Source: Nitrososphaerales archaeon (GTDB taxonomy: Archaea > Thermoproteota > Nitrososphaeria > Nitrososphaerales > Gagatemarchaeaceae). Taken from it: a stretch of 59,486 nucleotides of DNA. The notes beneath the pieces were generated by a model. That model ran no database searches. It saw nothing but the letters and a program-made list of their open reading frames with translations, and was not told where the DNA came from. Below, one piece after another: positions 1 through 59,486 of the stretch. Location of the stretch: assembly GCA_035314985.1 (NCBI GenBank), contig DATFYP010000101.1, positions 1 through 59,486 on the forward strand, written 5' to 3'. The translations under genes were made by a program, and so were the position numbers. Numbering within the stretch: position 1 is the first letter of the stretch; every line of letters starts with the position of its first letter.

Positions 1-109
1 TTCAGAATGCGAGCAAGGAGGGGAGAGATTCACAAGGCGGGAGTTGATACCCTTCCTCTTAGGGGTCGAGGTTGGTTGGGGCCTCTCATTCGTTGCCCTC
101 TTCCTTTTC

Positions 110-391
110 CTACACTCCGTTGGAGTAGTCTGATTTGCGAAAGAACACCAACCAAATGACGATGATGGCAATGACTACGCCGACGATAATTCCGAAGATT
201 GCTAACGTAGTCCAGTCTATCGGGGGAGGCCCTAAGAGGGTGAAAGTGGCCTCTGTCGAAGTTGTCGTGCGGAATGGTGCCGTGGCAGTATTCAACGCTG
301 GGAAGATGTATGCAAAAAGAACCCAGAGGAGAATTATCGCCCCCGCAATGGCTCCTACTATCGGTAGCGGGTCGTCACCCAACGGCCTCAC
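110..391 (-). CDS. hypothetical small membrane protein
   Basis: 93-aa ORF with two strongly hydrophobic segments (IVGAIAGAIILLWVLFAYIF; LAIFGIIVGVVIAIIVIWLVFF). No family recognised. Confidence 0.4.
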   Translation of the reverse strand: MRPLGDDPLPIVGAIAGAIILLWVLFAYIFPALNTATAPFRTTTSTEATFTLLGPPPIDWTTLAIFGIIVGVVIAIIVIWLVFFRKSDYSNGV

Positions 392-399
392 TTACTCTA

Positions 400-497
400 C
401 CCGACAAGATAACCATGTCCATCTCCCGACACTTGACAGCGAAAAATCTCCCTCTGGTTTGACAGAACCAGCAGGCGGGTTCTGTTACCTTGTCGGG
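400..497. repeat. 98-bp element bounded by a 14-nt inverted repeat (MITE-like or structured intergenic RNA)
   Basis: cccgacaagataac (400-413) is the reverse complement of gttaccttgtcggg (484-497) with 1 mismatch. An inner hairpin ctggtt-tgacag-aaccag lies at 454-471. Confidence 0.3.
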
Positions 498-521
498 TGA
501 TTGACTTCTGTTTTGTTGGTG

Positions 522-782
522 TTACCTTTCGGGGGATGATTCTTTCTTGACCACGAACCACACTCCAAGCATCACCGTCATCGCTCCAAGAACCACCGTG
601 GAAGTCGTCACCATGTTGGCATACCAATAGAATCGAAGTGCCGATTCAGCACATCCACCCGTTTCCATCGAGCAACGGGGGAGTTCGTCCCAAAAGTCTG
701 CCAAGTTCAGTATGGCACCGACGATGACTGCCCACGCTCCTCCTGCTATCAGAGACGCCCCCGAGACCAGTCGGCGCACCAT
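522..782 (-). CDS. hypothetical small membrane protein
   Basis: 86-aa ORF with hydrophobic N- and C-terminal helices (LIAGGAWAVIVGAIL; VVLGAMTVMLGVWFVV). No family recognised. Confidence 0.4.
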   Translation of the reverse strand: MVRRLVSGASLIAGGAWAVIVGAILNLADFWDELPRCSMETGGCAESALRFYWYANMVTTSTVVLGAMTVMLGVWFVVKKESSPER

Positions 783-812
783 GACCGCAAGACTCTTCCG
801 GAGACGGATTAG

Positions 813-1118
813 TTAAGAATTGACTGGGGCCGTCCTCGGGTAACTTGCGTTTCGAATCAACGTCTCCCACTTGTTATCCCCCATCACCCTGATTCCTGCC
901 AAGTCCGCGGGAGTCCGCCCCTTCAACGCCTCATGCGGTCGGATATAGTTGTGGAATATCTGATACCCCCTCAGAATCGGTGTGTCAGTTCGCTTTAGCC
1001 CACGCATGACCTTCTCCCTATCCCGAATCTCCCCGTTCATGCGCTCCATCTTGTTGTTGTGAATCCTCGCCCCTCTTTGGGGGCTGAAGATTCGTCGTGT
1101 CTTACCAGGTTCTGTCAA
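813..1118 (-). pseudogene. IS6-family DDE transposase, C-terminal fragment only
   Basis: The 101-aa ORF reads NNKMERMNGEIRDREKVMRGLK...ILRGYQIFHNYIRPHEALKGRTPADLAGI..GDNKW, typical of the C-terminal third of archaeal IS6/IS240-type transposases. The N-terminal catalytic part is absent. Confidence 0.7.
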
Positions 1119-1122
1119 GTCT

Positions 1123-1422
1123 GTGGGACGCGCTCCGCGAAAATCTCCCTGTCAAATTGGCGGGGCATGGCTAAATAATGGGGCTTGGTTGTTTGATTCG
1201 TCCATACCATTGACCCTCGCAGGCAGAACCTCATGGAGTCCCAGAGTCCTATTCGAGGCGGGGCTGGTCTTGATTGGAATCATCCTCCTCATCATATCTG
1301 CGACCCCATACGCCTCGCAGTCCCTTCCGCAATACGTTGCGCTCTTGGGTGTGGCGGGGCTCGGATTCATCGCAGTGGGAATCCTCCTCTGGTGGAGTGG
1401 TAGAAGCACTTGGCACTTGTGA
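1123..1422 (+). CDS. hypothetical membrane protein lying between two IS fragments
   Basis: 99-aa GTG-start ORF with two hydrophobic helices (GLVLIGIILLIISA; LLGVAGLGFIAVGILLWW). The start is uncertain and the ORF could be spurious. Confidence 0.3.
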   Translation: MGRAPRKSPCQIGGAWLNNGAWLFDSSIPLTLAGRTSWSPRVLFEAGLVLIGIILLIISATPYASQSLPQYVALLGVAGLGFIAVGILLWWSGRSTWHL

Positions 1423-1423
1423 T

Positions 1424-1552
1424 TCACTTTGGCATCCCCTCGTTGCTCCCGTTTTGTATGATTGTCAGCCACTTGTTATCTCTCTCAACCTTGATTCCTG
1501 CGAAATCTCGTGAGTCTGCAGATCCAAGGCTTCCTACGGGTGTGAGGGTCCG
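1424..1552 (-). pseudogene. second, decayed IS6-family transposase 3' remnant
   Basis: The minus-strand translation RTLTPVGSLGSADSRDFAGIKVERDNKWLTIIQNGS parallels RPHEALKGRTPADLAGIRVMGDNKWETLIRNAS of the 813..1118 fragment. It is preceded by an in-frame stop. Confidence 0.5.
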
Positions 1553-1616
1553 CTAGCTCGGCAAAACCTTCGTCCCTAATCACGCCGGTGTTGGGAGCCA
1601 GCATCTGCCCAAAGCG

Positions 1617-2000
1617 CTACTTGGTGAGCGACTCCGTCATCCGCCTGAAATCGGCCTTGGGTACTACGCCGACTGCCCTGTCCGCGACCTTGCCTCTGGA
1701 GAAGAACAACACAGTCGGAACGCTCATGAGCCCGAATTGGGCTGCCAGCCGATTCGAATGCTCCTGGTCGTCGTCCATGTTTAGCTTCACGAACTTCACC
1801 CGGCCATCGTACTCCTTTGTGAGTTCCTCGACAATCGGGGACACAATCTCGCATGGCGGACACCCGCTACCGTAGAAATCGACGACGACGGGCAAGCTGG
1901 CTCGGATTACCTCCTCCTCAAATCTGTCCCCCTTGATGCGAAGGACTGCGCCGTTCAACGTCCAGAGATCTCCTATGCGCTGCAAATTAAAGCTAGCCAC
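1617..2000 (-). CDS. thioredoxin-fold protein with a CPPC active site
   Basis: VVVDFYGSGCPPCEIVSPIVEELTKEYDGRVKFVKLNMD...VPTVLFF is a thioredoxin layout with a CPPC redox motif. Confidence 0.85.
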   Translation of the reverse strand: MASFNLQRIGDLWTLNGAVLRIKGDRFEEEVIRASLPVVVDFYGSGCPPCEIVSPIVEELTKEYDGRVKFVKLNMDDDQEHSNRLAAQFGLMSVPTVLFFSRGKVADRAVGVVPKADFRRMTESLTK

Positions 2001-2205
2001 TCGCTCTCATCCCTTACCTCGGTTCAGGCTCCTTCGACTGGCGTCCCTCCATGAGTCTCGGTACCAGCCAAGATTGGTTGGAACCCACCGCAAGCTTATT
2101 GGAGGGCCGAGGCGTGCGTCGGAAACCCCGTATCCAAGGATGTGCGACCCAAATGCTCAGACATCGGATGCCTAGAGTGAGGAGACCAGCCTGACGGAGC
2201 AAAAC

Positions 2206-5058
2206 GTGTTCCAGCTCTTCTCCCCTCCCCTGGTCAAGGCGCTGAACGAGAAGGGGTTCGCCTCGCCTACGGACCCTCAGATGAAGCTGGTCCCGCTCGT
2301 GATTCAAGGGAAGAACTCCCTGCTAATGGCCCCGACGGGGACCGGAAAGACCGAGGCGGCCCTGCTCCCGATCCTCGACAGGATGGTCAGGGAGGGGCTC
2401 TCAAGAGAGAAGGGGACGAAACTCCTGTACATCACGCCGCTCAGGGCGCTGAACCGGGACATGCTCGAGAGGATGCAGTGGTGGTGCAAGAGGTTCGACA
2501 TCAGGCTCGGGGTCAGGCACGGCGACAGCACCCAGGCGGAGCGCACGAACATGAGTTTCGCCCCTCCCGACATCCTCATCACGACCCCCGAGACCCTGCA
2601 GATCCTGCTGGTAGGGAGGCGGATTCGGCAGAGTCTGTCGAAGCTCAGGTGGGTCGTGGTAGACGAAGTGCACGAACTCGCCGAAGACAAGAGGGGGAGC
2701 CAGCTGAGCGTGGGGCTGGAGCGCCTGAGGGACGCGGTCGGGGGAGAGTTCCAGACGATAGGGCTCTCCGCCACGGTCGGGTCCCCGGAGAGAATCGCTC
2801 AGTTCCTCGTGGGGAGCGGGAGACAGTGCGAGGTGGTGAGGGTCCCGGTGGAGAAAACCCTCTCGCTCAGGGTGATCTCGCCTAAGGCGACCGCCCATGA
2901 CAAGGAATTCGCCGAGGCGATCTACTCGTATCCTGAGGTGGCCGCGAGACTGAGGGTCATCAGGGAGGCGGTCGAGAAGTACAAGTCGGTGCTCATCTTC
3001 ACCAACACGCGGTCGGAGGCCGAGGCCCTGGCCAGCAGGTTCAGGGTCTGGGACCCGGAGTTCCCGATTGGAATTCACCACAGCTCTCTGTCGAAGGCCA
3101 CAAGGGAGGCGGTCGAAAGGAACCTAAAGGACGGGAAGCTCCTCGGGGTCATCTGCACAAGCAGCCTGGAGTTGGGCATCGACATCGGGTTCCTCGAGTA
3201 CGTCATTCAATACAACTCTCCCAGGCAGGTGACACGGCTGATTCAGAGGGTGGGACGGAGCGGGCACAGGGTAGGCGAGGTCTCAAACGGGCTGATCGTG
3301 ACCCAGGACTCAGACGACACGCTCGAGGCGGCAGTCCTGTGCAGGAAGTCGGTGCGCGGCGAGCTCGAGCCCCTGGTTCCCGTTTCATCCCCCTACGACG
3401 TGGCAATCCACCAGGTAGCGGGGCTCCTGATAGAGCAGCCCACCTGGAACTTCGCCGACCTTGCGGCCCTGCTGAGGAGGAGCGACGCGTATTCCGGGAT
3501 GGACGACCTGAGGCTCAGGAGGGTCCTGACCTACATGCGGGAGCGCTATCCGAGGCTGGCCTACTACGGGGAGTCCGACGGCAGGGTCTCACGGGCGCGA
3601 GATGTGAAGCCGCTGTTCCAGTACTACTTTGACAACCTCTCGATGATTCCCGACGAAAAACAGTACCTGGTGATCGAGGGGGAGAACTTCGTCGGTGTCC
3701 TCGACGAGGCGTTCGTGTCCGAATACGGCGAGGTGGGGGTCAAGTTCGTGGAGGCTGGGCGCTGCTGGAAGGTGGAGCAGATCTACGGGAACAAGGTGTA
3801 CGTCAAGGCGGAGGAGGACCCCACAGGCGCAGTCCCGAACTGGGTCGGAGACGAGATCCCGGTTCCGCTCGAAGTCGCAGCGGAGGTCGGTGCGCTGAGG
3901 CGGAAGTACGCCGAGGCCATCGAGAAAGGGAAGGGGGAGGCGTTCCTCGAGGCGACGATTGGGGAGTACCCTCTATCCAAGGAGACGCTGAGGGAGGCGC
4001 TGAAAGAGGTCGCCGAACAGCACGCCGCGAAGCTTCCGATACCTTCGGAGAGGCTCGTCACCGTCGAGAGGTGGGACAGGTACGTCATAATCCAGGCGGC
4101 CTTCGGCCACAAGGTGAACCGTCTACTGGCGAGGGTGCTGGGGCACATGATTTCGGAGAAGATCGGGCTGTCGGTCGCCGTACACCAGGACCCGTACAGG
4201 ATGGTCATAGAGGCGGATGTTGCGCCCTCGGTGGTCGTCTCAATGCTGACGGGCCTGAAGGGAATCGACCTCCGTGCGGCGACAGAGAAGGCGGTTGAGA
4301 GGTCTGGGATATTCAAGCGAAGGCTGATTCACGCGGGGAAGAAGTGCGGCGCGATAGCCAAGGACGCGGACTACGCCAGCGTTTCGATTTCCGGCATTGT
4401 CGAGGCCCTTCGGGACACGCCGGTCTACGACGAGGCCATGGACATGATCTTCCACGATGACCTGGACGTGCCCGGAGCAGCCGCAGTCGTGGAGAGGATC
4501 GCGAAGGGTGAGGTCGAGGTGAAGCTGGTCGATTACGAGGGGCTCTCTCCCATCGCGAGGATCGGGGTCGAAGAGATCAGCAGGAGGGGGGAGATCGTGT
4601 CCCCGGAACGCCTCAGGGCCCTCCTCAGGCAGTCTACGAGCGCGCGAATCCTCGACACGTTCATGGTCGCGGTCTGCACGAATTGCTGGAACTATCTCGA
4701 GTTGAAGCGGGTCGGCGACCTGGAGGGGGTTGAGAAGTGCAGCTTCTGCGGCCATGAGGCCATCGGACTGTCGACCGACTCCTACGAGAACGTCTTCTCT
4801 CTTGCGATGAAGGCCAGGAGCAGGACGGACATCCGCGGGAGGAACCTCAAGCTCGTCGAAGCGGTCAAGAAGTCGGCGGAGATGAGGAAGGAGTACGGGC
4901 ACTCCTTCGACATGCTGATGGCGGGGAGAGGGGTGAGAATCGCGGACGCTGCCAACCTGGCCGCGAAGATGAGGAAGGAAGGGAAAGACGTGATCGACTC
5001 GATAATGGAAGGGGAGCGCGAGGCCCTAAGGAGGCGCTACTTCTTTGGACCCGCGTGA
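2206..5058 (+). CDS. Lhr-type (COG1201) SF2 DEAD/DEAH helicase, paralogue 1, with C-terminal Zn-ribbon
   Basis: 950 aa. Motif I is APTGTGKTEAALLP and motif II is VVDEVHEL, followed by SATVG, TSSLELGIDIG and QRVGRSGHR. The C-terminus carries CTNCWN...CSFCGH. GTG start. Confidence 0.85.
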   Translation: MFQLFSPPLVKALNEKGFASPTDPQMKLVPLVIQGKNSLLMAPTGTGKTEAALLPILDRMVREGLSREKGTKLLYITPLRALNRDMLERMQWWCKRFDIRLGVRHGDSTQAERTNMSFAPPDILITTPETLQILLVGRRIRQSLSKLRWVVVDEVHELAEDKRGSQLSVGLERLRDAVGGEFQTIGLSATVGSPERIAQFLVGSGRQCEVVRVPVEKTLSLRVISPKATAHDKEFAEAIYSYPEVAARLRVIREAVEKYKSVLIFTNTRSEAEALASRFRVWDPEFPIGIHHSSLSKATREAVERNLKDGKLLGVICTSSLELGIDIGFLEYVIQYNSPRQVTRLIQRVGRSGHRVGEVSNGLIVTQDSDDTLEAAVLCRKSVRGELEPLVPVSSPYDVAIHQVAGLLIEQPTWNFADLAALLRRSDAYSGMDDLRLRRVLTYMRERYPRLAYYGESDGRVSRARDVKPLFQYYFDNLSMIPDEKQYLVIEGENFVGVLDEAFVSEYGEVGVKFVEAGRCWKVEQIYGNKVYVKAEEDPTGAVPNWVGDEIPVPLEVAAEVGALRRKYAEAIEKGKGEAFLEATIGEYPLSKETLREALKEVAEQHAAKLPIPSERLVTVERWDRYVIIQAAFGHKVNRLLARVLGHMISEKIGLSVAVHQDPYRMVIEADVAPSVVVSMLTGLKGIDLRAATEKAVERSGIFKRRLIHAGKKCGAIAKDADYASVSISGIVEALRDTPVYDEAMDMIFHDDLDVPGAAAVVERIAKGEVEVKLVDYEGLSPIARIGVEEISRRGEIVSPERLRALLRQSTSARILDTFMVAVCTNCWNYLELKRVGDLEGVEKCSFCGHEAIGLSTDSYENVFSLAMKARSRTDIRGRNLKLVEAVKKSAEMRKEYGHSFDMLMAGRGVRIADAANLAAKMRKEGKDVIDSIMEGEREALRRRYFFGPA

Positions 5059-5583
5059 GAGGATCATGGTCATCAGGGTCTTTTCGTCGACCTCGGCCCT
5101 CGTCCTCCATCCGATGTGAAGCAAGGACCTGTCGTCCTGTTCCAGGTAGCCTCTCTTGACGTAGCGATCCAGGGAGTACTCCACCCTCCACTTCGGGAAC
5201 TTGTCGCGGAGGAAGTGCTCCACCTCTCGGCGGGCCGCCCTTCCCTGCTTCGAGTTGACGAATGCGATGGTGGACGCGAGGACCGCCAGGTCGTCTATCC
5301 TGATTCCCGAAGTCTCAGCCTCGGAAATCGACGGAGGCTCCTTGAACCGAAGGAGGAAGCGCGAGGTGTCGTCCGTGCCGTCGGGGCCCTTGACCTCGAA
5401 GACTTCCATCCCCAGGGGCGAAACGTCCTCGGAGAGCACTTCGACTATCTGTTTGTACTCCCGCCCCAGGTGCCGCTTGAGCTCCCAGCCTTTGACGCCG
5501 GGGTTCCTTCCCCTCTGGAGGACAAGGACCTGGAAGGCCTTCCTCACCTTCCGCTCGAGCAGCGCCTTGTCGGCGGTCTCCAT
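5026..5583 (-). CDS. tandem winged-helix kite-like subunit (ScpB / MAGE-Nse3-like)
   Basis: 185 aa from the internal ATG (METADK...), which overlaps the upstream stop as ATGA. There are two WH-like repeats. The C-terminal YVKRGYLEQ...HIGWRTRAEVDEKTLMTMI resembles the MAGE homology domain tail. Confidence 0.6.
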   Translation of the reverse strand: METADKALLERKVRKAFQVLVLQRGRNPGVKGWELKRHLGREYKQIVEVLSEDVSPLGMEVFEVKGPDGTDDTSRFLLRFKEPPSISEAETSGIRIDDLAVLASTIAFVNSKQGRAARREVEHFLRDKFPKWRVEYSLDRYVKRGYLEQDDRSLLHIGWRTRAEVDEKTLMTMILSRGSKEVAPP

Positions 5584-6248
5584 CAAGCTCCCTCCGACAC
5601 CGAGATAGCGACCGATTTTGGCACTCCGCCAACCTTCTCCCTGAGCGCCATGGTCCACACCTTCCCAGTTAGCGGGTCGGTCCTCAGAGACGCCTGGCCG
5701 TCGCTGATTAGGAATGAGAGGAGATAGGCCCGGACGACCTTAGCCGCGAAGCTGTCAGCCTTGATGAACTCCCCGTAGTCGATCCAGTCCCCGTTCGACT
5801 TCTGCAGAAGCGCCTCGTGTAGCTCCTTCAGGTCCTTGTCGAACTGCTGGCGCGTGAAAACCCCCAGTTCGATGAGCTCGGCGTAGCCGACGGAGCCTGG
5901 CTTTGTGCCATAGCTCCCGAACTGGTCCTTGAACCGCTCCGCCATCGGCAGCAGGTCCCGCCAGTACACGAAGGCCCTTTCGAGCCCCTTCGGAGAGATC
6001 TGGTCGAGCTGGACGATGGGGTGCCAGCTCTTGACGAACGCCTCGCTCAGCTCGTTCTTGGCGAGGAGCTTGACCTTCAGCTGTATCAGCAGAGGGTCGA
6101 TGTAAAGCGAGGAGGCCCTGTGCTTGAGCCACTCGTCCTGCAGCTTGACTATCTGGGCGAGCTCGAGCATCGCCTCCGAGTCCAGGAGGAGTTCGTCGAG
6201 GAACTTCCACTCCGGAAGGCGCTCCTTCAGCACCCGGATCTTCTCCAC
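5583..6248 (-). CDS. kleisin-like subunit (ScpA/Nse4-like)
   Basis: 221 aa with a GTG start. It has a helical N-terminus and a C-terminal winged-helix-like KVVRAYLLSFLISDGQASLRTDPLTGKVW. It sits between the SMC-like and kite-like genes and is translationally coupled to the downstream gene. The start is uncertain: the ORF stays open in frame up to 6347. Confidence 0.5.
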   Translation of the reverse strand: MEKIRVLKERLPEWKFLDELLLDSEAMLELAQIVKLQDEWLKHRASSLYIDPLLIQLKVKLLAKNELSEAFVKSWHPIVQLDQISPKGLERAFVYWRDLLPMAERFKDQFGSYGTKPGSVGYAELIELGVFTRQQFDKDLKELHEALLQKSNGDWIDYGEFIKADSFAAKVVRAYLLSFLISDGQASLRTDPLTGKVWTMALREKVGGVPKSVAISVSEGA

Positions 6249-6342
6249 AATGTCGACTTCGAACGGGTTCGCGCTGGAGCCCTGGACGCTCCTGCAGAGT
6301 TCGATGACCCTGAGGATCTCCTCGAGCTTCTCCTGCTCCAGG

Positions 6343-8298
6343 CTACTTCAGCTCCCTGACCTCGGTCGGACCGTGGACCGCCTGTACAGTGATGACGTGG
6401 GCGCTCTTGTCGAAGACGGTGAGGATGGACGGAGTGATGACGATGTACTGCGAAGCCGCCCGCTGCTTCATCTGCGTGAGAATCATCTTGAACATGGCCT
6501 CGCGGTTCTTCGGGTCCATGTGGATGTCGAACTCGTCCATCGCCCTGAGAGGAGAGACGATCCTTGCCTGGAGAGAGAGGATGAAGGCCATCAGTGCCAC
6601 TGAACGTTCTCCGCCGCTCTGGGTGAACGGGTCGAGCGTGTTTGGCGGGCCCCCCCTGAAGCCCACGTAGAGGTCTATCCCTGCGTCTTCTATCTCGGCC
6701 CCCTCCTCGAACTTCACGAAGCCGGTCGCGTCCGCGGCTGAAAGCACGGCCTTGTACGGCGGGTCGATTGACATCACCAGGTTCTCCATGGCCCCCCTCC
6801 AGACCTTCTTCCTGGACTGCAGCTCGGCGAGCATCGCCTTCTTGTTGTCCTGGAGCTGGGCAAGTTTGCTCTTGAGCTCATCCACGTTTCCGGTATAGTC
6901 GTTGTAGATCTTCTCCGCGTCGTCCGGGATGTCTTGCATCTTCTGCAGGTGGGCAGAGACCAGCTTGAGCTCCTCCGAGACCTCGTAGGGTTGTCTCGCC
7001 GTCTCCATCCGCGCCCCAGCCTTCTCCAGGTCGGGTTTCAGCTTCTCGAGCTCTGAGCGGTATTCGCGGGCGCTCCTTTCGAGCTCCCTGAGGTCTGACT
7101 CCGTCACCCGGGCACGATACAGCAGGACCTCTCCCTTCACCCTGAGCGAGACGTAGGTCTCGATCGTCTTCCTGACCACCTCCTCCACGGCGCCGATCTC
7201 GGACTGGAGAGAGGAGACCTCCCTGTCGAGCTCCCCCTTCCGCCTCCCTGCGTCTTCTTCCGAGGAGGCGCCCTTTCCTTCGATGTAATCCACCAGTTCC
7301 TTTATCCTCGCGCTGCCTTTCTTGGGCGCCTGTGCCAGCGCCTCGTCCAAGGTTCGCGACAGGCCAGCAAGGTCCTCCTTCAGCGCCTTGTAGGCGCTCC
7401 TCGACCCTTCGTCCTTCGCCCTCTCGCTCTCCGCCCTCACCAGGGCGTAGTACAGCTTCCTGAGTTCCGCCTGCTTGTCAAGGAGGGTCTGGTGCGACTC
7501 CTCGGCGTCCTTGGTCATGGCCCGCTGCTGCGACTTCAGGTCTTCCAGTGCGTTGGTCTTGGCGGTGATCTTCTCCTGGACGGATTCGAGCGATTTCACG
7601 ATCTTGGACTCGGTGCTCCAAAGGAGCTCTCTGGCCAGGAGCTCCCTGTGCTCCTTGAGCTTCTTCTTCTCCAGGTATCTGTCGTAGATCTGCTTCCAAT
7701 ACTCCAGAGCCTGGTTGGCGTTGTCGATGAGCTGCAGCAGGGAACTCTCCTCCCCGATAAGGCCCCCGAGCTCCTGCTCCGCCAGGAGGATCCTCTGCCT
7801 GTATTCGGAGAAGCCTACCGCTTCCTCCACCATCCTGAGCCTCTCCTGCGGGGTGACCGCCCCCAGCTCCTCTATCATCCCCTGATGCATTATGATCAGA
7901 AGGTTGTCGGGGTTGATTCCGAACTCTCCCAGGAGCCTCACCACCTCGCTCTTGTCGATCTCCTTGTAGTCGGCCTCGAACCAGTATGAGCCGTCCTTCC
8001 TGAGGTACCTGCTGAGCATGAACGTGTCGGACTTCGAGTATGGGATCGGCCTCTTCCCGTTCACCGCGGTGTTGTCGAAGACGAGCGACACCCTCGCGAT
8101 GTCCTTGCCCCGCCGTATGAGGTCAGACAGCTTCCTTGACCTCTCCGTGTAGGCCTGGCCGAAGGCGACCGAGATGGCGAGAAGGACGGAGGACTTGCCC
8201 GCGCCGTTGGGCCCGATTATGAGGTTCAGGCCCTCCTTGAGCGGTATCCTGGCGTATTCGTAACTCATGAAGTTCTCCAGAATTATCTCCTTCACCAT
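6343..8298 (-). CDS. hinge-less SMC-like ATPase with an Smc5/6-like head (archaeal SMC-related protein)
   Basis: 651 aa from MVKEIILENFMSY. Walker A is GPNGAGKSS. About 330 aa of E/K/L/A-rich coiled coil follow, with no Cys hook and no globular hinge. The signature is QSGGERSV and Walker B is LRAMDEFDIHMD, followed by SQYIVITPSIL. Confidence 0.8.
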   Translation of the reverse strand: MVKEIILENFMSYEYARIPLKEGLNLIIGPNGAGKSSVLLAISVAFGQAYTERSRKLSDLIRRGKDIARVSLVFDNTAVNGKRPIPYSKSDTFMLSRYLRKDGSYWFEADYKEIDKSEVVRLLGEFGINPDNLLIIMHQGMIEELGAVTPQERLRMVEEAVGFSEYRQRILLAEQELGGLIGEESSLLQLIDNANQALEYWKQIYDRYLEKKKLKEHRELLARELLWSTESKIVKSLESVQEKITAKTNALEDLKSQQRAMTKDAEESHQTLLDKQAELRKLYYALVRAESERAKDEGSRSAYKALKEDLAGLSRTLDEALAQAPKKGSARIKELVDYIEGKGASSEEDAGRRKGELDREVSSLQSEIGAVEEVVRKTIETYVSLRVKGEVLLYRARVTESDLRELERSAREYRSELEKLKPDLEKAGARMETARQPYEVSEELKLVSAHLQKMQDIPDDAEKIYNDYTGNVDELKSKLAQLQDNKKAMLAELQSRKKVWRGAMENLVMSIDPPYKAVLSAADATGFVKFEEGAEIEDAGIDLYVGFRGGPPNTLDPFTQSGGERSVALMAFILSLQARIVSPLRAMDEFDIHMDPKNREAMFKMILTQMKQRAASQYIVITPSILTVFDKSAHVITVQAVHGPTEVRELK

Positions 8299-8454
8299 GG
8301 TCGGTGGAAGGTGCGCCTCTCTGGAGACCTCTTCTGTTCTGCGCGACAAACTTCCGAAATGCGCGACCGAGTCACGGATTTAGACCTTCCGCATGTTTGT
8401 GTTGGATTGGGCTTCGAAAGGGCTTAAATCGCTGGGCCGGTTTTCTGGTCCGAA

Positions 8455-11298
8455 TTGAGCCCCGGCCATCCGTTCACCTCTCTCACCCCTGCGGTGCGAG
8501 GGTTCCTCGCTGAGTCGGGGATAACCGAGCCGACCCCTCCACAGGTGCAGGCGTGGCCCCTCATCGCCGAGGGGGAGAATGTCCTCATAGTGGCCCCCAC
8601 CGGCTCGGGGAAGACCGAGGCAGCCCTGCTCCCACTCCTCGGGAGAATCGCCGCGGGGGGACACGGGGAGGGGATATCGCTTCTCTACATCACGCCGATG
8701 AGGGCACTCAACCGTGACATGCTGAAGAGGCTCCAGGTCTGGTGCTCCAGGCTAGGGCTCACCGTCGACATCAGACACGGGGACACCCCTCAGAGTCAAC
8801 GCGCAAAGCAGTCCTCTCACCCCCCGGACGTGCTGGTGACCACCCCGGAGACGCTGCAGGCCATCCTCCCCGGGAGCAGGATGAGAGAGAACCTGGGGCA
8901 CCTCAAGGCCGTCGTCGTGGACGAGCTGCACAGCCTAGTCGAGAGCAAGAGGGGAGTGCAGCTCTGCGTCGGCCTGCAGAGGCTCAGACGGGTCGCAGGA
9001 GAGTTCCAACTTGTCGCGCTCTCTGCGACGGTGGGGACCCCCGATGTCGCGGCCCAGTTCCTTTTCGGCGGGAGGAAGCGGACCATAGTAAAGGCCGAGG
9101 CGCCGAAGGAATTCACATACAGCATAGAGTACCCGGTCCCCGACCCAGCAGACCAGACGACAGCCAGAGAGACCTACGCTGCCCCCGACCTCGCGGCGAG
9201 GCTGGCCCGGATCGACAGGCTGATCGAGGAGCACCGGTCGACTTTGATCTTCGTCAACGCGCGGACAGTTGGAGAGATGCTCGGCGAAAAGCTCGCGAGA
9301 CTCCGCAAAGACACCGCCGTTCATCATGGTTCTCTGCCGAGGGAGGAGAGGGAGAGGGTCGAACAGGCGTTCAAGTCGGGGCAGCTGAAGGCGCTCGTGT
9401 GCACGTCCACCCTTGAGCTGGGGATAGATGTCGGGTCGGTGGACCTCGTGGTGCAGTACATGTCCCCCCGACAGGTCACATCGCTGGTGCAGAGGGTCGG
9501 GAGGAGCGGCCATAGCCTGGGGAGGGTGTCGGAGGGAGTCCTGGTCACCGTGTCGGCCGACGACGTCCTCGAATCTTCGTCCAGCATCTTAGAAGCGCGC
9601 CGGGGAAAGATCGAGCCGACCAGGCCATATGTTAACTGCCTCGATGTGCTCGCCCACCAGGTCGCCGGGTACCTGATGGACCGGGAGAGCATCGAAGCGG
9701 GAGACCTGCTTGAGGAGGTGAGAGCTGCCTCGCCGTTCAAGGACCTCTCGGAGGAAGCGTTCTGGAGGACGGTGAAGTACCTGGCCGAGCTGAGGAAGAT
9801 AAGAATAGACGGGACCCGGCTCTCGAGGACGAGGCTGACCAGGGACTACTACTTCGAGAACCTCTCGATGATCCCCGACGAGACGAGGTACCTGGTCGTC
9901 GACGTCACGACCAACCAGTCGGTGGGGATACTCGGGGAGGAGTTCGTCCTTCTGAAGGCGAAGGTGGGGGTCCACTTCATCTGCAAGGGGAAAGTCTGGC
10001 AGATAGAGCAGATAGCCGACGACAGGAAGATCTACGTGACGCCGGCCGACGACCCGCTGGCGGCGCTGGCAACCTGGGACGGGGAGATGCTCCCAATCCC
10101 GTTCGGCCTGGCGCAGATGACGGGGAAGCTGCGCCGGGAGGTGTCCGAGGGGCTCGACAGCGGGGAGGAGGGGCTAGATGCTGTGCTGAAGAGGATCCCG
10201 GGAGACGCGGCCGCGAGAGCGCTGGTCGTGGACCAGATCTCGGAGCACAAGAAGATGGGGGCGGCGGTCCCCTCGGACAAGGTGATCCTATTCGAAGGGT
10301 TCGGGAAGTACCTGATCGTCCACCTGTGCTTCGGGGAGTCGGTGAACCGGACCTTCGCCTACGTTTTCGAGGAGATCCTGTCGAGGAGGGGCCTCGTCAG
10401 GGTCTGGTGGCTGGACGGCTACCGCCTCCTGATGGAGCTCACCACAGACACGGAAGAGCTCGACCTCGGCTCGGTGGCAAAGGAGCTGATGGGGCTGCAG
10501 CCGGAGGAGCTCGAAAGGACCTATGCGGTGGCTGCCCAGAGGAACTTCCCGTTCCCTTCACGAGTGAAGCAAGTCGCTGAGAGGTTCGGCGCCCTCAAGA
10601 GGGGGAAGCTGATAGCTCACCCGAACCTCTGCTCGCTCCCCACCCGTTTCGAGAAGACCCCGATATTCGAGGAGGCGCTTCAGGAGACCGGGCGGGACCT
10701 GATCGACATGGCGAGGGCGAAGGAAGTCCTCACGATGGTGGCAGACGGCAGGATCACGGTGGAGACCTACCTGGCGGGGGAGAGGCCGACGCCGATAGCC
10801 TACGCGCTTCTCTACCGGTACCTGGAGGTGCCTGAAGCGGTCGCTCCCGACTCCCTAGGGAGGACCTCCTACCAGCGCATGAAGGCCAGCATCTTCGGGA
10901 CCGAAGTGAGCATGCTGTGCTTCAAGTGCGGTCTCGACCAAGGATACGCCACGGTGGGGGATCTTGCCGAAGAGCCGAGGTGCCGCTCCTGCGGGTCCGG
11001 ACTCCTCGTGCCATGCTACTGGGGGACGGGCAAGGTTGGCGACCTCGTGCGGAGGAAAGCGTCAAAGGAACAGCTCAGCGATGAAGAGAGGGGAGAGCTC
11101 GCGAAGGCGAGGAGGGGTGCCGACCTCGTCCTTTCATACGGGAAGAAGGCCGTGGTCGCCCAGACGGTGTACGGGATAGGACCCCAGACGGCGTCAAGGA
11201 TCCTCGCGGAGATGCGAGATGACGAGGAGGCTTTCTACAGGGACCTCCTCGAGGCGAAGATCAGGTTCGTGACCACCAGACAGTTCTGGTCGAACTGA
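8455..11298 (+). CDS. Lhr-type (COG1201) SF2 helicase, paralogue 2, with C-terminal Zn-ribbon
   Basis: 947 aa with a TTG start. Motifs are APTGSGKTEAALLP, VVDELHSL, SATVG, TSTLELGIDVG and QRVGRSGHS. The C-terminus carries CFKCG...CRSCGS. The architecture matches 2206..5058. Confidence 0.85.
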   Translation: MSPGHPFTSLTPAVRGFLAESGITEPTPPQVQAWPLIAEGENVLIVAPTGSGKTEAALLPLLGRIAAGGHGEGISLLYITPMRALNRDMLKRLQVWCSRLGLTVDIRHGDTPQSQRAKQSSHPPDVLVTTPETLQAILPGSRMRENLGHLKAVVVDELHSLVESKRGVQLCVGLQRLRRVAGEFQLVALSATVGTPDVAAQFLFGGRKRTIVKAEAPKEFTYSIEYPVPDPADQTTARETYAAPDLAARLARIDRLIEEHRSTLIFVNARTVGEMLGEKLARLRKDTAVHHGSLPREERERVEQAFKSGQLKALVCTSTLELGIDVGSVDLVVQYMSPRQVTSLVQRVGRSGHSLGRVSEGVLVTVSADDVLESSSSILEARRGKIEPTRPYVNCLDVLAHQVAGYLMDRESIEAGDLLEEVRAASPFKDLSEEAFWRTVKYLAELRKIRIDGTRLSRTRLTRDYYFENLSMIPDETRYLVVDVTTNQSVGILGEEFVLLKAKVGVHFICKGKVWQIEQIADDRKIYVTPADDPLAALATWDGEMLPIPFGLAQMTGKLRREVSEGLDSGEEGLDAVLKRIPGDAAARALVVDQISEHKKMGAAVPSDKVILFEGFGKYLIVHLCFGESVNRTFAYVFEEILSRRGLVRVWWLDGYRLLMELTTDTEELDLGSVAKELMGLQPEELERTYAVAAQRNFPFPSRVKQVAERFGALKRGKLIAHPNLCSLPTRFEKTPIFEEALQETGRDLIDMARAKEVLTMVADGRITVETYLAGERPTPIAYALLYRYLEVPEAVAPDSLGRTSYQRMKASIFGTEVSMLCFKCGLDQGYATVGDLAEEPRCRSCGSGLLVPCYWGTGKVGDLVRRKASKEQLSDEERGELAKARRGADLVLSYGKKAVVAQTVYGIGPQTASRILAEMRDDEEAFYRDLLEAKIRFVTTRQFWSN

Positions 11299-11333
11299 AA
11301 AGCCATTAACGGGGGGAGCGGAGGCAGGTCGCA

Positions 11334-12017
11334 TTGGTACTAGCGGGGAAGGTCTTCCTGGTCAGAGAGAACTACGACATGGACGTCCTGGCCGAGAAGC
11401 TCAAGGCGTTCAGGATTGAAACGGAGACCAGCGTCGAAGAGCAGGAGTTCAAGCTCGTCTCAGAGATCAAGGACCTCAGCGCCGGCAAGGGGACGCTGGA
11501 AGGGACATTCACCTTCGACTCAGTGTTCATCGTGCGCCACAGGGGGAAGGCGGTGCCCGTCCCGAGGACCTACGAGGCACCGTTTGCCTTCGACCAATCA
11601 AAGGAAAGGCTGTTTTTGACGGTCTACGACAAGAAAAACAGGGCCAACAACATAGCGAACGAGATAAGCAAGGCGGTCTTCCTGAGCCTCGGGCAGATCG
11701 TGGAAGCCAGAATCGACCCCGAGACGCTGAAGAAGTTCCACGAGGCGAACTTTGACGACACGAAAATCATATTTTTCGATGACGTAGACCTGCCGAACAT
11801 AGACAAGCTGTCGCTGTACGGCGCGGGGCTAGGGAGCACGAGCCTGTACTCGGACTACCTGACCCATGGGAAGCTCTGGTACATAGTGATCAAGAGCAGG
11901 AAGACGGGGTACGTTCTCGGCGTGACGAGGAACTGTGTGGTTACCGGGTTCAGCAAGATGGACATGAACGAGTTCACCTCCTTCATCAAGACGGAGATTA
12001 TCCCGCTGATCGCCTAG
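11334..12017 (+). CDS. hypothetical protein inserted between the Lhr helicase and the MPE phosphoesterase
   Basis: 227-aa ORF with good coding appearance and no recognisable motif. Its stop lies 1 nt before the start of the next gene. Confidence 0.5.
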   Translation: MVLAGKVFLVRENYDMDVLAEKLKAFRIETETSVEEQEFKLVSEIKDLSAGKGTLEGTFTFDSVFIVRHRGKAVPVPRTYEAPFAFDQSKERLFLTVYDKKNRANNIANEISKAVFLSLGQIVEARIDPETLKKFHEANFDDTKIIFFDDVDLPNIDKLSLYGAGLGSTSLYSDYLTHGKLWYIVIKSRKTGYVLGVTRNCVVTGFSKMDMNEFTSFIKTEIIPLIA

Positions 12018-12018
12018 C

Positions 12019-12777
12019 TTGCTGAAGATAGTCCCCGGCGAAGCCGCACTCGTGTTCGAGAACTCGGGCCAGAAGACGCTCCTCATCTCGGACCTGCATC
12101 TGGGCCTGGAGAAGGAGATGGCGCGGAAGGGCTTCCGTCTGCCGTCTTACACCGTGAGGATGGTCGGAAAGGTGAGGGACCTCGCCGAAAGGTGCGGGAC
12201 GACGAAGCTCGCCGTGCTCGGGGACGTGAAGCACTCCGTGGGGAAGGTCGAAGACATAGACTGGAGCGCCGTCCCATGGTTCTTCGACACGATGCTGGAC
12301 CTCTTCGAGACGGTCGAGGTCGTCCCTGGAAACCACGACGGGAACCTGCGGACAGTCCTCCCTCAGCGGGTGACCCTCCATCCGTCTCATGGGACGGTGC
12401 TGGGGCAGGGGAGGGGAAGGGTCGGGGTCTGCCATGGCCATGCCTGGCCTTCAGAGGAGGCGATCTTGACGCGCAACCTGGTCATAGGCCACTCTCACTT
12501 CACATACGAGATGAGGGACAACCTGGGGTCGAGGTCTCGGGAATCGGTATGGGTTTTCACGAGCTACCGGGTGAGGGAACTGATGGAAGGGGCCGGGTTC
12601 GGCGTGAAGGGAAGTGGCGAGGGCAAGCTCACGGTCATGCCGCCCTTCAATAGGCTTGTCGGAGGACAGCCGATCAACAGGAGCAAGTCGTTCCAGTTCG
12701 GCCCGGTGCTTTCATCAAGGTCCGTCAATCTGGACGGGGCCGATATCTTCCTGCTGGACGGAACGAGGGTCAGCTAG
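12019..12777 (+). CDS. binuclear metallophosphoesterase (COG1407 / MPE type, Lhr-associated)
   Basis: LLISDLHLGLE, AVLGDVKH, VVPGNHD and GVCHGHAWP are the calcineurin-like phosphoesterase motifs. Confidence 0.8.
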   Translation: MLKIVPGEAALVFENSGQKTLLISDLHLGLEKEMARKGFRLPSYTVRMVGKVRDLAERCGTTKLAVLGDVKHSVGKVEDIDWSAVPWFFDTMLDLFETVEVVPGNHDGNLRTVLPQRVTLHPSHGTVLGQGRGRVGVCHGHAWPSEEAILTRNLVIGHSHFTYEMRDNLGSRSRESVWVFTSYRVRELMEGAGFGVKGSGEGKLTVMPPFNRLVGGQPINRSKSFQFGPVLSSRSVNLDGADIFLLDGTRVS

Positions 12778-12783
12778 GCTGAA

Positions 12784-13143
12784 CTAGCGCGCGTCGGGAG
12801 ACCTGCCGTCTATCGCCTTTTTCAGGAACTGCTCCAAAGAAGCCTCTCCGACTGCGCCTATCACAGCGTCCATGGGCTGGCCGCTCTTGAAGACCATGAA
12901 TGTCGGGATTGAGAAGACCTGGTAGCGCGAGGAGATGTTCATCTCCTCGTCAACGTTCACCTTGCCGAAGACGACCCTGTCGGAGTACTTCGCAGCAAGC
13001 CTCTCGACGATGGGGTCCATGACTCGGCAGGGACCGCACCATGTCGCCCAAAAGTCAACGAACAAAGGCTTCCCCCCGGAGCTCATCTGTTCGAAGTTTC
13101 CATCGGTCAGTCTAACGGTTGAACTTCCTTGAAGTCTTGACAA
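12784..13143 (-). CDS. trxA: thioredoxin
   Basis: FVDFWATWCGPCRVMDPIVERLAAKY...IPTFMVFKSGQ contains the classical WCGPC motif. Confidence 0.9.
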   Translation of the reverse strand: MSRLQGSSTVRLTDGNFEQMSSGGKPLFVDFWATWCGPCRVMDPIVERLAAKYSDRVVFGKVNVDEEMNISSRYQVFSIPTFMVFKSGQPMDAVIGAVGEASLEQFLKKAIDGRSPDAR

Positions 13144-13213
13144 CGATTCAGTCGCTTGAGATTTGATTTGCGATGTCTATTTAAGATTGAAGCTGCAAAT
13201 TCTGTCCACCAAA

Positions 13214-13774
13214 ATGCAGGAGGACATTTTCGCAGCCCTTGTCACGAAGTTGGGAAGCCAAGAGCCACAGACGAGGGAGAAGAGGCGCGCGGCCGTCTCA
13301 GTCGTGCTGAGCGACCGAGGCGCGCCGAAGATCCTCCTGATCAAGAGGTCGGAGAGGGAGGGAGACCCTTGGTCGGGCCAGATAGCATTCCCGGGCGGGA
13401 AGTTCCAGGAAGGCGACGACTCTCTGAAGGCCACTGCGGTGAGAGAGGCCCGGGAAGAGGTCGGCATCGACCTTGACCTGTTCTCAGAATTCCTAGGCTA
13501 CCTTGGTTCGTTCAAGACGCACACGGGTGGCATGGAAGTGGTCCCCGTGGTCTTCCTGTTGAAGGAGCAGGTCGGCGTGAAAACAAACAAGGAGGCGACA
13601 TCGTACATGTGGATAGACCTAGCGAAATTGGCGTCCGGCGATGCCAAGTCCACATACAGACTGGACTTCAGAGACGATGCCAGAGAGGTACCTGCCTTCC
13701 GGGTGGGCGACTACGCCATCTGGGGGTTGACTCACAGGATAATCTCGTCGCTCGTCGAGGGGATTCTAGTCTGA
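13214..13774 (+). CDS. Nudix hydrolase, CoA-pyrophosphatase-like
   Basis: LLIKRSEREGDPWSGQIAFPGGK plus the Nudix box GDDSLKATAVREAREEVGI. The start is set at the internal ATG (MQEDIF). Confidence 0.8.
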   Translation: MQEDIFAALVTKLGSQEPQTREKRRAAVSVVLSDRGAPKILLIKRSEREGDPWSGQIAFPGGKFQEGDDSLKATAVREAREEVGIDLDLFSEFLGYLGSFKTHTGGMEVVPVVFLLKEQVGVKTNKEATSYMWIDLAKLASGDAKSTYRLDFRDDAREVPAFRVGDYAIWGLTHRIISSLVEGILV

Positions 13775-14227
13775 CTCCAGGTACTTCACAATCGTCTTCA
13801 AAGTTTCGGGGTGCGCGCGAAGATACTGGACTAGCCTTTCCAGCCGCCTGATGGTTGTGGAATGCACGTGGTGCTCGATTCCTTCTGTGTCCTCGAAGGC
13901 TGTCTGGTCGTCAACGCCTATCATTGACATGAATTCTGCGATGACTTGATGCCTTCTGATTACGGATTTTGCGACTCGCTCACCGATGGGAGTGAGCTTC
14001 ATGCCGTGATACGGCCGGTATTCCAGGTACCCCTTTGCGGCCAACTTCCCGATCATGTTCGACACCGTGGGGGGCCTGACCTCAAGGGCGGTGGAGATGT
14101 CCGAGGTGGTGGCGTGCCCCCTGTCCTTGATCAGATGGTATACCGTCTCAAGGTAGTCCTCGGAGCGGGGGGTGTTCTCAACGGCGCCCTCGTGGCTTGG
14201 CATCGCCCTTGCAGACCTGCTCACCAT
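13766..14227 (-). CDS. mntR: DtxR/MntR-family metal-dependent transcriptional repressor
   Basis: EDYLETVYHL...ATTSDISTALEVRPPTVSNMIGKLAAKGYLEYRPYHGMKLTPIGE...RRHQVIAEFM...EGIEHH. Confidence 0.85.
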   Translation of the reverse strand: MVSRSARAMPSHEGAVENTPRSEDYLETVYHLIKDRGHATTSDISTALEVRPPTVSNMIGKLAAKGYLEYRPYHGMKLTPIGERVAKSVIRRHQVIAEFMSMIGVDDQTAFEDTEGIEHHVHSTTIRRLERLVQYLRAHPETLKTIVKYLESD

Positions 14228-14242
14228 TCAAAAGCATATAAG

Positions 14243-14256
14243 TTAGATATATCTAA
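14243..14256. promoter_or_regulatory. perfect 14-bp palindrome in the mntR/mntH divergent intergenic region (candidate MntR operator overlapping an A/T box)
   Basis: TTAGATATATCTAA is its own reverse complement. It lies 36 nt upstream of the mntH start and 16 nt from the mntR ORF start. Confidence 0.45.
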
Positions 14257-14291
14257 AAATCCTAAGACACGTCTAAATTCGGTGCCTTGCG

Positions 14292-15560
14292 TTGAAAAGT
14301 ACAATCGTCAGCTCGCTTAGGGAGTTCTTCGTCTACCTCGGGCCGGCCCTCATCGTCAGCATGGCGTACATGGACCCCGGCAACTACGGAACCGCTATTC
14401 AGAGCGGAGCCCTCTTCCAGAACGACCTGGTCTGGACCGTCTGGCTCGCGAGCCTGATGGCCATGGAGCTGCAGTACCTTTCAGGGAAGCTCGGAATAGC
14501 GACCGGGAAGAGCCTGCCGGAACTGATCCGCTCGTCCCTTGGCTCCAGGTACCGCGTCTTCACCTACTGGCTGGCGGCGGAGGCGGCGTCGGCGGCGACC
14601 GACCTCGCAGAGTACCTGGGGACGGTCCTAGCCTTGAACATACTGTTCCAGATCCCCCTTCCCATCGCAGGACTGCTCGGGGCGCTCGACGTTCTCATAA
14701 TCCTAGCCTTTGCGACGAGGAGATTCAGGATCATCGAATACCTGTTCATGCTGTCCGTCACCGTCATCAGCATGGGCTTCGTCTATGAGATCTACGCTCT
14801 AGGGCCGAACCTCGCGGACATAGCGACCCACACCTTTCTGCCCTCTCTGACCCAGGGCAACATCCCCTTCGTCGTGGGAATTGTGGGCGCCACTGTCATG
14901 CCTCACGCACTGTATGTGCACTCGCACCTCGCGAAGAACAAGCTGAGGGACGGGACCATCGAGGAGAAGAGGCGGGTCAGGAAGCTGCATCTCTACGAGT
15001 GCGTCTTCACTCTGACGATCGCCGCGTTGGTCAACGTGGCAATCCTCGTGACGGCCGCCGCCGTGCTCTTCCCGTCCCACGGGGCACTGCCCAGTTGTGC
15101 CAACGACCTCGCCGGCTGCGCCAATTCGCTTACGGTACCTGACGCCGCCAGCGTCCTGGGGGCGCTGTACGGGTCACTGGCGGTCACAGTCTTTGCCATC
15201 ACACTTCTCTTTTCGGGGCTGGCCTCTTCGACCACGGGGACGCTTGCGGGGCAGGCCATAATGGAAGGACTGCTGGGGAGCAAGGTCAACGTCTACGTCA
15301 GAAGGCTTGTCACCAGGTTCATCAACGTGGTTCCGACCGAGGTCGCAATCTTGCTTGGGCTGAGCCCGCTGTCTCTCCTGGTCTACAGCCAAGTGATCCT
15401 CAGCATCATGATCCCCCTTCCCATGATTCCTCTGCTCTACTACACGGCCAAGAGGAGCGTGATGGGGGAATTCGTGAACAGAAGAGTGACGACGGTAATT
15501 GCTCTCGTTTTCGGGGGGACGATACTGGCCCTGAACGCCTACCTACTTCTTACCCTCTAG
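14292..15560 (+). CDS. mntH: NRAMP-family Mn2+/Fe2+ transporter
   Basis: GPALIVSMAYMDPGNYGTAIQSGA carries the DPGN motif, and ATVMPHALYVHS is also present. The protein is multi-TM and 422 aa long. Confidence 0.9.
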   Translation: MKSTIVSSLREFFVYLGPALIVSMAYMDPGNYGTAIQSGALFQNDLVWTVWLASLMAMELQYLSGKLGIATGKSLPELIRSSLGSRYRVFTYWLAAEAASAATDLAEYLGTVLALNILFQIPLPIAGLLGALDVLIILAFATRRFRIIEYLFMLSVTVISMGFVYEIYALGPNLADIATHTFLPSLTQGNIPFVVGIVGATVMPHALYVHSHLAKNKLRDGTIEEKRRVRKLHLYECVFTLTIAALVNVAILVTAAAVLFPSHGALPSCANDLAGCANSLTVPDAASVLGALYGSLAVTVFAITLLFSGLASSTTGTLAGQAIMEGLLGSKVNVYVRRLVTRFINVVPTEVAILLGLSPLSLLVYSQVILSIMIPLPMIPLLYYTAKRSVMGEFVNRRVTTVIALVFGGTILALNAYLLLTL

Positions 15561-16040
15561 CGCGTCGCCGCGAGCCGCCCTGAGCCTGTTTACTTCGGTC
15601 AGCTCGAATGGGAAGACAATCCATTTGTCCACGACCTCCAGGTAGTAATCAGGCTCGAACTTGCTCCATGGCTTCTTGAAAAGGACGGCTGTCTGGAGGA
15701 GGTTCGGGCGCTGGTCTGCTAGGTACTTCTTCACCATCTCCATTGTGACGCCGTGGTCGACCAAGTCATCCACAAGGAGAATGCTCTTCCCGCTGACCCC
15801 CTCTGTGAGGGTTGACAGGATCTTGGGGGACGTCCTCTCGGCGATCCCCTTGTAGGACTTCACGTTGATGAAGTCTATCTTGACCCCCAGGTGGTCTGAC
15901 ACCACCATGGCGACGGGGATGCCCCCTCTGGCGATGCCTATGACGAGGTCGAATGGCTTGTCGCTGGAACGCACCTTCTCTGCCAAGGCCTCAGCCAGGT
16001 TGCCGTATTCGGGCCAGCTGATGTACCTGAACTCGGTCAT
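15543..16040 (-). CDS. purine (hypoxanthine/guanine-type) phosphoribosyltransferase
   Basis: FDLVIGIARGGIPVAMVVSD and the PRPP loop ILLVDDLVDHGVTM. The start is set at MTEFRY because the longer ORF start (16127) would overrun the tRNA-like gene. Confidence 0.8.
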   Translation of the reverse strand: MTEFRYISWPEYGNLAEALAEKVRSSDKPFDLVIGIARGGIPVAMVVSDHLGVKIDFINVKSYKGIAERTSPKILSTLTEGVSGKSILLVDDLVDHGVTMEMVKKYLADQRPNLLQTAVLFKKPWSKFEPDYYLEVVDKWIVFPFELTEVNRLRAARGDALEGKK

Positions 16041-16103
16041 CGTTTCTTCAGCTGCGGAACCGTAGATAACTCTTCGAAGGGTTTCCGTACAGGCGGATGT
16101 GAG

Positions 16104-16210
16104 TGGGCCGGGGCGGATTTGGACCACCGACCTTGGCGCGCCTCGCGTTTCGCCGTGTAAGGGCTTGATGGGCGAACCCTGACATCCTAACCAGGCTAGA
16201 CGACCGGCCC
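16104..16210 (-). tRNA. tRNA-Val(UAC)-like gene with three very short insertions and an atypical T-loop (possible pseudogene)
   Basis: Acceptor GGGCCGG pairs with CCGGCCC. The D-arm is GTCT-AGCCTGGTTA-GGAT. An anticodon arm TCGCC/CTTACAC/GGCGA exists only if 7-, 9- and 16-nt inserts are removed. The T-arm is GGTGG-TCCAAAT-CCGCC, with C at position 55. An A/T box ttctaataag lies about 25 nt upstream. Confidence 0.4.
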
Positions 16211-16317
16211 GAATCTCACGCGATTCGGTCTTCTAATAAGCCTTGGAGTAAGCAGTGAAATCGACTATAAGCTTGGGAAGACGGAGTCGCGGGGGAGACC
16301 AGTTGCCGAAGCACGAG

Positions 16318-17586
16318 ATGAAGATAACCGCCGTGAAGGCGAGACAAGTCCTCGACTCGCGAGGGAATCCCACGGTCGAGGCGGAAGTGTTCGCCGGCCG
16401 AATGGTCGGCAGAGCGAGCGTGCCTTCGGGGGCCTCGACAGGCTCCCACGAAGCCCTGGAGCTGAGGGACGGGGACAAGAGAAGGTTTCACGGAAGAGGG
16501 GTCACGAAGGCCGTCCACAACGTGAACTCCGTGATCGGGCCCAGACTCAGAGGAATCCCCTGCACGGACCAGAAGGCAATCGACACTATGATGGTGGAGT
16601 TGGACGGGACTGCCGAGAAGTCAAGACTGGGGGCGAACGCGATTCTGGCGGTGTCAATGGCGACGGCCAGAGCGGCGGCGAATGCCCGCAGAGTCAGCCT
16701 CTACTCCCAACTGAGAGCCGGCAAGGGCTACGCGCTTCCGGTTCCCATGATGAACGTAATCAACGGCGGGCAGCACGCCGGGAATGAGTTGGCGGTCCAG
16801 GAGTTCCTCATTGAACCCGTCGGTGCCAAGAGCTGCGGCGAGGGCATACGGATGGGAACAGAAGTCTACCAGTCGCTGAAGGCGATCCTCACGAAGAAGT
16901 ACGGCAGGGGCGCGATAAACGTCGGAGACGAGGGAGGGTTTGCTCCCCAATTCAGCAAGACGAGGGACGCCCTCGGTGCCATCTCCGAGGCAATCAGAGA
17001 CAGCGGCCACGAAGCTGAGGTGAGAATCGGGATCGACGCAGCGGCCTCGGAGTTCTACGACGGTAAGAGGGACAAGTACACGCTCGACGGGACGACGATG
17101 GGAGCCGCCAAGCTCGAAGACTTCTACGCTGCTCTACATGACGAATTCGCTCTGCTCAGCATTGAGGATCCGTTCAGCGAGGGCTCGGCAGGGGACTTCT
17201 CCTCGATTACCAAGAGACTTGGGAAGACGATGAAGATCATCGGCGACGACATCTACGTCACCGACACCTCTAGGATCAGGGAGGGGATGCGCGCGCGGAC
17301 ATCCAACGCCGTCCTGATCAAGCTCAACCAGGTCGGCACCGTCACAGAGACGGAGGAGGCCATCGAGCTTGCCCGCGGGGGCGGGTGGTGCGTCGCCGTG
17401 TCCCACAGGTCGGGGGAGACAGAGGACCCGTTCATCGCGCACTTGGCGACGGCCTTCGAGTCCGAGTTCATCAAGACTGGAGCTCCAGCCCGCGGGGAGA
17501 GGATCGCGAAGTACAACGAGCTGATCCGGATAGAAGAGGAGCTGGGGCCCAGGGCGCGCTATTCGGGACCAAAGTTGGTCAGATAG
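16318..17586 (+). CDS. eno: enolase
   Basis: MKITAVKARQVLDSRGNPTVEAEV, SGASTGSHEALELRD, LIKLNQVGTVTE and SHRSGETED. Confidence 0.95.
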   Translation: MKITAVKARQVLDSRGNPTVEAEVFAGRMVGRASVPSGASTGSHEALELRDGDKRRFHGRGVTKAVHNVNSVIGPRLRGIPCTDQKAIDTMMVELDGTAEKSRLGANAILAVSMATARAAANARRVSLYSQLRAGKGYALPVPMMNVINGGQHAGNELAVQEFLIEPVGAKSCGEGIRMGTEVYQSLKAILTKKYGRGAINVGDEGGFAPQFSKTRDALGAISEAIRDSGHEAEVRIGIDAAASEFYDGKRDKYTLDGTTMGAAKLEDFYAALHDEFALLSIEDPFSEGSAGDFSSITKRLGKTMKIIGDDIYVTDTSRIREGMRARTSNAVLIKLNQVGTVTETEEAIELARGGGWCVAVSHRSGETEDPFIAHLATAFESEFIKTGAPARGERIAKYNELIRIEEELGPRARYSGPKLVR

Positions 17587-17603
17587 GAGATAGCTGAAGA
17601 AAG

Positions 17604-17766
17604 CGCAGGGGGTGGGACTTTCGCCCGAGGGAACTCCCACTCAAGTGGAGCTTTCCCCTGGGATTCGAACCCACGAGTCCCGTGAGAGACACAGGCTTAG
17701 CAAGCACACGCCGGTTGACTGCGCCTTACCAGGCTCCCCGTCACGATGACTCTAGGCTACCCCTGC
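17604..17766 (-). tRNA. tRNA-Ser(GCU) with three introns
   Basis: Removing 17737-17754 (18 nt, D-arm), 17706-17718 (13 nt, position 29/30) and 17613-17658 (46 nt, T-arm) gives an 86-nt class II tRNA. Its parts are acceptor GCAGGGG/CCCCTGC, D-arm GCCGAGCCTGGTAAGGC, anticodon arm CAGGC-TTGCTAA-GCCTG, variable arm GTCTC-TCAC-GGGAC and T-arm GTGGG-TTCGAAT-CCCAC. Confidence 0.85.
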
Positions 17767-17791
17767 TCGATTCAGGAGCCGACTGCTGACA

Positions 17792-17800
17792 GTTAAAAAA
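17792..17800 (-). promoter_or_regulatory. T/A tract, likely an oligo-T terminator for the SRP RNA and an A/T box for tRNA-Ser
   Basis: The minus strand reads CTTTTTTAAC immediately 3' of the SRP RNA end and 26-34 nt upstream of the tRNA-Ser 5' end. Confidence 0.35.
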
Positions 17801-17805
17801 GTTGC

Positions 17806-18131
17806 AAGTGGCGGCGGCTCCCCCGGAGTTCACCATCGGTCTCCGCCCCCGTCTCGCCAGACGGAGAATCCCCCACGTAGACGAAGCAGCGTGGCCACGT
17901 CACCATAGGGCTGCTCCCTCCCGGACCTCGCCCGATTCGGCAATTAGTGGTCAGGACCTCTCCTTCGAGAGGACTGCCTCTCATGACCGCCCGCCACGGC
18001 GTGAGTTCGTCTCCTCCGCCCGACGCAGGTTGCGGGGATGGTGGCTTTACCCGAAGGTTGCTGGCCTCTGCATGTTGCCGGTTTCAGCCTATCGGGAGAC
18101 GGCAACCCTCCCTGCCCTACCCGCCGCCAGT
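17806..18131 (-). ncRNA. signal recognition particle RNA (7S RNA), ends +/-5 nt
   Basis: The termini pair (GGCGGCGG with CCGCCGCC). The helix-8 signature GGUCCGGGAGGGAGCAGCC is close to the universal GGUCCGGAAGGAAGCAGCC. A helix-6-like hairpin CUCUC-GAAG-GAGAG is present. The ~326-nt length fits archaeal SRP RNA. An A/T box TTAATTA lies about 25 nt upstream. Confidence 0.85.
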
Positions 18132-19076
18132 CTCGAGGAGGTCAGGCGGTGTAATTAACCTCTGCTGCCTGAGCACATCTTTCATCCTGCAGACGCTGCA
18201 GCGCCCGGCGGACGACGGCTTCCCGCAGCTCGTGCAGGGGACGGATCGTTTCTCCGACTTCCCGCCGTAGTGAGATATGACGTCGAGGGCCGAGTTGAAG
18301 AGGACGTTCTTCATCCCGGGATGGTTGGCCTCCATCTCGTTGAGGTAGTCCCTGACATCGCTCCTCAGGCCTTCATGCATGTACGGGCAGCTGACGCTCT
18401 GGAACGGGATCCCAGACCTGTAGGCGAAGAGGGCGATCTCCTCCTCGTAGATCTCCATGAAGGGCTTCACCCGTCTCATCGCGAAGTCGCTGCCTTCGTA
18501 GGAGGGGTCGAGCCAGCCCAAGCGGCCTACGTCGCCGTGGAGCAGGTTCATCAGGAATGTCTGTACGTAGTCGTCCAGGTTGTGCGCCGTGGCGACCACG
18601 GACGCCTTCGCCTCCGAGGCGGCTTCGTCGATGGCACGCCTTCGGAATACGCCGCAGAGGCTGCATGAAGACGTGTTTCTCTCCCCCTTCCAATCCAAGG
18701 CCTTGTCGAGGGTGAATCCGAAGAGCTCCTCGTAGGTGACGATGTGGTGTTCGACCCCCAGCTCTGAGGTGACGGAGCGGGCGTGGGCAAGGGCCTCGTC
18801 CCTGTATCCGGCGACGCCCTCGTCCACAGAGATAGCAACCAGTTCGGCGCCGTGCCACTCCTTGAGGTCGCTTAGAATCCTGAGAAGGGCGAGGCTGTCC
18901 TTGCCTCCAGAGACCGCGACCCCCACGCGGTCCCCCCGTTGGATCATGCGGTATCTGACAATCGTCCTCCTCGTCTTCTCCACTACGGAGCCTGCGAAGC
19001 ATCCCTCGCAGAGCACCTCCCCCGAGTATCGCCTGGTGAAGAATGGCCTCCCGCCGCACTTCGTGCAGAAGCTCAA
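18117..19076 (-). CDS. PP-loop tRNA 2-thiolation ATPase (Ncs6/Ctu1/TtuA family)
   Basis: N-terminal CTKCG...CEGC, PP-loop VAVSGGKDS, internal SCSLCG and C-terminal CTSCG...CSVC. The last ~14 nt overlap the SRP RNA 5' end. Confidence 0.8.
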   Translation of the reverse strand: MSFCTKCGGRPFFTRRYSGEVLCEGCFAGSVVEKTRRTIVRYRMIQRGDRVGVAVSGGKDSLALLRILSDLKEWHGAELVAISVDEGVAGYRDEALAHARSVTSELGVEHHIVTYEELFGFTLDKALDWKGERNTSSCSLCGVFRRRAIDEAASEAKASVVATAHNLDDYVQTFLMNLLHGDVGRLGWLDPSYEGSDFAMRRVKPFMEIYEEEIALFAYRSGIPFQSVSCPYMHEGLRSDVRDYLNEMEANHPGMKNVLFNSALDVISHYGGKSEKRSVPCTSCGKPSSAGRCSVCRMKDVLRQQRLITPPDLLETGGG

Positions 19077-19156
19077 GGTTCCGCCCGGAGGGGGCTCCCT
19101 CTGCTAATAAGATGAACGCTTAAAGCGGCAGCGACGGCCGCGGGGGAGCTAAGCTG

Positions 19157-20392
19157 TTGGAAGAAGAAGTCAAACGGGTGCAGTTTGCCTATGGGCTAGT
19201 GTTTCTCAGGACGAAGCGCTTCCAGTCGCTGATGGACAGGCTGGGGAAGCGGAGAGTCTCGAGGCCGATAAGTTGGGCGCTGCTCTACATCATGCCGGTG
19301 GCCGCCGCGATTGGTCTTTACATCTTCTTGTCGGAGGCTGCAATCCTCTTCTCGCCGTTGAGTTCCGAGGTCGGGACGGCGATAAGGGGAGTGAGCCCCC
19401 TCGCGTATCTCGGCCTGCCGGGCATCAACCCCTACATCCCCTGGGTTGACGGATGGATCGCGCTCATAGTCGCGATGATCGTACATGAAGGGGCCCACGG
19501 CGTCGTAGCGAGAAGCCTGGGCCTCCCTGTGAAGGCGTCGGGACTTCTTTTCTTCCTGATCGTGCCCATAGGAGCATTCGTGGAGGTCGACGAAGAGGCG
19601 GTGAAGGTGGCCAGGGCCAGGGACTCGGCCCGCGTCTGGGCAGCCGGGGCGGGGGTCAACTTCGTCATAGGGATCATCGCGCTGCTTCTGCTCTTTGCTG
19701 TCGTCTCTACGATGACCCCCCTGACGAGTGGCTTGGCCGTGAGTCAGGTCAACGTTCCGTCCCCCGCCGCCAAGGCAGGGATCATGCCCGGGGACTTCGT
19801 CAAGGCGATCAACGGCGTAAGTTACAACGATACCGGGCAGCTCAGCGCGGCGGAAGCGGCCGGGAAGCTCGTCCCGAATCAGACCGTCACGATCACCGTC
19901 TGGAGCGCGGGGGTGACCCGGGTGGCCAACAACGTCACTCTCGTCGGAAATCCCGGGAACAGCTCCAGGGCGTTCATCGGGATCACGTCCGCAGGGTCTG
20001 ACTACCTGCAGACGCTGGTGCAGTTCTACACGGGGTCGTTCTTCTCGAGGCCGGCTCTGTACCTGTGCATCCCGACCTTCCCCCAGTGCCAGGACGCGGT
20101 GCCGTTCTCAGGGAGCAACTCGGCGTTCTACACCTCCACCTACGGGGCGTCCCTTGTCCCGTTGGCGACGCTCCTCTACTGGCTCTTCTTCCTTAACTTC
20201 AACCTCGCCATCTTCAACTCTCTCCCGCTGGGTCCCCTCGACGGCGGGCAGGCGTTCAGGCTCGGCGTGAAGGCCCTGGGAAGGGGGAAGCTGAGCGAGG
20301 GGACGCTGACGAGAATCAGCGCACTGGTCGCCGTCGCCGTGGTGGTGGTGATTGCGGCCGTCCCGTTGGCCGCTTACCTGCACCTGATCTAG
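19157..20392 (+). CDS. M50 site-2 protease with a PDZ domain
   Basis: HEGAHGVVARS is the HExxH motif, PAAKAGIMPGDFVKAINGV marks the PDZ domain, and NLAIFNSLPLGPLDGG is also present. The protein is multi-TM. The TTG start is uncertain. Confidence 0.8.
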   Translation: MEEEVKRVQFAYGLVFLRTKRFQSLMDRLGKRRVSRPISWALLYIMPVAAAIGLYIFLSEAAILFSPLSSEVGTAIRGVSPLAYLGLPGINPYIPWVDGWIALIVAMIVHEGAHGVVARSLGLPVKASGLLFFLIVPIGAFVEVDEEAVKVARARDSARVWAAGAGVNFVIGIIALLLLFAVVSTMTPLTSGLAVSQVNVPSPAAKAGIMPGDFVKAINGVSYNDTGQLSAAEAAGKLVPNQTVTITVWSAGVTRVANNVTLVGNPGNSSRAFIGITSAGSDYLQTLVQFYTGSFFSRPALYLCIPTFPQCQDAVPFSGSNSAFYTSTYGASLVPLATLLYWLFFLNFNLAIFNSLPLGPLDGGQAFRLGVKALGRGKLSEGTLTRISALVAVAVVVVIAAVPLAAYLHLI

Positions 20393-20435
20393 GAATCGCG
20401 TTGTCCGTTAAATAACTCGCCTGAATCATTCTGCG

Positions 20436-20702
20436 ATGCTGGACGTCCAGGCGCCCCCCGACCTCGGTGTCGTGATTCAGCAGATGGCCAAGCAGTTCGT
20501 CACGGTCATGACCACCCTCCTCACGACCATCAACACTACCGTCATCGACGTCTCGAGGCTCGCCTACATATCCGTCCTGCTGGTCGGACTGCTGCTCTAC
20601 TCTACCCATCTTGACAAGAGGCTCGGCAAGGACCTGATCAAGGGCGGCGTCATTCTCGCGGTCCTATCCGAGTTCGTGTTCCCTCAGCTCAATAGGGTCT
20701 GA
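20436..20702 (+). CDS. hypothetical small membrane protein
   Basis: 88-aa ORF with hydrophobic helices (ISVLLVGLLLY; GGVILAVLSEFVF). No family recognised. Confidence 0.4.
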   Translation: MLDVQAPPDLGVVIQQMAKQFVTVMTTLLTTINTTVIDVSRLAYISVLLVGLLLYSTHLDKRLGKDLIKGGVILAVLSEFVFPQLNRV

Positions 20703-21747
20703 GGGGATATCTGAGGAGGGCCACTATCCCCCCGAATGCCGAGATCTGCTTCCCGAACTCCAGGGACGAGTCGGCCAGGTGGACCGAGCCCCCCCTTGCC
20801 TCGACCGTGTTGAGCGTCTCGACGAGTGTGTCCTCGTCGACCCCCGACGAGAAGACGTTGTCGGAGACGGCGCAGGCCTCCACCGCCCCCGCGTCCGCAG
20901 CTTCCTTCACCCTCGGGAGCGAATATGCGACCTTCCGGTCGCCGGAGGAGACCCGCTTCACGACTTCGTCGACCAGCCGCTGCATCTCGACCAGCACCGA
21001 GCCCCTTGCCAGCTCCTGGAATGAGGGAGCCTTCACGAGTGACCTGACCCCATCCGACCCGGTCAGGTCGAATCCCTCGAGGACCCTGATGGATTGGGAC
21101 TTGAGCTCCTGCGCCAGGATGTTGGCAAAGGCGTTCTTGGTGTTCCCGGGGCCGGCGACCGCAACCTCGTCCCCTTTCCTGAAGTCCTGAGCAATGATTT
21201 CGGCGACCTTACCGAAGTAGGGCTTGATGCTCTGCTCCTCCGACATCTTCCCGCCCAGCCCCGACTCCACGGTAGCGAGGACGGCCAAGTGCGACCCGGT
21301 GAGTGTGCCCACTCCTGCGTCGCGCCGGTCGATGGCCACGAGGATGTATCTCTTCGAGGAGGCGCCGGTGGAGTGAACTAGCTTCACATCGAGTTGGCCC
21401 CACCTGTCCTTCTTGAGGGTGAGGGAGTGCCCGGGCGACAGGGTGACTGAGTGGGAGCCGGACTTCCTAACGCTCTCGTCGCTCGTCTCGGCAATGGTCC
21501 CGCTGACTCGAAGGCGCTCTATGCTGCTGTCCAGGTGGACCTCCTCGACAGAAAGGGCGATGGTGACCTTGACCCGCTCCCCCTTGTCCGGGCGCGAGTA
21601 CTCCTCTTCGCGCTTCAGCACGCGCGAGCTCCTGGTGACTACTACGTCCCCACGGGAGATCAGCCTCCGCAGGGTCCAGAGGTCCTCGGCGGACTCTATT
21701 GTAAATGAACAGTGGCCGTGCTTCGGATTGAACTGGGTGACTATCAA
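20689..21747 (-). CDS. pelA: mRNA surveillance protein Pelota (Dom34 homologue)
   Basis: The N-terminus reads SAEDLWTLRRLISRGDVV...RVKVTIALSVEEV. It has the three-domain length of 352 aa and an eRF1-like C-terminus. Confidence 0.9.
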   Translation of the reverse strand: MIVTQFNPKHGHCSFTIESAEDLWTLRRLISRGDVVVTRSSRVLKREEEYSRPDKGERVKVTIALSVEEVHLDSSIERLRVSGTIAETSDESVRKSGSHSVTLSPGHSLTLKKDRWGQLDVKLVHSTGASSKRYILVAIDRRDAGVGTLTGSHLAVLATVESGLGGKMSEEQSIKPYFGKVAEIIAQDFRKGDEVAVAGPGNTKNAFANILAQELKSQSIRVLEGFDLTGSDGVRSLVKAPSFQELARGSVLVEMQRLVDEVVKRVSSGDRKVAYSLPRVKEAADAGAVEACAVSDNVFSSGVDEDTLVETLNTVEARGGSVHLADSSLEFGKQISAFGGIVALLRYPLRPY

Positions 21748-21756
21748 CGGGCGGAG

Positions 21757-22929
21757 CTACTCGAGCCCGATATCCCTGAAGGTCCCTATCCGAACGTCCT
21801 CTGGGATGTCGCTGAGCTCTCCTGTCCTGTGGCCGATGATTCCCTTTATCCCGACCTTCGTCGCCGATTCGACCAGCCTCTGGGTGACTATTCCGTCGAA
21901 GATCAGGTAGTAGGCCCCGGTCGCGCCCTGCATCTTCTGCACGAGTTCGCTTATGGGGTACCTGCCGACCTCTTGCAGCCCCTGGTCCAGGAGTATCGCC
22001 TCGAGCGTGCCGTTCAGGTCGGAGAAGATCTCCCGCGTCTTGATGACCACTGGCTCCTCGGGCTCCTCTGGGGCCTTCTCTTCCGGCTTCTCGACCGCCC
22101 TTTCCCGCCTTGACGGCCGGGCAGGGGCTTCGAGTTTTTCAGAGCGAAGCATGTTCAGCACGTCTATGGGCGTCAGGTCCTCCACCTCCTTTCCCGGAGG
22201 CGCCCTGATTACCTTCTCTACTCTCACGACCTGGGCCAGCTCCTTCTCTATGAGGTCTCCGCCTCTGTCCCCGTCGAGGACCGCGATCAGCCGCTTCTTC
22301 TTGCCCAATTCGATTATCGAGTCTGGAATGCTGGTTCCTTCCAAGGCGACGACATTCTCAATCCCTGTCCTGAGGAAAAGGACCACGTCGGCTCTACCCT
22401 CGACGAGATAGACCAATTCCGAGGAGAAGACGCCCGGCCCTGCCGGAAGGTTCTCCATGCCGTAGTTGACGACCTTCGCCCGCTTGGTCGATTCGGTCAC
22501 GTCCTTCAGGACGTTCTCGCCCTCGCTGGTCGTCTTGGAACTCCATTCGCGGACGATAGCCTTTGCCCTGTCGACTATCTGCTTCCGCTTGGTCGCCCTC
22601 ACGTCCTCGATCGCCCCCAGGGTGACTCGGGCGCTGCAGGGGCCCACCTTGTCGACGCTCTCGACTGCAGCCGCGATCAGCGCTGCGGTACCGATGTCGG
22701 TGGACATCGGAACGATCACCTCGCCCCGGGTCTTGTCGTTCTTCGACTCGAGGTTGATCTCTATCCTGCCGACCTTCCAGCTCTTCTGAAGCTCGTTGAG
22801 GTTCATCTCGGGGCCGAAGAGCCCTTCGGTCTGCCCGAAGATGGCTCCGATTACGTCGGCCCTTTCGACTACCCCGTCTACCTCAAACCTTAGCCTTACG
22901 AGGTACTTTACTATACCCGAATCTGGCAA
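21757..22929 (-). CDS. dnaG: archaeal DnaG (Toprim primase-like, exosome-associated)
   Basis: KYLVRLRFEVDGVVERADVIGAIFGQTEGL and the Toprim segment LVEGRADVV...AVLDGDRGGDLI. Confidence 0.9.
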   Translation of the reverse strand: MPDSGIVKYLVRLRFEVDGVVERADVIGAIFGQTEGLFGPEMNLNELQKSWKVGRIEINLESKNDKTRGEVIVPMSTDIGTAALIAAAVESVDKVGPCSARVTLGAIEDVRATKRKQIVDRAKAIVREWSSKTTSEGENVLKDVTESTKRAKVVNYGMENLPAGPGVFSSELVYLVEGRADVVLFLRTGIENVVALEGTSIPDSIIELGKKKRLIAVLDGDRGGDLIEKELAQVVRVEKVIRAPPGKEVEDLTPIDVLNMLRSEKLEAPARPSRRERAVEKPEEKAPEEPEEPVVIKTREIFSDLNGTLEAILLDQGLQEVGRYPISELVQKMQGATGAYYLIFDGIVTQRLVESATKVGIKGIIGHRTGELSDIPEDVRIGTFRDIGLE

Positions 22930-23040
22930 TTTCGTTCAACTCCTGTTCAGCTCGTTTTTTTATCGGATTAAGCGTATTCAGCTTAACTTAGATTCAGGCG
23001 AAATCTCCGTGGTTATAAACTCTCGGTTTTCGCGGTTCTT

Positions 23041-23436
23041 CTAGACCGCAGGTTCTGCGAACCTGGAGAGATTCTCGATGTGAAGGAAGACGCCCCTCGA
23101 CGCAGCCTGCAGCCTTCTCCTCTCGGCCAGCGAGGGCGCGAGCCCTTCGTGGGCCAGCTTCTTCACGAAGCGGGCGGCGAGCTTCCCCCCCTCGCGGTCG
23201 AGGTCAGTAAGAGTGATCACGGACCTGGAACCGCCGAATGCTCTGCCGCCCGCCCGTGAGAAAGACGAGGCCGTGGCGATTGCGCCCGTGCAGCCCAGCT
23301 CTCTGAGGGCTCTTTCGTCCCTCTTGCCCTCGACAAGGAGCGCCCAACCGTCTTCTGAGCGATGGTTCAGGTCCCTGACGAAAACAGTCAGGAATCCGCC
23401 GAATGCCTGGAGTGTCTTCTCTCTCTTGTTTATCAT
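23041..23436 (-). CDS. small Toprim-domain protein (RNase M5/primase-like)
   Basis: LLVEGKRDERALRELG...ITLTDLDREGGKLA contains the Toprim E...DxD signature. 131 aa. Confidence 0.65.
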   Translation of the reverse strand: MINKREKTLQAFGGFLTVFVRDLNHRSEDGWALLVEGKRDERALRELGCTGAIATASSFSRAGGRAFGGSRSVITLTDLDREGGKLAARFVKKLAHEGLAPSLAERRRLQAASRGVFLHIENLSRFAEPAV

Positions 23437-23653
23437 GGCTTTTCGCGCTTGTGATTGTTGCCCGTCTCTGACGAGCCCGGATCATGCCCCCGCGTCTCGC
23501 GGGGTCGGTCACCAAGCTTCTTCAACGGGCAAACGGCCTTCGTCTGTCGCGCGTCTGGGTAAACCATCTGCTCATCAAAGCGTTTCCGCCTTCGCAGGTG
23601 GCCGTTAAACGCGCTTTAGAACGAAAGCCGTCTGGCAGATTTGGCAGAGGGAG

Positions 23654-25288
23654 CTATTTTAGCAGTTTGAACAGGACCGAGAGGTCCGACTCGAACCCCG
23701 CGGCGGGGACGTTGAGCCCGAACGCAGCGAGCGCCTCCGGCTTCAACTCTCCCACAGAACCCAATCTGGTTCCCCGTCCCGACACCGATGCGGACCTCCC
23801 TTCCGCGAATGCCCAATGCTCCTGGGGCGCGGTGAGAGGGTCTATTCCAGTTAGGGTCCTGAGTGCCGCCGCGAGGTACATCTTGGCCTCGGTAAAGGAT
23901 GTCTGAGAATGGGCAATGAGACAGCCGAGACTCCAGGACTCCCTCACCTCCCCCTTGGTTCTGGCGTAGACCCTCCCGATCTCAAACACCCGCTGGGGAT
24001 AGTCTTCCTTCACGTTGCCGGAGAGGGCGGCCATCATTGGAGGGAGCAGCGAGTCGCGCAGGATGGAGTGGTCTTGGCTCCGAGGGTCGTGCACCGCGAT
24101 CTTGGAGTCTGAGGGTCTCCCGAACCTGTCGTAAAGCGAGCTCTTGTCCATGAGCTCGAAGGTCATCAGCTCGGTCATGCCTGCCCCGGCCATGATGGTC
24201 GAGGTCCTGTCGAGGAACTCCTCCAGGGCGTTGAACGATCCGGGCTGCTTGCTGGCCGGGTAGAGGGGTCCTATCCTGTCGAAACCGTACCCCAGGGCGA
24301 CCTCCTCGGCCAAGTCCACGGGGTGCAGCAGGTCGATTCTGAAGCGGGGGGCGAGGACCTGGGAGCCGATAACCGCAAGCCTGCTCCTGCCCAGGCAGTC
24401 GGCGACCTGGTTCTTCGTCAGCCCGAGGCCGAGCGACCGCTCGATGAGTTCAAAGTCAAGGCGGAGCTTTCGTTCGGCAAGGTCAGGGGTGGTTCTCGCC
24501 CCGTCAGGGTATTGGATCACCACGGAGTCGATCCGTCCGCCGGCTTCCCCGAGGGTGGTTGCCAGAATCGCGAGCACGTCATCACCAGCACGTCGGTCGG
24601 TGCTGGTGACGTCGATGAAGAGGTTCCTCGTCTTGCTCGAGACCTTGGTGGCGTTCCCATTGATTATCGGTGGGAACGAGAGGACTGTGTCCCTTGAATC
24701 AAGGATGATGGGGAGGAGCTCTCCGCCTTCGAGAGCGCGGCCGTAAAGCCTCCCCTGTTCCGTCTTCTTCAGTATCTCCGCGAGTGTAGCCTTTCTCTCC
24801 CCGTCTAGGGGGACAAAGCCGAACGAAGGCGGCTGCGCAGAGTAGCGGAGGGGTCCCTTCACGGCGTCGAGGTCATGGAGTCCTATCGCCACGACCCTCC
24901 TCTTCCTGCCGAGGCCGTTGTGCAGGTCCTCCTGAAGGGAGATGATCTGCCTCACGTCCTCGTCGCCCAGCGCGAGTCCTGTAACAGTCGCGCATGCAAT
25001 GAACGGCCTCACCTGGGACAGCCTGCCGTCGACCGTGACGGTCAGCCCCGAAGGCGCCGTCCGGTAGGTCGGGAGCCCGACCTCCTTGCCGAAGAGGCCG
25101 CGCAGGGCGCGGGCGATGCCGAAGTCGGTGCCGAAGTCAGGTCTGTTCGGGCTGTACTCGACCCGAACGACGTCGCCGTCGACGCTCTCTATGTCGAGGC
25201 CTATGTACGGGAGCCTGTCCAGCACCCTCTTGCGGTCGGCGCCGACCATGCGCGAGAGGCGGGTCAGCTCAGCTCTTACGACTGGCAT
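23654..25288 (-). CDS. pheT: phenylalanine--tRNA ligase beta subunit (archaeal type)
   Basis: 544 aa, N-terminus LPYIGLDIESVDGDVVRVEYSPNRPD. It lies downstream of pheS and overlaps it by 20 nt. Confidence 0.9.
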   Translation of the reverse strand: MPVVRAELTRLSRMVGADRKRVLDRLPYIGLDIESVDGDVVRVEYSPNRPDFGTDFGIARALRGLFGKEVGLPTYRTAPSGLTVTVDGRLSQVRPFIACATVTGLALGDEDVRQIISLQEDLHNGLGRKRRVVAIGLHDLDAVKGPLRYSAQPPSFGFVPLDGERKATLAEILKKTEQGRLYGRALEGGELLPIILDSRDTVLSFPPIINGNATKVSSKTRNLFIDVTSTDRRAGDDVLAILATTLGEAGGRIDSVVIQYPDGARTTPDLAERKLRLDFELIERSLGLGLTKNQVADCLGRSRLAVIGSQVLAPRFRIDLLHPVDLAEEVALGYGFDRIGPLYPASKQPGSFNALEEFLDRTSTIMAGAGMTELMTFELMDKSSLYDRFGRPSDSKIAVHDPRSQDHSILRDSLLPPMMAALSGNVKEDYPQRVFEIGRVYARTKGEVRESWSLGCLIAHSQTSFTEAKMYLAAALRTLTGIDPLTAPQEHWAFAEGRSASVSGRGTRLGSVGELKPEALAAFGLNVPAAGFESDLSVLFKLLK

Positions 25289-26759
25289 ACTCCACCCTGT
25301 TCCTTAGCCAAGAGAGGTCCACCCCGTACAGGTCCCTCATGTCGTCGAGGCCGAACCTCATCAGCATGAGGCGCTCGATTCCTGGTCCCCAGGCGAGGAC
25401 AGGCACACGGACCCCGAGGGGCTCGGTGACCTCGGGCCTGAAGACTCCCGACCCGCTGAGCTCGATCCACGCCTTGGCCACCTGCGAGTAGCCGACCACC
25501 TCCAACGACGGTTCGGTGTACGGGAAGTAAGTCGGCCAGAGCTTGACTTCCTTCATCCCCAGCTTCTTGTAGAACTCCGTCAGGAACCCCATCAGGTGCC
25601 TGACGTTCAGGCCCTCGCCCACGATGATCCCGTCCATCTGGTAGAACTCGGCGAGGTGTTTGTAATCCAGGTTTTCATTCCTGTAAACCTTGCTCACCGC
25701 GAAGACTCGGGTCTCCTTCTCGCGCGACTCAGAGAGGGCCCTCACCGTCAGGACCGTGTTGTGGGTCCTCAGCACCAGGCGACGAGCCTCCTCTATTCTC
25801 CATGTGTACCCCCAGCCGCTGCTGCCCGTCTTCCAGCCGTTCTCGTGCGTCGACGCCACCCTCGCCACAACGCCTTTTCTCTGGAGGCCGGCATCGGAGA
25901 GACCCTCGAGGTAGAAGGTGTCCTGCATCTCTCGGCCTGGATGATCCTGGGGGATGAAGAGGGCGTCGAAGTTCCAGAAGGCGGGATGGACGCTCCCCCC
26001 TTCGAGCTCGGTGAAGCCCATGGAGATGTAGACTTCGCGCACCTCCCGGATGAAGTCCCGGACTGGGTGCCTCCGGCCCGGATAGAAGACCGGAGCCTTT
26101 GCCTCGACGTCGATCGGCCTCAGCGTCTTCCCACGCCAGCTGCCAGTGGAGAGGACGTCCGGGGAAAGCCTGTCGAGTTGGTCAGCTTCGATGGGGGCTC
26201 CCAAGGACTTGCGCCCCGCCGCCGTAGCTGAAACCGAAACGGAGCGTTGCTCGACCCTCGTCAGGATCCCTCTCTTGAGCAGGTCCGTGACCATCCTGCG
26301 CTGTTCGCCATCGAGGGCTGCCTCGTCCGCTCCCGAGGCTATCGAACCTAGCATGGACCTGAGCCGGGAGGGGGCCTCGGAGTCGGCGACCTTGACGACG
26401 GCCGGGGACACCGAACCGTCGATGGTTATCCACCGTGATGAACGCGCCCTTCCAAGCGCAGCAGAGAACTCCTCGCCAGATGAGAAGGCCTCCCTCGCGG
26501 CCTGCAGAGTCGGGGGTTTGCGCGATTTGGAAACCAAGTCAAAGAGGACGAGCTCCGGCGGGGTTCTCACCTCAACAGCGAGCCTACCGTGGACCGACTC
26601 GCTGACCTTGACGAGGCCCTTCGAGGACAGCCACTCGATTGACCGCCTGACCTGATCTGGGTGAAGGCCGGAGCCCTTGACCAAAGACTCGAAACCGAGG
26701 GTCCCAGTTCCGAGCGCAGAAAGGACCTTCCTCTCGATTGGGTGAAGCGACGACGACAA
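25269..26759 (-). CDS. pheS: phenylalanine--tRNA ligase alpha subunit
   Basis: Class II motifs are present: HPVRDF...EMQDTFY, RTHNT, FRNE and PTYFPYTEPS...GPGIERL. Confidence 0.9.
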   Translation of the reverse strand: MSSSLHPIERKVLSALGTGTLGFESLVKGSGLHPDQVRRSIEWLSSKGLVKVSESVHGRLAVEVRTPPELVLFDLVSKSRKPPTLQAAREAFSSGEEFSAALGRARSSRWITIDGSVSPAVVKVADSEAPSRLRSMLGSIASGADEAALDGEQRRMVTDLLKRGILTRVEQRSVSVSATAAGRKSLGAPIEADQLDRLSPDVLSTGSWRGKTLRPIDVEAKAPVFYPGRRHPVRDFIREVREVYISMGFTELEGGSVHPAFWNFDALFIPQDHPGREMQDTFYLEGLSDAGLQRKGVVARVASTHENGWKTGSSGWGYTWRIEEARRLVLRTHNTVLTVRALSESREKETRVFAVSKVYRNENLDYKHLAEFYQMDGIIVGEGLNVRHLMGFLTEFYKKLGMKEVKLWPTYFPYTEPSLEVVGYSQVAKAWIELSGSGVFRPEVTEPLGVRVPVLAWGPGIERLMLMRFGLDDMRDLYGVDLSWLRNRVEYASRKS

Positions 26760-26761
26760 AT

Positions 26762-27892
26762 CTACTTCCCTGCGGGCTGGAGGGACTTCCTGCTCTTCGC
26801 CATCAGGTCCCTCGCGTCGTTCATCATGGAATCGCGCTTCTTATGATGCTGCTCCAAGAACTTCTTCACGAGGCCCGCGGCCTCTTGCTTGCACTCACCG
26901 CACATCCTAGTTCCCCCTAGGCACTCTTGGCGGACCCTTTCCACATGTTCGTCGTCAAGCCCAAAGTGAAAGCGGTAAAGGTCGAAGATGGGGCAGATAT
27001 CGGGCCTCCCCCCTAGACGTCGCTGTTCCTCTACCGTGTCCCTCCCGCCGGTGAAGGCAGTCAGGACCTTCTTGGTCGCTGCTGTAGGGGGGTCGTCCAG
27101 GGTGAATGACGAGGAAACAGTTCTCTTCGACATCTTCTGCTCTCCGCTCAGGCTGAGCATGAGCCTGTGGTAGACTGCCGAAGGGGCGATGAACCCGTAC
27201 TCTCCATGGTACTTCGCAGCCATGTCTCTGCTCAGCCTGATGTGGGGGTCCTGGTCTGCTCCCACTGGGACAACCACTGGCTTGGGCCCTCCGAACTCTG
27301 GGAGCTGAGGCATCAGGATGTCTCCTGCCTGGACCAGCGCCGACCAGTAGAGCCCAATCTGCCTCTCTCCGTAGATTGCCCTCAGCATGCTGTTGGTGAC
27401 CCCCCTCGAGAAGATGGTCGCGAAGCGCATCACCCGCATCTCTTCGCTTTGGAGATAGACCAAAGCCCTGCTCGGATCCAAGCCAAGCGCCAGAATGTCT
27501 GCGACGTTCTTCACGGCAATCTTTGACGTCTCGCCGAAGGACAGGCCGTTATCGCAATAAGCCTCGACATCTGCAATCGCGTAGAAGACGGTCGAGTGTT
27601 TAGAGAGAGACTGGAAGTAGACCATGTCGTCGGCCGTCATCTTGGTCCCGAGATGGAAATCTCCGGTAGGCTTGATGCCGCTCATCACGGCGAAGGGCTT
27701 GCTGTTGTCTATCGCATCGGCAATCCTACCCAAGTCCCGTTGGCCGAAGTCGATCCCCCTGCTGAGGTGGTGGCTCAGCTTCTTGAATCGTGAGAGAAGG
27801 GGAGCTACTGGTTCAATTCCGAACTCGTCCTGGAGCCGGGAGTAGTCCTTGATGGTACTTGAGCCCCACGGGTCCAGTATGTCCTTCTCCAC
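26762..27892 (-). CDS. trpS: tryptophan--tRNA ligase (archaeal/eukaryotic type) with a C-terminal Cys4 motif
   Basis: The class I signatures are PTGDFHLG and KMSKR. The C-terminal motif is C300-x23-C324-x6-C331-x2-C334. Confidence 0.8.
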   Translation of the reverse strand: MEKDILDPWGSSTIKDYSRLQDEFGIEPVAPLLSRFKKLSHHLSRGIDFGQRDLGRIADAIDNSKPFAVMSGIKPTGDFHLGTKMTADDMVYFQSLSKHSTVFYAIADVEAYCDNGLSFGETSKIAVKNVADILALGLDPSRALVYLQSEEMRVMRFATIFSRGVTNSMLRAIYGERQIGLYWSALVQAGDILMPQLPEFGGPKPVVVPVGADQDPHIRLSRDMAAKYHGEYGFIAPSAVYHRLMLSLSGEQKMSKRTVSSSFTLDDPPTAATKKVLTAFTGGRDTVEEQRRLGGRPDICPIFDLYRFHFGLDDEHVERVRQECLGGTRMCGECKQEAAGLVKKFLEQHHKKRDSMMNDARDLMAKSRKSLQPAGK

Positions 27893-27945
27893 AATGCCTT
27901 CGCCTGCATGAGTTCGATTAAATCCCTTTCTGGGGATTGCAGCCC

Positions 27946-28425
27946 TCAGTTCCGGTGGGTGCGGCCTAGTACTCTGCCCCGCTCGTCGACCTCTCCGTTC
28001 CTGATCCTTGTCGAGGATATTGGCTTGGAATCCTCTGCGAGAACGTAGTCGACCACAACGACCTTCAGGGGAGGATACCCCCTCTCTGCCCTCAGAGCGT
28101 TGGCAATGGGTACCCGCTGCTCAGTCTCCTTGCTGACTACTATCGCTTCGACTTCCGGAGATGCAATCCCGGGACCAAAGTAGTCATCAAGCTTGGCGAT
28201 GACGTACTGCCGCCCGGGGAACTTTCTGTGGAGAAGTGCCTCGAGCTTCTCAACTCTCCTTGCGTAACTTTCGTCAAGTGTCTTGCCCTCGCGAGCCGCA
28301 AAGCCGTCGGATGTCACTCCGATGATTACCTTTTGGCCTACCTCGAAGCTCTTGGACAGGAGGGCTTCGTGTCCCTTGTGAATGTGGTCGAAAGTCCCGC
28401 CCGTGGCCACCGCGCCGTAGTTCAT
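27946..28425 (-). CDS. phosphopantetheine adenylyltransferase (archaeal cytidylyltransferase-like)
   Basis: VATGGTFDHIHKGHEALL and ISSTRIR. The start is set at MNYGAV. Confidence 0.75.
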   Translation of the reverse strand: MNYGAVATGGTFDHIHKGHEALLSKSFEVGQKVIIGVTSDGFAAREGKTLDESYARRVEKLEALLHRKFPGRQYVIAKLDDYFGPGIASPEVEAIVVSKETEQRVPIANALRAERGYPPLKVVVVDYVLAEDSKPISSTRIRNGEVDERGRVLGRTHRN

Positions 28426-28517
28426 CTGTTTGACTCCCCAATCGGAATCAATTGAAATAGCCCAGGATTGCGGGCTGCCCACACGGACGAGATAAAAGAT
28501 TTGTGAGGTGGACGAGC

Positions 28518-29408
28518 ATGTCAATCCCTGAGCAGTACAGCAAGGCAGGAAGAATAACGAGCGAGGTGCGCGCGATTGTCAGGGACCTCGTCAGGCCCGG
28601 GGCCAGCTACCTCAAGACGTGCGTCTCCATCGAGGAGGAGATTTCAAGGCGAGGAGGGAGTCCGGCGTTCCCGACTGGGATAGGGGTCAACGCGGTCACG
28701 GCCCATTACGCTCCGCAGGAGGACGACGAGTCCAGATTCCTTGAAAGCGACTTGGTGAAGGTGGACTTCGGGGTCGAGGTCGAGGGATACGTCGCCGACA
28801 CAGCTGTCAGCGTGACGTTCAACCCCGAATACGAACTCATGCTCGATGCGACTGAGCGGGCCCTCAACGCGGCGATCGCCATGGCGAGGAAGGAGACGAG
28901 GACCGGGGAGATCGGGGGAGAGATATTCAAGGAGGCGTCGAGGTTCGGGTTCAAGACGATCCAGAATCTGACTGGCCACACCCTGGACAGGTATGTGGTC
29001 CATGCCGGGAAGAGCATACCTAACCTGTTCGTCCCGAACCTGCCGCAGCTGAAGAAAGGAGACGTGTTTGCCATAGAACCGTTCCTGACCGTCAGGTCGG
29101 CCGCCGGCTACGTCGTCGACTCCCCACATGAGACGATCTTCTCGATCGCGGCCAGGCGGAAGACGAACGCCGGGGAACTGGACTCGCTGACGGAGCGAAT
29201 CTGGTCGGAGAGGAGGACACTCCCCTTCACCCCCCGTTGGTACGCCAAGGACTACGGCGAGGAAAGGCTGCAGAGGATGCTCAAGGAGCTCGTGAAGAAG
29301 CGCGTTATGCACTCGTACCCGACGCTTGTGGAAGCCTCCGGAAAGCCGGTGGCTCAGTTCGAACACACGATGGCGCTTGGCGAGAAAGGGCTGGTGGTGC
29401 TAACCTGA
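28518..29408 (+). CDS. map: methionine aminopeptidase, type 2
   Basis: AHYAP, DFGVEVEGYVADTA, GHTLDRY, FAIEPF and QFEHT are the metal-ligand segments of archaeal MetAP. Confidence 0.9.
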   Translation: MSIPEQYSKAGRITSEVRAIVRDLVRPGASYLKTCVSIEEEISRRGGSPAFPTGIGVNAVTAHYAPQEDDESRFLESDLVKVDFGVEVEGYVADTAVSVTFNPEYELMLDATERALNAAIAMARKETRTGEIGGEIFKEASRFGFKTIQNLTGHTLDRYVVHAGKSIPNLFVPNLPQLKKGDVFAIEPFLTVRSAAGYVVDSPHETIFSIAARRKTNAGELDSLTERIWSERRTLPFTPRWYAKDYGEERLQRMLKELVKKRVMHSYPTLVEASGKPVAQFEHTMALGEKGLVVLT

Positions 29409-29603
29409 AGCCTTCGAGCTCTCGGCGTAAACGAGAGTCACCCTGGTGGGGTTGCCGCACTTCGTGCACTTACCCCCCTCCTTCGTGACGTAGTCTCCCA
29501 CCTGGAAGGCCCGCTTCGTCTTCTGGCCGTCGATGGGGCACTCCTCGATTGCATAGACGAGGAGCTTCGACTTCTTGTCAGAAGCGGGGACAGAGCTCAT
29601 CAT
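29400..29603 (-). CDS. hypothetical 67-aa protein, coupled to the DUF1512-like gene
   Basis: Its ATG overlaps the upstream stop (ATGA). It contains C22 and a CTKCG knuckle. No family recognised. Confidence 0.45.
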   Translation of the reverse strand: MMSSVPASDKKSKLLVYAIEECPIDGQKTKRAFQVGDYVTKEGGKCTKCGNPTRVTLVYAESSKASG

Positions 29604-30712
29604 TGGGCCACACCTAGGGTGTTCCCGATTCCCGCCACGAGCACATCGTCTCCCTCCTTCGTCTTCTCCTCGATAACCCTGTTGAGCACCTGGACGACCT
29701 TGTCCGACGCTTCGGCGATCTCCTTCCTCATCACCGTGATGGCTTCAAGGATGCTCTGCTTCACGAGGATGGCGTAAAGCGGGACCTTGTTCGCCGTTGC
29801 GACCTCTTCAATCTGGAACTTCTCGACCCCGATTCCGCCGATGGCCGCCCCGACCCCCTCCGCCACCTCGCCAGTCTTCTCCCCTTCGAGCTTGAGGGCT
29901 GCGTCTATCATGATTATGGCGCTCGGCTTGACGCCCATCTCCTCGATTACTTTCTTGATGGCCACCCCAGGCTGGCCCACGTACCCCATGGGGCCGTCTG
30001 CCTTCACCACGTACAGCTTCCTTCCCTTGTACTCCGTGATGGCGAGCACCGTGTCTTTGGCAATCACCCGCTTCTCCTTGCCGACCATGTACCTGGAGAC
30101 GGTCACCGGGCCTATCCCGTCCCCGACGGGCTGGCCGACCTTGAAGGAGTCCACGGCGTTCAGAAGCGCGTCTGCCTCCTGCAGAATCAGGGGGAGCAGC
30201 ATCTGGAGCTGGATCAGAGTGAAGTACGAGTTGGTCTTCTTCCCGAGGAGGTAGTAATGGCGGACGATCTTGTGTATTATGTTCAGCGCGGAGGCAACCT
30301 CCAACAGGTTCTCCGAGATCGAGACTGTCACCGGGCTCGGCTGGGTTAGCAGGGTCGTGACTTCGGCCCTTATCCTGTCGTTGCTGGTGGTTACCACATG
30401 GTCGATCTTGTTCACCAACCCCGCCGGGTCGATGTCCACGGGCATTATCGTCACGTAGTCGAGGAACTGGTCCACCCTGGCCGTCGGGTCTGTCGGCGCC
30501 TTCCCTACGCTGGTCAAGTATTCTATGGCCTCTTTCCTGGACTTCTCCTTCATGACCCTCAGCTTGTTCAGGCCTCTCCCTACGTCGCCCATGGCCATCC
30601 AGAGCTGGAACCGCTGTCCATACATCATGAACAGCACGAAGCCCCCAAGGTAGACGATGGTGAGAACCGTATTGAAGTCGCCGCCCAGGACTTGAAGGTT
30701 CGGAAGAGACAA
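29600..30712 (-). CDS. conserved archaeal membrane-anchored protein, DUF1512-like
   Basis: 370 aa with an N-terminal TM segment (VLTIVYLGGFVLFMMY) and a large soluble domain. The size and layout match my recollection of DUF1512, but this is not verified. Confidence 0.55.
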   Translation of the reverse strand: MSLPNLQVLGGDFNTVLTIVYLGGFVLFMMYGQRFQLWMAMGDVGRGLNKLRVMKEKSRKEAIEYLTSVGKAPTDPTARVDQFLDYVTIMPVDIDPAGLVNKIDHVVTTSNDRIRAEVTTLLTQPSPVTVSISENLLEVASALNIIHKIVRHYYLLGKKTNSYFTLIQLQMLLPLILQEADALLNAVDSFKVGQPVGDGIGPVTVSRYMVGKEKRVIAKDTVLAITEYKGRKLYVVKADGPMGYVGQPGVAIKKVIEEMGVKPSAIIMIDAALKLEGEKTGEVAEGVGAAIGGIGVEKFQIEEVATANKVPLYAILVKQSILEAITVMRKEIAEASDKVVQVLNRVIEEKTKEGDDVLVAGIGNTLGVAQ

Positions 30713-30835
30713 GATGTATTCGAAAAATCGACGTCATTTGCCCGAACTTAAACGTTCTGCAGAGACAATCAGGGAAGATGAAGTAATTGGGATGGGTGCC
30801 GGCATCGGAAGCTTCGCGAGAGCTCTCGCATCTCA

Positions 30836-31375
30836 CTAACACCCCGACGACGCGCGGTTTGACTTCTCCCCCTCTTTCGAGTCTGGGGTCGGAACGAGTC
30901 CAGGTCGGACCCACGCGCTATGGCCGGCTGAAGAAGGCCGAGGTTCTGAAGGTGATTTAACCGTTTTGGCGTATCGCTTGTAAGAGCCCACGATCTTTCG
31001 CATTCTATCCGCTTTGGTCGGATTCGTGAAGCCGACTAGCCTTTGATAAGCCTCAAGACTTTGACCCCTGAGAATCACCAAAACGTAGCTGTCCCTTCGG
31101 ACCTTTCCTTCTCCCTCGCGATGGTCGAGGTAAATCGTTGGCTCGATGTTCGCCTTGCGTAGGATGACCCTTACTGTGTTCAGCAGTGGCAGGTCAGTGT
31201 TCGATATCACAACCATTCTGATATTGGGATACATCATAGAAGAGTGCTGAGCCTGGTGATAGTACAGTCTGGGTCCGCCCTCTCCATCCGCAAACCCACG
31301 GACATACTTCAGTTGCTCAGCCACTGGCCATGTCAGCGGCTCGGGATATGTTTCTTCGGCGTCGACTTTGGTCAT
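30836..31375 (-). CDS. free-standing single-motif LAGLIDADG endonuclease-like protein
   Basis: LKYVRGFADGEGGP is the LAGLIDADG motif. It is about 180 aa from MTKVD. GC looks lower than the surroundings by eye. Confidence 0.6.
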   Translation of the reverse strand: MTKVDAEETYPEPLTWPVAEQLKYVRGFADGEGGPRLYYHQAQHSSMMYPNIRMVVISNTDLPLLNTVRVILRKANIEPTIYLDHREGEGKVRRDSYVLVILRGQSLEAYQRLVGFTNPTKADRMRKIVGSYKRYAKTVKSPSEPRPSSAGHSAWVRPGLVPTPDSKEGEKSNRASSGC

Positions 31376-31453
31376 CGAGGTTAGAACGAGACAGAGGATA
31401 TGACCATCACTCTGAAATAACCAGACCACAGAGGCATGATAGGCTGGGACAGA

Positions 31454-31723
31454 ATGCAAAGACGACTTCTCGACATCCTCGCATGCCCGATTGACAAGAG
31501 GTACCCCCTCCAGCTGTTCGACTTCGAACTCAGAGGGGACATCATTGTCAGCGGAGTCCTAGTCTGCGAGGAGTGCGGCCGCTACTACCCCATCGTGGAT
31601 GAGATCCCCGTGATGCTCCCCGACAACCTGAGGAGCAAGCGAGACGACCTGGCCTTCCTTGAGAAGTGGAAGGGCAAGATCCCGGAGAATGTGGCGCACG
31701 GCGGGAAACCCTGGAGCCTCTAG
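31454..31723 (+). CDS. Trm112-like zinc-ribbon methyltransferase activator
   Basis: MQRRLLDILACPIDK...LVCEECGRYYPIVDEIPVML. Confidence 0.75.
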   Translation: MQRRLLDILACPIDKRYPLQLFDFELRGDIIVSGVLVCEECGRYYPIVDEIPVMLPDNLRSKRDDLAFLEKWKGKIPENVAHGGKPWSL

Positions 31724-31824
31724 GGGCGCAGATTGGGGCTCGGCAACGTCCCCGCAGGCTGAGAGACGCGATTCGGGAAACCAGATATAAGGACTAGGGC
31801 GAGGCCCCCCTCAGGTCCTAGTAA

Positions 31825-33153
31825 TTGGTAAAGAACTCGATTATCCTGGGCGCGGCCGGCCGAGACTTCCACAACTTCAATGTCTTCTTCAGAGACAACC
31901 CGAACTACCGGGTCGTGGCGTTCACCGCGACCCAGATCCCGTACATCTCAAACAGGACCTACCCCGCCTCGCTTGCGGGGAGGCTCTACCCCACTGGCAT
32001 CCCTATTCATCCCGAGGAGAAGCTGGAGGAGCTCATCGCCTCTGGGAAGGTGACCGACGTCTTCTTCTCCTACAGCGACGTCTCGAACCAGTACGTGATG
32101 AACCTCGCGTCGGTGGTCCAGGCCAAGGGGGCAAGCTTCCACCTTCTGGGGCCCGCCGACACGATGATCAAGTCGAGGAAGCCCGTCGTCGCAGTGGTGG
32201 CTGTGAGGACAGGGGCAGGAAAGAGCACCATAAGCAGGAGGGTGGCAGACGTGCTTCTCAAGGCGAAGCTGAAGCCGGTGGCCATCAGGCACCCCATGCC
32301 GTACGGAGACCTTTCGATACCCGTGCAGAGGTTCTCGACTCACAAGGACTTGGACAGGTTCCACACCACCGTGGAGGAGCGCGAAGAGTACGAGCAGCAC
32401 ATCGACAAGGGAGTGGTCGTCTATGCAGGGGTCGACTACCAGGCGATTTTGGACCAGGCGGAGGAGGAGGCGGACGTCATTCTGTGGGACGGGGGGAACA
32501 ACGACTTCAGCTTCTACCGCCCGGACCTGAACATCGTCGTCGCTGACCCGCTGAGGGTCGGGGACGAAATGGGCTACTACCCAGGAGAGACGAACGTGAG
32601 GATGGCAGACATAGTGGTCGTGAACAAGGTCAACATCGCGAGCAAGGAGGCGGTGGAGAAGCTTGTGAGCAACTGCAGGAAGCTCAACCCCAAGGCGAAG
32701 ATCGTGAAGACCAGGTCGGAGGCGGTCATCGACAAGCCTGAACTCGTCAGGGGCAAGAGGGTCCTCGCTGTGGAAGATGGGCCGTCAGTCACCCACGGCG
32801 GACTGTCGACCGGGGCCGGTGCCGTCGCGGCGCAGGCGGTCGGAGCCACGCTGGTCGACCCCAGGAGCAAGGCGGTCGGCTCGATTCGGGCGGCCTACGA
32901 CAGATTCCCGAAGCTGGGCAAGATGCTCCCCGCCCTGGGCTACAGCGTCGAGCAGCTTGAGGAGCTGGAGGAGAGCATCAACGGCGTCGACTGCGACACG
33001 GTCGTTCTCGGCACGCCCTCAGACCTGACCAAACTCATCAAGATCACCAGGCCCGTCGCCCGGGTCAGGTTCGAGGCGTTCGAAGTAGGCAAGCCGACAC
33101 TGGAAGAGCTGATCGACCCGGCCAAACTGCGCAAGCTCGGGAAGAAGCCATAA
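31825..33153 (+). CDS. COG2403 P-loop protein (cyclic 2,3-diphosphoglycerate synthetase-like GTPase)
   Basis: ILGAAGRDFHNFNVFFRDNP, P-loop AVRTGAGKST, RHPMPYGDL and WDGGNND. Confidence 0.7.
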   Translation: MVKNSIILGAAGRDFHNFNVFFRDNPNYRVVAFTATQIPYISNRTYPASLAGRLYPTGIPIHPEEKLEELIASGKVTDVFFSYSDVSNQYVMNLASVVQAKGASFHLLGPADTMIKSRKPVVAVVAVRTGAGKSTISRRVADVLLKAKLKPVAIRHPMPYGDLSIPVQRFSTHKDLDRFHTTVEEREEYEQHIDKGVVVYAGVDYQAILDQAEEEADVILWDGGNNDFSFYRPDLNIVVADPLRVGDEMGYYPGETNVRMADIVVVNKVNIASKEAVEKLVSNCRKLNPKAKIVKTRSEAVIDKPELVRGKRVLAVEDGPSVTHGGLSTGAGAVAAQAVGATLVDPRSKAVGSIRAAYDRFPKLGKMLPALGYSVEQLEELEESINGVDCDTVVLGTPSDLTKLIKITRPVARVRFEAFEVGKPTLEELIDPAKLRKLGKKP

Positions 33154-33185
33154 AGCCACCGCAGGTCGGCCTTGCTGACCGTGAT

Positions 33186-33357
33186 GGGGACGTAGCCCAG
33201 CTAGGTGAGGGCGGGTGTACAACTTCACCCTGGAAAGGCAGGGCGACAGGCTCCAGTGGTCAAACAACAAGTTTGATGACACGGCAGCGTGGATGATTAG
33301 GCATTGGAGCTGCACGGGGAAACCTGTAGACCGTCGGTTCAAATCCGACCGTCCCCA
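33186..33357 (+). tRNA. tRNA-Trp(CCA) with two introns
   Basis: Removing 33214-33245 (32 nt, at the D-arm/anticodon-stem junction) and 33257-33321 (65 nt, canonical 37/38) gives a 75-nt tRNA. Its parts are acceptor GGGGACG/CGTCCCC, D-arm GCCC-AGCTAGGTGA-GGGC, anticodon arm ACAGG-CTCCAGA-CCTGT and T-arm GTCGG-TTCAAAT-CCGAC. An A/T box ccataaagcc lies about 30 nt upstream. Confidence 0.85.
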
Positions 33358-33374
33358 CACACTCTGAGAAAGAG

Positions 33375-34589
33375 TCAGCCCTCCGACAGAGAGGGGACGC
33401 CGTAGACGCCGTCGTAGCCGGGCTGGAAGGCCAGACGGTCCCCCCTGACGGCCATGATAGCCGAGGCCACGTTGGACGAAGTGTGCTTCAGGATCTCGGC
33501 TTCGGGCGCGTCGAGCAGCACGGTCAGTTCGCTTCCGAAGGCTCTGATGAGTTTGTCCTGTTCTTCGATGACTGCCCTTGCGTAAAGCCGGTTGACCCCG
33601 AGAGCGAAGGAGACGACTTCGTAGAGGGGGAGCAGCCGTCTGTATGGGATGGTCCCCGCCGGCCTTGCTCCCTCGGGGCGGTCGGCGAGCTCCTCGACCC
33701 TCTGCAGGACGCCCACTGTGAGCTTCCTACCGCACCTCGGACACTTGTTGCCCAAGTCCCGGGCCTCGCTTGGCGGCAGCGAAACGCCGCATTTCTTGTG
33801 TCCGGTGAAGTGATACTTGCCGTAGGCGGGGTCTACTTCAATCGTGTAGAGGAAGCGAGATTCATCCCGCAGCCTAATCGCGTCGAAGACAGCCCTGTAT
33901 GTCGGCTTGTCGATGTCGAAGACGTTCGCCTCCCTTCCTAGGCGCCAGGGATTTGGCGAGTGGGCATCCGAGTTTGAGACGAGTGACACCCCGTCGAGGG
34001 ACGAGAGTCGCCAATTCATCGGCGGATCGGAACTCAGCCCCGTTTCGATTGTGAATATCTTCCCAACTTGGTCCTGGTAGCACTCCTTGAGCGAGTCGAA
34101 GCCCGACTTGCTTCCGAACACGCCGAACCAGGGGGTCCATGCGTGCGCGGGAATCACGTTGACGGAACTCGAGACACTCGTCACGAGCTCCACGAGCTCT
34201 GCGGAGTCCATCCCCTTCAGGACGGGGCGTCCGTCAGAGGAGAGGTCGCCGAACCTCGAGAGCCTGTCATTGATCTGGGAGACTGACTCGAAGTCGGGGG
34301 AGTACAGTAGGTGGTGCACCTTTCGTGTTTTCCCTTCCTGCTGGTAGACCGTGCTGACCTCGCCCGCAAGCATCCAAGTCATCCCATGATACGTGAAGAG
34401 CCCCTCGCCCTCGGCGGGTTCGAGCTTGGCCTTCAGTTCCGCGAACCATTCTGGGTGGGTGAAATCTCCGGTCCCGAGCAGTTGCAGCCCCTTTAGCGCG
34501 GCGCCCGCAGCCATGTGTTCCAGGTCCATGTCCTTGCTCGTCGCTATGGCGTGCTTAGAATGAAGCTGCAGGTCGGCAACGACACGCAT
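33375..34589 (-). CDS. endoQ: endonuclease Q (PHP domain + Zn finger; cuts 5' of deaminated bases)
   Basis: DLQLHSKH, GTGDFTHP, VHHLL, PAHAWTPW, SNSDAHSPNPWRLGREANVF and GKYHFTGH..C...CPRCG match my recollection of Pyrococcus EndoQ. Confidence 0.8.
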   Translation of the reverse strand: MRVVADLQLHSKHAIATSKDMDLEHMAAGAALKGLQLLGTGDFTHPEWFAELKAKLEPAEGEGLFTYHGMTWMLAGEVSTVYQQEGKTRKVHHLLYSPDFESVSQINDRLSRFGDLSSDGRPVLKGMDSAELVELVTSVSSSVNVIPAHAWTPWFGVFGSKSGFDSLKECYQDQVGKIFTIETGLSSDPPMNWRLSSLDGVSLVSNSDAHSPNPWRLGREANVFDIDKPTYRAVFDAIRLRDESRFLYTIEVDPAYGKYHFTGHKKCGVSLPPSEARDLGNKCPRCGRKLTVGVLQRVEELADRPEGARPAGTIPYRRLLPLYEVVSFALGVNRLYARAVIEEQDKLIRAFGSELTVLLDAPEAEILKHTSSNVASAIMAVRGDRLAFQPGYDGVYGVPSLSEG

Positions 34590-34720
34590 TGCCCACGGAT
34601 GTGATGGGCGGGATAGTTAAGTGGTTGAGATGACGCCAAGCGGGCGGCCGCGGCGTCCTCACGTCTTGTGATTACACTTGGTGAGCCAACTATAATACCG
34701 AAGGGGGAGGACTCCTAGCT

Positions 34721-35980
34721 GTGGAAGAGAGGCCGTTGTCTGCCGAACCTCAGGCGAAGCGAGGCGTGTGGGCGTCGGTTCCCCCAAAGGTCAGGCTTCT
34801 CATCCTCGCCCAGATTCTGAACGGCTTCACCTTCGGCTACTTCGGGATATTCATCACGGCGTATCTTCCTCAAACGGGGATGAGCGCCTTCCTGGTGGGT
34901 GTCCTCCTCTTTCTGGAGGGATTCGTGGCGATCCTCGCATCGATACCCCTCGCAATCCGTTCCGACAGGAGGGGAAGGAAGGGGAACCTCATTCTCGGGA
35001 GCGTCCTGTTCGCCCCATCGGTCCTCGTCTTCGCGTTTACCAGAGACCTCATCCTGTTCGGGATTGCAGCCGCAGTGCTCGGCATCGGGGAGGCGATGGC
35101 GATTTCGTCGTGGAATGCGCTGATTGCGGACCTTACCGACCTGGGGAACCGTGACTCCGCGTTCTCGCTCTCCTTCCTCGTTGGGATTGGGTCGGGAGCC
35201 CTTGGGGCCGTGCTCCCCCTCAGTTTCCCGGCCGTCGAATCACTTACTGGGATGAGCTCGGCCGCGGTTCACAGCAGCGCACTTCTCGTGCTCGGGGTTG
35301 CGAATTTCGCCACCCCGGTGATGCTCTGGGCTCTGCTGAGGAACCACCAGGAGACCTTGAAGCCCCAGGCCGGCGGATTCAACCTCAGGGGGATGAGTAA
35401 AATCCTGAAGTTCTCCGCCTGCAACAGCGTAATCGGATTCGGCGCGGGGCTCATCATCCCGCTTCTGCTGACTTGGCTCTGGCTGAAGTTCGGAGTGCCG
35501 GACTCCTACAGCGGGCCTTACTTCGCCTTGGCCGGCCTCACTATCGCGTTCGCGGCCGTGGCCAGTCCCAGGCTCTCGAGGAAGGTGGGCCTCTTTCCTG
35601 CCATCCTGACGACTCAGTTGAGTTCGACAGTATTCATGCTCAGCCTCGCGTTCATCCCCAACGTCTTCGCCGTCGGTGGGGTTTACCTGATCAGGGCGGC
35701 GCTGATGAACATGAACCAGCCGCTGATGGACTCTTTCCTGATGGGAATCACGCCTTCCGAGCGCAGGGGGATAGCGAGCACGCTGAACGTCATCATCTGG
35801 CGGGTCCCGAACTTCGGCAGCACGCTGATCGGCGGGTATATCCTCCAGACGGCGTCCTTCGGGATACCGGGGCTCGGCCTCTCCCACCTGGACGTCCCCT
35901 GGGTCCTTGCCACGGTGTTCTATGTTGTTGGGGCGGCCCTCCTCTTCATGAACTTCAGGAACGTAAAGCCCAACCAGTAG
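34721..35980 (+). CDS. MFS transporter
   Basis: 419 aa with about 12 hydrophobic helices and an SDRRGRKG loop between TM2 and TM3. Confidence 0.75.
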   Translation: MEERPLSAEPQAKRGVWASVPPKVRLLILAQILNGFTFGYFGIFITAYLPQTGMSAFLVGVLLFLEGFVAILASIPLAIRSDRRGRKGNLILGSVLFAPSVLVFAFTRDLILFGIAAAVLGIGEAMAISSWNALIADLTDLGNRDSAFSLSFLVGIGSGALGAVLPLSFPAVESLTGMSSAAVHSSALLVLGVANFATPVMLWALLRNHQETLKPQAGGFNLRGMSKILKFSACNSVIGFGAGLIIPLLLTWLWLKFGVPDSYSGPYFALAGLTIAFAAVASPRLSRKVGLFPAILTTQLSSTVFMLSLAFIPNVFAVGGVYLIRAALMNMNQPLMDSFLMGITPSERRGIASTLNVIIWRVPNFGSTLIGGYILQTASFGIPGLGLSHLDVPWVLATVFYVVGAALLFMNFRNVKPNQ

Positions 35981-35992
35981 GCGGCCGTTCGG

Positions 35993-36301
35993 CTAGAAGC
36001 CAGCCGGAAGGTAGTTGTTCTTGGCCAGGTACTCCTCGTGGGCCTTGATGTAGCGCCAGAGGACGTCGGCCCTTCTGTCGTCGAAGTCCCAGGGGGCAAC
36101 CAAGACGATGTCGTGCTCCCTGATCCAGACCCGTCTTTTCATCTTCCCCCTGATTCTACAGAGTCTGACCTTCCCGTCGGTGCATTTCACAAGCACGTGG
36201 TCCCCGCTGGAGATTTTGTTGACCCTGCCCAGCATTTCGCCCTCCTGAGGCAGGACAAGCTCCTTCAGGTTCGACTCGCTCAGTACCTTACGCTTGCCCA
36301 A
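35993..36301 (-). CDS. eif1a: translation initiation factor aIF-1A
   Basis: LPQEGEMLGRVNKISSGDHVLVKCTDGKVRLCRIRGKMKRRVWIREHDIVLVAPWDF. Confidence 0.9.
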   Translation of the reverse strand: MGKRKVLSESNLKELVLPQEGEMLGRVNKISSGDHVLVKCTDGKVRLCRIRGKMKRRVWIREHDIVLVAPWDFDDRRADVLWRYIKAHEEYLAKNNYLPAGF

Positions 36302-36392
36302 AGTATCTCTCCTCCGATGTCGGCCTGTCCAATCTTGTTAGCTCCTGTATGCAGACGGGCAGTAATCCCCGCCTTGAAGTGAAATTCGTTGT

Positions 36393-37022
36393 GTGGTGTA
36401 TATAAGACATCTCCCCCGCCGTGGTTCCGATTTGGCGAGGCTCGGACGCGTCTTCTTCGAGGAGGATGCGCCTCAGGTCGCCAGGAAGTTGATCGGTAAC
36501 CTGCTCGTAAGGGCGTCTGACGGGAAGAGGCTCTCGGGGGCCATCGTCGAAGCGGAAGCATATAGAGGGTCGAATGACCCCGCGAGCCACGCTTATCGCG
36601 GAAGGACGAAAAGGAACGATGTGATGTTCGGGGACCCCGGGCACGCCTACGTGTACTTCACATACGGCAATCACTTCTGTCTCAATCTGACCTGCGAGCC
36701 TGCGGGCGTCCCCGCGGCTGTCCTAGTGAGAGCGATTGAGCCCCGTGAAGGGATTGAAGAGATGAAAGCCAGAAGGGGCGTGGAGAAGGTCCAAGACGTG
36801 GCCAACGGGCCTGGGAAGCTGACCAAGGCCCTTGGTATAGGAAGGGAGCTCAACGGGGAGGACCTCGTGACTTCTGAACGGTTGTTTCTGGAGGAAGGCG
36901 AAAAGCCGCGGAGGGTCGAGTCAAGCTCGAGGGTCGGGATAAGCAGCGGAACCGCGTACAGGTGGAGGTACTTCGCCGAGGGGAGCCGGTTCGTCTCTCC
37001 CGGGAAACCTTCAAGGGGATAG
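36393..37022 (+). CDS. mpg: DNA-3-methyladenine (AAG/Mpg-family) glycosylase
   Basis: VARKLIGNLLV, IVEAEAYRGSNDPASHAYRGRTKRN, MFGDPGHAYVYFTYGNHFCLN and GPGKLTKALGI. Confidence 0.85.
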   Translation: MVYIRHLPRRGSDLARLGRVFFEEDAPQVARKLIGNLLVRASDGKRLSGAIVEAEAYRGSNDPASHAYRGRTKRNDVMFGDPGHAYVYFTYGNHFCLNLTCEPAGVPAAVLVRAIEPREGIEEMKARRGVEKVQDVANGPGKLTKALGIGRELNGEDLVTSERLFLEEGEKPRRVESSSRVGISSGTAYRWRYFAEGSRFVSPGKPSRG

Positions 37023-37064
37023 CCCAGAACCCATAACTACCGCAGCCACCCACGCAACCAACGT

Positions 37065-37203
37065 GGGGTCGTCGGCTAGGCTTTGAGTGCGGTCATTCGC
37101 AGTCAAGGGGCTAGTCTGGTCTAGGCTTCAAACCACGCGGAAGCGGCCTTGGGATCTCCTACAAGAACGCTTGAGACCCCCGGTTCAAATCCGGGCGACC
37201 CCA
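37065..37203 (+). tRNA. tRNA-Pro(UGG) with three introns
   Basis: Removing 37073-37107 (35 nt, position 8/9 to 15/16, ambiguous because GGCTAG is duplicated), 37132-37145 (14 nt, position 29/30) and 37155-37168 (14 nt, 37/38 or 38/39) gives a 76-nt tRNA. Its parts are acceptor GGGGTCG/CGACCCC, D-arm GGCT-AGTCTGGTCTA-GGCT, anticodon arm CAAGC-CTTGGGA-GCTTG and T-arm CCCGG-TTCAAAT-CCGGG. Confidence 0.85.
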
Positions 37204-37221
37204 TCCAACTCGCATTAGCCT

Positions 37222-37761
37222 CTAGCCGGACATTCCGCGAATGACGAACCTCAAGATGGGGATGCGATTGGCCCTAATGAAACCCAAATCAGATTTGGAA
37301 ATCACTGGCCTGCCATAGTAATTCACTACCGCGAGGGCAAGTATTCGGCCCGGGGACAATTTGCGCCACCTAAGGGCATCTGTCAATTGATCTTCTAGTG
37401 TGTCACCACTCGCACCTTGGAGGCAATGACTGCCGTATGTCTTCACTTCCACAGCCAGGGTTTCGTTAGTGGTGACAATTTCGACCAGCCTGAAACGTCT
37501 CAGGGACGGAAATACATCAAGCCCGAAATCTTCAGCCCTGATGAGCAGGGGGTGGTCTCTGATCTTGTACCCAAGTAACCCAAGCCACCCCTTGACTAGC
37601 CCTTCGCCAAAGGCCCCCCTCACATGCTTGGACGCCGACATGGTAGGATTGCCGACAAAGCTGCCCCGTCTGGAAAGGTCGATTGCCTCGCTTTTGGTTA
37701 TCCTGACGTTTCGGGATTCCATCACGAGTTGGTCGACAACTCCAAATTTTAGCGATTGCAA
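37222..37761 (-). CDS. PD-(D/E)xK-type nuclease-like hypothetical protein (Hjc/YraN-like core)
   Basis: RGAFGEGLVKGWLGLLGYKI ... FGLDVF ... LAVEVKTYG fits a GxxxE...D...E-x-K nuclease core. The gene begins 19 nt after tRNA-Pro, and GC is visibly lower than the flanks. Confidence 0.5.
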   Translation of the reverse strand: MQSLKFGVVDQLVMESRNVRITKSEAIDLSRRGSFVGNPTMSASKHVRGAFGEGLVKGWLGLLGYKIRDHPLLIRAEDFGLDVFPSLRRFRLVEIVTTNETLAVEVKTYGSHCLQGASGDTLEDQLTDALRWRKLSPGRILALAVVNYYGRPVISKSDLGFIRANRIPILRFVIRGMSG

Positions 37762-37988
37762 ATGGGCGAGGTAGAAGATTGGAGGGGCTAGTGAAACTGA
37801 GTTGTCCAGCCGGATGTTGCCGAGCCGTTGATTTCCCTCAATTCAGCGGTCGGCCCGAGTGAACAAAAAGCTTGTGCCATTCTCTCTTCCTCACACCGCG
37901 CAGTTCAGATTCTCAGCGCAACAGAACTTCTTTTGACTAACTGTCCACATAGCTTGATATAGTTTCTAACAGGAAGTCTCCCCCGGAC

Positions 37989-40076
37989 TTGCAAGCCGCT
38001 CCAAGAAGGGTAAAGACGATTTACAGTGTCATCGCGTCCCCGCAGAGGCTGGAGATCCTGAGGATTCTGAACATCAAGGGCCCGCTGACCTACAGCGCGC
38101 TGAAGACCCTCGCGGGTTTCAAGTCGAAGAAGGAGTCGGGGAAGTTCGCCTACCACCTGAGGAAGCTCGTCAAGCAGCTCCTCATCCAGCTGAACCGGCA
38201 GGAGAGGAAGTACACGGTCACGAACCTCGGCAGGCTAGTGCTCAACCTCACCCGCCAGATAGAGGAGCAGTCCCTGGTCGAAAGCGGCAAGCTCTATGTG
38301 AGGACCTCGCACCAGACGATGGAGGAGTTCAACGCGAACAAGATCCTCCAGTCCCTCGTAAAGGAGGCAGGGATGCCGGTTGAGCTTGCGCAGAAGATAA
38401 CCAGCGAAACCGAATCGAGGCTCTACAAGTTCCAGACGCAGTATCTCACGGCCCCCCTGATCCGCGAAATCGTGAATGCCCTCCTGGTGGAGCACAGCCT
38501 TGAGGAGTACCGCCACAAGCTCACCCGCCTGGGGATGCCCATCTACGACGTGACCCAGCTTCTGAGCAGGGCGGGGGACGACGGGGGGAGCGTTGAAACC
38601 CTCATCCACCAGACGGGGAAGCAGGTCTTCTCAGAATACCTTCTGCTGGAACAGCTTCCGAGGGACGTGGCCGACGCCCACCTGTCCGGGGACATCCACA
38701 TAACGAACGCCGGGACCTGGGGGCTCACCCCAGACACCGTCTTCGTGGACCTCCTGTCCATGAGGAGCGCCGGACTGAACCCGAAGGGGAAGATCGTGAA
38801 TGCTTCGATGATACCCAGCCCCGAGAGCGCTGAAAGGGCGCTGAACATCGTCCTCAACATGTCGTCCATGCTCAGCAGGGAGGCCTCCGACGAAGTGACG
38901 TTCAGGAACTTCCTCCAGTACATCGGGCCCTTCTGCAGGTCGAGAGGGAAGCGGGAGCTGGAGAACCTCTTCCTGCGCTTCTTCGAGACGATGAGCACCC
39001 CGATCGTGGGGGCGGGGGCGCCGGCGGTTGGGATCGAGCTGAACCCCTACAAGCACGACGACGTGCCGCGGGAGGTGACTGACAAGATCCTGGACGCTGT
39101 GCTCGGCGCGTACAGGAGCTTCGTGGAGGAGACGCCGAGGCCCGACGTCAAGCTGCTCCTGGCGAAGCCCAACCGGGTCGATGAAACCCAGACGCTGAAG
39201 GCCGCTGCGGGAATCATCTTCAGGGGCGGCCGGATTGCCTTCTTCTCATCCGACCAGCGGCGGAGCTTCCTCGGGCTGAATGCGAACGTGCTGCCCCAGG
39301 AGTTGCAGGCAGACAACGTGAGCGTGCTGCACGGGCTGAGCCTCAACCTTCCCAGGCTCGCCTACGACTCCAACCAGGACGAGACCTACTTCAGGGCGAA
39401 GCTCGCCATGCTGATAGCTGTCGCGGCCGACGCCCTCTCGACGAGGAGGAGGCTGATAGAGAGGACCCTCAAGAGGGGGCTCCTCCCCTCGCTGGCGGGG
39501 GGCTCCGACGCCGTAACGACGGACACGATGCCCCTGGTGATGAACATGGTCGGGCTCGAGGAGACCCTCGCGAGCCTGATCCGCGACCCGACGACGGCCT
39601 CGAGGTACGAACTCGCCGACAAGATAGTCCAGACGGCCAGCCAGGTGGCCCTGGACAAGTCCACGAAGAGCGACAAGCTCGCCGTCGCCATGCTGGACCT
39701 CGACGGCGCCATGAGAATGGCGACCCTCGACTCCGAGAAGTACGGGAAGGCCAACATTCAGCCGCTCCAGAAGGGGGCATACAGCCAATCGCCCAGGCTC
39801 GTCCTGTCTGACCTCGAGAACCCCGAGAAGATGGACTATGTCGGCAAGCTGTCGTCAGGCCTCATGGGGGGGCTCTCACTGACCCTCGACGGTTCGGCCG
39901 AGGAGGTCAGGGGAGTCTACAACCTGATCCTCAACGCGACCCCGAAGCTTCCGTGCTTCAAAGTCGACAGGACCATCTCCGTCTGCAGGAACTGTGGGGC
40001 CAAGCTGCCGCAGAAGGCGGTCCGCTGCAACAGGTGCAAGTCCGTGGCCTCGGTCCAGTATTCGACAGCGGTCTGA
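37989..40076 (+). CDS. wHTH (ArsR-like) + ATP-cone + NrdD-like domain protein lacking a glycyl-radical motif
   Basis: The N-terminus SPQRLEILRILNIKGPLTYSAL...FAYHLRKL is a winged HTH. LYVRTSHQTMEEFNANKILQSL...APLIREIVNALL is an ATP-cone. AHLSGDIHITN is an NrdD-type motif. The C-terminus is CRNCG-x11-CNRCK, and the ORF stops 11 codons later with no RVxGY-like motif. TTG start. Confidence 0.65.
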   Translation: MQAAPRRVKTIYSVIASPQRLEILRILNIKGPLTYSALKTLAGFKSKKESGKFAYHLRKLVKQLLIQLNRQERKYTVTNLGRLVLNLTRQIEEQSLVESGKLYVRTSHQTMEEFNANKILQSLVKEAGMPVELAQKITSETESRLYKFQTQYLTAPLIREIVNALLVEHSLEEYRHKLTRLGMPIYDVTQLLSRAGDDGGSVETLIHQTGKQVFSEYLLLEQLPRDVADAHLSGDIHITNAGTWGLTPDTVFVDLLSMRSAGLNPKGKIVNASMIPSPESAERALNIVLNMSSMLSREASDEVTFRNFLQYIGPFCRSRGKRELENLFLRFFETMSTPIVGAGAPAVGIELNPYKHDDVPREVTDKILDAVLGAYRSFVEETPRPDVKLLLAKPNRVDETQTLKAAAGIIFRGGRIAFFSSDQRRSFLGLNANVLPQELQADNVSVLHGLSLNLPRLAYDSNQDETYFRAKLAMLIAVAADALSTRRRLIERTLKRGLLPSLAGGSDAVTTDTMPLVMNMVGLEETLASLIRDPTTASRYELADKIVQTASQVALDKSTKSDKLAVAMLDLDGAMRMATLDSEKYGKANIQPLQKGAYSQSPRLVLSDLENPEKMDYVGKLSSGLMGGLSLTLDGSAEEVRGVYNLILNATPKLPCFKVDRTISVCRNCGAKLPQKAVRCNRCKSVASVQYSTAV

Positions 40077-40229
40077 TCCGAACGAATCGAGTTAACATCC
40101 TGTCAAAAAGAGTTCACAGTGGAACGTTTCATGCTGCTAGCGCCAGAGGGACAAACGCCCCAATTGTCAACTGAGCATTAGCCAAGAGCGAGATATATAT
40201 CGCCGAACATGGGTTCAAGGTTAAGGATT

Positions 40230-42548
40230 ATGACGTCAATCGCTGAGAATCCACGTGACTCTGCGGACGCCGCAGAGCAGACCAAGGGAGAAGTGAAACT
40301 CCCATCCGAGACTCTCGCAGCATTCGGCGGAGATGAACTGCGGGCGAGAGTGTTCTATGAGAAATACGCGCTACGGGACCAGTACGGCAAGCAGGTCGAG
40401 AAGACACCAGAGGAACTGTGGCGGCGGGTCGCCACGGAGCTGGCGTTGCCAGAGCTGGATGCCGAGAAGAGGAAGGAGTGGGCGAGCAAGTTCTACTGGC
40501 TCCTGCAGGACTTCAGGTTCGTGCCGGGGGGAAGAGTCCTCTTCGGCGCAGGGCAGTCAAGGAAGTCGACTCTGCTCAACTGCTACTTCTTCAAGATCAA
40601 GGAGGACTCGATCGAGTCGATCTTCGACTGGTGCAAGGAGGCCGCCAGGACCTACAGCTTCGGCGGAGGCGTCGGGACCGACATCTCCGTGCTGAGGCCC
40701 CGGGGGGCGCCGGTCAACAACGCCGCGATATACAGCTCGGGTTCGGTTTCGTTCATGGAGCTCCTCTCGACCACCACAGGGACCATCGGTCAGGCGGGCA
40801 GGAGGGGGGCGCTGATGATCACGATAAGGGTGGACCATCCGGACATAATGGACTTCATGACAGTCAAGCGCGACCTGAAGAGGGTCAACTACGCCAACAT
40901 CTCAGTGAAGATCACGGACGACTTCATGAAGGCCGTCGAGACCGACGCGGACTTCTTCCTGCACTTCAAGAACGAGAAGGTGGAGGTGAACAGAACGGTG
41001 AGGGCGAGGGAGGTGTGGAAGTCGCTTGTCAGGGGGGCCTGGGAGTCTGCAGAGCCCGGGGTCCTGTTCTGGGACACCATCAAGAGAGACTCCACCACCG
41101 AGTACAACGGCATGGAGGTGGAGGGGGTGAATCCCTGCAGCGAGCAGACTCTGGAGAGCTACGGCTGCTGCTGCCTCGGCTCGATCAACCTCAGCGCCTT
41201 TGTGAAGGAGCCATTCACGGAGCGGGCGAGCATCGACGAGGAGGCTCTCACCAGGGCGTGCCAGTTCGCCGTCAGGTTCCTCGACAACGTCCTCGACTAC
41301 AACGCCGAGAGGCACCCGCTCCCCCAGCAGAAGAAGGCCTCGCTCTGGAGCAGGAGGATAGGCACGGGGATCACCGGCCTGGGGGACATGCTGATCAAGC
41401 TCGGGCTGAAGTACGACGACGAATCCACCATCGAGTACGTCGACCACCTCTTCGAGAGGATCAAGAACGTCATCTACGAGTGCTCGACGGACCTGGCGAA
41501 GGAGAAGGGGAGCTTCCCCGCCTTCGACGCAGAGAAGCACCTGGCCCAGCCCTTCATCCAGAGGCTGGGGGACCGGGTGAAGGAGAAGATCAGGACCCAG
41601 GGGCTCAGGAACGCGGCGGTCACGACCATCCCGCCCGTCGGCTCGGGATCGATCCTGGCCGGATGCTCGAGCGGGGTCGAGCCGGTGTTTGCCCTCTATT
41701 ACACCAGGAGGAGCAAGTCGCTCAGCGAAGGCGAGTTCAAGGTCTTCCACCCCCTGGTGAAGGAGTACATGGCCCTCAGCGGGTCGGCGGACGAGGGGAA
41801 GCTGCCGAACTACTTCGTCACGTCGCACCAGATAAGGCCCGAGATGAGGGTGAGCATGCAGGCGACCATCCAGAAGCACATCGACACGGCGATCTCCAGC
41901 ACAGTCAACCTCCCCGAGGAGATAACGCTGGACGAGGTCGAGAACGTCTACATGCTGGCCTGGAAGCTGGGATGCAAGGGCATAACGGTGTACAGGGAAG
42001 GGAGCAGAGAGGGCATCCTGGAGACGGAGAAGGCCCCCAAGAAGGAGGAGAAGGAGGAAGAGCAGAGGATCACCTTCGAGCGGCCGAGGCTGATGGAAGG
42101 GAAGACCCTCAAGCTGAAGCTTCCCCAGGGGGCGCTCTACCTCACGGCTAACCTGGTCGACGGAGAGCTGAAGGAGGCATTCGTGACCCTCGGCAAGTCG
42201 GGAGGGGACGAGAAGGCCGACGCCGAGGCCCTCGGGAGGCTGATCAGCCTCTACCTGCAGCACGGAGGGGACGTCCAGAGCGTCGTGTCTACGCTGAAGG
42301 GCATCAAGGGGAAGTACGTCTCCTGGGACGAGGGGACGCAGCTGCTCTCGATTCCCGACGCGATAGCGAAGGCGCTGGAGCTGCTGACCCTCAACCACGT
42401 CGTGAAGGAGTCGGCCATCCCCCTGCAGGCCGAAGGGTCCAGGATGCGCCCGATCGGGACCACCTGCCCCGACTGCCACGAAGACGCGCTGGTCTTCGAG
42501 AACGGGTGCTACCGCTGCAGCAGCTGCGGATACTCCAAATGTGAGTAG
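40230..42548 (+). CDS. nrdJ: class II (adenosylcobalamin-dependent) ribonucleotide reductase
   Basis: FVPGGRVLFGAG, LLNCYF, SFGGGVGTDISVLRPRGAPV, NPCSEQTLESYGCCCLGSINL and the C-terminal CPDC...CSSCG. The start is set at the second ATG (MTSIAEN) because the ATATATAT box sits at 40193-40200. The ORF opens at 40209. Confidence 0.9.
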   Translation: MTSIAENPRDSADAAEQTKGEVKLPSETLAAFGGDELRARVFYEKYALRDQYGKQVEKTPEELWRRVATELALPELDAEKRKEWASKFYWLLQDFRFVPGGRVLFGAGQSRKSTLLNCYFFKIKEDSIESIFDWCKEAARTYSFGGGVGTDISVLRPRGAPVNNAAIYSSGSVSFMELLSTTTGTIGQAGRRGALMITIRVDHPDIMDFMTVKRDLKRVNYANISVKITDDFMKAVETDADFFLHFKNEKVEVNRTVRAREVWKSLVRGAWESAEPGVLFWDTIKRDSTTEYNGMEVEGVNPCSEQTLESYGCCCLGSINLSAFVKEPFTERASIDEEALTRACQFAVRFLDNVLDYNAERHPLPQQKKASLWSRRIGTGITGLGDMLIKLGLKYDDESTIEYVDHLFERIKNVIYECSTDLAKEKGSFPAFDAEKHLAQPFIQRLGDRVKEKIRTQGLRNAAVTTIPPVGSGSILAGCSSGVEPVFALYYTRRSKSLSEGEFKVFHPLVKEYMALSGSADEGKLPNYFVTSHQIRPEMRVSMQATIQKHIDTAISSTVNLPEEITLDEVENVYMLAWKLGCKGITVYREGSREGILETEKAPKKEEKEEEQRITFERPRLMEGKTLKLKLPQGALYLTANLVDGELKEAFVTLGKSGGDEKADAEALGRLISLYLQHGGDVQSVVSTLKGIKGKYVSWDEGTQLLSIPDAIAKALELLTLNHVVKESAIPLQAEGSRMRPIGTTCPDCHEDALVFENGCYRCSSCGYSKCE

Positions 42549-42611
42549 TGCGGTCTGTCCGCAGGCGCCTCGCCCCCAAACGATTTAACGCCCAGCGGCG
42601 GCCCCGGGCTC

Positions 42612-42848
42612 GTGTCGGAGCGGAAGAGACGGAACCCGGTTCTGACCGTGGCCCTTCTCACCCCGCTGGTGATTGCGCCGCTCGTCTTGCTCGGGGTCTA
42701 CCTGGGATTCTACGTGGGGGACGCGACAGGCTACCCGAGGACGATCCTGGCCATAGCATTCTCGACCGTCGGCTTCCTGGCGTCGATAGCGATTCTGGTG
42801 AAGGTGATCACGGCCGTCGTCGCCAGGAGCAGCTGGGCTAAGCCTTGA
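42612..42848 (+). CDS. hypothetical small membrane protein
   Basis: 78-aa GTG-start ORF with two TM helices. No family recognised. Confidence 0.4.
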   Translation: MSERKRRNPVLTVALLTPLVIAPLVLLGVYLGFYVGDATGYPRTILAIAFSTVGFLASIAILVKVITAVVARSSWAKP

Positions 42849-42975
42849 CCTTCGCGAGGGCATCTGACTTGGCCCTGGCGACCTTGGCCCTCAGCTCTCC
42901 CACCGCCTGCTGGTGAGCCTCCTCCACCTTCTGAGAGGCCGACCTGAAGGGTTCGGCGGCTATGTCGGCGCTCAT
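42838..42975 (-). CDS. 45-aa helical mini-protein coupled to atpD (candidate small ATPase subunit)
   Basis: It falls below the ORF-track cutoff. ATG 42975 overlaps the atpD stop (ATGA). The sequence MSADIAAEPFRSASQKVEEAHQQAVGELRAKVARAKSDALAKVKA is predicted to be a single amphipathic helix. Confidence 0.45.
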   Translation of the reverse strand: MSADIAAEPFRSASQKVEEAHQQAVGELRAKVARAKSDALAKVKA

Positions 42976-43613
42976 TGTGCCGCCCTCCTCTCAAGGACCC
43001 TCTTTACATGCTTTAGCCTGGTGAACTCCTCCCTCTCCCTCTCCTCGAGGGTCTGCTGGATGAAGCGGATAGAGGTCTCGTAGCGGGGGATGATCATGAA
43101 TTCGAGCGCGTTCAGGAGCCGCTGGGTTCTCTCGAGCTCCTTCGCCAGTCTGAAGATCGCGTTCTCGTATTCTGCGGCCTTGAAGATCGAAGGGAGGACC
43201 CGCCTCATCTGCATCGAAGCCCTGTCGACGGCGACGTTGGTGTCGGCGAACCCGTAGGTCATGCCCACCTCCTTCTCTGAGAGCGTGACTGATGGGATGT
43301 CCACGTCGACGATTCTGCGGACTTTGACCTCCGCCTCCGTCCCGGGGGGGGTGTTGGCCGCGATTCCCTCCAGACGCAGGGGTCCCAGCTTCAGGTAGGC
43401 GTCATAGAGCGCGAGGTAGGCGTCGGAAAGGGGCTGCGATATCTCGTCACGGGCCGTCCCCGCCTGCACTATCATCTCGTCCAGGCGCTTGAGGAGGACG
43501 TCGCGCTTGTCGTCCAGCACCTTCTTCACTCGTCTCGCCGTCCCAAGCCTCTTCCTGGTCCCGATCAGCTCGATCTTTGTAGGAAGGACCCCGGAACCGG
43601 AAGCTACCGACAC
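42972..43613 (-). CDS. atpD: A/V-type ATP synthase subunit D
   Basis: LPTKIELIGTRKRLGTARRVKKVLDDKRDVLL. The start is set at the GTG 1 nt after the atpB stop, giving 213 aa. The longer ORF overlaps atpB. Confidence 0.85.
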   Translation of the reverse strand: MSVASGSGVLPTKIELIGTRKRLGTARRVKKVLDDKRDVLLKRLDEMIVQAGTARDEISQPLSDAYLALYDAYLKLGPLRLEGIAANTPPGTEAEVKVRRIVDVDIPSVTLSEKEVGMTYGFADTNVAVDRASMQMRRVLPSIFKAAEYENAIFRLAKELERTQRLLNALEFMIIPRYETSIRFIQQTLEEREREEFTRLKHVKRVLERRAAQ

Positions 43614-43614
43614 T

Positions 43615-45027
43615 TCAACCAGCCGGCTCTTTTGCCACGTAGTGTTTCTTGATGAACTCTTCCTTGATGTTGGTGAGCTCGTTCTTGGGGAGGATCGAGA
43701 GCGTCTCCCAGCCAATCCTGAGAGTTTCCTCGAAGGTCCTGTTCTCGTCGTACCCCTGGTTCAGGTACTTCTGTTCGAACTCGTCCCCGAATGTGAGGTA
43801 GCTCAGGTCCGACCCCGTCAGCCCCGACTTCCCCACGATCTCCGCCAGCGCCCTCAGCTCGACCGCCCTGGCGTAGGCGTTGTAGAGCTGGTTGCCGACC
43901 TGGTGGTGGTCCGGGCGAGCCTTCCCCTGCTTGATGACGTAGCCGAGGGCGGGGCCCATCAGCCTGCTAAGGCTTGAGAGGACGTAGACCGGGGGATACA
44001 GCCCCTTCCTGAAGAGCTCCCGTCCGAGGAACACCTGGCCCTCGGTGATGTAACCCGTGAGGTCCGGAATCGGATGGGTAACGTCGTCGCTGGGCATAGA
44101 CAGGATGGGCATCTGGGTGATGCTTCCCTTCTTTCCCTTGATTCTCCCGGCGCGCTCGTAGAGGCTGGCAAGGTCCGTGTAGAGGTAGCCGGGAAAGCCC
44201 TTCCGCCCCGGGACCTCCTCCCTTGCGGCCGATATCTCCCTCAGCGCTTCGGCATAGTTCGTGATGTCGGTGATTATCACGAGGACGTGCATGTCCAGCT
44301 CGAAGGCGAGGTACTCCGCGGCGGTGAGTGCGACGCGGGGGGTGATTATCCTCTCGATTGCCGGGTCGTCGGCGAGGTTGAGGTACAGGATGCTCCTCCT
44401 GATGGCCCCAGACTCGGCAAGGGTCCGCTGGAAGAAGGTGGCCTCACTGGAAGAGACCCCTACGGCGGCGAACACGACCGCGAACTCCTCGCCCCCCCCA
44501 ACGACCGTCGCCTGTCTCGCGACCTGGGCGGCGAGCATGTTGTGGGGCATCCCCGCCCCTGAGAAGATCGGGAGCTTCTGGCCCCTCACGAGGGTGAGCA
44601 TTCCGTCGATGACGGACACTCCGGTCTGGATCAGGTCGGTTGGGTAGTCCCTTCGCTCGGGATTGATGGGCGCGCCGTTCACGTCGGGGAAGCTCTTGGC
44701 CACCGGCTCCGGCAGCCCGTCTAGAGGCCTGCCCAGCCCGTCGAAGACCCTTCCGAGAAGCTGGTCTGAGACCGGGAGCTGCATCGTCCTGCCCAGGAAC
44801 CTGGCCTTGGTGCCGCTGATGGAGAGCCCCGATGTCCCCTCGAAGACCTGGACCACCGCCTTCCCGAACCCCGTCTCGAGGACCCTCGCTAGCCTCTTCC
44901 TCCCCTCGGCGTCCTCGATCTCCACGAGCTCGTCGAAGGCCGCCCTGTCCACGCCGTCGACCACCAGGAGCGGGCCCCTGATCTCGGCCACCTTGCTGTA
45001 CTCCAGGCCGGATGAGGACTTGCTCAA
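43615..45027 (-). CDS. atpB: A/V-type ATP synthase subunit B
   Basis: 470 aa. [48 protein letters not shown] and [17 protein letters not shown]. Confidence 0.95.
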
Positions 45028-53913: not shown

Positions 53914-54147
53914 CTATGCCTCGACGACGATCATGGTGAGGGTGCTCCTCACCTTGTCGAGCCTTCGTATGTTCCAGGTTATGGTCTCCTTGACCTTCTC
54001 CATGGTGTCCGCCTCGACGCGCGCCACGACGTCGTAGACGCCGTAGACGACATAGACGTCCTTCACGTTCTGAATGTCCTTCAGCTTCTTCAGCAGGTCC
54101 TCTTCAGCCCCTAGGTCGGCGTTGATCAAGACGAAGGCCATCGGCAT
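53914..54147 (-). CDS. stand-alone Lrp/AsnC ligand-binding (RAM) domain protein
   Basis: 77 aa. AFVLINADLGAEEDLLKKLKDIQNVKDVYVVYGVYDVVARVEA. Confidence 0.75.
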   Translation of the reverse strand: MPMAFVLINADLGAEEDLLKKLKDIQNVKDVYVVYGVYDVVARVEADTMEKVKETITWNIRRLDKVRSTLTMIVVEA

Positions 54148-54263
54148 TGGATATCGTAATCAATCTGACCGTGTCGGTATAAAAGAGTTGTGAGAATTGA
54201 GACGCGCACGTCGAAGAATTAATACTGACGCCGGGAGACCGCGGGTTCGTTCGGCCAGAGAAT

Positions 54264-54773
54264 TTGAACATCTTCGCTCTCGAAATGGGACAGGACGACC
54301 CGGCAAAGTGCACCGCCCGGAAGATGATACAGATGGACCTGGCAAAGGGGGTCGGGAGGAAGTTTCACGCCTCTGACACAATCATCGTGCTCAACCCATA
54401 CGCCCACCGCACGGTCTCGCCGCTAGACCGAGACGCCAAGGGGATCCTCGTCGTCGACTGCTCGTGGAACCTTGCGCAGGAGATCTTCTTCAAGAGGCTG
54501 GGCGGGAAGCACAGGAGGCTGCCGATCCTGCTGGCAGGAAACCCCACCAACTACGCGAGGCCCGGGATGCTCAGCTCGGTCGAGGCGCTGGCAGGGACCC
54601 TCTACATCCTGGGAGAGGTCGAAGAGGCCGAACGCTACATGAACATCTACAAGTGGGGCCCGACTTTCCTGACCCTGAACCACGACCCGCTGGAGGAGTA
54701 CAGGAGGTGCAAGACCGAGGGCAAGGTGCTCCAGAGGGAGAGGGAGTTCTTCCCGAGCCTCTTCGCACAATAG
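54264..54773 (+). CDS. tsr3: 16S rRNA aminocarboxypropyltransferase Tsr3
   Basis: DDPAKCTARKM...ILVVDCSWN...RRLPILLAGNPTNYARPGMLSSVEALAGTLYILG. Confidence 0.85.
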   Translation: MNIFALEMGQDDPAKCTARKMIQMDLAKGVGRKFHASDTIIVLNPYAHRTVSPLDRDAKGILVVDCSWNLAQEIFFKRLGGKHRRLPILLAGNPTNYARPGMLSSVEALAGTLYILGEVEEAERYMNIYKWGPTFLTLNHDPLEEYRRCKTEGKVLQREREFFPSLFAQ

Positions 54774-54807
54774 GAAACGGTTATTTCCCGATTCCCTGAC
54801 GCTGGGG

Positions 54808-55106
54808 AAGACGCGAGTCGGTGGACGGGCCACGGGGACCTCCTGGGGAAGTTCCTCCCTCACGGCAGGACGCGCGGCGCCACGAGGCGCAGCCGGAGAC
54901 GGCTGGCTCCAGAACAGAAACGACACCCGCCCCATCAAGGGCGATGATAGGGAAACCTTGAGGTCGGTGGGGAGCGGGATGAAACGGCTGACCCGCGCGG
55001 AGCAAGGCCGAACGTGGTCGATGATAGGCCTGCGGGAGACCAAGGTGGGCCGCTTAGCTGAATCCCGTCTAGAACAGGAGGAGGACTACGGCCGAATACG
55101 CGTCAG
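54808..55106 (+). ncRNA. rnpB: RNase P RNA (type A-like), ends +/-5 nt
   Basis: P1 is GACGCG/CGCGTC. The CR-I-like segment GGGGAAGTTCCTCC pairs with the 3' ACAGGAGGAGGACT as P4. AGAACAGAAACG, GGGATGAAACGG and CGGAGCAAGGCCGAA (compare E. coli CGGAGCAAGGCCAAA) are also present. An A/T box gttattt lies about 25 nt upstream. Confidence 0.75.
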
Positions 55107-55110
55107 ATGT

Positions 55111-55143
55111 CCCCTGGGGAGGGCTGAATCCCTCCCCTGGGGG
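55111..55143. repeat. 33-nt near-perfect palindromic hairpin between the RNase P RNA and the rad50 3' end
   Basis: CCCC-T-GGGGAGGG-ctgaat-CCCTCCCC-T-GGGG has an 8-bp G/C core stem plus a 4-bp extension. Confidence 0.4.
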
Positions 55144-55181
55144 TCTTATCCGGGTTCATCGGGTCGGCGCGGGGGCAACAG

Positions 55182-57218
55182 CTACTTTGCGAGTCGGGAT
55201 ACCTCCGAGGTCCCGTTCTTCTTCTCGATTCTGAAGATGTGGTCGGCCATCGACTCCAGCTCCCTTTCATGCGACACCAATATGACCTGTTTCGAATCGA
55301 GCTCGTCCAGAAGGCTCCTCATCTTGTAGACCTGCTCCCTGCTGAAACCGTCGGTGGGCTCGTCCAAGATGACCAGTTCGGGCCTGGACGACACGCTCTC
55401 CCTGACCACCGAGTTCAGGGCGAAGCGGTAGGCAAGCGCCATGCTTGTCCGTTCACCTCCGCTGAGGGCTTCGAAGTCCTGTTCGAAGCCCTCTCTTTCG
55501 AAAAGGGGGGTGAAGTCCTCCCTCACGCGAACCACCATGTCGGGGTCGTCGACCAGCGAGGTGAAGTAGCGTTGGAAATGCTCGTTGAATCGGGTGGCGG
55601 CCTGGGTGAGCGTCTGCTCCTCAATCAACTGCACGGCAGGTCCGAAGAATGAGGAGAGCCAATTCTGATAGCTGGTCAAGCGCCTAGCTTGGTCGGATGC
55701 CTTCTGCTTCTCCGCGACCTCTTCCGACAGTCGCAACAACTCACGTTTGGAGTGTGTGAGCTCCTGCCGAGCCTGGGACAGTGCCAAGCCCGCCTGCTTC
55801 TCCTGTTCTCTGGCATGGGCAAGCCTGGCTTCGAGCTCGGTGATCCGAGCCGAGACCGCAACCATCTCCTTTCCCCGAGATGAGGCCTCTTCCAACTCGG
55901 ATGCGTGAGACGCGAGGCGCGCGCTGGTGTCCCTGAGCTTCCTGCGGAGGTCTTCGATGTCACCGCCGACCCTTGCCTTGTCCTCGGCGGCACGGGAGTA
56001 CGCCTTCTGGGCATCCTCGTACTGCCTTGCAATCTCCAGCCGAGAGGCGTAGGCAGCGACGGTTCTCGACGAAGCGGCGATATCGGCTTCGATTCTAGCC
56101 AACTCTCGCTCCGAGTGCTCGGACCTGGCAGGGAAGTCACCTGAAATCCTTTGACCGCAGAGGGGGCAGACCCCCTTCGAAAGGAGGTCGCGGGTCTTGG
56201 CGAGCTCGGCCTCGACTGCTTGCTTTGAGTCTTTGAGTCTGGTCAGGTTATCTCGCTCCTGGGCGAGTTCGGATTCTAGGTCGCTTGCCTTCGAGTCAGG
56301 CTTTGTTCTCGCCTCGAAGGCCTTGATGATGGGTTCGATGTCTTTGGACAGTTGGGTCTCGGATCTCCCGAGCCTCTCTTCGTCCGCGCCGAGTTCGGCG
56401 TTCAGCTCTGCAATCTGCTTCCTGAGTGTCGGCATCTTCCCTTCACTCCTGGCCAGGCCTTCTCGCAGGCTCAGGGAGTCTTTCCACTCCGATTCTAGGC
56501 GCCGCGTGAGTTTGGAGCAATCGGCTTCTTCCTGATCGAGGCGAGGGATTTCGGATTCCAGCTGGGCGATGTTCCGCGACTTCTCCTCCGCTTCGACTTT
56601 CTTCTCGTCCAAGTCCTCGCTCGTCTTCCTAAAGACGTAAGCGATTTCCTTCAATCCCTTCTCGACAAGGTCGGAGTTTTCCGCGGCCACCTGGTAGCTC
56701 TGCGCGCCCAGTACCCGACGGATGACGTGGAGCCGTTCTTCGGCGTTCTGCATCAGAATCTCCTTCATCTGCTCCTGGGGGGTGAACACCGCGTATCTGT
56801 AGACAAGACTCTCGGCCCTGGGGTGGGTGGGTTCGTTGAACCCGAGGATGGACACGACCCGCTCCTTCAGGTCGCTGGGAGAAAGCCGGGTTCTTTGGCC
56901 TCCTGAGGTGATGAAGCATTCATCCTGAACGACCTCTTCCCCCTTGACCTTCAGCGAGCGGTCGATAGTGATCTCCTGCCCATCAGACTCGAACGAGACC
57001 GACACGCTTCCCTTCTTTCTGCCCTCGCTGAGCAGATGCGCACCCTTCATGTCGCTGAACCCGAAGAGGGCGAATTCGAGGGCGTAGAGCAGCGTTGATT
57101 TGCCCGAACCTATGTCTCCTTCGAGGAGGGTTACTCCTTCCGGGAAGTCGAGCCTGGTCTCGCTTCCGTCGTTGTAGCTCCTGATGTTCCTGACTGCGAT
57201 CTTCCTCACCAGCATCAT
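55182..57218 (-). CDS. rad50: Rad50 ATPase (short coiled-coil, 678 aa)
   Basis: Walker A is GDIGSGKST, the zinc hook is CPLCGQ, the signature is LSGGERTSMALAY and Walker B is LVILDEPTDGF. The start overlaps the mre11 stop. Confidence 0.9.
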   Translation of the reverse strand: MMLVRKIAVRNIRSYNDGSETRLDFPEGVTLLEGDIGSGKSTLLYALEFALFGFSDMKGAHLLSEGRKKGSVSVSFESDGQEITIDRSLKVKGEEVVQDECFITSGGQRTRLSPSDLKERVVSILGFNEPTHPRAESLVYRYAVFTPQEQMKEILMQNAEERLHVIRRVLGAQSYQVAAENSDLVEKGLKEIAYVFRKTSEDLDEKKVEAEEKSRNIAQLESEIPRLDQEEADCSKLTRRLESEWKDSLSLREGLARSEGKMPTLRKQIAELNAELGADEERLGRSETQLSKDIEPIIKAFEARTKPDSKASDLESELAQERDNLTRLKDSKQAVEAELAKTRDLLSKGVCPLCGQRISGDFPARSEHSERELARIEADIAASSRTVAAYASRLEIARQYEDAQKAYSRAAEDKARVGGDIEDLRRKLRDTSARLASHASELEEASSRGKEMVAVSARITELEARLAHAREQEKQAGLALSQARQELTHSKRELLRLSEEVAEKQKASDQARRLTSYQNWLSSFFGPAVQLIEEQTLTQAATRFNEHFQRYFTSLVDDPDMVVRVREDFTPLFEREGFEQDFEALSGGERTSMALAYRFALNSVVRESVSSRPELVILDEPTDGFSREQVYKMRSLLDELDSKQVILVSHERELESMADHIFRIEKKNGTSEVSRLAK

Positions 57219-58468
57219 TTCGCCGCCTCGATTCCGAGCACGTCAAGGCCGGCCTTCAACGTCCTGTCCTGAAACTCACCCTTGTTCTCGTTCTCCTTCT
57301 TCCCCTCCTTCAATGTGTTAAGGAGCGCCAAGGCAAGAGCCACTCCTCGCTCTCCGCGGAGCCTGGGTTCTTCTGACTTCACTCTGGTGATCTCCCGCTC
57401 GAAAAGCTCGCGTTCTGTCTCGTTGACTGGCCTGGAGGGGGCAGCCCGTGCCTTCAGCTCGACGGGGGAAAGGTGGCTGTAGTTGGACAGGACGATCCTG
57501 GGGCCCGACGCTTGCAGCAGTCTCCTTATCGCCGGGAAGTCGATGTCAGATGTCTTCCCGTCTGAGAGCCGTCCTTCGACGGTCAGCAGGACGACCTTCC
57601 CTCTGACACTTGAGTTACCAGCCAACTCGGTCAGCTCCTTCGAGACCCTCCCCGAGGTTTTCCCCTCCGCCGAATAGTGGATCTCGACGATATCGCAGAC
57701 GTGCACTGGGACGAATTCCGTTCCCGTGACCTCTCTGTCATCGAATTCGACGAGGAAGAACCCCCTTTGTTCACCCCGTGCGAGCTGGACGAGTTCCGAA
57801 TAGTCTGTCGCGAAAAGCGGGCCCGGAAATGAGATGTTCGCATGGCCGGGGAGCGAATTCAGGCTCCTGCTGTGAACATGGCCTCCGGCGTAGTAGCTGA
57901 AGCCGGCAGGGAGACTCGAGGCAGGCATGGCCTCCATCTTTTCCAGCGAGGGGGGCTTCAACTCATCAAGAGCCCCGTGGAAGACGAAGATCTTGAACCC
58001 CGGCTCGGCCTGGAGTCCGTCCTTGTCCAAGGCGGCGTATTCGTCCCGGTCAATCGACAACTTCCTCCCGGATATTCCGCAGATTCTCGGTCCGGCCGGG
58101 TCTTGGACGAAGGATAGGCGAACCTGTCCGTCTGCGCTTGACAGGTCCTCGGCCTTCGTGAACAACCCGGCACCATTTAGCACGTCTACGATTGAAGAGT
58201 AGTTCGGGCTGAAGTCGTGAGAGCCGTAGATGGCATAGAGCCTGATCCCAGAGTCGATCGCCTGTTTCATCTTCTGAGCTGCCCTGGTTACGGAGGAGAG
58301 GTCTGGGATGTTCGAGTCGAATATGTCGCCTGCCAGAATGATGAATTCGACTCGCTCTGCAATGCATCTGTCGACTGCTGCCTCGAAGGCGTCCAGGACG
58401 AGAGACCTGAGCTCTGGCTGCCTAAACGCTCCAATGTGTACGTCTGACATGTGCGCGAATCTTGGCAT
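57215..58468 (-). CDS. mre11: Mre11 nuclease
   Basis: FAHMSDVHIG, ILAGDIFD, IYGSHD, VFHGAL and GGHVH are the phosphoesterase motifs I-V. Confidence 0.9.
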   Translation of the reverse strand: MPRFAHMSDVHIGAFRQPELRSLVLDAFEAAVDRCIAERVEFIILAGDIFDSNIPDLSSVTRAAQKMKQAIDSGIRLYAIYGSHDFSPNYSSIVDVLNGAGLFTKAEDLSSADGQVRLSFVQDPAGPRICGISGRKLSIDRDEYAALDKDGLQAEPGFKIFVFHGALDELKPPSLEKMEAMPASSLPAGFSYYAGGHVHSRSLNSLPGHANISFPGPLFATDYSELVQLARGEQRGFFLVEFDDREVTGTEFVPVHVCDIVEIHYSAEGKTSGRVSKELTELAGNSSVRGKVVLLTVEGRLSDGKTSDIDFPAIRRLLQASGPRIVLSNYSHLSPVELKARAAPSRPVNETERELFEREITRVKSEEPRLRGERGVALALALLNTLKEGKKENENKGEFQDRTLKAGLDVLGIEAAK

Positions 58469-58682
58469 CCGACAGGAGGAGGGGCTCGTGGTATATTTGC
58501 GATGAGGCAGCGGCCGGAGGAAGTCTAGGATCTACCACGGAGTTTAAGAGGACACTCGCACTCTTTCTGCAAGGTTGCCCAGAAGGATCACTTGGCTCTC
58601 CAGCGTGATACCGTCCGCGGTGACCGGCATTGGGGATGAAGTCGCAAAGTCCATCGAGGTCGTAGAGAGTCCACCGGCCTGG

Positions 58683-59486
58683 ATGTGCCTGCAATGCCGG
58701 GGGGCGAAGCTTCTTTGTGGGAAGCCCAGATGCCCCATAATCGTCAAGGCGCAAGCGATTGCCAAGGCGGGGGCAGCCATGTCGACCCCGGAGATCGAAG
58801 GGTCTTCCCCGCCAGGGGTGTTCGTCGGGAGGCTGGGCTACCCAAAGGTGTCAATCGGCCCGATGGTCCCTCCCCAGTTCGGGGATACGGCAATTCTCGA
58901 TACACCTGAGGATTGGTTGGGCAGGCCCATTGATCAGATAGTAGACTACAGGTACTCCTTGATCAGGGGGAACACCAGGGCCAACGTTGTCGACGCCAGA
59001 GAGCCAGGAAGGTTGTTGATGAGTCTGCAAGAGCTTGCCATGGCGAGCCGGCCAGTCGATTCGGAACTGAAGTTGACGAAGGCCCCGAGGAAGATCCTGA
59101 CCCTGAGCGAGGACACCCAGCCGTTCGGTCCGTCGGCCCCACTTAGCGGGTTCCATCTAGGTAACTCCACCCCTGACCGGAGGATAGAGACGGCCTACTA
59201 CGACAGGGACCTGAAGGCTGTGGACGCCGTGTCGGAACTCTACCGCAAGGGGGTCCTCGTGACGAGAATACAGAAGGCGTTCAGTCTGGGGATGTTCGGG
59301 AGCGGCGCCCGGAGGCGGATGGTGCCCACCAGGTGGAGTATCACGGCCGTGGACAGCTCGCTTAGTCTGGCCGCGCTCGACAAGGTCAAGCACAACCCGA
59401 CCATTGACGAGCACAGGGTTTACGGGTTCAACGTCTACGACAACCAGTACGTTGCGATACTGCTCCCCGAGCAGTGGAGGTTTGAG
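58683..59486 (+). CDS. nreA: NreA-like DNA repair protein (DUF650/DUF651), 3'-truncated by the window end
   Basis: This open-ended frame is not in the ORF track. It reads MCLQCRGAKLLCGKPRCPII...SPPGVFVGRLGYPKVSIGPM...MVPTRWSITAVD. An alternative TTG start lies at 58575. Confidence 0.75.
   Translation, partial: MCLQCRGAKLLCGKPRCPIIVKAQAIAKAGAAMSTPEIEGSSPPGVFVGRLGYPKVSIGPMVPPQFGDTAILDTPEDWLGRPIDQIVDYRYSLIRGNTRANVVDAREPGRLLMSLQELAMASRPVDSELKLTKAPRKILTLSEDTQPFGPSAPLSGFHLGNSTPDRRIETAYYDRDLKAVDAVSELYRKGVLVTRIQKAFSLGMFGSGARRRMVPTRWSITAVDSSLSLAALDKVKHNPTIDEHRVYGFNVYDNQYVAILLPEQWRFE

What the first reader, a model, noticed from the sequence alone, without database searches (positions are those of the whole stretch)
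5026..8298. Compact SMC5/6-like ATPase + kleisin-like + MAGE/Nse3-like kite operon
Three co-directional genes form the operon, and the last two overlap as ATGA.
(1) The 651-aa SMC-like ATPase starts MVKEIILENFMSY..GPNGAGKSS. Its C-terminal head reads QSGGERSVALMAFILSLQ..LRAMDEFDIHMDPKNREAMFKMIL..SQYIVITPSIL. From memory this tracks eukaryotic Smc5 (QSGGERSV..VVDEINQGMDPINER..SQYFFITPKLL) more closely than Rad50 or canonical SMC. The roughly 330-aa coiled coil has no Zn hook and no hinge domain.
(2) The 221-aa helical protein has a C-terminal winged-helix-like end, the position and shape expected for a kleisin.
(3) The 185-aa protein is made of two winged-helix repeats. Its tail YVKRGYLEQ..HIGWRTRAEVDEKTLMTMI mirrors the MAGE-homology-domain tail (YLEYRQV..FLWGPRA.AETSK.KVLEF).
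Together this looks like a minimal Smc5/6-type (SMC / Nse4 / Nse3) holocomplex in an archaeon. It could act in repair or chromosome maintenance, or in Wadjet/Smc5-6-like restriction of extrachromosomal DNA.
Basis: partly seen in the sequence, partly recalled or inferred. Interest (0 to 1): 0.85.

Follow-up and report, generated by a model that had tools for sequence, protein, structure and literature searches.

The report
Hinge-less archaeal SMC5/6-like operon
This archaeal chromosome carries a three-gene operon for a miniature relative of the eukaryotic Smc5/6 genome-maintenance complex; such operons are already described in archaea, but this ATPase lacks the hinge that normally joins two SMC arms.

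Summary
Three tightly packed minus-strand genes (5026-8349) encode:
- an SMC-type ATPase whose best solved-structure matches are Smc5 (E 2e-29) and Smc6 (3e-21), ahead of canonical SMC (1e-17) and Rad50 (1e-8);
- a kleisin, with an N-domain like ScpA and a C-terminal winged helix like ScpA, Nse4 and Scc1;
- a tandem winged-helix kite whose top fold matches are MAGE-A4, NSE3, Nse1 and Nse3.

Three details need correcting:
- The ATPase probably starts at TTG 8349 (668 aa).
- The kleisin is 252 aa, not 221. It starts at a CTG one base after the ATPase stop.
- The last two genes overlap as TGATG, not ATGA.

The kind is already published. SMC5/6-related SMC, Nse4-like and Nse1/3-like operons in TACK and Asgard archaea were described by Yoshinaga and Inagaki (2021) and van Hooff et al. 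(preprint, 2024/25).

I did not find two points in those papers. First, this large clade is compact (548-685 aa), with no hinge and no zinc hook. Second, the operon sits next to a convergent Lhr repair helicase both here and in a distant Thermofilales genome.

Most likely function: a chromosomal, homodimeric, ATP-gated DNA clamp for genome maintenance or repair, not a defence system. Moderate interest.

The parts
6343..8349 (-). SMC5/6-related ATPase. 668 aa from TTG 8349; an alternative start at ATG 8298 gives 651 aa. Layout: head, coiled coil of about 150 aa, short apex, coiled coil of about 150 aa, head. No hinge, no zinc hook.
   Evidence: Pfam SMC_N 1.6e-34 and no SMC_hinge hit. Solved structures: Smc5 2.4e-29, Smc6 3.4e-21, Smc 2e-17, Rad50 2e-8. 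The N-terminal extension is conserved in relatives that lack a Met at the MVKEI position.
8191..8214 (-). Walker A motif GPNGAGKS (residues 29-36 in the 651-aa numbering)
   Evidence: Invariant across the family alignment A4; sequence read.
6604..6621 (-). ABC signature motif QSGGER
   Evidence: Aligned to Smc5 QSGGER. G562 is invariant and S561, G563, E564 and R565 are nearly invariant (90% or more) in A4.
6526..6543 (-). Walker B / D-loop AMDEFD (continuing as ..IHMD)
   Evidence: Aligned to Smc5 VVDEINQGMD. Smc6-like proteins have LDEFDVFMD.
7243..7347 (-). Coiled-coil apex (about residues 318-352, rich in Pro and Gly). This is where other SMCs carry the distal arm and hinge. It is the least conserved part of the protein.
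   Evidence: Break in heptad pattern at about 331-347. Lowest conservation, 0.61-0.77, among 120 close homologues. Long relatives insert about 350 aa here.
5583..6341 (-). Kleisin (Nse4/ScpA-like). 252 aa from CTG 6341; a mechanical ORF call from GTG 6248 gives 221 aa.
   Evidence: Homologues are 252 aa and the N-terminal 31 aa are conserved. Pfam Nse4_C E 0.004-0.005, below cut-off.
6126..6341 (-). Kleisin N-terminal helical domain (residues 1-72), the expected binder of the SMC neck
   Evidence: Profile A6 against PDB: top hit is the ScpA N-domain 6ivh_A, E 0.0029, residues 1-72 aligned to 1-71.
5622..5864 (-). Kleisin C-terminal winged-helix domain (about residues 160-240), the expected binder of the SMC cap
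   Evidence: AF2 pLDDT 75-93. Foldseek: ScpA C-WHD 4i99_C (TM 0.79, prob 1.0), Nse4 (7qcd_F, 7tve_G, 8t8f_G) and Scc1-C (1w1w_E).
5026..5583 (-). Kite of the Nse1/Nse3/MAGE type, 185 aa, two winged-helix domains (residues 2-80 and 96-157)
   Evidence: AF2 mean pLDDT 71.5 with two WH units. Foldseek top 7: MAGE-A4 9.6e-5, MAGE-G1/NSE3 1.2e-4, Nse1 3.4e-4, Nse3, NSE1. There is no sequence-level hit.
8350..8454 (.). 105-bp divergent intergenic region between the operon and the upstream Lhr gene; presumed promoters. A TCTAAAT element lies about 30 nt upstream of TTG 8349.
   Evidence: Sequence read. The promoter assignment is an inference only.
2206..5058 (+). Lhr-type helicase A (950 aa), convergent with the kite gene; the two 3' ends overlap by 33 nt
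   Evidence: Pfam DEAD, Helicase_C, WH_Lhr and DEAD_assoc. The same arrangement is seen in L001-L003, L166 and L167 and in Thermofilales L005, whose Lhr is 41% identical.
8455..11298 (+). Lhr-type helicase B (947 aa), divergent from the operon
   Evidence: Pfam. Conserved in L001-L003, L166 and L167.
11334..12777 (+). Two genes downstream of Lhr B: an unknown 227-aa protein and a 252-aa metallophosphoesterase. The helicase-phosphoesterase pairing matches the known Lhr-MPE association.
   Evidence: Pfam Metallophos 4.7e-4. Conserved in relatives. The Lhr-MPE association is described in PMC8301817.

Best explanation
The operon encodes the archaeal counterpart of the eukaryotic Smc5/6-Nse4-Nse1/3 core, in a reduced, hinge-less form.

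Shown:
- The ATPase head is of the Smc5/6 type, with intact Walker A, Q-loop, signature and Walker B motifs.
- Gene 2 is a kleisin, with a ScpA-like N-domain and a kleisin-type C-terminal winged helix.
- Gene 3 is a tandem winged-helix kite of the MAGE/Nse1/Nse3 type.
- The three genes are translationally packed and syntenic across Nitrososphaeria and Thermoproteia.
- The locus is chromosomal and under strong purifying selection.

Inferred from established SMC-kleisin-kite architecture (Smc-ScpAB, MukBEF, Smc5/6):
- Two copies of the single ATPase engage head-to-head on two ATP molecules.
- One kleisin bridges the neck of one head (through its N-domain) and the cap of the other (through its C-terminal winged helix).
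- A kite dimer sits on the central part of the kleisin.

Because there is no hinge or hook, the two 150-residue arms (about 22 nm) cannot be covalently closed into a ring at the apex. I therefore propose that the complex works mainly as an ATP-gated DNA clamp. DNA would be held on top of the engaged heads by the kleisin and kites, as in the DNA-clamp state of yeast Smc5/6. It would not work as a long-range loop extruder.

The conserved convergent Lhr helicase (archaeal Lhr prefers replication-fork structures, PMC7437997) suggests action at stalled forks or recombination intermediates. That functional link is inferred from gene neighbourhood only.
For: Identity of the ATPase:
- Solved-structure ranking is Smc5, then Smc6, then Smc/Smc3/Smc1, then Rad50.
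- The shared C-head motifs QSGGERSV, DEF/I-D/N-x-x-MD and QYxxITP are seen in Smc5/6-like proteins, but not in the canonical SMCs in the list, which have QFIVISLK.
- In a rough neighbour-joining head tree, the family groups with Smc5/6-like proteins; two canonical SMCs were used as the outgroup.

Kleisin.

Kite.

Operon packing:
- The ATPase stop TAG (6345-6343) lies one base before the kleisin start position (6341).
- Kleisin and kite overlap as TGATG.

Synteny:
- Close relatives: L001-L003, L166, L167.
- Distant relatives: L004, L005, L085.
- Published: in 31 of 31 archaeal genomes that have both, the Nse4-related kleisin and the Nse1/3-related kite are neighbours.

Housekeeping character:
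- The ATPase is 80-96% identical across more than 100 MAG proteins.
- The flanks are enolase, Nramp, thioredoxin, LipA and 2-oxoacid dehydrogenase genes.
- Archaeal RNase P RNA and SRP RNA lie in the same window.
- No full-length relative was found on viral contigs.

Lhr link: the convergent arrangement of kite and Lhr recurs in Thermofilales, where the ATPase is only 36% identical.
Against: - Nothing here tests stoichiometry, bridging, or DNA binding.
- The kleisin model is poor overall (pLDDT 56.7); only its C-terminal domain is confident.
- The kite has no significant sequence-level match to MAGE, Nse1 or Nse3. The assignment rests on Foldseek hits with low TM-scores (about 0.35), because the two domains are oriented differently.
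- Pfam Nse4_C is below its gathering score.
- The arms might still dimerise through apex or coiled-coil contacts (as in RecN), which would restore a closed ring. I could not model the ATPase.
- The Lhr adjacency outside the Nitrososphaerales rests on one informative locus.
- The neighbour-joining tree is crude and does not resolve Smc5/6 monophyly.
Confidence: 0.72

Rival explanations
1. An anti-plasmid or anti-virus defence system of the Wadjet (JetABCD) or Lamassu type. An SMC-like sensor would recognise foreign DNA and trigger its cleavage or abortive infection.
For: - Generic PADLOC hits to mad3 (1.3e-28), LmuB (3.9e-14) and JetC (2.5e-10).
- JetB and MukE kites appear at ranks 9-10 of the fold search.
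- Eukaryotic Smc5/6 restricts extrachromosomal viral DNA (established knowledge).
Against: - No JetD/Toprim nuclease or LmuA-type effector lies in the neighbourhood.
- The kleisin and kite have no PADLOC hit at all.
- The locus keeps a fixed housekeeping context in all relatives examined, and the proteins are 80-100% conserved. Defence islands are typically patchy and variable.
- The viral-contig scan gave only generic P-loop matches.
- MAGE and Nse1/3 kites outrank JetB and MukE.
Confidence: 0.07
2. A Rad50/SbcC- or RecN-like double-strand-break repair ATPase whose two small neighbours are unrelated DNA-binding proteins.
For: - Short coiled coil without a hinge, as in RecN.
- NCBIfam Rad50 models hit at 1e-17.
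- Repair helicases and a metallophosphoesterase lie nearby.
- Long members of the same family carry a central CxxC like the Rad50 hook.
Against: - Rad50 and RecN score far below Smc5/6 and below canonical SMC: solved-structure E 2e-8 against 2e-29, and RecN 1e-5.
- The window protein has no cysteine, so it has no hook.
- There is no adjacent Mre11. The phosphoesterase belongs to the Lhr-MPE pair.
- The two neighbours have kleisin and kite folds and co-vary in position with the ATPase.
Confidence: 0.04
3. A divergent canonical Smc-ScpA-ScpB condensin that organises and segregates the chromosome by loop extrusion.
For: - The best NCBIfam hit is SMC_prok_A (4.4e-49).
- The kleisin N-domain and C-terminal winged helix match ScpA best among solved structures.
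- The gene order SMC, kleisin, kite is the same as in Smc-ScpAB operons.
Against: - SMC_prok_A scores 167 bits against a cut-off of 729.
- There is no hinge and the arms are short.
- Smc5/6 outrank Smc among solved structures.
- ScpB is absent from the top 50 fold matches of the kite, whereas MAGE and Nse1/3 lead.
- Published data list a separate ScpA-like kleisin and ScpB-like kite in the related family UBA183.
Confidence: 0.1
4. A ClsN (coalescin) or ASRP-type archaeal chromosome-compartment factor.
For: - Archaeal, compact, SMC-like and without a hinge.
- Weak hits to NCBIfam ASRP (6.7e-11) and arcadin-4 (3.5e-10).
- Long family members have a CxxC like the ASRP hook.
Against: - The ASRP model scores 41.5 bits against a cut-off of 300, and the matched stretches are short N-terminal ones.
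- ASRPs carry a zinc hook, whereas the window protein has no hook. From my own knowledge, ASRPs are not known to have kleisin or kite partners.
- The window protein has both kleisin and kite partners.
Confidence: 0.05

Closest known systems
Archaeal 'SMC5/6-related' SMC-kleisin-kite operons (Yoshinaga & Inagaki 2021, PMC8665677; van Hooff et al., bioRxiv 10.1101/2024.01.07.573240)
   Same: - A single SMC-type ATPase related to Smc5/6.
- An adjacent Nse4-related kleisin and Nse1/3-related kite, in the order SMC, kleisin, kite.
- Found mostly in TACK and Asgard archaea, including Nitrososphaeria.
- A homodimeric complex is inferred.
   Different: - Neither paper comments on hinge loss or protein length in the text I could search.
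- For Nitrososphaerales families such as UBA183, their table lists only the kite, not the SMC or the Nse4-like kleisin; their data were downsampled.
- The Lhr adjacency is not mentioned there.
- Here the ATPase is 668 aa with a bare apex of about 30 residues.
Eukaryotic Smc5/6 holocomplex (Smc5-Smc6-Nse4-Nse1-Nse3, plus Nse2 and Nse5/6)
   Same: - Head sequence motifs QSGGERSV, DExxxxMD and QYxxITP.
- A kleisin with a C-terminal winged helix that weakly matches Nse4_C.
- A kite with the MAGE-type tandem winged-helix fold, ending in a GY(L/I)...WR(T/S)(R/K)xE(V/I)D tail analogous to the YLEYRQ...LWGPRA tail of MAGE domains (the MAGE tail is recalled from memory).
   Different: - One ATPase gene (homodimer) instead of the Smc5/Smc6 heterodimer.
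- One kite without a RING domain instead of Nse1 plus Nse3.
- No Nse2 or Nse5/6 nearby.
- About 390 fewer residues per ATPase: no hinge and no distal arm.
- The kleisin is ScpA-sized (252 aa).
Bacterial and archaeal Smc-ScpAB
   Same: - Homodimeric SMC, one kleisin and a kite dimer.
- Same operon order.
- The kleisin N-domain is detectably homologous to ScpA (E 0.003).
   Different: - The head is closer to Smc5/6.
- The kite is closer to MAGE/Nse1/3 than to ScpB.
- No hinge.
- Arms are about one third to one half the usual length.
Hinge-less SMC-superfamily ATPases (Rad50/SbcC, RecN, ClsN/ASRP, Lamassu LmuB)
   Same: Split ABC head and a coiled coil without a globular SMC hinge. Long paralogues in the same family (P0375, P0376, P0388) even carry a central CxxC.
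   Different: From my own knowledge, those proteins are not known to use a kleisin plus kite. Rad50 and ASRP dimerise through a zinc hook (ASRP), which the window protein cannot form because it has no cysteine. Their sequence similarity to the window protein is much lower.

Membership tests
Archaeal SMC5/6-related SMC-kleisin-kite complex | ATPase head groups with eukaryotic Smc5/Smc6 rather than with canonical SMC or Rad50 | tested here: met
   Solved-structure phmmer: Smc5 2.4e-29, Smc6 3.4e-21, Smc 2e-17, Rad50 2e-8. The next-best class in the 1.84-billion-protein library carries the Smc5 or Smc6 C-terminal motifs. A rough neighbour-joining tree agrees.
Archaeal SMC5/6-related SMC-kleisin-kite complex | Adjacent kleisin of the Nse4-related type | tested here: inconclusive
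   The kleisin fold is clear: ScpA N-domain E 0.0029, and the C-terminal winged helix tops kleisin structures. Nse4-type versus ScpA-type is not resolved. Pfam Nse4_C E 0.004 is below the cut-off and the EID3/NSE4B match has E 0.7-1.1. No kleisin phylogeny was run.
Archaeal SMC5/6-related SMC-kleisin-kite complex | Adjacent kite of the Nse1/Nse3 (MAGE) type | tested here: met
   Foldseek top 7 are all MAGE-A4, MAGE-G1/NSE3, Nse1 or Nse3 (E from 9.6e-5 to 2.4e-3, prob 0.99-1.0). There is no ScpB in the top 50. Support is at fold level only; no sequence-level hit was found.
Archaeal SMC5/6-related SMC-kleisin-kite complex | Co-linear gene cluster SMC, kleisin, kite, conserved in relatives | tested here: met
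   Seen in the window, L001-L003, L166 and L167, L004 and L005, and L085.
SMC proteins in the strict sense | Split ABC-type head with Walker A, Q-loop, signature and Walker B motifs | tested here: met
   GPNGAGKS, MHQ, QSGGER and MDEFD are present and invariant or nearly invariant in the family.
SMC proteins in the strict sense | Globular hinge dimerisation domain at the coiled-coil apex | tested here: not met
   No SMC_hinge hit at E up to 1. About 133 residues stand where Smc5 has about 520. The apex is roughly 30 residues or fewer, rich in Pro and Gly, and the least conserved segment. Long relatives carry an extra insert of about 350 aa at this point.
Eukaryotic Smc5/6 holocomplex | Smc5/Smc6 heterodimer, Nse1 (RING) plus Nse3 kite pair, and the Nse2 and Nse5/6 subunits | tested here: not met
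   The cluster has one ATPase gene and one 185-aa kite without a RING domain. No further subunits lie in the neighbourhood. Only the 59-kb window was examined.
Rad50/SbcC | Central CxxC zinc hook and an adjacent Mre11/SbcD nuclease | tested here: not met
   The protein has no cysteine. There is no adjacent Mre11; the nearby metallophosphoesterase pairs with Lhr. Rad50 models score far below their cut-offs.
Wadjet / JetABCD | JetC-type SMC with JetA kleisin, JetB kite and the JetD Toprim nuclease | tested here: not met
   JetC HMMs match weakly and only partially. The kleisin and kite have no PADLOC hits. No Toprim or nuclease gene is nearby.
ASRP (ClsN/Sph) and arcadin-4 | Reaches the NCBIfam family cut-off; carries a zinc hook | tested here: not met
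   NF045487 scores 41.5 bits against a cut-off of 300. NF053563 scores 38.7 against 860. There is no CxxC.
Canonical Smc-ScpAB | Reaches the TIGR02169/TIGR02168 cut-off; carries a hinge; has a ScpB-type kite | tested here: not met
   167 bits against 729 and 114 bits against 567. No hinge. The kite's fold matches are MAGE and Nse1/3, not ScpB.

The most novel reading that the evidence does not exclude
A widespread archaeal clade of Smc5/6-type kleisin-kite complexes has dispensed with the hinge altogether. The two heads would be joined only by ATP, the kleisin and the kites. The complex would act as a compact DNA clamp that cooperates with Lhr helicases at damaged replication forks. If so, hinge-mediated ring closure is not essential for a kleisin-kite SMC machine, and this 668 + 252 + 185-aa complex would be the smallest natural model of the Smc5/6 core. 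Within the same family, related long forms carry a Rad50-like CxxC hook, and the one whose context I could read stands alone without kleisin or kite. That hints that hook-mediated and kleisin-mediated dimerisation are interchangeable solutions.
Probability: 0.3. Interest if true: 0.75.

Novelty: new variant of a known kind. Interest (0 to 1): 0.55.

Why it matters
Smc5/6 is the least understood eukaryotic SMC complex, and its archaeal relatives are so far known only from phylogenomics.
- A naturally minimal, homodimeric, hinge-less version totals about 1,100 residues of unique sequence. It would be a convenient target for structural and biochemical work on how the Smc5/6 head, kleisin and kite module grips DNA.
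- It would test whether the hinge is needed at all.
- It bears on what the SMC5/6 ancestor looked like before eukaryotes arose.
- The recurring Lhr neighbour gives a concrete, testable hypothesis for the pathway: replication-fork repair.
- Practically, the case shows that gene callers truncate the kleisin in some lineages (221 or 195 aa instead of 252) because it lacks a canonical start codon. That can hide it from family surveys.

Tried and rejected
- Kite at sequence level. Searches against Pfam, NCBIfam, PADLOC and PDB sequences, using the single sequence and two profiles, found nothing significant. Only the fold comparison identified it.
- Kleisin close-homologue profile. It gave only E 0.2 to ScpA. 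Adding two distant homologues improved this to 0.003.
- Genome-collection scan with the family alignment. I therefore could not obtain a taxonomic census or a statistic for Lhr co-occurrence.
- Viral-contig scan. It returned only generic N-terminal P-loop matches, with the same row-limit caveat.
- Hinge in the long relatives. Pfam SMC_hinge is also missing from the long relatives and from the Smc5/6-like proteins I scanned, so absence of that hit alone is not proof of hinge loss. The hinge-less conclusion rests on length, the alignment to Smc5 and the long forms, and the apex composition.
- ATPase model.
- Stop-codon readthrough of the ATPase into the kleisin. Rejected, because the conserved peptide is in the +1 frame, not frame 0.
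- A +1 frameshift fusion at the conserved AAGTAGC. Considered, but the codon pairing is poor and most relatives have an ordinary ATG, GTG or TTG there. I favour reinitiation at a near-cognate codon.

Full report
WHAT IS THERE

The window is a piece of archaeal chromosome. It carries archaeal RNase P RNA and SRP RNA. The closest protein relatives come from Nitrososphaerales / Candidatus Gagatemarchaeaceae MAGs.

Three genes lie head-to-tail on the minus strand between 5026 and 8349:
- The ATPase stop TAG (6345-6343) is followed, one base later, by the position where the second gene starts in relatives (6341).
- The second and third genes share one base (TGATG, 5585-5581).
- Upstream lies a 105-bp divergent intergenic region.
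- Downstream, the third gene overlaps the 3' end of a convergent gene by 33 nt.

CORRECTIONS TO THE GENE MODELS

ATPase start. In most relatives the residue at that position is K, R, N or T, and the protein begins 17 residues upstream with a conserved (M/L)SRRxEEVSKE... peptide. TTG 8349 (668 aa) is therefore the likely start. A TCTAAAT element about 30 nt upstream would fit an archaeal TATA box (inference only).

Second gene. It is not 221 aa. Of the 120 listed homologues, 94 are 252 aa and start MEQEKLEEILRVIELC.... The window encodes the same 31 extra residues in frame, but the codon aligned to their Met is CTG. The same CTG is found in two independent assemblies that are 96% identical. In another relative the codon is TCG, while the downstream peptide is still conserved. 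These 31 residues include the DPF-x-VDI motif of the kleisin N-domain, so they are almost certainly translated.

THE ATPASE

Family placement:
- Pfam gives SMC_N (1.6e-34) and no hinge hit.
- NCBIfam SMC, Rad50, ASRP and arcadin-4 models all score far below their cut-offs.
- Against all solved structures, the ranking is Smc5 (2.4e-29), Smc6 (3.4e-21), prokaryotic Smc and Smc3 (about 1e-17), Smc1 (1e-14) and Rad50 (2e-8).
- HMMER aligns TQSGGERSVALMAFILSLQ..LRAMDEFDIHMDPKNRE..SQYIVITPSIL with the corresponding Smc5 segments.

Wider library:
- In a library of 1.84 billion representative proteins, the family itself accounts for the hits down to about E 1e-30.
- The next class is about 1,000-1,170 aa long and carries VVDEINQGMD...QYFLITPKLL (the Smc5 motifs seen) or LDEFDVFMD (which I recall as the Smc6 form).
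- A rough neighbour-joining tree of head columns recovers the family as a clade (86% bootstrap). It sits next to the Smc5/6-like sequences; two canonical SMCs were used as the outgroup.

NO HINGE, NO HOOK

- Query residues 4-271 align to Smc5 residues 20-285, and query residues 404-628 align to Smc5 residues 804-1030. About 133 residues therefore replace about 520.
- A crude heptad scan shows two arms of about 150 residues, separated by a Pro/Gly-rich break near residues 331-347.
- That apex is the least conserved part of the protein among 120 close homologues.
- The protein has no cysteine.
- This is not a truncation artefact. About 50 full-length clusters at 30-46% identity are 541-685 aa long.
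- Four relatives are 982-1047 aa and carry an extra insert of about 350 aa exactly at the apex. In three of them the midpoint of that insert is C-D-K-C or C-E-R-C, which is a candidate zinc hook.
- In the neighbour-joining tree these long forms nest inside the compact ones.
- One caveat: Pfam SMC_hinge also misses the long relatives and the Smc5/6-like proteins I scanned. The hinge-less conclusion therefore rests on length and alignment, not on that missing hit.

THE KLEISIN

- Pfam Nse4_C matches residues 192-223 at E 0.004-0.005, below the gathering score.
- A profile that includes two distant homologues hits the ScpA N-terminal domain (6ivh_A) as its top solved-structure match, E 0.0029, residues 1-72. 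The human Nse4 paralogue EID3 matches at E 0.7 over the C-terminal domain (earlier).
- The AlphaFold2 model is poor overall (pLDDT 56.7), as expected for a flexible linker protein, but residues 160-240 score 75-93.
- Foldseek's best matches are the ScpA C-terminal winged helix bound to the Smc head (4i99_C, TM 0.79, prob 1.0), followed by Nse4, ScpA, Scc1 and RAD21 chains.

THE KITE

- No sequence method finds anything.
- The AlphaFold2 model (pLDDT 71.5) has two winged-helix units.
- The seven best Foldseek matches are MAGE-A4, MAGE-G1/NSE3, Nse1 and Nse3 (E from 9.6e-5 to 2.4e-3). JetB and MukE follow, and ScpB is absent from the top 50.
- TM-scores are low (about 0.35) because the two domains are oriented differently.
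- The C-terminal GY(L/I)...WR(T/S)(R/K)xE(V/I)D motif is conserved in relatives with only 33-41% identity.

CONSERVATION AND CONTEXT

- Six loci from relatives 82-96% identical in the ATPase, or 69-70% identical in the kleisin, keep the arrangement MPE, 227-aa gene, Lhr (leftward) | ATPase, kleisin, kite (rightward) | Lhr (leftward), inside a housekeeping neighbourhood.
- Three distant loci, where the ATPase is 36-37% identical to the window or is related to the long form, also place a kleisin directly after a compact ATPase, and a kite where the contig allows. These are Thaumarchaeota UBA160, a Thermofilales MAG and a metagenome contig.
- In the Thermofilales locus the kite is again followed by a convergent Lhr, 41% identical to the window's Lhr A.
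- The one long CxxC-bearing relative whose context I could read stands alone, with no kleisin or kite beside it.

WHAT IS ALREADY KNOWN

- Yoshinaga and Inagaki (PMC8665677) defined 80 'SMC5/6-related' archaeal SMCs, mostly in TACK archaea including Thaumarchaeota.
- van Hooff et al. (bioRxiv 10.1101/2024.01.07.573240) showed that TACK and Asgard archaea have operons of an SMC5/6-related SMC, an Nse4-related kleisin and an Nse1/3-related kite. In 31 of 31 genomes that have both, the kleisin and kite are neighbours.
- The kind is therefore published.
- Their table lists only the kite for several Nitrososphaerales families, including UBA183; their data were downsampled.
- Neither paper discusses hinge loss in the searchable text.
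- A survey of archaeal Lhr neighbourhoods mentions the metallophosphoesterase but no SMC.
- No other paper in the library covers archaeal Nse4 and kite proteins.

HOW IT MOST LIKELY WORKS

By homology to all kleisin-kite SMC complexes, I infer the following:
- a homodimer of ATPases engaged on two ATP molecules;
- one kleisin bridging the neck of one head and the cap of the other;
- a kite dimer on the central part of the kleisin.

Without a hinge or hook, the arms cannot close a ring at the apex. I therefore favour an ATP-gated DNA clamp (DNA on the engaged heads under the kleisin and kites) over a loop extruder.

Three observations favour genome maintenance or repair over defence:
- the fixed chromosomal context;
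- the strong conservation;
- the Lhr neighbours (archaeal Lhr targets fork structures, PMC7437997).

There is also no nuclease partner, no PADLOC hit for the small subunits, and no full-length relative on viral contigs. All of this mechanism is inference; nothing here tests binding or activity.

VERDICT

The finding is real and correctly interpreted. It belongs to an already described kind. The reduced, hinge-less architecture and the Lhr association are additions worth a specialist's attention.

Noticed in passing
window 6339-6347; L001 about 12005-12040; L002 and L003 about 11954-11990: The kleisin gene lacks a canonical start codon in several lineages although its N-terminal 31 residues are conserved. 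The window and two assemblies 96% identical to it have CTG one base after the ATPase stop (AAGTAG C CTG). L001 has TCG there and no ATG, GTG or TTG for about 57 codons. Other relatives have ATG, TTG or GTG at the same spot (L166: TAG|TTG; L167: TAG G ATG). Gene callers therefore report 221 or 195 aa instead of 252. This suggests termination-coupled reinitiation at non-canonical codons. A +1 shift producing an ATPase-kleisin fusion was considered and seems less likely.
   Followed up: partly
P0375, P0376, P0388 (relatives of the window ATPase); L084 4843-8019: Long members (1016-1058 aa) of the same SMC5/6-like family carry a CxxC (EKPQI(R/K)CDKCGS, or CERC) at the exact midpoint of an apex insert of about 350 aa. 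This is a candidate Rad50/ClsN-like zinc hook on an Smc5/6-type head. In a rough tree they nest among the compact forms. In L084 the gene stands alone, with no kleisin or kite beside it, whereas every compact form examined is followed by a kleisin.
   Followed up: partly
window 2206-5058 and 8455-11298; L005 3951-6788: Two paralogous Lhr-type helicases (35% identical to each other), each with a C-terminal pair of CxxC motifs, bracket the operon. The arrangement of kite and convergent Lhr recurs in a Thermofilales MAG whose ATPase is only 36% identical. I did not find this adjacency in the papers on archaeal Lhr or SMC that I read.
   Followed up: partly
window 11334-12777: Downstream of Lhr B lie a conserved 227-aa protein with no Pfam hit and a 252-aa metallophosphoesterase. 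This resembles the known Lhr-MPE pairing, but with an extra uncharacterised gene in between. The trio is conserved in all close relatives examined.
   Followed up: no
window 8298-8349: The ATPase has a conserved 17-residue N-terminal extension, (M/L)SRRxEEVSKE..., ahead of the canonical SMC N-terminus. In most relatives it is the only possible start. Its function is unknown.
   Followed up: partly
window 6906-6995 (ATPase residues 436-465): A Pro-containing interruption of the C-terminal arm (QPYEVSEELKLVSAHLQKMQDIPDDAEKIY) is 97-100% conserved among 120 close homologues. That is much higher than the surrounding coiled coil. It may be a joint or a partner-binding site.
   Followed up: no
window 813-1118 (minus strand): A 101-aa ORF (…RIFSPQRGARIHNNKMERMNGEIRDREKVMRGLK…ILRGYQIFHNYIRPHEAL…) looks like a C-terminal fragment of an IS-type transposase or integrase near the window edge. 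No search was run on it.
   Followed up: no
window 17812-18126 (minus) and 54813-55101 (plus): Archaeal SRP RNA (102 bits) and archaeal RNase P RNA (185 bits) lie in the window. ARAGORN found no tRNA genes in the full 59 kb.
   Followed up: yes

Follow-up and report, generated by a model that had tools for sequence, protein, structure and literature searches.

[quoted passage not shown] In the strict motif, hBHBh', a central helix H of 4 bp is flanked by two 3-nt bulges on opposite strands and by the outer helices h and h', and cleavage occurs after the second base of each bulge. In the relaxed hBH and HBh' motifs, one of the two sites is in a 3-nt bulge enclosed by helices on both sides, and the other one is beside the central helix. 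Relaxed motifs and multiple introns are associated with α2β2 endonucleases in Crenarchaeota, Nanoarchaeota and Thaumarchaeota, and positions 29/30 and 59/60 are among the listed archaeal tRNA intron sites (PMC4090602). The 2021 tRNAscan-SE 2.0 survey covered 217 archaeal genomes and found 16 genes with three introns, all of them in Thermoproteales; the 11 thaumarchaeotal genomes contained 39 genes with two introns and none with three, and 53 non-canonical introns were counted in 141 genes of Nitrososphaerales (PMC8450103, Table S7). In one described example, the tRNA-Pro(UGG) gene of Pyrobaculum islandicum, the introns occupy the sites 25/26, 37/38 and 56/57 (Sugahara et al. 2007, as cited in PMC4090602).

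We analysed a gene of comparable architecture in a 59-kb stretch of DNA, which as a whole is referred to as the window and whose positions are used as coordinates. Based on its sequence and that of its orthologues, we propose, with a probability of roughly 90%, that positions 17766..17604 on the minus strand (163 nt) are a functional tRNA-Ser(GCU) gene with three protein-spliced BHB-type introns: 18 nt at 15/16, 13 nt at 29/30 and 46 nt at 59/60. Since multiple introns, relaxed motifs and the sites 29/30 and 59/60 are all known, such a gene is ordinary in kind, and it leaves the known workings of these introns unchanged. It resembles the three-intron genes of Thermoproteales in the distribution of three BHB-type introns over the D-arm region, the anticodon arm and the T-arm, in the mix of strict and relaxed (hBH/HBh') motifs, in the shortness of the introns (11–50 nt) and in being missed by simple gene finders. 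Unlike those genes, it encodes a class II tRNA-Ser and has no intron at the canonical site 37/38, and its host is apparently not a hyperthermophile but a lineage from soil or peat that is related to Nitrososphaeria and has a GC content of about 60%. With the multi-intron genes of Thaumarchaeota (Nitrososphaerales, Nitrosopumilales) it shares non-canonical introns, the phylum-level neighbourhood of its closest reference MAG and, by expectation, an α2β2 endonuclease (PMC4090602), but the surveyed Thaumarchaeota have at most two introns per gene, whereas the window gene and four orthologues have three. The same three-arm distribution and BHB-dependent recognition are also found in tRNA genes of a eukaryotic red alga; there, a different enzyme complex is at work and there is no evolutionary link to the window locus.

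Standard tools do not report the gene. ARAGORN made no tRNA call anywhere in the unspliced 59-kb window, and the Rfam tRNA model RF00005 (gathering threshold 29 bits) found no match to the unspliced gene even at E ≤ 1. The same model scores the less interrupted orthologues L118, L160, L183 and L107 with 38–53 bits, indicating that the window gene is missed because of its inserts. Removal of 18 + 13 + 46 nt in silico leaves 86 nt, which ARAGORN calls tRNA-Ser(gct) and draws as a class II cloverleaf. An earlier note, made from the window sequence, had described a gene for tRNA-Ser(GCU) that is interrupted by three introns, located in D-arm, anticodon stem and T-arm, and deleting inserts of these lengths from the 163-nt sequence indeed reproduces its 86-nt product exactly. 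Its central claim is borne out by the in-silico splicing, by the BHB-type motifs and, above all, by 11 orthologues. Splicing of the single sequence is less decisive: a blind, SPLITS-like enumeration produced 234 BHB-like excisions and 34,943 products, 114 of which ARAGORN accepted as tRNAs of many isotypes. The 46-nt excision at 59/60 is common to nearly all of these accepted products, and with that many accepted candidates the enumeration cannot by itself single out the three-intron solution.

The proposed gene consists of four exons on the minus strand. Exon 1 (17752..17766, GCAGGGGTAGCCTAG) comprises tRNA positions 1–15, that is the 5' strand of the acceptor stem, the 5' strand of the D-stem (GCCU), A14 and G15. 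Exon 2 (17719..17733, CCTGGTAAGGCGCAG) covers positions 16–29 with the remaining D-loop, the 3' strand of the D-stem and the start of the anticodon stem. Exon 3 (17664..17705) spans positions 30–59 and provides the anticodon loop with GCU, a variable arm of 5 bp, the 5' strand of the T-stem and the T-loop up to A59. Exon 4 (17604..17617, TCCCACCCCCTGCG) supplies positions 60–73 with the end of the T-loop, the 3' strands of T-stem and acceptor stem and the discriminator G73; no CCA is encoded at its end. With the first junction at 15/16, the predicted mature RNA of 86 nt reads GCAGGGGUAGCCUAGCCUGGUAAGGCGCAGGCUUGCUAAGCCUGUGUCUCUCACGGGACUCGUGGGUUCGAAUCCCACCCCCUGCG. The excision restores a canonical cloverleaf in which all stems are paired, and the anticodon GCU, the variable region of 17 nt with its 5-bp stem and G73 are features of a tRNA-Ser. 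G73 and a long variable arm are identity elements of serine tRNAs.

For comparison, we assembled a set of 12 loci: the window, the locus L001 of a reference MAG and ten metagenome contigs. L001, from a MAG labelled Nitrososphaerales archaeon, was found through its enolase (68% amino-acid identity), and its gene order (enolase, interrupted tRNA, SRP RNA) matches that of the window. The ten contigs come from one metagenome scan with an intron-independent pattern of exon 3, which yielded 120 loci, mostly bacterial tRNA-Ser genes, and ten true orthologues; conservation of exon 3 is thus partly by construction, while exons 1, 2 and 4 were not selected for. In the alignment of the window with L001, the four exons are identical, and the three inserts have diverged through substitutions and indels, which begin and end exactly at the intron junctions. 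Over all 12 loci, identity is 95–100% in the exons as opposed to 67–78% in the introns and 57–69% in the flanks. Exon 2 is the same in all loci, exon 1 varies at position 3 only, and the spliced length is invariably 86 nt. By contrast, every intron sequence is distinct and intron lengths vary.

The loci also differ in the number of introns. All three are present in the window, L001, L086, L143 and L174; introns 1 and 2 in L107, L108, L168, L183 and L198; intron 1 only in L118 and intron 2 only in L160. Each insert is therefore precisely absent from at least one orthologue, and each absence yields the predicted exon-exon joint. The introns thus behave as separable units of evolution, with exact presence or absence, a free interior and a constrained motif. 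In the acceptor stem, the pair 3:70 covaries (A-U, G-C and C-G) over a distance of 100–169 nt in the genes, and in the six distinct spliced versions the cloverleaf is 100% paired, compared with 35–63% in slid controls. Because intron 3 of the A-U and C-G acceptor groups is recognisably homologous, the simplest history would start from an ancestral gene with all three introns, from which individual introns were repeatedly and exactly lost.

These comparisons bear directly on whether the gene is alive. The silence of standard tools would suit a pseudogene in decay or an unexpressed sequence that resembles a tRNA by chance, and so would the fact that ARAGORN is lenient toward spliced constructs. 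However, the exons hardly vary between genomes that share only 68% identity in their enolase, the change at 3:70 is compensatory, synteny and a TATA-like box upstream are conserved, and the less interrupted orthologues are recognized by the Rfam model with the scores given above. We regard such a reading as extremely unlikely: as judged from the orthologous exons, the precise absences of the inserts and the covariation at 3:70, the feature is far beyond chance, and a functional three-intron gene remains the preferred explanation. In more distant relatives, an intron-less version of this tRNA gene exists, as shown by locus L121 (contig Ga0208151_100001). Its tRNA-Ser(GCU) gene is of the archaeal type and uninterrupted, has the D-arm GCCTAGCCTGGTA in common with the gene described here and is flanked by AT-rich sequence.

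To describe the splice sites, we used a geometry in which nucleotides –6 to –3 before each site form the 4-bp central helix and the cut falls between bases 2 and 3 of a 3-nt bulge. This geometry was reasoned from the canonical 37/38 case and agrees with the description in PMC4090602. The clearest example is intron 3 (17618..17663, minus strand, 46 nt), located at 59/60 in the T-loop. By the rule-based scan it forms a canonical hBHBh' motif, in which h is the 5-bp T-stem, H is UUCG/CGAA, the bulges are AA|U and AG|U, and h' is CCC/GGG (3 bp). The same motif appears in the minimum free energy (MFE) fold of the whole window precursor and in that of the isolated region (z = –2.2), the latter also in L001 and L143. 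Intron 3 occurs in five of the 12 loci with a length of 43–52 nt, and its core is kept in four of these five; in L174 the motif is degenerate, and in L086 one bulge of the MFE fold contains 4 nt. The seven loci without it read TTCGAA|TCCCAC.

The earlier note had placed this intron inside the 3' strand of the T-stem, flanked by a duplication of TCCCA. The duplication is real and makes the third junction ambiguous over six positions, but the BHB motif sets the site at 59/60 and hence in the T-loop. The first bases of intron 3 repeat those of the downstream exon, and in L143 this repeat extends to 10 nt (TCCCACCCCC). This repeat resembles the att-type direct repeats that were proposed as a source of tRNA introns (PMC3293823); the symmetry of a BHB itself requires such a repeat, so that it is not independent evidence for an origin of this type. 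The tRNA-Thr(GGU) gene of Caldiarchaeum subterraneum, described in the same study, likewise shows polymorphism in the presence of individual introns among close relatives, with gain or loss at the population level, but unlike in its att-site model, no integrase or mobile element lies beside the window gene. No C/D-box motifs were seen in intron 3 on inspection by eye.

Intron 2 (17706..17718, minus strand, 13 nt, TCAACCGGCGTGT) interrupts the anticodon stem at 29/30, the position given in the earlier note, which is upheld by the motif found there and by a precise absence in one orthologue. Its motif is of the hBH form, with H GCGC/GCGU, bulges AG|U and GU|G, and an outer helix h of 7 bp, while the inner helix h' has 1 bp in the window and 0–2 bp across the orthologues. 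The 4-bp central helix and both 3-nt bulges are kept in all 11 carriers; the H strand GCGU of the window is GCGC elsewhere, which preserves the pairing. The exception without the intron is L118, with the joint GCGCAG|GCTTGC. In the window, the MFE fold of the intron 2 region is a competing hairpin and not the BHB.

Intron 1 (17734..17751, minus strand, 18 nt, AGTCATCGTGACGGGGAG) corresponds to nucleotides 16–33 of the pre-tRNA and is assigned to 15/16 in the D-loop. At this position the earlier account needs to be corrected. It had put the intron at 12/13, so that the mature tRNA would carry G13 and begin with GCC-GAGCC. This version removes the same number of bases, and ARAGORN accepts its product too. 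GCCGAGC is moreover a common D-arm sequence of archaeal serine tRNAs, which counts in its favour. Yet no BHB-like motif is found at 12/13, and the product contains a G13.A22 mismatch in the D-stem, drawn by ARAGORN as a non-pair. An AG repeat allows an alternative 18 nt to be removed, giving the junction 15/16 and U13 instead of G13, and the D-stem then has four Watson-Crick pairs instead of three and a G.A. The orthologues decide between these two positions. The naturally intron-less L160 reads GCCTAGCCTGG, that is, exon 1 runs straight into exon 2 with the joint GCCTAG|CCTGG and U at position 13. Cutting at 12/13 would also give C13 in L086 and U13 in L183 and hence a variable mature sequence, whereas under the 15/16 junction the D-arm is invariant in all 12 loci. 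An intron at 12/13 is thus very unlikely. The product proposed earlier differs from the mature tRNA predicted here by one base at position 13, and its four stems and variable arm are not all perfect as had been stated: in addition to G13.A22, the variable arm contains a U.G pair.

With the junction at 15/16, intron 1 fits a relaxed HBh' motif on paper, with H (G)CCU/GGG(G), the bulge AG|A (A14-G15|A16) and a 4-bp h' GUCA/UGAC. The registers 13/14 and 14/15 yield the same product as 15/16, but inspection by hand showed that they lack a central helix, and 15/16 was preferred. A scan of the precursor for strict BHB motifs listed no junction of intron 1. In all 11 carriers, the bulge AG|A is kept, the outer helix h has 0 bp and h' has 1–4 bp. 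The fourth pair of H is G.G in most loci, G-C in L086 (GCCU/GGGC) and G-U in L183 (GCCU/GGGU). The HBh' fold is the MFE of the 5' part of the precursor in the window only, and the local folding energy is no better than that of shuffled sequence (z = +0.8 to +1.1; window +0.8). The motif is therefore weak, and support for intron 1 comes from the comparison with orthologues, not from thermodynamics. The fold check that the earlier note had suggested for the junctions thus clearly favours introns 2 and 3; at intron 1 it yields only a relaxed form, and this only after the shift from 12/13 to 15/16.

This weakness leaves room for another reading, in which only introns 2 and 3 are spliced and the 18-nt insert is kept as an expanded D-loop, or the gene is non-functional. 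The relaxed and thermodynamically insignificant motif of intron 1 and the absence of a closing outer helix fit this idea. The pattern of conservation does not: the insert is present in 11 of the 12 loci with an interior that is free in sequence and length (15–19 nt), but the junctions AG|A and AG|C and the strand GGG(G/C/U) are kept, the G.G is replaced by G-C or G-U, and one lineage has lost the insert exactly at the predicted joint. The invariance of the exons on both sides of intron 1 argues against a pseudogene. An insert of 18 nt between G15 and C16 would also disrupt the geometry of G18G19 and the T-loop. Finally, splicing in these clades is known to accept HBh' motifs as substrates (PMC4090602). 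Retention of the insert is thus quite unlikely, and we keep removal of intron 1 at 15/16 as the preferred interpretation.

Another pairing partner was considered for the 3' site of intron 1, namely the 5' flank AATCGGCTC, which could form an hBH with GGGG-AG|C-CUGG. This pairing fits seven of 11 close relatives and is absent from L086, L183 and L118. It was set aside since the flank AATCGGCTC probably lies upstream of the transcription start, provided that the TATA-like box described below is the promoter. In the window, L001, L107, L108, L143, L168, L174 and L198, the spacer between the SRP RNA and tRNA-Ser genes (17767–17811, minus strand, in the window) contains a T-run/TATA-like box and a conserved AATCGGCTCGG block (CAGTCGGCTCC in the window). 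In seven of 11 orthologues, L086, L183 and L118 not among them, this block could pair with the junction of intron 1 and exon 2.

The genomic neighbourhood is that of housekeeping genes. An archaeal SRP (7S) RNA gene (17812..18126, minus strand; Rfam RF01857, 102 bits) lies 45 nt upstream of the tRNA-Ser gene, and this linkage is found in eight of the 12 loci (window, L001, L086, L108, L118, L143, L168 and L198). The tRNA gene is convergent with the enolase gene, and the syntenic context consists of enolase, tRNA-Ser, SRP RNA and a TtuA-like protein; further neighbours encode an Nramp transporter, a phosphoribosyltransferase, an M50 protease, a Pelota/eRF1-like protein and a Toprim primase. The TtuA-like PP-loop protein (tRNA 2-thiouridine synthetase family; 18117–19076, minus strand) is located directly upstream of the SRP RNA/tRNA-Ser pair, forming a small cluster of RNA-related genes. 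An antisense ORF (17134–17640) matches no family and was dismissed. Between the two RNA genes, TTTTTTAA (17793..17800, minus strand) occupies the positions 27–34 nt upstream of tRNA position 1, and an TTTTTAAC or TTTTTAT element is found at the same distance in 11 of the 12 loci. We infer that TTTTTTAA is a candidate TATA-box-like element and/or the oligo-T terminator of the upstream SRP RNA gene.

Based on this arrangement, expression of the gene may proceed as follows. Transcription would be driven by the TATA-like box some 30 nt ahead of the gene, or the gene would be cotranscribed with the SRP RNA. Folding of the precursor would place each splice site in a 3-nt bulge beside a 4-bp helix, in which the last exon bases before the 5' site pair with intron bases that immediately precede the 3' site. 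The sites would be cut after the second bulge base by an archaeal splicing endonuclease of broad specificity, expected to be of the α2β2 type, and an RtcB-type RNA ligase would join the four exons. RNase P and RNase Z would trim the ends, and CCA would be added post-transcriptionally. Neither EndA nor RtcB is encoded among the seven genes flanking the tRNA gene and the one overlapping antisense ORF. The window is archaeal and, besides the SRP RNA, encodes an archaeal RNase P RNA, reported by Rfam at 54813–55101 on the plus strand.

If the placement in Nitrososphaerales holds, which is based on one MAG label and 68% enolase identity, the clade would extend the range of three-intron tRNA genes relative to the work cited. 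Tentatively, and with rather less than even confidence, we suggest a broader picture: a Nitrososphaerales-related soil or peat clade that carries three-intron tRNA genes may have arrived independently at an intron load like that of Thermoproteales in an apparently non-thermophilic setting, with the orthologues recording repeated exact losses. The 12 loci, with one, two or three introns at identical sites, homologous introns and exact intron-less joints, provide a natural dataset on intron gain and loss outside the hyperthermophiles, in which this process has mostly been studied. The suggestion of a high intron load draws on the other tRNA genes of the window, which contains a two-intron tRNA-Trp gene, a likely third disrupted tRNA gene and no uninterrupted tRNA gene in 59 kb. 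There is also a practical aspect. As ARAGORN and Rfam miss tRNA-Ser and at least one, probably two, further tRNAs of the window, MAGs of this lineage will seem to be short of essential tRNAs when annotated with tools that do not allow for introns, and estimates of completeness and inferences on codon usage are affected accordingly.

The tRNA-Trp(CCA) gene (33186–33357, plus strand) is the second gene missed by both ARAGORN and Rfam. Removing a non-canonical 32-nt insert and a 65-nt intron at the canonical site 37/38 leaves a clean cloverleaf. The 65-nt intron has a good BHB motif, with H CUCC/GGGG and h of 5 bp, and contains a C-box-like UGAUGA motif. The 32-nt insert lies in the region of the D-stem 3' strand and position 26, flanked by a GGGCG repeat, and a strict BHB is absent from it in any register. 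At 37065–37203 (plus strand, 139 nt), the acceptor halves GGGGTCG...CGACCCC-A match and the T-arm CCCGG-TTCAAAT-CCGGG is perfect. Splicing by hand and by automated means gave no convincing scheme for this stretch, which is probably a third intron-disrupted tRNA gene, with Pro or Val as suggested identities. A 5S rRNA-like sequence at 30794–30931 (minus strand) scores 34.3 bits relative to a Rfam gathering score of 38 and has a segment of 34 nt where the model has 17; it may be a merely divergent 5S rRNA or one that has been expanded or interrupted. Near two of the orthologous loci, Rfam reports tRNAs of 91–92 nt (L198, 1045–1135, minus strand; L086, 3984–4075, plus strand), whose length suggests that these genes have short introns or long variable arms as well.

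Follow-up and report, generated by a model that had tools for sequence, protein, structure and literature searches.

The window (the whole stretch of DNA analysed, 59,486 nucleotides) carries, at 37065-37203 on the forward strand, a predicted tRNA-Pro(UGG) gene of 139 nt that is interrupted by three introns (full sequence GGGGTCGTCGGCTAGGCTTTGAGTGCGGTCATTCGCAGTCAAGGGGCTAGTCTGGTCTAGGCTTCAAACCACGCGGAAGCGGCCTTGGGATCTCCTACAAGAACGCTTGAGACCCCCGGTTCAAATCCGGGCGACCCCA). The source organism is known from metagenomes only: a near-identical contig is found in ENA ERZ27315281, JGI 3300004152 and a Logan assembly, with the tRNA gene identical in each. The GC content of the window is 59-62%; the nearest species-representative genome compared shows 75-80% DNA identity, and homologues of the neighbouring 3-methyladenine glycosylase are named Nitrososphaerales or Thaumarchaeota archaeon. 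The parts of the gene, and the element that precedes it, are as follows.

37025-37039, forward strand: promoter-like element CAGAACCCATAACTA, conserved upstream of orthologues
37065-37079, forward strand: exon 1, tRNA positions 1-15, GGGGTCGTCGGCTAG; acceptor 5′ strand, U8, C9, D-stem 5′ strand, A14, G15
37080-37114, forward strand: intron 1, 35 nt, after position 15 (D-loop, 15/16)
37115-37131, forward strand: exon 2, positions 16-29, from spliced alignment to the intronless L023 gene; remaining D-loop, D-stem 3′ strand, U26, C27-A29 of the anticodon stem
37132-37145, forward strand: intron 2, 14 nt, ACCACGCGGAAGCG, position 29/30
37146-37153, forward strand: exon 3, positions 30-37, GCCTTGGG; holds the anticodon UGG (34-36)
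37154-37167, forward strand: intron 3, 14 nt, ATCTCCTACAAGAA, canonical position 37/38
37168-37203, forward strand: exon 4, positions 38-73; C38, anticodon stem 3′ strand, variable loop, T-arm, acceptor 3′ strand, discriminator A73

Removal of the introns restores a canonical cloverleaf, which ARAGORN calls tRNA-Pro(tgg). The predicted spliced product is 76 nt long, with C9 and C38 (GGGGTCGTCGGCTAGTCTGGTCTAGGCTTCAAGCCTTGGGCGCTTGAGACCCCCGGTTCAAATCCGGGCGACCCCA), and its junctions (marked here and below by hyphens) are GGCUAG-UCUGG and UUCAA-GCCUUGGG-CGCUUG, the latter two also given as UUCAA-GCC and UUGGG-CGC. Base for base, this product is the same as an uninterrupted 76-nt gene at locus L023 (AcS1-13), which scores 55.7 bits against the Rfam tRNA model RF00005 (gathering score 29). 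CCA is not encoded in the window gene, where TCC comes next, but is encoded in some orthologues.

The element upstream includes a TATA-like ATAACTA at 37033-37039 and ends (CAGAAYCCATAACTA) 26 nt before the tRNA 5′ end. Most of 47 orthologues have the same element, or an ATATAA/GTATAATA variant, at an equal distance upstream, and the AT content upstream of the orthologues peaks at -32 to -26. From this conservation we infer that the element would be an archaeal TATA-type promoter.

Genes for an MFS transporter, aIF-1A and the glycosylase lie upstream; downstream is a 166-aa ORF on the other strand, followed by ribonucleotide reductase genes. The tRNA gene is free of overlapping ORFs of 80 aa or longer, and a protein-coding role for the locus was rejected on that ground. 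The 166-aa ORF (37222-37722, reverse strand) comes directly after the tRNA gene, in convergent orientation. The window and the related locus L005 have this ORF; L006 does not, and there a reductase-like gene directly follows the tRNA. Its only match in Pfam was a non-significant one to XisH (E 0.3). This region is possibly an insertion or deletion beside the tRNA gene.

Standard tools miss the gene: ARAGORN found no tRNA over the whole 59-kb window, and Rfam gave no tRNA match to the unspliced gene at gathering or E-value thresholds. Such failure is expected for a tRNA gene with several introns. The Rfam matches in the window are archaeal RNase P RNA (54813-55101) and archaeal SRP RNA (17812-18126), and they mark the DNA as archaeal. 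A related locus, L033, offers a second kind of error: its tRNA-Pro(UGG) gene at 5207-5297, with a single 29/30 intron, is called tRNA-Val(cac) by ARAGORN, a misannotation that arises from the non-canonical intron.

Orthologues of the gene bear directly on where its introns begin and end. Three are syntenic, lying downstream of the glycosylase gene: L005 (82% identity to the glycosylase protein) has all three introns, of 34, 14 and 13 nt; L006 (74%) lacks intron 1; and L007 (69%) has neither intron 1 nor intron 2, its canonical intron being 35 nt long. Exon junctions are identical in all three. When 185,579 species-representative genomes were scanned with the 3′ exon, 46 loci matched; one is labelled ‘bacterium’, and the others are titled Thaumarchaeota/Nitrososphaerota or unclassified archaeal MAGs. 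Among the relatives, AcS1-13, AcS1-27, SubAcS15-15 and palsa-1368 belong to the Gagatemarchaeaceae, formerly Group I.1c, which are non-ammonia-oxidising archaea of acid soils with a GC content of 54-62% (PMC10640624). The window is tentatively assigned to the same family.

Spliced alignment was performed on 47 other full-length tRNA-Pro genes with anticodon UGG or CGG (L017 was parsed by hand). Introns are distributed as follows: none (1 gene), 37/38 only (17), 29/30 only (2), 22/23 only (2), 29/30 and 37/38 (6), 15/16 and 37/38 (3), 15/16 and 29/30 (4) and all three (13). Every combination of the 15/16, 29/30 and 37/38 introns is seen among the 47 genes, with exon junctions constant, and each intron is absent, with the same exon junction, from a number of them: that at 15/16 from 27 genes, that at 29/30 from 22 and that at 37/38 from eight. 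In genes without intron 1, exons 1 and 2 are contiguous and join as GGCTAG-TCTGG; of the 26 orthologues bearing the 29/30 intron, 25 fix its boundary without ambiguity. The exons differ by 0-1 base in nearly all 47 genes (exon 1 is identical in every orthologue except L035, which differs by one base), whereas the introns are almost all distinct in sequence.

The fourth site, 22/23, is used in two tRNA-Pro(CGG) genes (L035 2314-2408 and L036 219-314), each with one intron of 19-20 nt, in which the central helix is paired 4/4 and the inner helix has 4 bp. Among the orthologues (loci L005-L054), those with the canonical intron only have one of 19-35 nt, mostly 29-35, and most of these introns have the strict splice motif, with outer helices of 7 bp and inner helices of 4-7 bp. 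Where the canonical intron stands beside a 29/30 or 15/16 intron it is mostly 13-16 nt and of a loop type; a minority are 19-37 nt.

Archaeal tRNA introns are recognised through a bulge-helix-bulge, in which a 4-bp central helix lies between two 3-nt bulges bearing the splice sites (PMC4090602). We took a register rule from the canonical 37/38 case, by which four exon bases that stop two bases short of the 5′ cut must pair with four intron bases that stop two bases short of the 3′ cut. In the window gene this rule gives a 4/4 central helix in exact register for all three introns. Intron 1 forms a relaxed HBh′ motif, in which G10-U13 pairs with intron GGCT (GGCU/GGCU, with two G-U pairs), followed by a bulge (A14 G15-G) and a 6-bp inner helix (CUUUGA/UCAAGG); there is no outer helix. 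In intron 2, exon CUUC (24-27) pairs with intron GAAG, and a 3-bp outer helix joins A21-G23 to C31-U33. In intron 3, C32-G35 (CUUG) pairs with intron CAAG between the bulges GG-A and AA-C, and the anticodon stem serves as the outer helix. In both 14-nt introns the inner helix gives way to a loop of 5 nt behind a single pair, a 1-bp inner ‘helix’. None of the three introns has the strict hBHBh′ motif, which excludes only the strict subtype, as required by alpha4 and alpha′2 enzymes, and not the intron family.

The register rule by itself is unspecific: it allows 175 candidate segments in the 139 nt. We took every possible set of up to three segments allowed by the rule and ranked the resulting products by ARAGORN score. 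Introns 2 and 3, as (67,14) and (89,14), are present in all the products at the top, while several D-loop alternatives are left for intron 1; the orthologues settle the choice. The rule is thus decisive only together with the tRNA constraint and the orthologues. For intron 1 it selects k=15, L=35, and none of the seven other equivalent positions gives a central helix. GGCTAG is duplicated, in the exon at 37074-37079 and at the intron end at 37109-37114, as the earlier note had pointed out. Since GGCU pairs with itself through G-U, the duplication amounts to the central helix plus two bulge bases.

That note had also given the gene its coordinates and its intron lengths (35, 14 and 14 nt), all of which are right, and had placed the second intron at 29/30, where register and orthologue boundary agree. 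Its 5′ intron, set in the 8-15 region, stands as a 35-nt intron but with the boundary after 15 and not at 8/9; for the third intron it offered 37/38 or 38/39, and the former holds. Both corrections follow from register and from intron-lacking orthologues. Its 76-nt product, which deletions at offsets 8, 32 and 41 reproduce exactly and which ARAGORN also calls tRNA-Pro(tgg), is accordingly in error at two bases: G9 and A38 should be C9 and C38. Boundaries at 8/9, 29/30 and 38/39, with G9 and A38 in the mature tRNA, do score slightly higher in ARAGORN (121.1 against 116.5 for the C9/C38 product), and a purine at position 9, the more usual state in tRNAs, is what they supply. However, the sequence is GGGGTCGTCGGCTAGTCTGG, with C9, in genes without the 5′ intron and CCTTGGGCGCTTG, with C38, in those without the anticodon-loop intron; cutting after position 8 leaves no 4-bp central helix, and the CUUG/CAAG helix of the third intron is in register only at 37/38. 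We regard these earlier boundaries as barely credible and retain 15/16, 29/30 and 37/38.

Conservation of pairing among the orthologues falls at the positions that the register rule defines. At 29/30 the central helix has pairs in 88/88 cells, and sliding the partner by 1-2 bases lowers the count to 46-56/88. The 23 distinct introns at this site conserve a single block, GAAG (GGAG in one of them), which lies opposite exon CUUC. At 37/38 the central helix is paired in 142/144 cells over 36 distinct orthologous introns (53-70/144 when slid), and the intron tracks the anticodon: genes with anticodon CGG always have G opposite C34, those with UGG have A or G. At 15/16 the central helix is paired in 65/72 cells, its outermost pair being G-U or a mismatch in orthologues. 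The 15/16 inner helix is paired in 71/72 cells over pairs 1-4 and in 94/108 over six pairs (34-62/108 when slid), and pairs 2-4 each occur as three to four pair types, indicating compensatory change. Composition-matched shuffled introns reach a 4/4 in-register central helix in 6.4%, 5.5% and 3.2% of cases for introns 1, 2 and 3, so that the joint chance of all three, as the product of these figures, is ∼1e-4: three in-register helices are more than chance.

Folding each junction as a bulge-helix-bulge had been suggested as a check on the gene, and the outcome is divided. Helices of the relaxed motif stand in register at all three junctions, but single-sequence minimum-free-energy folds of the precursor and of every partly spliced form contain no bulge-helix-bulge conformations, and at intron 1 the energy fold prefers a shifted helix (10-15 with 47-52). 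We treat such folds as uninformative for protein-recognised motifs, yet their failure is a weakness, and we use them as evidence neither way.

The shifted helix does lend something to the idea that introns 2 and 3 alone are of the endonuclease type, and that the 35-nt D-loop insertion is cut by another nuclease at the 10-15/47-52 helix, or is retained; so do the missing outer helix and the weak pair at G10. Against it, the geometry of the D-loop site, with a 3-nt bulge (A14 G15-N) and a covarying inner helix, fits the HBh′ form cut by (alpha-beta)2 enzymes (PMC4090602), a retained insertion would destroy the D-arm, and orthologues without the insertion have the exact junction that the register predicts. 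Separate handling of the D-loop insertion seems to us exceedingly improbable. Self-splicing was also rejected for these introns: no Rfam intron family was found in the region, and the catalytic core of a group I or group II intron would need hundreds of nucleotides, where the introns here have 35, 14 and 14.

The failure of standard tools and of energy-based folding to show the gene and its splice motifs is also what would be seen in a decaying tRNA pseudogene, disrupted by insertions and not spliced into a working tRNA. Yet the exons are identical to those of species that share only 62-82% identity in the glycosylase and ∼75-80% in the surrounding DNA, and the introns have diverged freely outside their pairing positions. 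Furthermore, 13 other genes, spread over about a dozen genomes, have the three-intron form, and the promoter-like element is retained. Decay of this kind is highly improbable. We read the locus as a putatively functional tRNA-Pro(UGG) gene of an uncultured soil archaeon, in four exons with three endonuclease-type introns, and attach to this reading a probability of about 0.93. As the earlier note had proposed from the sequence, this is a 139-nt tRNA-Pro(UGG) gene with three introns, and the proposal is borne out by the identity of the product with an intronless orthologue, the precise presence or absence of each intron across 47 related genes, the relaxed bulge-helix-bulge helices in correct register at each junction and the promoter-like element conserved upstream.

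Ordinary archaeal tRNA splicing is the best-supported account of how the transcript is processed, with no new mechanism involved. Transcription would start from the TATA-like element ∼30 nt upstream, and the tRNA ends would be trimmed (an archaeal RNase P RNA gene sits in the same window). The archaeal tRNA splicing endonuclease would then cut the three relaxed bulge-helix-bulge motifs, in each of which a 4-bp helix, formed by bases at the end of the exon with bases towards the 3′ end of the intron, would set both splice sites two bases beyond. An RNA ligase would join the exons, and CCA would presumably be added, since it is not encoded. Transcription, the enzymes named and the order of intron removal are what we infer. 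Thaumarchaeota have the (alpha-beta)2 (alpha2beta2) type of endonuclease, which accepts relaxed motifs (PMC4090602, PMC4033280), and many non-canonical tRNA introns (PMC8450103). C32 and U33 are needed both in the outer helix of intron 2 (A21-G23 with C31-U33) and in the central helix of intron 3 (C32-G35), so that the full motifs of these two introns cannot coexist. Stepwise intron removal is likely, and the authors of tRNAscan-SE 2.0 describe the same situation for closely spaced introns (PMC8450103).

It is established that archaeal tRNA genes can have as many as three introns, at non-canonical sites (PMC4033280, PMC8450103, PMC4090602). Known non-canonical sites include 22/23 and 29/30, and the stated maximum is three introns per gene, in Thermoproteales (PMC4033280, PMC3218864); site 15/16 is absent from the list of intron sites that a review quotes, which is not a primary catalogue. 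In a 2021 census of 217 archaeal genomes with tRNAscan-SE 2.0, which includes a Thaumarchaeota-specific intron model, all 16 three-intron genes were in Thermoproteales, and the 11 thaumarchaeal genomes had 39 two-intron genes and no three-intron gene (PMC8450103, Table S7). The closest parallel is the tRNA-Pro(UGG) of the Thermoproteales species Pyrobaculum islandicum, with introns at 25/26, 37/38 and 56/57 (Sugahara et al. 2007, as cited in PMC4090602). As reported there, it is the same isoacceptor, also with one canonical and two non-canonical introns that are short and of relaxed motif; the non-canonical sites differ, being 15/16 and 29/30 here and 25/26 and 56/57 in P. islandicum. Processing by an (alpha-beta)2 endonuclease is presumed for the window gene as for the three-intron genes of Thermoproteales. 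In contrast to those hyperthermophilic crenarchaea, the host here is of a soil lineage related to Thaumarchaeota, with relatives predicted to be mesophilic.

The thaumarchaeal two-intron genes belong to the same phylum-level lineage and share with the window gene the non-canonical intron types and the presumed endonuclease type, but three introns are found here and in 13 further related genes. With the predicted gene, the range of three-intron tRNAs thus comes to include a thaumarchaeal soil lineage, in which they are common. Soil habitat and many non-canonical and multiple tRNA introns are also features of Atabeyarchaeia and Freyarchaeia, Asgard archaea of wetland soil in which 92-95% of tRNA genes have introns and more than half have several (PMC11291895); these are of a different phylum, and the likeness is to their published description. 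A eukaryotic tRNA gene with three ectopic introns and bulge-helix-bulge-like junctions is similar in outline, although the enzyme complex and the intron sites differ there.

Three tRNA genes were recognised in the window (Pro, Trp and Ser), each with two or three introns, about eight in total. The tRNA-Trp(CCA) gene (33186-33357, forward strand) is 172 nt long and has two introns. The first, in the D-loop, is 33 nt (33203-33235, after gene position 17) and is missing in L037, L048 and L051; the second, at the canonical position, is 65 nt (33257-33321) and has UGAUGA-like box C motifs. Introns of tRNA-Trp have a median length of 65 nt and nest a box C/D guide RNA (PMC4090602). Two weak matches to sR53 box C/D RNA lie elsewhere on the forward strand (4528-4587 and 4878-4940; 23 and 20 bits against a gathering score of 49), ∼350 nt apart.

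A tRNA-Ser(GCU) candidate (17604-17766, reverse strand) adjoins the SRP RNA gene and has three candidate introns: one in the D-loop (∼17727-17749), one of 13 nt at 29/30 (17706-17718) and one of 46 nt in the T-arm (17618-17663), the D-loop and T-arm boundaries being approximate. The claim that a tRNA-Ser intron shares the 29/30 site of the tRNA-Pro gene agrees with the best parse of this candidate. A by-eye comparison of the 29/30 introns of the two genes found no similarity beyond the exon-pairing bases, and transposition of an intron between the two sites was rejected for that reason.

The 5S rRNA gene (30794-30931, reverse strand) is 138 nt long and scores 34.3 bits, against an Rfam gathering score of 38. 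A precise 17-nt insertion, ACTCGAAAGAGGGGGAG, at ∼30866-30882 interrupts its conserved CAG-AAGU motif. The insertion is shared with L031 and L015 and is absent from 10 orthologous 5S genes; of those scored, three reach 61-73 bits. It fits the bulge-helix-bulge register, with exon CCCC.AG paired to intron GGGG.AG (each followed by its splice site) and an inner helix CUC/GAG that closes a GAAA loop; L031 has a compensatory pair, TCCC with GGGA. With this fit to the motif, the insertion may represent a mini-intron of the 5S rRNA gene. Searching the full-text literature turned up no paper that describes an archaeal 5S rRNA intron.

These observations raise the prospect, which we advance tentatively and at slightly under even odds, that this Group I.1c-related soil lineage is in its own burst of gain and loss of endonuclease introns, Thermoproteales-like and reaching beyond tRNAs. 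It would account for the ∼eight introns in three tRNA genes of the window, for the tRNA-Pro genes of related species, which have every combination of three sites and a fourth at 22/23, and for the 17-nt 5S insertion, in splice-motif register and absent from most orthologues. Beyond tRNA-Pro and tRNA-Trp, a census of the related loci found so few tRNA genes that it gives no intron rate for the lineage as a whole.

The tRNA genes described here are of a kind that escapes standard finders. ARAGORN's miss in the window and its miscall in L033 imply that genomes of this acid-soil and peat lineage, which is abundant, look tRNA-poor without intron-aware tools. With invariant exons and fixed intron sites, the set of 48 orthologues forms a natural series of intron gains and losses, useful for the question of how archaeal tRNA introns spread and for the minimal needs of the relaxed splice motif. 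The 5S insertion and the multi-intron tRNA-Trp and tRNA-Ser genes suggest that the whole lineage may deserve dedicated study.

Follow-up and report, generated by a model that had tools for sequence, protein, structure and literature searches.

The gene located at positions 37989..40076 (+) of contig DATFYP010000101.1, within a stretch of 59,486 nt analysed as a whole (the window, of 59 kb), encodes a 695-aa protein in which a winged helix-turn-helix (wHTH) and an ATP-cone are joined to the body of a class III ribonucleotide reductase (RNR, NrdD) that has lost its catalytic residues. This protein is probably an autoregulated, RNR-specific transcription factor that arose from a dead class III RNR, and its most likely function would be to switch on or off nrdJ, the RNR gene lying directly downstream. 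The preliminary description of this DNA had put forward a transcription factor for the RNR gene, and such a putative role gains support from the gene order (82 of 85 loci), from a near-invariant wHTH and from palindromes locked in position.

The open reading frame starts with TTG (TTG, ATG or GTG at the equivalent position among relatives) and closes with a TGA stop at 40074-40076. Three Pfam domains are recognised in the product from the N- to the C-terminus, namely DUF7347 winged HTH, ATP-cone and NRDD, bearing out the combination of wHTH, ATP-cone and NrdD-like body first read from the letters. The wHTH (aa 11-85; 38019..38243, +) scores 38.3 bits with DUF7347 (cut-off 27.6) and has ...GKFAYHLRKL... 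in the region of the recognition helix; HTH_20 gives 24.7 bits, slightly under its cut-off of 27, the NF033788 and ArsR-type models are weak on it, and relatives attain the cut-offs of both HTH_20 and HTH_5. The ATP-cone (aa 103-174; 38295..38510, +) follows with 30.3 bits (cut-off 25.8). The NrdD-like barrel body (aa 201-689; 38589..40055, +), in which both active-site cysteines are absent, scores 101.4 bits with NRDD, shows by direct reading the motif DAHLSGDIHITN at residues 229-240, and covers positions 8-533 of the 562 in the profile: the unmatched positions, 534-562, are those with the glycyl-radical loop. At its end lies an NrdD-type Zn ribbon, C666-x2-C669-x10-C680-x2-C683 (39984..40037, +), which aligns with the ribbon of real NrdD and whose four cysteines are invariant (4/4) in a superfamily alignment of 52 sequences. 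Direct reading corrects two details given earlier, since the central spacing is x10 instead of x11, and 12 residues, not 11, follow C683 before the stop.

The catalytic residues were located by MAFFT alignment with two bona fide Bathyarchaeial NrdDs as reference, T4 NrdD being used for HMM alignment. The 'WSRVTGYY' of the real enzymes is aligned to 'QYSTAV-stop', and the regulator stops one residue short of the radical glycine; the tail QYSTAV (40056..40073, +), of which QYST is kept throughout the clade, is the remnant of the 'W-S-R-V-T' that precedes this glycine in NrdD. The finger-loop thiyl cysteine (T4 Cys290) is replaced by Leu430 (MAFFT) or Arg424 (HMM alignment with T4 NrdD), and the second active-site cysteine, that of the 'PFC' motif (T4 Cys79), by Thr250 ('PDT'). 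Apart from the four of the Zn ribbon, the only cysteines are 316 and 656, with none in residues 317-655. Judging from the aligned residues, the protein cannot be an RNR, because the glycine and both active-site cysteines are gone. The regulator scores 80.5 bits with the TIGR02487 equivalog, under its cut-off of 326.35, and the real NrdD adjoining the Bathyarchaeial regulator scores 487 bits; with Pfam NRDD the score falls stepwise from the real NrdD (481 bits) to the Bathyarchaeial regulator (301), the window protein (101) and the Aigarchaeal one (44). The RVxGY-type glycyl-radical loop is indeed missing, as had been claimed. As regards the activase, no radical-SAM CxxxCxxC was found in credible ORFs of the window (the sole match lies in an overlapping alternative-frame ORF), and no activase-like Pfam family among the genes called over about 22 kb around the locus, in agreement with the earlier statement that NrdG is not encoded nearby. 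Its presence elsewhere in the genome would be immaterial, because the radical-accepting glycine and the thiyl cysteine are both absent.

The public names of the gene are in conflict ('anaerobic ribonucleoside-triphosphate reductase' or 'ArsR family transcriptional regulator'), as might be the case if the gene were a pseudogene in decay or had been called in error, for instance from an nrdD truncated by a frameshift, which had been considered near 40070. This reading, to which practically no credence is given, is refuted by conservation: the ORF is intact, more than 100 homologues (64-96% identity) share a length of about 695 aa and the ...QYSTAx end, the N-terminus is almost invariant, and neither of the two alternative frames codes for anything NrdD-like beyond the stop. 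It is also very improbable that the protein has remained catalytic, as an RNR or as some other radical enzyme, by using unconventional residues. PFL-type glycyl radical enzymes with Ala, Ser or Thr in place of the glycine have been described, the so-called aminoacyl radical enzymes, and a missing glycine alone is no proof of inactivity (PMC11528403). Some Bathyarchaeial members of the present family have Ala or Ser at this position, and the finger-loop cysteine persists in a few. This precedent is inapplicable to the window protein, which has no residue at the radical position, neither of the two cysteines and no activase nearby, and whose body evolves far faster than its wHTH. Moreover, the ammonia-oxidising archaea (AOA) that carry the gene are aerobes, and in one carrier lineage a cytochrome oxidase is encoded beside it.

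The loss of catalysis has not been accompanied by the loss of the scaffold. The AF2 model of the regulator (pLDDT 89.5, pTM 0.81) gives 4COJ, the T. maritima NrdD, as its best Foldseek match (E 9.3e-21, TM 0.58/0.67), and each of the 36 highest-ranking PDB matches is a class III RNR (4COJ, 9DCA, 8P2C and 1HK8 among the structures matched). The protein is therefore predicted to retain the class III RNR fold at full size, and the initial proposal of a catalytically dead class III scaffold stands on the alignment and the modelled fold alike. In the same model, the wHTH has the topology H-H-H-H-beta-beta, and the cone consists of a beta-hairpin (E103-105 and E111-113) followed by four helices.

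The regulator belongs to a large archaeal family and is no local oddity. At least 598 GTDB species carry a member (212 cluster representatives at E<1e-30), and the best 80 matches are from Nitrososphaeria without exception. In the window, the downstream gene nrdJ (40209..42548, +) encodes a class II (adenosylcobalamin) RNR without ATP-cone, with 545 bits for TIGR02504 (cut-off 400) and the Pfam domains Ribonuc_red_lgN/lgC and TSCPD; the head-to-tail arrangement noticed at first holds, both genes being on the same strand with a gap of 132 nt. Its start is probably to be placed at the second ATG, 40230 (GTTATGAC), the only one conserved across relatives. Of 85 Nitrososphaeria loci, 82 have nrdJ as the next gene downstream, on the same strand, the remaining three being at contig ends or having scant downstream sequence, and this order holds although NrdJ drops to about 30% identity. 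The identity of the neighbour was confirmed as NrdJ in Nitrosopumilus and as NrdD in Bathyarchaeia, where a longer and less decayed regulator is found upstream of a real nrdD in two of three loci. The real nrdD behind the Bathyarchaeial regulator implies that the link to RNR outlived the replacement of class III by class II. Different stages of decay can be recognised, from Bathyarchaeia, with the glycine changed to Ala or Ser and the tail kept, to Nitrososphaeria, with the tail truncated; the Zn ribbon has been lost in Aigarchaeota and in a lineage with a 653-aa protein.

The different parts of the regulator are unequally conserved. Within the clade, the mean pairwise identity reaches 96.6% in the wHTH, is 90.6% over cone plus linker and drops to 62.6% in the body. 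The higher identity of the wHTH indicates that selection falls on the N-terminus. No cysteine is present in the wHTH (nor in residues 1-315 as a whole), which leaves no metal-sensing site in it. The cone has the motif V-R-T-S instead of the canonical V-x-K-R, the Lys-Arg pair being replaced by T-S; Arg105 of its hairpin is invariant, and VRTS is kept across the superfamily, including the real NrdD next to the Bathyarchaeial regulator. An ATP-cone-only profile retrieved no solved cone from the PDB sequences at E<=1. Because the cone is divergent, ATP/dATP sensing is proposed by analogy, and the ligand may be a different one.

The retention of barrel and Zn ribbon at full size could also be accounted for if the protein, instead of or besides binding DNA, were a non-catalytic paralogue that binds NrdJ (NrdD in Bathyarchaeia) and lends it a control of activity of the ATP-cone type. 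Pseudoenzymes controlling their active paralogues are a known pattern, with which this possibility would fit, and the NrdJ of the window has no ATP-cone of its own. It is nevertheless considered quite improbable, for no part of the protein is better conserved than the wHTH, palindromic sites are conserved, and in Nitrosopumilaceae the regulator is kept even though NrdJ has its own canonical ATP-cone (VKKRDG). Furthermore, a single surface for both NrdJ and NrdD is unlikely, because the dimer interfaces of the two enzymes differ (PMC9531940).

The preferred role, that of a transcription factor, is consistent with the promoter regions. The palindrome TTGAC-N5-GTCAA, scored at <=1 mismatch, has only two matches in the 59-kb window, both in the promoter regions flanking the regulator gene. 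The first operator candidate, TTGACTAACTGTCCA (37933..37947, +; 1 mismatch), lies 7 nt upstream of the regulator TATA box, TTGATATAG (37955..37963, +; direct reading); the start codon is 26 nt downstream of this box, so that the mRNA is probably leaderless. Across 29 close relatives TTGATATA or TTAAATA is kept at about -33, 15 of them have a TTGAC half-site at -56..-52 relative to the start codon (background 0.00077 per nt), and 19 have a second TTGAC immediately 3' of the TATA box, at -24..-20, a site which is degenerate in the window (TTCTAAC). The second operator candidate, TTAACATCCTGTCAA (40092..40106, +; 1 mismatch), is found 16 nt past the regulator stop, some 97 nt ahead of the TATA box of nrdJ. 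In the relatives, the palindrome is found 20 times in 20 kb of post-stop sequence vs 24 times in 931 kb elsewhere (about 38-fold enriched), and it is locked in position, with 15 of the 20 at +15..+17 and a 16th at +23. In an alignment of 22 loci (A3), the GTCAA of the second candidate is invariant. It is followed after 6 nt by a third half-site, TTCAC (40113..40117, +; TTGAC in some relatives), whose T, A and C are invariant, then by a conserved block, CGTTTCATG (40125..40133, +; consensus CGTCTCAT), kept both in A3 and in relatives of about 48% identity, and by a fourth half-site, GTCAAC (40166..40171, +; GT(C/T)AAC in A3), 20 nt upstream of the nrdJ TATA box, GATATATAT (40192..40200, +), of which TATA is invariant in A3. 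Moreover, GTCAAC-AAAA-TTGAC is kept upstream of nrdJ in Nitrosopumilaceae, and TGTCAA, GTCAAA and AGTCAA are 8-9 fold enriched in the intergenic regions between regulator and nrdJ. A structured RNA or riboswitch in the 132-nt spacer was rejected, as RNAalifold returned no pairs for the 22 aligned loci; at the gathering threshold, Rfam detects in the window RNase P and SRP RNA only, neither of them in the spacer.

In the distant loci (Bathyarchaeia, Aigarchaeota and the 653-aa lineage) nothing clear was found of the TTGAC palindrome, and either a different operator is used there or the sites are placed elsewhere. No RNR gene adjoins the regulator at one Bathyarchaeial, one Aigarchaeal and one 653-aa-lineage locus. 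Together with the shortness of the half-site and the near universality of the family in the class, these three loci would suit a regulator with a wider remit in DNA metabolism or the cell cycle, acting on TTGAC-type sites at many promoters, with nrdJ as one target among others. Such a breadth is unlikely, although less so than the other alternatives: the full palindrome occurs in the window only at the two promoters that flank the gene, it is not enriched in about 930 kb of flanking sequence of the relatives, and the adjacency to RNR has been kept through a switch of RNR class. Some other factor could also be the one that binds the conserved TTGAC sites.

For the RNR-specific regulator, the following course of events can be envisaged. 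A copy of nrdD with its own N-terminal ATP-cone, in an ancestor common with Bathyarchaeia, would have acquired an N-terminal winged HTH and lost the glycine, the thiyl cysteine and the second active-site cysteine. The protein, probably a dimer as NrdD is, would place two wHTHs on the TTGAC/GTCAA half-sites. In the promoter of the regulator gene there are sites on either side of the TATA box, and binding would hinder TBP, TFB or RNA polymerase, leading to autorepression. At the nrdJ promoter, binding to the half-site array, which spans the region between 100 and 20 nt upstream of the TATA box, would control transcription of the RNR; repression by simple occlusion does not fit this promoter, because the sites are upstream of the TATA box, and the direction of the regulation, like the DNA binding itself and the ligand, is inferred. 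The signal would be the nucleotide pool, read by the nearly invariant ATP-cone, possibly together with what is left of the RNR barrel, and it would alter the DNA-binding geometry or the oligomeric state, as in NrdR with ATP/dATP.

The control of RNR transcription in archaea is, to our knowledge, largely unknown, and the family provides a concrete and directly testable candidate for it, carried by the marine and soil ammonia oxidisers, which are among the most abundant archaea on Earth, in all AOA genera sampled. The balance tips slightly towards a wider proposal, namely that Nitrososphaeria, Aigarchaeota and Bathyarchaeia share an undescribed functional counterpart of NrdR, a complete class III RNR, dead and wHTH-fused, that senses nucleotides, acts as transcription factor for RNR genes and has been kept at the RNR locus through the replacement of nrdD by nrdJ in the aerobic lineages. 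In that case, the protein of present-day aerobic ammonia oxidisers would be the molecular fossil of an ancestry that was anaerobic. No published description of the family was found in the full-text literature on RNR, NrdR, ATP-cone, DUF7347 and AOA, whose coverage was incomplete, so that this amounts to absence of evidence only. The family would also exemplify clearly how a large radical enzyme can be taken over in its entirety as a sensor, and intermediate stages of its decay survive in living lineages. On the practical side, the label 'anaerobic ribonucleoside-triphosphate reductase' could falsely imply anaerobic dNTP synthesis in metabolic reconstructions.

Among the known systems, the closest in logic is NrdR, the bacterial RNR-specific repressor made of a Zn ribbon and an ATP-cone (PMC9110341, PMC12176259), which is rare in archaea (PMC9110341). 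Both combine an ATP-cone with a DNA-binding module and are linked to RNR genes. For both, palindromic sites recur in RNR promoters and apparently also in the promoter of the regulator gene itself, and sensing of the nucleotide pool would be the expected logic. Nevertheless, the DNA-binding part of the regulator is an N-terminal wHTH without cysteines, whereas that of NrdR is an N-terminal Zn ribbon; the Zn ribbon of the regulator is C-terminal and homologous to that of NrdD, its cone lacks the canonical K-R pair, and its 695 aa include a whole dead NrdD barrel, compared with about 150 aa in NrdR. The regulator is, moreover, archaeal and would have arisen separately, from the enzyme itself.

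With NrdD, the regulator is homologous over the ATP-cone, the barrel and the Zn ribbon, the motifs DAHLSGxIHI and NLPR are common to both, and in Bathyarchaeia their genes adjoin. It differs from the enzyme in being truncated, in lacking the radical glycine, the thiyl cysteine and the second active-site cysteine, in having an extra wHTH, and in occurring in lineages that have the class II NrdJ as their RNR, AOA included. The comparison with ArsR/SmtB repressors concerns the wHTH, which is small and of the Pfam clan with DUF7347, HTH_20 and HTH_5, and by analogy a dimer on inverted repeats at or near the core promoter would be expected; unlike them, the regulator has no cysteine in its wHTH, and its sensor would be a 600-aa module derived from RNR. 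Finally, BirA and PutA are enzyme-derived transcription factors that have kept their catalytic activity. As in these, the scaffold of a metabolic enzyme is combined with a DNA-binding domain and, putatively in the present case, regulates genes of its own pathway, but here the enzyme part is dead and the putative target is NrdJ, the replacement enzyme, which belongs to a non-homologous class.

The TTG-initiated ORF at 37989-40076 (+) encodes a protein of 695 residues, in which Pfam recognises the three parts claimed in the preliminary description: a winged HTH (wHTH) of the DUF7347 family (residues 11-85, 38.3 bits, cut-off 27.6; the ArsR-type HTH_20 scores slightly under its cut-off), an ATP-cone (residues 103-174, 30.3 bits, cut-off 25.8) and an NrdD-like body (NRDD, residues 201-689, 101 bits). 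The body covers positions 8-533 of the 562 in the NRDD profile, leaving the final ~30, the glycyl-radical loop, unmatched, and it reaches 80 bits on the NrdD equivalog of NCBIfam, against a cut-off of 326. It carries the NrdD-type motif DAHLSGDIHITN (residues 229-240) and the expected C-terminal CxxC ribbon (C666-x2-C669-x10-C680-x2-C683), although the spacer is x10 and not x11, and 12 residues, not 11, follow it to the protein end. NCBIfam contains no model for a protein of this composition, and public annotations name it either 'anaerobic ribonucleoside-triphosphate reductase' or 'ArsR family transcriptional regulator'.

The AlphaFold2 model of this probable regulator, obtained from a 52-sequence alignment, has a mean pLDDT of 89.5 and a pTM of 0.81, and its 36 top PDB matches are class III RNRs only (T. 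maritima, S. thermophilus, P. copri and phage T4; E 9.3e-21 for 4COJ). The reference for the catalytic positions was provided by real Bathyarchaeial NrdDs adjoining regulator homologues; one of these, encoded directly 3' of a longer homologue, scores 487 bits on TIGR02487 and has the RVTGY glycyl motif, the 'QCC' finger loop and the 'PFC' motif all present. In the alignment, the regulator tail Q-Y-S-T-A-V pairs with (H/W)-W-S-R-V-T of the real NrdDs, and the position of the radical Gly is the exact end of the protein, in agreement with the reported lack of an RVxGY-type loop. Moreover, 'PFC' (T4 Cys79) is replaced by 'PDT' and the finger loop 'TQCCRF' by 'FLGLNA', while by profile alignment T4 NrdD Cys290 falls instead on Arg424. 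Since the sole cysteines are 316, 656 and the four of the Zn ribbon, the loss of the catalytic cysteines is independent of the alignment. The protein thus has the NrdD fold yet is incapable of RNR catalysis, and the earlier proposal of a catalytically dead scaffold is upheld by the absence of the radical Gly, the finger-loop Cys and the 'PFC' Cys alike. A frameshift or sequencing artefact behind the short C-terminus is ruled out, because the other frames downstream of the stop codon encode nothing related and more than 100 homologues (64-96% identity) share both the length and the identical ...QYSTAx end.

A gap of 132 nt separates the regulator from the gene that follows it on its strand, a class II RNR without an ATP-cone (nrdJ; TIGR02504, 545 bits), which confirms the head-to-tail arrangement. 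A NrdJ homologue is found directly downstream and on the same strand in 82 of 85 Nitrososphaeria loci, the three exceptions being contigs that end at the regulator gene or offer little sequence beyond it; NrdJ divergence across these loci reaches down to about 31% identity, and the remaining neighbour genes vary from locus to locus. The Nitrosopumilus neighbour is likewise NrdJ (TIGR02504, 712 bits). In Bathyarchaeia, a class III nrdD lies 3' of the regulator in two of three loci, in one of them with a glutaredoxin-like gene between, so the association is with RNR function and is not restricted to a single RNR class. Loci without an adjacent RNR gene also exist: one in Bathyarchaeia, one in Aigarchaeota and one in a 653-aa lineage. 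The small glutaredoxin-like gene (Bathyarchaeial locus L087, 10571-10882) suggests a redoxin-dependent NrdD subclass there.

Regarding nrdJ itself, the listed start is the ATG at 40209; the conserved one, found in at least 20 relatives, is the second ATG at 40230 (GTTATGACGTC), about 35 nt past the centre of the TATA box (40192-40200). Translation probably begins at 40230, which makes NrdJ 772 aa long and the leader very short. The nrdJ match is longer in some close relatives, about 3.3 kb as against 2.3 kb (L015 8249-11581, L020 3514-6864, L017 from about 3080); in L017 the catalytic 'GVNPC' is followed by 'VTGDTPVMTPEGW...', an insert that looks like an intein at the active-site cysteine and that the window nrdJ lacks.

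Among 12 sequences of the window's clade (identity down to 64%), pairwise identity averages 96.6% for the wHTH, 90.6% for the ATP-cone plus linker and 62.6% for the barrel; selection is strongest on the parts useful to a regulator. The candidate operator TTGAC-N5-GTCAA (at most one mismatch) has two matches in the whole 59.5-kb window, at 37933-37947, 7 nt 5' of the regulator's TATA box, and at 40092-40106, 16 nt past its stop codon and 5' of nrdJ. As 1.1 matches per window are expected by chance, the count is unremarkable; the unusual feature is that both lie within the two short intergenic regions flanking the regulator gene. In relatives, 20 matches occur in 20 kb of sequence after the stop codon versus 24 in 931 kb elsewhere (about 38-fold enrichment), with 15 of the 20 placed at +15 to +17 and one more at +23. 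Aligning 22 nrdJ upstream regions gives, from 5' to 3', an invariant GTCAA, T..AC six nt later, a CGTCTCAT block, GT(C/T)AAC and, 20 nt after the latter, the invariant TATA box; RNAalifold predicts no structure in this alignment, and the blocks are therefore DNA elements. At the regulator's own promoter, TTGAC (background frequency 0.00077 per nt) is present directly 3' of the TATA box, at -24 to -20, in 19 of 29 loci, and at -56 to -52 in 15 of 29, while Nitrosopumilaceae keep GTCAAC-AAAA-TTGAC 5' of the nrdJ TATA box. Sharing of a motif between a regulator's own promoter and that of an adjacent target is typical of local transcription factors under autoregulation.

Two further features of these spacers were observed. 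The conserved CGTCTCAT(G/T) block, at 40125-40133 between the palindrome and the nrdJ TATA box, also occurs in the spacers of loci L033-L036 and, as TCTCATTGAC, in relatives at about 48% identity; it has no RNA structure and no Rfam match, and its candidate roles are the initiator of a second, upstream promoter and a site for another factor. The Nitrosopumilaceae spacers (L053-L085) are considerably extended, with about 0.7-1 kb ahead of the NrdJ match (e.g. L054 8052-9001), with the GATC-containing hexamers CGATCA, GATCGA and GATCTA enriched 5-8 fold and GGGGAG conserved immediately 5' of the nrdJ start codon, suggesting that control elements in this family are supplemented or different.

Most likely, the regulator dimerises via the NrdD-type interface and the dimer offers two wHTH domains to the TTGAC/GTCAA half-sites. 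Half-sites lie on both sides of the regulator's own TATA box, an arrangement that in archaea is repressor-like. Those at nrdJ are 20-100 nt 5' of the TATA box, which would be an activator-like position or reflect a higher-order assembly; accordingly, the regulator may act on nrdJ in either direction. The signal is presumed, by analogy with NrdR, to be a nucleotide on the ATP-cone. This cone reads V-R-T-S versus V-x-K-R in canonical cones, a variant common to the real NrdD beside one Bathyarchaeial regulator (the other such NrdD has VRRSDG), and a profile search with it matched no solved cone by sequence. The regulator is not simply a substitute for a missing NrdJ cone: in Nitrosopumilaceae, NrdJ bears a canonical cone (VKKRDG) itself, and the genomes nevertheless keep the regulator.

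An exhaustive HMMER search yielded 1104 cluster representatives at E<=1e-3 (212 of them <1e-30), most of the best 150 having an N-terminal wHTH. Their C-termini are of three types: ~695 aa, ending right after the Zn ribbon, as in the window; ~740-780 aa, with a complete but degenerate glycyl-radical tail, the named members being Bathyarchaeia (e.g. ...FSRISAKYLPVSHW...RVSY, with Ala or Ser in place of Gly); and ~540-650 aa, without the Zn ribbon, one named member being Aigarchaeota. A few members still keep a Cys at the thiyl position, and Pfam NRDD bits fall stepwise from real NrdD (481) through the Bathyarchaeial regulator (301), the window (101) and the Nitrosopumilus type (94) to the Aigarchaeal one (44); VRTS..EEF[ND]..K, DAHLSGxIHI and INLPRLA are conserved superfamily-wide. 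The family preserves graded intermediates of an enzyme-to-regulator conversion. In the simplest history, an anaerobic ancestor would have duplicated nrdD and fused the copy to a wHTH, with nrdJ later taking the place of nrdD in aerobic lineages. The family is present in at least 598 species (one genome per GTDB species), and the best 80 matches are without exception Nitrososphaeria (Nitrosopumilus, Nitrosotalea, Nitrosotenuis, Nitrosopelagicus, Nitrososphaera, Gagatemarchaeum and many unnamed Nitrososphaerales). The regulator is widespread in ecologically dominant archaea.

The surroundings are those of an archaeal chromosome of about 60% GC, given the archaeal RNase P RNA (54813-55101, +, 185 bits), archaeal SRP RNA (17812-18126, -, 102 bits), aIF-1A (35993-36301, -) and A/V-type ATPase operon (about 42972-47800, -). 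An apparent tRNA 3' end (GGTTCAAATCCGGGCGACCCCA) lies about 60-110 nt 5' of the regulator start in several relatives (L005, L007, L009, L010 and L013), and a phage-integrase-like gene just 5' of it in L004 (4779-5924). The window has no tRNA between 30 and 45 kb; in its place stands an unannotatable 179-aa ORF without Pfam match (37222-37761, -). This spot may be variable or integration-prone.

No description of the family was found in the full-text literature or in RNR-family and NrdR papers, the coverage of which was incomplete; the regulator bears on how archaea control RNR genes. In proposed function, the closest known system is bacterial NrdR, whose Zn-ribbon DNA-binding domain the regulator lacks; by descent it is NrdD, from which the regulator differs in lacking three catalytic residues and in scoring below the curated cut-off. 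The regulator belongs to neither, and is rated as a variant of the nucleotide-linked RNR-specific regulators and of enzyme-derived transcription factors.
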